Source of the DNA: Candidatus Wolframiiraptor sinensis
GTDB lineage: Archaea > Thermoproteota > Nitrososphaeria_A > Caldarchaeales > Wolframiiraptoraceae
Reading direction: 5' to 3'
DNA: 10,738 nucleotides
Assembly (NCBI GenBank): GCA_023261815.1
Contig: JALNKA010000025.1
Location: 1 to 10,738 of the forward strand
The notes beneath the pieces were generated by a model that was given only the letters and a program-made list of their open reading frames with translations, had not been told where the DNA came from and made no database searches. Positions 1 through 10,738 of the stretch are shown one piece after another; the stretch's first letter is position 1; every line of letters starts with the position of its first letter. A program made the translations under genes and the position numbers.

Positions 1-28
1 AATGAATATTCCTTGGAGGAGAGGCTGC

Positions 29-463
29 TCAGCGTATTATGACGTGATCCACGTTGTGGTGCCTCTTTGCTAGGAGGCGGACGAGCTCGATCATTCTGCC
101 GGCCTTTCCGATGGCCATGGCCTTATATTTGGGGTCCACGGAGGCGACGGCTATCCTCCTTCCATCAGGCCTCTCCGCCATTCTAACGGGCTCTAGGAGC
201 TTCGCCGGCTGGAGGGCGTTCTCGATGAACTTCGCCGGATCGCTTGAGTACTCGACCATCTTCACCCTCCTCCTGATGAGCCTCGCGAAGTCCTGTATCC
301 TGAACTCTTTGCTGGAGAAGATTCTTTGAAGCTCTCCCTCTCCGATCACGAAGACCACTATATCACCATGCTCCACGCAGTCGATTATGTTCGCGCCCGT
401 GGCCGCCTCGAGGAGGGAGATGTAGCGCATCTCCTTCTCCGTCAGCTTTATCCCCTCGCTCAA
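29..463 (-). CDS. nusA: Archaeal NusA-like transcription elongation factor (two KH domains), 144 aa
   Basis: Translation has the archaeal NusA pattern (IKLTEKEMRYISLLE...IIDC...VKMVEYSSDPAKFIENALQPA...AIGKAGRMIELVRLLAKRHH). TTG start with a G-rich SD-like GAGGGGGG upstream. Conserved position after rpl30e in the archaeal RNAP operon. Confidence 0.95.
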   Translation of the reverse strand: MSEGIKLTEKEMRYISLLEAATGANIIDCVEHGDIVVFVIGEGELQRIFSSKEFRIQDFARLIRRRVKMVEYSSDPAKFIENALQPAKLLEPVRMAERPDGRRIAVASVDPKYKAMAIGKAGRMIELVRLLAKRHHNVDHVIIR

Positions 464-496
464 CGCGCGAGCCCCCCTCTTATCCCCTCCGGGAAG

Positions 497-853
497 CTAT
501 GTTATTACCTCCTCCCCGGCTTTTAATGCGAGCTCCTCAAGTATCGCTGAGCTTCCGAGATCCGTTACAGAGATGACTGCCGCGGGGAAGGGCTTTCCAG
601 CGAGATACCCTAGCTCATTTCCAGGCAGCTTCACCTTCAAGTATGGCGTCCCCGTCATCTTGCATGCCACAACTATCTCTCGTTCGAGGTTCGGCGGGCA
701 GTTTCCCGCCAAAATTATCAGCTTTGACTTTCTATGTAGCACCGAGAGCAGGGATTGCCTGAACCCGAAGATCATCTTCCCGGTTCTCAAAATTACTTCT
801 AGATGCCTTCTTAGATCCTTGACCTCCGTGGCCGGTATCTCCTGCTTGGACAT
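497..853 (-). CDS. rpl30e: 50S ribosomal protein L30e, 118 aa
   Basis: L30e motifs TGKMIFGFRQS, KLIILAGNCP, GNELGYLAGKPF, VTDLGSSAI. The ATG directly follows the rpo1 stop (TAAATG) with GGAGG just upstream. Canonical gene order. Confidence 0.96.
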   Translation of the reverse strand: MSKQEIPATEVKDLRRHLEVILRTGKMIFGFRQSLLSVLHRKSKLIILAGNCPPNLEREIVVACKMTGTPYLKVKLPGNELGYLAGKPFPAAVISVTDLGSSAILEELALKAGEEVIT

Positions 854-3800
854 TTAGCCTCCCTCCCCGCCTCCCCCAATTTTAGCTTCACCGGCCTTCC
901 TCGACCCCGATCCGTCGGCGATGCCAGGATAGCTCATCAGCAGGGATACTATTCCCGTTCCAACCTTGACCTCCTTCCCGACTATTATCCTCTCGACGTT
1001 CCCCCTGAGCTTGTCTATCTCACCCCTCACCGCCGCGTCTATCAGCGTCTGGACGCTTATCTCGAATGCCGCCCTGGCCAGCGGGCTCTCCTTAAGCCTG
1101 ACGACGCCGTGCCTCCCAATTTGCTTGACCGATCCGCTTATCGTCATCATGTCCGCCACTATCATGAGGTGGCGTATATCCACGTCGAGGCCCTGCTCAT
1201 CGAGCACGTGCTTCAGCTCCCTGACTATAGCTGTCCTAGCAGCCTCTATTCCCAGCACAGAGGCTATCTCCCTTATATTGTTCGTCCAAACCCGCCTATA
1301 ATCGACTCCTGGAATCTGCATCACCTTCTTGAGGTTTGATCCCTCAGTCAAGATGACGTACTCTCCATCTTCATACCTTACTATCGCCTTCATGATCCTC
1401 TCTATGCCTTTGACCTTGATGGACATCAGCCGCGTCTTCAGCTTCTCCAAGTCTTTCTCCTTCTCATCGGCGTAGACCGTTATGGTCTTCTCGGATCTCT
1501 CGAAGTTTAGCTTGAGCGACTTCAGGGCTTGATCTATATCCTTCACGGATACGCCTTCATCCCTCATTGCGGCCTCATCGAGGACTATTATAACCGCGTT
1601 CCTCCGGAGATCAAGGCCGACGTTCGAGGTTATGTCCTCGAGATAAGTGCACTTGATCTGCTTGGCTATCCGCTGAGCCTCCCTAATATCCTGGGCTATC
1701 TCTTTGACCAGCGGTATCCTCATCATCGGCGTTGATGGCGTTCTCCTAGCATCCACTATCTCTATCAGCCTCGGCAGCCCCCTCAGGATTGATGCCTCAT
1801 GCACTCCGGCGAAGTGGAATGTCCTCAGGGTGAGCTGAGTGCTCGGCTCGCCTATTGACTGCGCCGTGACTATCCCTATCGCCTCGCCGGGCTCTATCCT
1901 GTTCCTCAAGTACTCTCTGTATGCTTCCTTGAAGAGCAGCTCGGCGTCACCTGCGGATAGGCCGCGCCCAGAAGCCTCCCTCACGAGCGTCTCTATCACT
2001 TTTGGAGGCATCTTTCCCTCATACTGCTTTGCGAGCCTCATTAAATCCGATTCGGAGGCAGGTGTGCTCGCCGCGGAGATTCCGAGCCTATTGATTAGGA
2101 TATCCACGTTCACCGCTTCTCCATGATAGCTTTTCATCGGGTCTATTCCATCCTCGCCGTACAGGAACTGGACTATCCTCCCATCGTCCATGCTCCTAAC
2201 GCTTCCATCATACTCGATGTAGAGCGCCTCCAAGGCATTTATGAGCCTCCTCTGCATGTATCCGCTCTGCTGCGTTCTCACTGCTGTATCCACGAGACCA
2301 TCTCTTCCGCCTGCCATGTGGAAGAAGAACTCTATCGGGTCGAGGCCCTTAGTGAATGAGGCGTAGACGAATCCCCTGGCCTTCGGCGAGACATCTCCCG
2401 GTTTGAAGAATGTTAGGACCCTATCCGTGAATCCTCTCTTGATCCTCTCCCTTCTGACGGCCTGCTGGCCGACGACCGCGACCATCTGATCTATATTCAG
2501 CGGCGATCCCCTGGCGCCCGTCCTCGCCATTATCACCGCCGAGCTATCCTTCGAGATGTATTTTCTCGCTATCTTCCCGGCTTCCTCTCTGGTCTCGGAG
2601 ACCAGCTGCAGTATGTTCGACTCGAATGCCTGCTCAGGCGTCTCTCCAGGCCTAACCTCTATCCTGCCCTTCTCGTAGTCGGCTTTAAGCTTCTCAAAAA
2701 GCTTATTCATCTTCTCGAATATCTTCTCGAGCTCGTCGCGGGCCTCCTTCGGTATCTCGAGATCATCCACGCCGAAGCTGAATCCCCTTATGTTGAGGTA
2801 TGTATTGAGGAGCTTGACGAGCTTATCCATGAACTCCTTCGTCGCGTCCGGGCCGTACTCGACCATCAGCCTGTGGAGGATGCTGTTTGCCTTCTCAACG
2901 CCTATCGCGCTCTTGTCTATTACACCCCTTACCAGCTTCCCGTTCTCTATCACGACCTCTATCTCCGGCGAGAATGCCGCCTTGAACCTGTGATTGAAGC
3001 CTCTTGGAAGGAGCAGGCTGAAGAGCTGCTTGCCGCTCCACCTCGGCTCAGGCTCCTTTATCTCCGGCTCCGGGAGCTCGCCATCATACCCTATCGCCGC
3101 CAGCAGGTAGGACATCTCCTTCTTAGTCAGGTAGGTGTCGTCGCGGGTGAGGAGGTATGCTGCCGTGAGAAAGTCCCTTATCGCCCCGATTATCGGCGCA
3201 CCATAGCGCGGGGACAGCACGTTGTTCTGCACCAAGAGGAGTATTCTGGCCTCAGTCTGGGCCTCCTCGCTCTGCGGCACATGGAGATTCATCTCATCCC
3301 CATCGAAGTCGGCGTTGTAGGGCGTGCAGACGCAGAGGTTCAGCCTGAACGTCTTATATGGCAGGACCTTGACGACGTGAGCCATGATGGATATCCTGTG
3401 GAGGCTCGGCTGCCTGTTGAAGAGAACTATATCCCCGTCCATCAAGTGCCTCTCAACTATGAAGCCGGGCGCGAGAGCATTCGCCACCTCCTCCAGATCC
3501 TGGACGTAGGAGAGCCTGATCCTCCTCCCATCCGGCCTTATCACGTATTTCGCTCCGGGATACTTATTCGGCCCATTTCTCACGAGCTGCCTGAGCCTCT
3601 CGATATTCCACTCCGTGACCTTCTCCGGCACCGTGAGCTGCATCGCGACCTCCAGCGGAACCCCGACCTCATTTATGCTGATATTCGGATCCGGCGATAT
3701 GACCGTTCTCGCGGAGAAATCCACCCTCTTACCGCTCAGATTCAGCCTGAACCTCCCTTCCTTGCCCTTCAGCCTCTGGACCAGGGTCTTGAGGGGCCTC

Positions 3801-4678
3801 CCACTCCTATGCGTCGCCGGAGCTATCCCCGGAGCCTCGTTATTGATGTAGGTCGTCACGTGATATTGGAGGAGGTCCGCTAGCTCAGCTATTACTGGAG
3901 ATGGCGAGCCGGCGTTAATGTTCTCCCTGAGCCTCTGAACCACCCTGAGTATGTCGACGAGCTTGTGGGTTAGGTCGTCCTCGGACCTGAATCCCGACTC
4001 GAGGGTTATTGACGGCCTCACGTAGACCGGCGGAACTGGGAGCACTGTTAGAACCATCCACTCGGGCCTAGCCACCTCTGGGTCGAAGCCCAGAAGCCTT
4101 AGATCATCATCTCGGATCCTCTCGAGCCTCGCCCTAACCATTTGAGGCGTTAATCTCCTCCTCTCAGAGTTCATGACCTCTATGAATGTTACGGGCTTCT
4201 CGAGCTCTATCCGATACTGCTTCTCATCGCAGTATGGGCATGTCTGATTTGATATTGCCCTCTGTGCCACCCTATAGTAGAATTCCTCTGGGACTTTTCC
4301 AAGCTTCCTCAGCTCCTCGAGCTCCTCCCTGAGCTTCTCCATCTCGCTCTCTGGTATTCGAAGCCTTCCACACGATCGGCAGGTAGCTCTAAGGAGAAGA
4401 TGTATGTGCTTCACGAAGCCTACGTGGATTACCGGGACCGGCAGCTCTATGTGGCCGAAGTGGCCGGGGCATCCGAGGTACGTGTTTCCGCAGGTCTTAC
4501 ATCGCTGGCCTGGCTCAAGCGTTCCCAGCCTCGGATCCATGACTCCCGTCGGAATGGGCATGCCATCCTCGTCATAGGTGTCGGGGTTCGAGATCTCGGC
4601 GACCGACATCTTCCTTATCATCTCGGGGCTCAGGATGCCGAACTTAACGCCGATAAGCGTCTCGAGCGATGCCGCCAT
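854..4678 (-). CDS. rpoA: DNA-directed RNA polymerase largest subunit Rpo1 (A' and A'' fused in one ORF), about 1274 aa
   Basis: Zn-binding CKTC...CPGHFGHIEL, catalytic YNADFDGDEMN, bridge helix GLVDTAVRT...GYMQRRL, then in the same frame the A'' motifs PGEAIGIVTAQSIGEP...TFHFAG and VDIRHLMIVADMM. Start moved from 4723 to the ATG at 4678 (MAASLE), which has SD GGAGGTG 8 nt upstream and avoids overlap with rpo2. Confidence 0.98.
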   Translation of the reverse strand: MAASLETLIGVKFGILSPEMIRKMSVAEISNPDTYDEDGMPIPTGVMDPRLGTLEPGQRCKTCGNTYLGCPGHFGHIELPVPVIHVGFVKHIHLLLRATCRSCGRLRIPESEMEKLREELEELRKLGKVPEEFYYRVAQRAISNQTCPYCDEKQYRIELEKPVTFIEVMNSERRRLTPQMVRARLERIRDDDLRLLGFDPEVARPEWMVLTVLPVPPVYVRPSITLESGFRSEDDLTHKLVDILRVVQRLRENINAGSPSPVIAELADLLQYHVTTYINNEAPGIAPATHRSGRPLKTLVQRLKGKEGRFRLNLSGKRVDFSARTVISPDPNISINEVGVPLEVAMQLTVPEKVTEWNIERLRQLVRNGPNKYPGAKYVIRPDGRRIRLSYVQDLEEVANALAPGFIVERHLMDGDIVLFNRQPSLHRISIMAHVVKVLPYKTFRLNLCVCTPYNADFDGDEMNLHVPQSEEAQTEARILLLVQNNVLSPRYGAPIIGAIRDFLTAAYLLTRDDTYLTKKEMSYLLAAIGYDGELPEPEIKEPEPRWSGKQLFSLLLPRGFNHRFKAAFSPEIEVVIENGKLVRGVIDKSAIGVEKANSILHRLMVEYGPDATKEFMDKLVKLLNTYLNIRGFSFGVDDLEIPKEARDELEKIFEKMNKLFEKLKADYEKGRIEVRPGETPEQAFESNILQLVSETREEAGKIARKYISKDSSAVIMARTGARGSPLNIDQMVAVVGQQAVRRERIKRGFTDRVLTFFKPGDVSPKARGFVYASFTKGLDPIEFFFHMAGGRDGLVDTAVRTQQSGYMQRRLINALEALYIEYDGSVRSMDDGRIVQFLYGEDGIDPMKSYHGEAVNVDILINRLGISAASTPASESDLMRLAKQYEGKMPPKVIETLVREASGRGLSAGDAELLFKEAYREYLRNRIEPGEAIGIVTAQSIGEPSTQLTLRTFHFAGVHEASILRGLPRLIEIVDARRTPSTPMMRIPLVKEIAQDIREAQRIAKQIKCTYLEDITSNVGLDLRRNAVIIVLDEAAMRDEGVSVKDIDQALKSLKLNFERSEKTITVYADEKEKDLEKLKTRLMSIKVKGIERIMKAIVRYEDGEYVILTEGSNLKKVMQIPGVDYRRVWTNNIREIASVLGIEAARTAIVRELKHVLDEQGLDVDIRHLMIVADMMTISGSVKQIGRHGVVRLKESPLARAAFEISVQTLIDAAVRGEIDKLRGNVERIIVGKEVKVGTGIVSLLMSYPGIADGSGSRKAGEAKIGGGGEGG

Positions 4679-4683
4679 CCAGC

Positions 4684-7600
4684 TCACACCTCCTCCCCGA
4701 ATAGGAGCTTGGGATGGATGCACATGCTCATCATCTCCTCCAAGAGGAGGTAGAACGCGTATGGCAGGGTTACGACCGAGATGTCAGCATCCTTCCCGTG
4801 AACCGGGCATATGAAGCGCTCTTGCTTCAGGTCGTGGTAGGCCGGGAGCCCACAGATTTTGCAGAAGTATGCCGTATGCTTGTCGCTCTGCTCGAGTAGC
4901 CTGTCGAGCAGGAGGAAGCTCGCGCCGTGAGCTATCAGGCAGTCTCTCTCCATCTCCCCGAACTTGAGCCCTCCTCCCCTGCTCCGGCCCTCGGTGGGCT
5001 GTCTTGTCAACATCTGGACCCGGCCCCTGGCCCTCGCGTGAATCTTATCCCTAACGAGGTGATGGAGCTTCTGGTAGTAGACAATTCCTATGAATATCTC
5101 GGCCTCATACCTCTTCCCGGTTAAGCCGTCATACATCACCTCCTTGCCGGAGCTCTTGAATCCGAGCGCCTCTAGCTCTCTCCTGAGCTCATCTATCGGC
5201 TTGCCCATGAATGGTGTTCCATCGATGAATTCTCCCTTTAATGCTCCGACCTTTCCAGCAATGCTCTCGAGAAGCTGGCCTATAGTCATCCTGCTCGGGA
5301 AGGCGTGCGGGTTGATTATCAAGTCGGGCACTATGCCGCTCGCAGTGTAAGGCATATCTTCCTGGGGCAGGACCATCCCGACAACTCCCTTCTGCCCATG
5401 CCTTGACGCGAACTTGTCGCCTATCTCCGCGACGCAGAAAGACCTGACCTTAGCCTTGATCAGCTTATTGCCCTCCTCGTTCTTCGTTATGAATATTGTG
5501 TCGACGACGCCGGCTTCGGATGGTCTAACGGTTTCGGAGGCATCTCTCCAGACGAGCTCCCTGGCTGGCGCGCGCTGATATTCTTCTAGGAATCTGGGTG
5601 GGCTCTGGACTCCGACTATCACCATGCCGCCCGTCACATCTGCCTCGACGTACGCTAGGCCATCTGCGTCCAAAACCCTGTAAGCGTGCTCTCCCCTATA
5701 GCCCCTCACAGTCGGCTCCGGTATCCTAATAACGTCTTTCTCCCCTCCTATGTAGGTTCTCGCCTCCACCTCGTAAACCCTGTAGCTTAGAGAGAGAGCT
5801 AGCCCCCTCTCGACTGCCGACTTGTTGAGGACGACCGCGTCCTCCATGTTGTATCCCTGCCCTGTCAGGATCGCAACGACCATGTTCTGACCTATGGGCC
5901 TAGTGTACACGTCCAGAAGCTCCATCGCTTTCGTTATGACTATGGGCTTTTGGGGATAGACGAGGATGTGGGACCTGGAGTCCACTCTGAGATGATTGTT
6001 TATCGCGTATACTCCGAGCGCCTGCTTGCCCATGGCGCCCTCATAGATGTTTCTCGGAGACTGATTGTGCTCGGCATAGGGGATTATCGAGACGACAGCG
6101 CCCAGTATCGTGTATGGGCATATCTCGAGGTGGGTGTGCTCCTCAGACAGTTCCTCAGGCCGGAGCGCGACCATCGCATTCTCTTCCTCCTCCGCGTCCA
6201 AGAACTCTATGATCCCCATCGAGACCAGATCTCTGAATCTCAGCGTGCCCTCCTTCAATCCCTTAATGTGCTCTGCGGTCAGTAAAGGCCTACCATTCTC
6301 GACGATTATGAGTGGCCTTCTCACGCGGCCCTCATCAGTATTTATCCAAACCTCCGTTAAGTGTGGGTATTCGTATAGCGTGACGTTCACAAGATGACTT
6401 ATCTCGCCCCTCCGCCTCAACTCCCTCACCGATTTCACGAGCTTCGCGCCATCAGCATGATAGCCTATTAGGAGGCCGTCCACGAAGACCTTCGTTGGGT
6501 ATGTTCTTTTTCTCGTTATAGCCTCGGAGAGCGGTATGACGCCGAGCGAGTATAGCTTCTCGAGGAGCTCGCGCTTCCTCATGGGATGCGTTATCTCGGC
6601 CATGAGGGCGAGGTTCTTGACGAGGCCGCAGTTGCTTCCCTCAGGAGTCTCGGCCGGACATATCCTCCCCCAATGAGTTCCATGAAGATCTCTCGCCTCA
6701 AAGTGCGGCTGGCTCCTGCTGAGGGGAGACTGGACTCTGCGCAAATGGCTTATGGTCGCGAGGTGATTCGTCCTGTTTAGCAGCTGTGTTACCCCTACTC
6801 TTCCCCCGGGCCAGTTTCCCGTTGCCAGAGCATGCTTCACGAAGTCCGTTATTATGCCGGGCCTCACGAATGTGGAGATCTTTATCGGGTATCTGGAGGC
6901 CGCCGCCCGCTCGATCTGGTATCTTATGTCCCTCAGGAGCTTCATGAAAGCCATCCTGTAGAGCTCCATTAGGAGTGGGCCAGCGAGCTTAAGCCTCTTA
7001 TTAGCGTAATGGTCTCGATCCGTGAGCTTCCGGATCCCGATGCTGGTTTCCAAGAGCCTACCTATCATCTCGCAAAGGAAAATCGCCTTCTGGTACCTCG
7101 CTGCCTTATTCGTGCCAATATGAGGTAGGAAGACGCTATCTATGAGCTGCTCTGCGCGCTGAATCCTATATTCCTCCGCGTAGCCGAAGGCTATCCTATT
7201 ACCAATATATCTGAGGGCCTCCTGTTCCGTGTCTATGCCTGCTGCCTCCTCGAATGAGGGCTGGAGGAGATCTCGAACCTCCTCCAACCTGGATATCATA
7301 CTGAGAATCTCCCGGTCATTCGTCATCCCAAGCGCTCTGAGCAGTATTATCGCCGGTATACCCTTATAGATCCTGGAGAAGAAGACCTTGACCGGGCCGC
7401 CCGGCTTATATGTCACCTCGGTCCTCGCCTGCCTGCCGTGAGCAACCGAGATGACGATCGCGCTCAATTGCCCGCTATCTGTCTCCCTCTCGGTAACTAG
7501 GATCCTGTTTGGTGTTAGATCCTCTATCGCGACTATGACTCGTTCTGATCCATTTATTATGAAGTATCCTCCGGGATCCTTCGGATCCTCGCCTATCTCC

Positions 7601-8037
7601 ATCAGCTCCTCATCGCTCATCTTGGAGAGCGGGCAGATGTCGGACTTCACCATTATCGGGATTATGCCCACCTTAACCTTCTCCGGCTTCGGGGTAACAG
7701 GCTTGCCATCCAAGTAAAGCATCATCTCAACGTACAGCGGCGCGGCGTAGGTGAGATTTCGAAGCCTGCACTCCATGGGAGTTACATTCTCCCTAACCGT
7801 CCCATCGACCTCTTCGAAGATCGGCTTTCCGACCTCGGGATTCCTCATCTTAAGCACCAGCGTGCCATATTTCGTCTGAATCTCCAGATCTCCGAGAGAT
7901 TTTATCAGCTCGTTCAAGCCCTCCTTAATGAACCAATTATAGGATTTTAGATGATGCTGTACCAGCCCCTCATCCTCTAGGTATGCGCGAATTACGCTCC
8001 ATAAGTCCTCCTGGGTAAACTCAACTTGCTTAAGCAT
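4684..8037 (-). CDS. rpoB: DNA-directed RNA polymerase second-largest subunit Rpo2 (B, unsplit), 1117 aa
   Basis: Motifs DPGGYFIINGSERV, GRICPAETPEGSNCGLVKNLA, GYNMEDA, GDKFASRHGQKG, NPHAFPSRMTIGQ, GEMERDC, and C-terminal Zn finger CKIC...CPVH. SD GGAGGGA 6 nt upstream of the ATG. Confidence 0.98.
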   Translation of the reverse strand: MLKQVEFTQEDLWSVIRAYLEDEGLVQHHLKSYNWFIKEGLNELIKSLGDLEIQTKYGTLVLKMRNPEVGKPIFEEVDGTVRENVTPMECRLRNLTYAAPLYVEMMLYLDGKPVTPKPEKVKVGIIPIMVKSDICPLSKMSDEELMEIGEDPKDPGGYFIINGSERVIVAIEDLTPNRILVTERETDSGQLSAIVISVAHGRQARTEVTYKPGGPVKVFFSRIYKGIPAIILLRALGMTNDREILSMISRLEEVRDLLQPSFEEAAGIDTEQEALRYIGNRIAFGYAEEYRIQRAEQLIDSVFLPHIGTNKAARYQKAIFLCEMIGRLLETSIGIRKLTDRDHYANKRLKLAGPLLMELYRMAFMKLLRDIRYQIERAAASRYPIKISTFVRPGIITDFVKHALATGNWPGGRVGVTQLLNRTNHLATISHLRRVQSPLSRSQPHFEARDLHGTHWGRICPAETPEGSNCGLVKNLALMAEITHPMRKRELLEKLYSLGVIPLSEAITRKRTYPTKVFVDGLLIGYHADGAKLVKSVRELRRRGEISHLVNVTLYEYPHLTEVWINTDEGRVRRPLIIVENGRPLLTAEHIKGLKEGTLRFRDLVSMGIIEFLDAEEEENAMVALRPEELSEEHTHLEICPYTILGAVVSIIPYAEHNQSPRNIYEGAMGKQALGVYAINNHLRVDSRSHILVYPQKPIVITKAMELLDVYTRPIGQNMVVAILTGQGYNMEDAVVLNKSAVERGLALSLSYRVYEVEARTYIGGEKDVIRIPEPTVRGYRGEHAYRVLDADGLAYVEADVTGGMVIVGVQSPPRFLEEYQRAPARELVWRDASETVRPSEAGVVDTIFITKNEEGNKLIKAKVRSFCVAEIGDKFASRHGQKGVVGMVLPQEDMPYTASGIVPDLIINPHAFPSRMTIGQLLESIAGKVGALKGEFIDGTPFMGKPIDELRRELEALGFKSSGKEVMYDGLTGKRYEAEIFIGIVYYQKLHHLVRDKIHARARGRVQMLTRQPTEGRSRGGGLKFGEMERDCLIAHGASFLLLDRLLEQSDKHTAYFCKICGLPAYHDLKQERFICPVHGKDADISVVTLPYAFYLLLEEMMSMCIHPKLLFGEEV
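4687..4693 (-). promoter_or_regulatory. Shine-Dalgarno GGAGGTG for rpo1, embedded in the last rpo2 codons (E-E-V)
   Basis: Minus strand reads GAG GAG GTG TGA GCTGG ATG, a perfect archaeal SD 8 nt before the ATG at 4678. Confidence 0.85.
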
Positions 8038-8123
8038 CCAACATCCCTCCAGGCTCCAAGCTTTTCTCCATAAATATTATACTCGAGATTACCACTTCCC
8101 TAACCCCCTTTCTCCAGCCCCTG

Positions 8124-8138
8124 GCTTTAAGCTTTGCT
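8124..8138 (-). promoter_or_regulatory. Candidate BRE/TATA promoter of the RNAP operon
   Basis: Minus strand reads AGCAAAGCTTAAAGC, sharing the core AAGCTTAAA with the promoter at 10162-10176. An alternative AT box, TATAATATTTAT, lies at about 8070-8081, so the assignment is uncertain. Confidence 0.35.
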
Positions 8139-8404
8139 ATAATTTTAATCAGCCTCACATTTATTTATGACCCCCTCCTAATAACCACCATAACCGCTAA
8201 AGTTTCCCAAAAAAAGGTAAATAAAGCTATAAAACCAAACCTCCTTTTGAGGAGACCCTCTTACCCTTCATCAAAATACTTAATCTCGAAATGCTTGAGT
8301 GTTTATGACGTAATGAATACTCTGGATTCTTTAGACTATATGATATTGACAGCGTCTCCTTCTCATAAACATCTTCAGCAAGATTTTACAGTTTTCATAT
8401 TCTT

Positions 8405-8842
8405 ATGTTGGAGGAGATAGGCTTCCGTAGATTGAAAGAAAGCCTAGAACGTTTTCCTTGCAGCGAAGAAAATGAACAAATATTAACTATATCAGAGATG
8501 CTACTGATTCCGTTGAGCCTGAGAAATACTACTTACGCACGGCTGGCGATGGCGCTGGCGACATTAATCGTTGGAAACAGGATACGATGAATGAACTCGA
8601 TTTATTTGAGAATCCTTATGGAAGGAATGAATTGATGGGTAAACTCTTCATCTATTCATAGATAAAGGTGGGTAAGTTGGCTGGAATTAAGAGATCGCTA
8701 AAGAGTTCTAGATGAGCTAAAACTTTAGTAAAGAATTTGATAACACTTATCAACCGGGTTACTTAAAATTCTTTCCAAAATATCCTTAGAAATTTGAAGG
8801 AATCATGCAACTTCATAACGATTAACAATTGGAAGATGCGTG
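8405..8842 (+). pseudogene. Possible decayed gene remnant of unknown family
   Basis: The 61-aa ORF 8405-8590 overlaps a stop-free 61-codon stretch in another frame (8476-8661: ...NYIRDATDSVEPEKYYLRTAGDGAGDINRWKQDTMNELDLFENPYG...). Further protein-like fragments broken by stops follow (EFDNTYQPGYLKFFPKYP*). No family recognised. Confidence 0.25.
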
Positions 8843-9013
8843 ATGAGATAATAAATAGAGCCATGGGTATGTGAGATGTGGGCAACATGTGTTAGTAAAA
8901 GCAAGATTGACTCTGCCTCAAAGTAGGTAGAGTTAGAAGTATATTCGCGGCACATTATTCTTATTTCATCACAACATTCTAGAAAGAACGTGACCAGAGC
9001 ATAGCTTAGTAAG

Positions 9014-9029
9014 CGAAAAGGTATTATAG
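9014..9029 (+). promoter_or_regulatory. BRE + TATA promoter for the wHTH gene (probably leaderless)
   Basis: CGAAAAG-G-TATTATAG. The TATA-like box starts 29 nt before the GTG at 9051 and no SD is present, as expected for a leaderless archaeal mRNA. Confidence 0.55.
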
Positions 9030-9050
9030 TTTTGGCTTAATATATTTGAC

Positions 9051-9644
9051 GTGTACAATTCTGAAGAATTTCGGAAGGAAAACCTCAAGCTGATTAAGAT
9101 ATTGGGTGAGGGAATTCGGGGTTTAACTAACGCCGTATTTTCGCTCTGGAAGCAAAAATCAAAGTCAAAGTTTCAGCTGTTAAAGATAATGTATGATCAA
9201 CATTCGCTAGGTGTTGAATGGGTTAGAGCGAAGGAGCTTGAGAGACTTTATCGCCCACTAAGAACTCTGAAGAGGAGTGGAAGAAGTGATGTGGAAAGTT
9301 TCAGGAGGGGCGATCGCCCCCAGATCTACAGATCCTTAAATAAGTGCATAAATGAGAAACTTGTTGAGAAGCGAGAAAATAGGGGTAGAACTCAATACAG
9401 GCTCACAGAATTCGGGAAAATCATTATGGGATTATGCATTCTCTTAGAAGTACGCGAGAGGCTCGGAACCGAAGCCTTTGAAAGGATTTTTGAGGAATTT
9501 TTCATTATGTTTAGAGAGGAATTTGAGCGGCTTGCTAAGTTGCTATCTAGTTCTGGTGATGCCGAAACCAAGATTATCATACCACTTTCCTGCTTGATAT
9601 TATATCTGATTGTACCTCTCCTATTATCTTTACTTATGTGCTGA
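9051..9644 (+). CDS. Winged helix-turn-helix protein (PadR/MarR-like) with a C-terminal hydrophobic, probably transmembrane, helix; 197 aa
   Basis: H1 KFQLLKIMY, H2 VRAKELERLY, recognition helix DRPQIYRSLNKCINEKLV, wing EKRENRGRTQYRLTEFG. The last 23 aa (IIIPLSCLILYLIVPLLLSLLMC) are uncharged and hydrophobic. It is the only long ORF in the AT-rich block and has a promoter upstream. Confidence 0.75.
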   Translation: MYNSEEFRKENLKLIKILGEGIRGLTNAVFSLWKQKSKSKFQLLKIMYDQHSLGVEWVRAKELERLYRPLRTLKRSGRSDVESFRRGDRPQIYRSLNKCINEKLVEKRENRGRTQYRLTEFGKIIMGLCILLEVRERLGTEAFERIFEEFFIMFREEFERLAKLLSSSGDAETKIIIPLSCLILYLIVPLLLSLLMC

Positions 9645-10161
9645 TATCCATTTTCCTCGCCACAAACATGCTCTTATAACCATTCTGATGAGTAAATATA
9701 CTTACACCTTTACTCACATATGTCCATAGTCTCGTTAACCTGATTTTGATCATATGCGCGAAATTACAGCATTAACTTGCAAATCTACTAACCTTGCAAT
9801 GTATATGTAGGAACCGGTGCTGGTATCCACCGAGGTAGTAAAATGAGAGATCAAGCAGACACTTCAATAATTGAAGCATTTAGGTATTATGTCAAATGCT
9901 TCCAGCGAAAACAGATCTCAAATAATCTTGAAGACATAATGCTGTTATCATGCGATAATTCCACGAATATGTCCGCGGAAATCAAGATAAATTGCTTAAG
10001 TGCTCATGGGACCCGTAGAGGTTCCTTTCCAGGGGCATGAGCCCCGCCTGAGGAGAGCCCCTGGGAAATCCGCTTCCCCGGCGGAGCCGCCTCCCGGCGA
10101 CGGGAGGGGCCTGGGGCCTATGGGGCGGATTGATGCAGGAGCCTCCCCTGGGGGCCTCACG

Positions 10162-10176
10162 CGATAAGCTTAAATA
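10162..10176 (+). promoter_or_regulatory. Strong archaeal BRE/TATA promoter (CGATAAG-CTTAAATA), predicted TSS about 10197
   Basis: The clearest AT-rich box inside a ~73% GC tract. It matches a purine-rich BRE plus YTTAWATA, typical of archaeal stable-RNA promoters. The predicted +1 falls on the GG that opens a hairpin. Confidence 0.75.
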
Positions 10177-10177
10177 C

Positions 10178-10195
10178 AGTCTCACGCGTGAGACT
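10178..10195. repeat. Perfect 18-bp palindrome AGTCTCACGCGTGAGACT
   Basis: AGTCTCACG and CGTGAGACT are exact reverse complements with no spacer. It sits between the TATA box and the predicted TSS. Confidence 0.9.
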
Positions 10196-10196
10196 C

Positions 10197-10738
10197 GGCT
10201 CCCAGCTGCTGGGAGCCCGGGCGGGCGGCCGGCGGCCCATAGCCCCATCAAGCCCCTCCATGCCGGGGGGTGGAGGGGTCGAGGGGTAGACGTGCCGGCG
10301 CTCCAGGGCTCCTCAAAGCCCATCCCCGGGAGCCCGGGAGCGGGAGAGGAGAAGGGGTGGGTGAGCGAGCGCGATCGACGATCACGATCCTCCCTCCCCT
10401 GCTCGGGGAGTTCTTGATGATGCTCGGCCCTCGACGCGGCCGCGCCCGGGGAATGTTCCTGGAGCTCCCGGGCGGGGTGGGGGGAGGGGGGATGATTGCG
10501 CTGATGCCGGCTGGCTGCTCTCCGGCCATCCTGGAGGCCGGCTCAGGCCTTTCCGCCCGGGAAGGGTGGGAGGAGGGGGCCTGGGCCGGCTGGCTCCGGG
10601 GCGCCTTCCAGCCCGCGAGGGCCTCGGGGGCGACCGGCTGCAGGGCGCTATCCCGTCGGGCTCGAGGGGCGCCTCCCGCCCGCCGGCGCTGGCTTCCGGA
10701 TGTGGCTCGGCTCCGATGTGGGGGGGTCGATGTGGGGG
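10197..10738 (+). ncRNA. Large GC-rich structured RNA, truncated by the window end (pre-rRNA 5' external spacer or unclassified ncRNA)
   Basis: Promoter upstream, very high GC, no credible ORF. Helices: 10197-10205/10209-10217, 10253-10260/10271-10278, 10368-10376/10494-10502, 10387-10400/10480-10493, 10401-10413/10462-10473, 10537-10549/10578-10590. GCCC-GCGA-GGGC tetraloop at 10611-10622. G-U wobble pairs fix the + strand. Confidence 0.6.

Follow-up and report, generated by a model that had tools for sequence, protein, structure and literature searches.

What is a GC-rich, apparently non-coding tract doing beside the RNA polymerase genes of a hot-spring archaeon? The window analysed here, the whole of contig C3 of Candidatus Wolframiiraptor sinensis (GCA_023261815.1, JALNKA010000025.1, 1-10,738), ends within such a tract. 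A sequence-only reading had described it, from 10197 onward, as a promoter-driven and highly structured RNA of more than 540 nt, either a long pre-16S leader or a new large non-coding RNA beside the polymerase operon. The evidence assembled below points elsewhere: the tract is best read as belonging to a mobile insertion, whose long non-coding upstream arm it forms, and not as a host RNA gene; it is most likely transcribed as a leader RNA in cis, a reading to which we assign a probability of roughly 55%.

The GC-rich feature is real, and larger than proposed. It is truncated by the contig end: the window's final 127 nt form a unique overlap with contig C12, and the joint is spanned by the metagenome contig L015. 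After joining, the island extends from window position 10037 to C12:668, that is 1243-1262 nt at 74% GC.

10037..10738, + strand: part of the GC-rich island within the window; continues as C12:128-668 and starts at the same base (ATGAG...) in three upstream contexts

A GC scan identifies it as the most GC-rich part of the genome, against 54% for the genome and 66-68% for the rRNAs. Extension of the contig past 10738, suggested as a way to find a 16S gene, led instead to a 304-aa open reading frame (ORF) and then to rpoH (C12:1712-2014). A long 5' external transcribed spacer of a 16S gene lost at the contig break is accordingly next to impossible: GC-rich leaders do exist in this genome, with about 600 GC-rich nt upstream of 16S on contig C16, but the single 16S gene found is located there (C16:12495-13987), and the island has no similarity to that upstream region.

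The island is part of a strain-specific insertion of 4181 nt, from window position 8131 to C12:1700, which splits the spacer between rpoH and rpoB. These genes are spaced by about 110 nt in same-genus relatives, and 22 of 23 relatives' loci hold them within about 150 nt of each other, with no insertion. The spacer of one relative aligns to window 7949-8130 and resumes at C12:1701, so that both an empty site and defined boundaries, the marks of a mobile insertion, are observed. The proposal of a host RNA beside the polymerase operon is thereby set aside. From left to right, the insertion comprises an AT-rich segment, the 1243-nt island, the 304-aa gene and a 114-nt stem-loop RNA.

4684..8037, - strand: rpoB, RNA polymerase subunit B, the host gene left of the insertion; a 1117-aa ORF whose N-terminus is 80-97% identical to same-genus loci
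8121..8129, + strand: left half of the interrupted target site; an exact 9-mer identical to variable loop 1 of the guide-like RNA, in the same sense
8131..10036, no strand assigned: AT-rich first part of the insertion, 33-44% GC; boundary drawn from the empty-site alignment; unique in the genome
9051-9644, + strand: 197-aa ORF inside the AT-rich part, family not known

Searches of the AT-rich part returned no Pfam, NCBIfam or PHROG family. As the left half-site lies 1.9 kb left of the island start, this segment must be cargo or a second insertion, a point that counts against the arm reading.

The island does not encode a protein. GC content is flat over the three codon positions in all of its 300-nt windows (0.69/0.38/0.56 in rpoB), natural indels of 1 nt and 14 nt occur, and its ORF translations are rich in G, R, P and A with no detectable family; together these rule out a coding gene. 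The Rfam search that had been recommended produced no family either: the covariance models of Rfam 15 gave no match at the gathering threshold in the window or in C12:1-1627, and only four chance-level matches at E<=10. Genes for RNase P, SRP RNA, 16S and 23S are all on other contigs of the genome; RNase P and SRP variants were rejected on both grounds, and a group II intron for lack of an Rfam match. The sequence-only description of a non-coding, exceptionally GC-rich feature outside known RNA families is thus borne out. Internally, a self-similarity search revealed a single 24-nt match, and TRF only short G-rich repeats, with no tandem or dispersed periodicity. The + strand holds 515 G against 418 C. 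TGATG occurs six times against 1.16 expected, a count reached by 2 of 1000 shuffles, and no enrichment was seen in the island for GATG, CTGA or GNRA-type motifs.

Part of the island can be traced to other copies of the element.

10154..10289, + strand: segment that aligns colinearly with the left arm in the sister copies on C14 and C17; its counterpart there falls within an 81-aa ORF
10163..10195, + strand: 33-nt AT-rich module with an 18-nt palindrome; in a different context in two metagenomes, missing from the variant in a third
10699..10738, + strand: three GATGTGG motifs with spacings of 16 and 14 nt; the point of varying module number and of the assembly break

The first of these segments spans a TATA-like box (10170-10176), a palindrome (10178-10195) and a 9-bp hairpin (10197-10217). 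Its local alignment score with the C14/C17 arm is 30, against 14.0 +/- 2.2 (0/300 shuffles reach it; BLAST E 8e-5), and no protein-level similarity remains. The island's first 250 nt represent a degenerate copy of the sister left arm, one inverted piece included; this homology and the constant 5' end place the island among the left arms of the element family. Its middle ~900 (899) nt have no counterpart in the sister arm, 103 of 300 shuffles scoring as well. The BRE/TATA promoter formerly placed at 10162-10176 does contain TTAAATA, although the promoter-like look of the whole segment may be accidental, because it is colinear with a coding part of the sister arm.

In runs X13 and X16, contigs match 10163-10195 alone, with both ends loose, and the contig of run X17 omits most of 10149-10192. 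From 10037/10059 onward, the metagenome loci L013-L016 share 95-98% identity with the island, and their 5' flanks differ. L015 carries 351 + 14 extra nt near 10699-10738, which form two further modules, each opening with the same triple motif. Module number, at roughly 140-210 nt per module, differs between samples; it varies as in unconstrained repeats, an observation that tells against a leader.

The comparison with related genomes that had been proposed failed to recover the island, which BLAST did not find in 40 relatives. Across 400 genomes of the phylum only 20-89-nt matches appeared (E 5.5e-4 or worse); no exact 24-mer was present in species genomes or viral contigs, and no relative in phage and plasmid collections. 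A metagenome scan yielded only four near-identical loci. Within this genome and three relatives, no other element copy adjoins an island copy, and the element therefore does not need the island.

These observations bring in a first alternative, namely that the island is neutral filler: a recently expanded GC-rich spacer derived from repeats, produced by left-arm duplication or inversion plus gain or loss of modules, with no selected RNA function and incidental transcription. The decayed sister-arm copy with its inverted piece, the variable module number and the element copies that lack an island are all in its favor. On the other side, drift would hardly produce 74% GC over 1.2 kb, the + strand carries more G than C, and the island is nearly unchanged in runs of 10 studies. 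As a complete account of the island, we rate this alternative as possible but rather doubtful.

Folding bears on the same choice.

10363..10507, + strand: extended hairpin, earlier described as a ~135-nt element; minimum free energy (MFE) -79.5 kcal/mol, z -2.82, 1/200 shuffles as good
10520..10600, + strand: hairpin with a 13-bp helix; z -2.48, 4/200 shuffles as good

Most helices listed from sequence are present: a perfect 9-bp 5' hairpin (10197-10205/10209-10217), the extended hairpin over about 10363-10507, the 13-bp helix (10537-10549/10578-10590, one G-U) and a GNRA-capped stem (10611-10622; GCGA cap, 4-bp stem). The suggested long-range closing helix fares less well: the 9-nt complement 10220-10228/10676-10684 exists, but it is unused by the MFE fold and stands at chance level, since 10197-10738 contains eight perfect 9-bp complements against 4.75 +/- 3.3 expected and 52/300 shuffles reach eight. 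Likewise, 'highly structured' applies to some parts and not to 10197-10738 as a whole, where the shuffle control advised earlier gave z -1.67 on the + strand and -0.43 on the - strand (100 dinucleotide shuffles), barely better than chance. Scores for the other elements are -1.9 (10197-10300), -1.5 (10040-10160) and +1.4 (10600-10738), and among + strand windows of 150 nt inside the island only 11068-11217 (joined numbering; z -4.9) falls below about -2. The same control is strongly positive for the whole island (z -5.6 on the + strand, n=30) and for its last 162 nt (C12:455-616), before a T6 run (z -6.1; 0/200 shuffles as good). The - strand of the island also folds well (z -4.25, n=30), which speaks against a leader.

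Natural variation does not spare the predicted pairs: of 11 substitutions, five disrupt pairs of the MFE fold, three maintain them (each a C>U opposite G), three fall at unpaired positions and none is compensatory. Substitutions at 10437 and 10494 disrupt predicted pairs of the extended hairpin, and a variant in an RNA run alters 10562-10567 by four changes, two in a predicted loop and two breaking predicted pairs. Overall, the structural evidence is mixed. Local z-scores mostly near 0 and substitutions that ignore predicted pairs are what neutral filler would produce; the strongly folded 3' domain is not.

The few signals in the island suit the + strand, as had been claimed. Only two AT-rich patches, TTAAATA and ATTTTTT, occur in its 1243 nt, both oriented for that strand, and the only T-run is T6 at C12:610-615, ~55 nt before the start codon of the 304-aa gene. 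The placement of the TATA-like patch and of T6 at the two ends is a further point against neutral filler. RNA-library contigs cover 10078-10399 and 10517-10738, with a depth figure of up to 75.7, and none covers 9000-10077; RNA and DNA runs were seen as assembled contigs, which show neither strand, ends nor true transcription, and the gaps in the RNA run (9000-10077, 10400-10516) do not count as absence. DNA run X13 is also far deeper on the island (depth figure 65-128 over 10102-10275, about 3-5 in the AT-rich flank), so that a flank missing from the RNA run says little.

Judged from sequence, the island is most likely a transcribed leader RNA borne by the element, for which we propose the following function. 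Transcription of the + strand would start at about 10197, 20-25 nt past the only TATA-like patch, and would proceed to T6 at C12:610-615. The RNA would be about 1.0 kb long (about 1.4 kb where the variant has three modules) and would finish in a strongly folded domain of 150 nt, which a 9-bp GC helix closes. It would most likely act in cis, as a stable leader that would end transcription ~55 nt before the start codon of the nuclease-like gene, so that expression of this gene would be kept low. For the role taken by itself, neutral and recently expanded filler is nearly as likely as a cis leader. Structured 5' leaders that limit transposase expression are a feature of insertion sequences such as IS200. 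The present arm resembles them in lying upstream of the gene, non-coding, with a strong stem and a T-run ~55 nt before the start codon; unlike them, it is roughly tenfold longer and extremely GC-rich, its module number varies, and sister copies lack it.

The gene downstream of the proposed leader begins 1 nt past the island end, on C12. A profile search of its 304-aa product against the PDB detected TasR (9mty, E 3e-10) and IS621 (E 1.9e-4). The AF2 model (pLDDT 94.7) agrees: TasR, IS621 and ISCro4 account for all of the best 10 matches listed by Foldseek (E 3e-6 to 3.5e-5), 9mty being the top one with probability 1.00. Its RuvC-like N-terminal part with conserved acidic residues, its coiled coil and its Nop-like C-terminal part made of helices alone assign the model to the TasR/IS110-recombinase fold. 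D9, D46, D97 and D100 are invariant in 31 close members; over 36 members including distant ones, D100 is still invariant and the other three are conserved at 90% or more. After residue 118 the model consists of helices only, with no beta element for a catalytic serine; S216, invariant in close members, does not fall in a conserved column once the wider alignment is used. Pfam, NCBIfam, PHROGs and single-sequence PDB searches with the protein found nothing, as did hhalign of the family against one truncated canonical archaeal IS110 ORF; weak PF01548 matches were seen in 4/31 family members. The protein has 19 matches in its own genome, many at contig ends. At E<=1e-20 it is found in 0/13 same-genus genomes and 3/40 relatives, and no locus was found in the genome-contig collection.

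At the other end of the gene lies the second component of the element, a 114-nt stem-loop RNA that overlaps the stop codon.

C12:1569-1687: guide-like stem-loop RNA with two 9-nt variable loops

C-like (CUGAUGA, UGAUGC) and D-like (GUGAA, GUGGU) motifs occupy the stem bases and flank the two guide segments. This unit has 17 copies in the genome, and its stems show compensatory pairs. The loops match the copy's own flank in 10/15 copies, against 10/210 cross-pairs. At rpoH-rpoB each loop matches one half of the interrupted spacer, the two on opposite DNA strands, so that the insertion site is marked by this RNA-guided protein-RNA pair. Among 12 same-genus rpoH-rpoB spacers, five have the loop-1 9-mer (<=2 mismatches) followed directly by the exact reverse complement of loop 2.

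Could the island be a second, trans-acting RNA of this system? It might serve the TasR/IS110-like protein as a large structured scaffold or second RNA subunit, with L7Ae perhaps binding it at UGAUG motifs that resemble K-turns. The fold score of the whole island, its position directly upstream of the gene, its contigs in the RNA library and the enrichment of TGATG, which also borders the guide loops of the 3' RNA, would all suit such a role. Nevertheless, no homologue was found on which to test covariation, and sister copies work without an island. Comparison with the empty site, the element ends and the left edge gave no match of at least 10 nt except G/C runs, and target or element-end matches do not exceed chance. 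A genome scan with adjacent sense/antisense 8-mers from the island returned 1599 matches, in which signal and chance are inseparable. Nor does the island contain a unit like the 3' RNA, whose model reaches at best 12.4 bits (E 0.72) there, and the island was rejected as a copy of the element's guide RNA. A trans-acting role is in our view unlikely.

A still less probable relative of this idea, which we regard as very improbable, is a diverged TIGR-like array of tandem dual-spacer stem-loops, processed into small guides for the Tas-like neighbor. Two sources (PMC12045711; 10.64898/2026.09.09.750476) describe TIGR arrays upstream and/or downstream of tas genes, and wide differences in stem, loop and linker among stem-loop arrays. 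The island adjoins the gene of a Nop-domain (Tas) protein with the TasR fold, and its hairpins follow one another in a chain in which modules are gained and lost. However, repeated units with a pair of spacers of 8-12 nt between box C (CNA) and box D (YG) were not found on the + strand: intervals and pairs of CCA..TG and of the element's own RRT..TGATG type are at shuffle level there, 19 of 20 settings being unenriched and the best reached by 7/500 shuffles. The island also lacks a periodic repeat, the model of genuine units finds nothing in it, and the second 'spacer' is the same G-run in all three modules.

The likeness to TIGR-Tas (TasR, tigRNAs, PDB 9MTY) resides in the rest of the element: the protein has the TasR fold, and the 3' RNA equals one stem-loop unit whose two 9-nt spacers address both DNA strands of one site. 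This RNA and the final part of the coding sequence overlap, an arrangement also described for some stem-loop units in 10.64898/2026.09.09.750476. The differences are that there is one unit per gene and no array, that gene and RNA behave as a multi-copy mobile element with spacers matching its own insertion site or flank, that the bordering motifs are UGAUG/UGRU and not CCA/UG, and that the GC island fails the array motif tests.

Known non-coding ends of IS110/IS1111 elements measure a few hundred nt; the arm described here has 1.2 kb at 74% GC. With these elements, which use a bridge RNA or seekRNA (IS621, PDB 8WT6), ours shares the protein fold, a structured RNA that carries guides and lies in a non-coding end, insertion at a specific site, which is cleanly empty in relatives, and many copies, some at contig ends. 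It may depart from them in the all-helical region of the model after residue 118, which shows no beta element to hold the catalytic serine, a residue reported as essential by the Vaysset preprint. It also shows a single programmable loop in place of a target loop and a donor loop: loops complementary to target and donor DNA were not found in the island, and the guides are in the 3' RNA instead. The same preprint reports, for the archaeal IS110 clades of its database, that none of the extant ones is ancestral to Nop5. Archaeal box C/D sRNAs (L7Ae/Nop5/fibrillarin) resemble the 3' RNA in having C-like and D-like motifs around two guides; they differ in the order of motifs around each guide and in targeting rRNA, whereas the guides here match DNA at the element's own locus. 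The island itself shows no box C/D feature except the enriched TGATG.

A bolder interpretation, which we consider quite improbable, would see in the island the large RNA subunit of an RNA-guided homing element with two RNAs. The TasR-like nuclease would find the empty rpoH-rpoB site through the 3' dual-spacer RNA, and the ~1-1.4-kb GC-rich RNA would serve as a thermostable scaffold or as a repair or donor-side partner, possibly via L7Ae-bound K-turns. If true, this would give TIGR-Tas-type proteins a biological role, the site-specific spread of selfish DNA, and bridge RNAs, tigRNAs and box C/D sRNAs would be joined by a living intermediate.

Taken alone, the island, as the genome's most GC-rich 1.2 kb and with no relatives detected in the collections searched, is a curiosity, and it is the context that matters. 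A thermophilic archaeon carries a multi-copy element made of a TasR/IS110-fold protein and a single C/D-box-like guide RNA matching both strands of the interrupted site. If confirmed, this pairing would tie TasR/IS110-fold proteins to site-specific mobility and would make a natural, thermostable and compact programmable system available.

The window spans contig C3 in full, one of the 33 contigs of a 1.18-Mb assembly (54% GC). A 127-nt identity between the end of C3 and the start of contig C12 is the sole link at that end, so the feature flagged as an RNA at 10197..10738 is interrupted by an assembly break and goes on into C12. We joined C3 to C12 from base 128, a joined coordinate being the C12 coordinate plus 10611. 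In a genome scan with 200-nt windows at >=68% GC, C3:10018-10738 (73%) and C12:1-704 (75%) are the most GC-rich stretches, with the rRNA genes lower at 66-68%. The resulting island, from window position 10037 to C12:668, measures about 1243 nt at 74% GC; base counts over joined positions 10018-11279 are G 515, C 418, A 164 and T 165. The island is not protein-coding, because three-base periodicity is absent (rpoB, by contrast, gives 0.69/0.38/0.56), its long ORFs have translations rich in G, R, P and A, and its natural variants include 1-nt and 14-nt indels. One metagenome contig (L015) carries 351 + 14 additional nt at the C3/C12 joint, corresponding to two further modules, each opened by the same triple GATGTGG motif; this explains the assembly break and makes the number of modules in the assembly provisional.

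The sequence-only reading had proposed a long pre-16S leader as one option. This is refuted by the course of C12, where the island is followed by a 304-aa ORF (C12:669-1583, + strand) and then rpoH (C12:1712-2014, minus strand), and by the position of the 16S gene on C16. The other standard RNAs also lie elsewhere: 23S rRNA and RNase P RNA on C28, SRP RNA on C8. The lack of a family signature was borne out, with 0 Rfam matches at the gathering score and nothing meaningful at E up to 10. Other islands of 65-69% GC without an Rfam match at the gathering score include C18:19445-21282, C24:4327-4652, C15:7039-7345 and C29:3318-3836. The 16S (C16:12495-13987) and 23S genes are on separate contigs, the former preceded by about 600 nt of GC-rich sequence; the 23S match (C28:51900-55761, or L021:601-4462) spans 3862 nt against a 2987-position model, which suggests introns.

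The window's minus-strand operon ends with rpoB at 8037. The distance from rpoH to the rpoB start is at most about 150 nt in 22 of 23 relatives' loci (111 nt in the closest genomes), rpoB lying outside the stretch covered in the remaining one. Since the spacer of a close relative aligns to window 7949-8130 and picks up again only at C12:1701, a block of 4181 nt has been inserted. We put at roughly 0.85 the probability that the island is part of this strain-specific insertion.

Inserted block, in order, with the RNA at its 3' end
8131-10036, AT-rich segment (33-44% GC), 1.9 kb, unique in the genome
9051-9644, 197-aa ORF inside the AT-rich segment, of no known family
10037 to C12:668, GC island
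C12:669-1583, + strand, 304-aa gene
about 120 nt after the gene
C12:1569-1687 (L055), conserved 114-nt stem-loop RNA overlapping the 3' end of the 304-aa gene

Matches to the 304-aa protein number 19 in its own genome, many at contig ends, and 3 of 40 relatives have it; 13 genomes of the same genus gave none at E<=1e-20. All 69 public homologues are without a name and come from thermophilic Nitrososphaerota or Bathyarchaeia assemblies. Pfam has no family for the protein itself, and weak PF01548 matches occur in 4 of 31 members. A profile including distant members matched TasR chain 9mty (E 3e-10), IS621 (1.9e-4) and a TasH chain (2.5e-4), 9MTY being the TasR-tigRNA-DNA complex of the TIGR-Tas paper (PMC12045711). 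The best 10 PDB matches listed for the confident structure model (pLDDT 94.7, pTM 0.89) are TasR, IS621 and ISCro4, with probability 1.00 and TM 0.53-0.58; residues after 118 are all helical in the model, and D9, D46, D97 and D100 are invariant in close members. As for the RNA, 17 matches to the stem-loop model were found in the genome, namely the C12 copy and 16 others (for example C23:17071-17184, C9:60485-60599 and C4:36539-36652), several of them solo, without the gene. Weaker matches lie directly 3' of homologous ORFs at four relatives' loci (E 8e-4 to 0.17). The stems show compensatory changes, the RNA has box C/D-like motifs, and UGRU and UGAUG motifs flank the two variable strands, each of 9 nt, in its large internal loop.

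The suggestion of a new ncRNA beside the RNAP operon takes another form: a TasR/IS110-fold protein with a C/D-box-like dual-spacer guide RNA makes up the core of a mobile insertion, and the island is the non-coding arm of that insertion, likely the left arm proper to the element. The start of the island is constant: at metagenome loci L013 and L014-L016 it is 95-98% identical from the same ATGAG onward, after three unrelated upstream sequences. Positions 10154-10289 are colinear with an arm of about 305 nt that is common to the element's copies on C14 and C17, upstream of their genes (score 30 vs 14 +/- 2.2; 0/300 shuffles). The TATA box and "TSS hairpin" of the sequence-only reading are present, but both fall, together with a palindrome, inside this decayed segment. 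Its C14/C17 counterpart sits in an 81-aa ORF, of which no protein-level remnant was found in 10154-10289; the following 900 nt or so of the island have no counterpart in the C14/C17 arm. The island is unique in its genome, absent from the sister copies and from three relatives' copies, and contains no unit resembling the 3' RNA. The 81-aa ORF (C14:33479-33724, or L008:1250-1495, and the C17 copy) has no Pfam family, and in the protein-database homologue P0024 its first residues are fused to the main protein. A 33-nt module at 10163-10195 with an 18-nt perfect palindrome occurs in another sequence context in two metagenome runs, at a depth above that of the AT-rich flank, and may be an operator common to another element. 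At L014, L015 and L016 an AT-rich region precedes the island, with an iteron-like 43-nt unit repeated 3.2 times plus inverted copies (e.g. L015:1399-1534) and, immediately before the island start, a sequence resembling the rpoH-rpoB target.

The helices named earlier are present in the sequence. The description "highly structured" holds for parts only and is overstated for 10197-10738 as a whole, where the excess over 100 dinucleotide shuffles is slight (z -1.67 on the + strand, -0.43 on the minus strand).

Folding by segment
10363-10507, extended hairpin, z -2.8
10520-10600, hairpin, z -2.5
10040-10160, ordinary fold, z -1.5
10197-10300, ordinary fold, z -1.9
10600-10738, ordinary fold, z +1.4

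The proposed long-range closing helix carries no evidential weight, because perfect 9-bp complements occur at chance frequency (8 vs 4.75 +/- 3.3; 52/300 shuffles reach 8). The entire island gives z -5.6 (+) and -4.25 (-) with 30 shuffles per strand. The strongest fold lies beyond the window at C12:455-616 (z -6.1, 0/200 shuffles as good), where a 9-bp GC helix closes a multi-branch domain and T6 comes directly after it. The original observation was real, of a feature truncated by the contig end.

Several properties count for an RNA: G exceeds C on the + strand, the 3' domain ends in a stem and T6, and the only two AT-rich patches in 1243 nt (TTAAATA at 10170, ATTTTTT at C12:609-615) both have the orientation expected of a + strand unit about 1.03 kb long. 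We infer that the island gives a discrete leader transcript that stops at T6 and acts in cis. Neutral expansion of the island is a serious rival: set against the MFE structure, 11 natural substitutions comprise 3 unpaired, 3 pair-keeping (all C>U opposite G) and 5 pair-breaking changes. Also counting for an RNA, contigs of an RNA-library run cover 10078-10399 as well as 10517-10738, with a depth figure of at most 75.7, and none covers 9000-10077; the runs were compared as assembled contigs, from which strand, ends and true transcription are not readable. In the DNA run X13 the depth figure is 65-128 for the island (10102-10275) vs about 3-5 for the AT-rich flank; the island is therefore shared with more abundant members of the community, and little can be read from the missing flank in the RNA run. 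A further point for an RNA is that, among the matches listed, the island sequence occurs in 18 runs from 10 studies, with the label hot-spring metagenome in all but two cases. Tested as a TIGR array, the island showed no periodicity and no enrichment of the published box C-spacer-box D intervals or the element's own motif type (the best of 20 motif settings reaches 7/500 shuffles). A search for a bridge RNA in the left end gave no guide-like match to the site or the element ends. In a K-turn test, TGATG occurred 6 times vs 1.16 expected (2/1000 shuffles), with GATG, CTGA and GTGA at expectation.

Of 15 copies of the 3' RNA, 10 have one variable strand with an exact 8-11-nt complement no more than 80 nt to the copy's right (10/210 for cross-pairs). 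In the C12 copy, loop 1 equals window 8121-8129 and loop 2, reverse-complemented, is identical to the following 9 nt of the relatives' uninterrupted spacer, the half-sites adjoining in 5 of 12 same-genus loci (L032-L034, L038 and L039). As the loops match adjacent 9-mers on opposite strands, they address both strands of the site split by the insertion. With the left half-site 1.9 kb left of the island start, the AT-rich segment must be cargo that belongs to this element or else a second insertion at the junction. Same-genus spacers conserve a TATA-like AT-rich patch at window 8062-8085, some 35-45 nt upstream of rpoB. The gene may therefore have its own promoter there, which would account for the tolerated insertion. 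The arrangement at the rpoH-rpoB site is similar to that of homing endonucleases, here for an RNA-guided protein, and the loops of the C12 copy follow the two-strand guide logic set out for tigRNAs and bridge RNAs in PMC12045711 and the Vaysset preprint. The 114-nt RNA appears to be a new and mobile relative of both that comes as a single unit.
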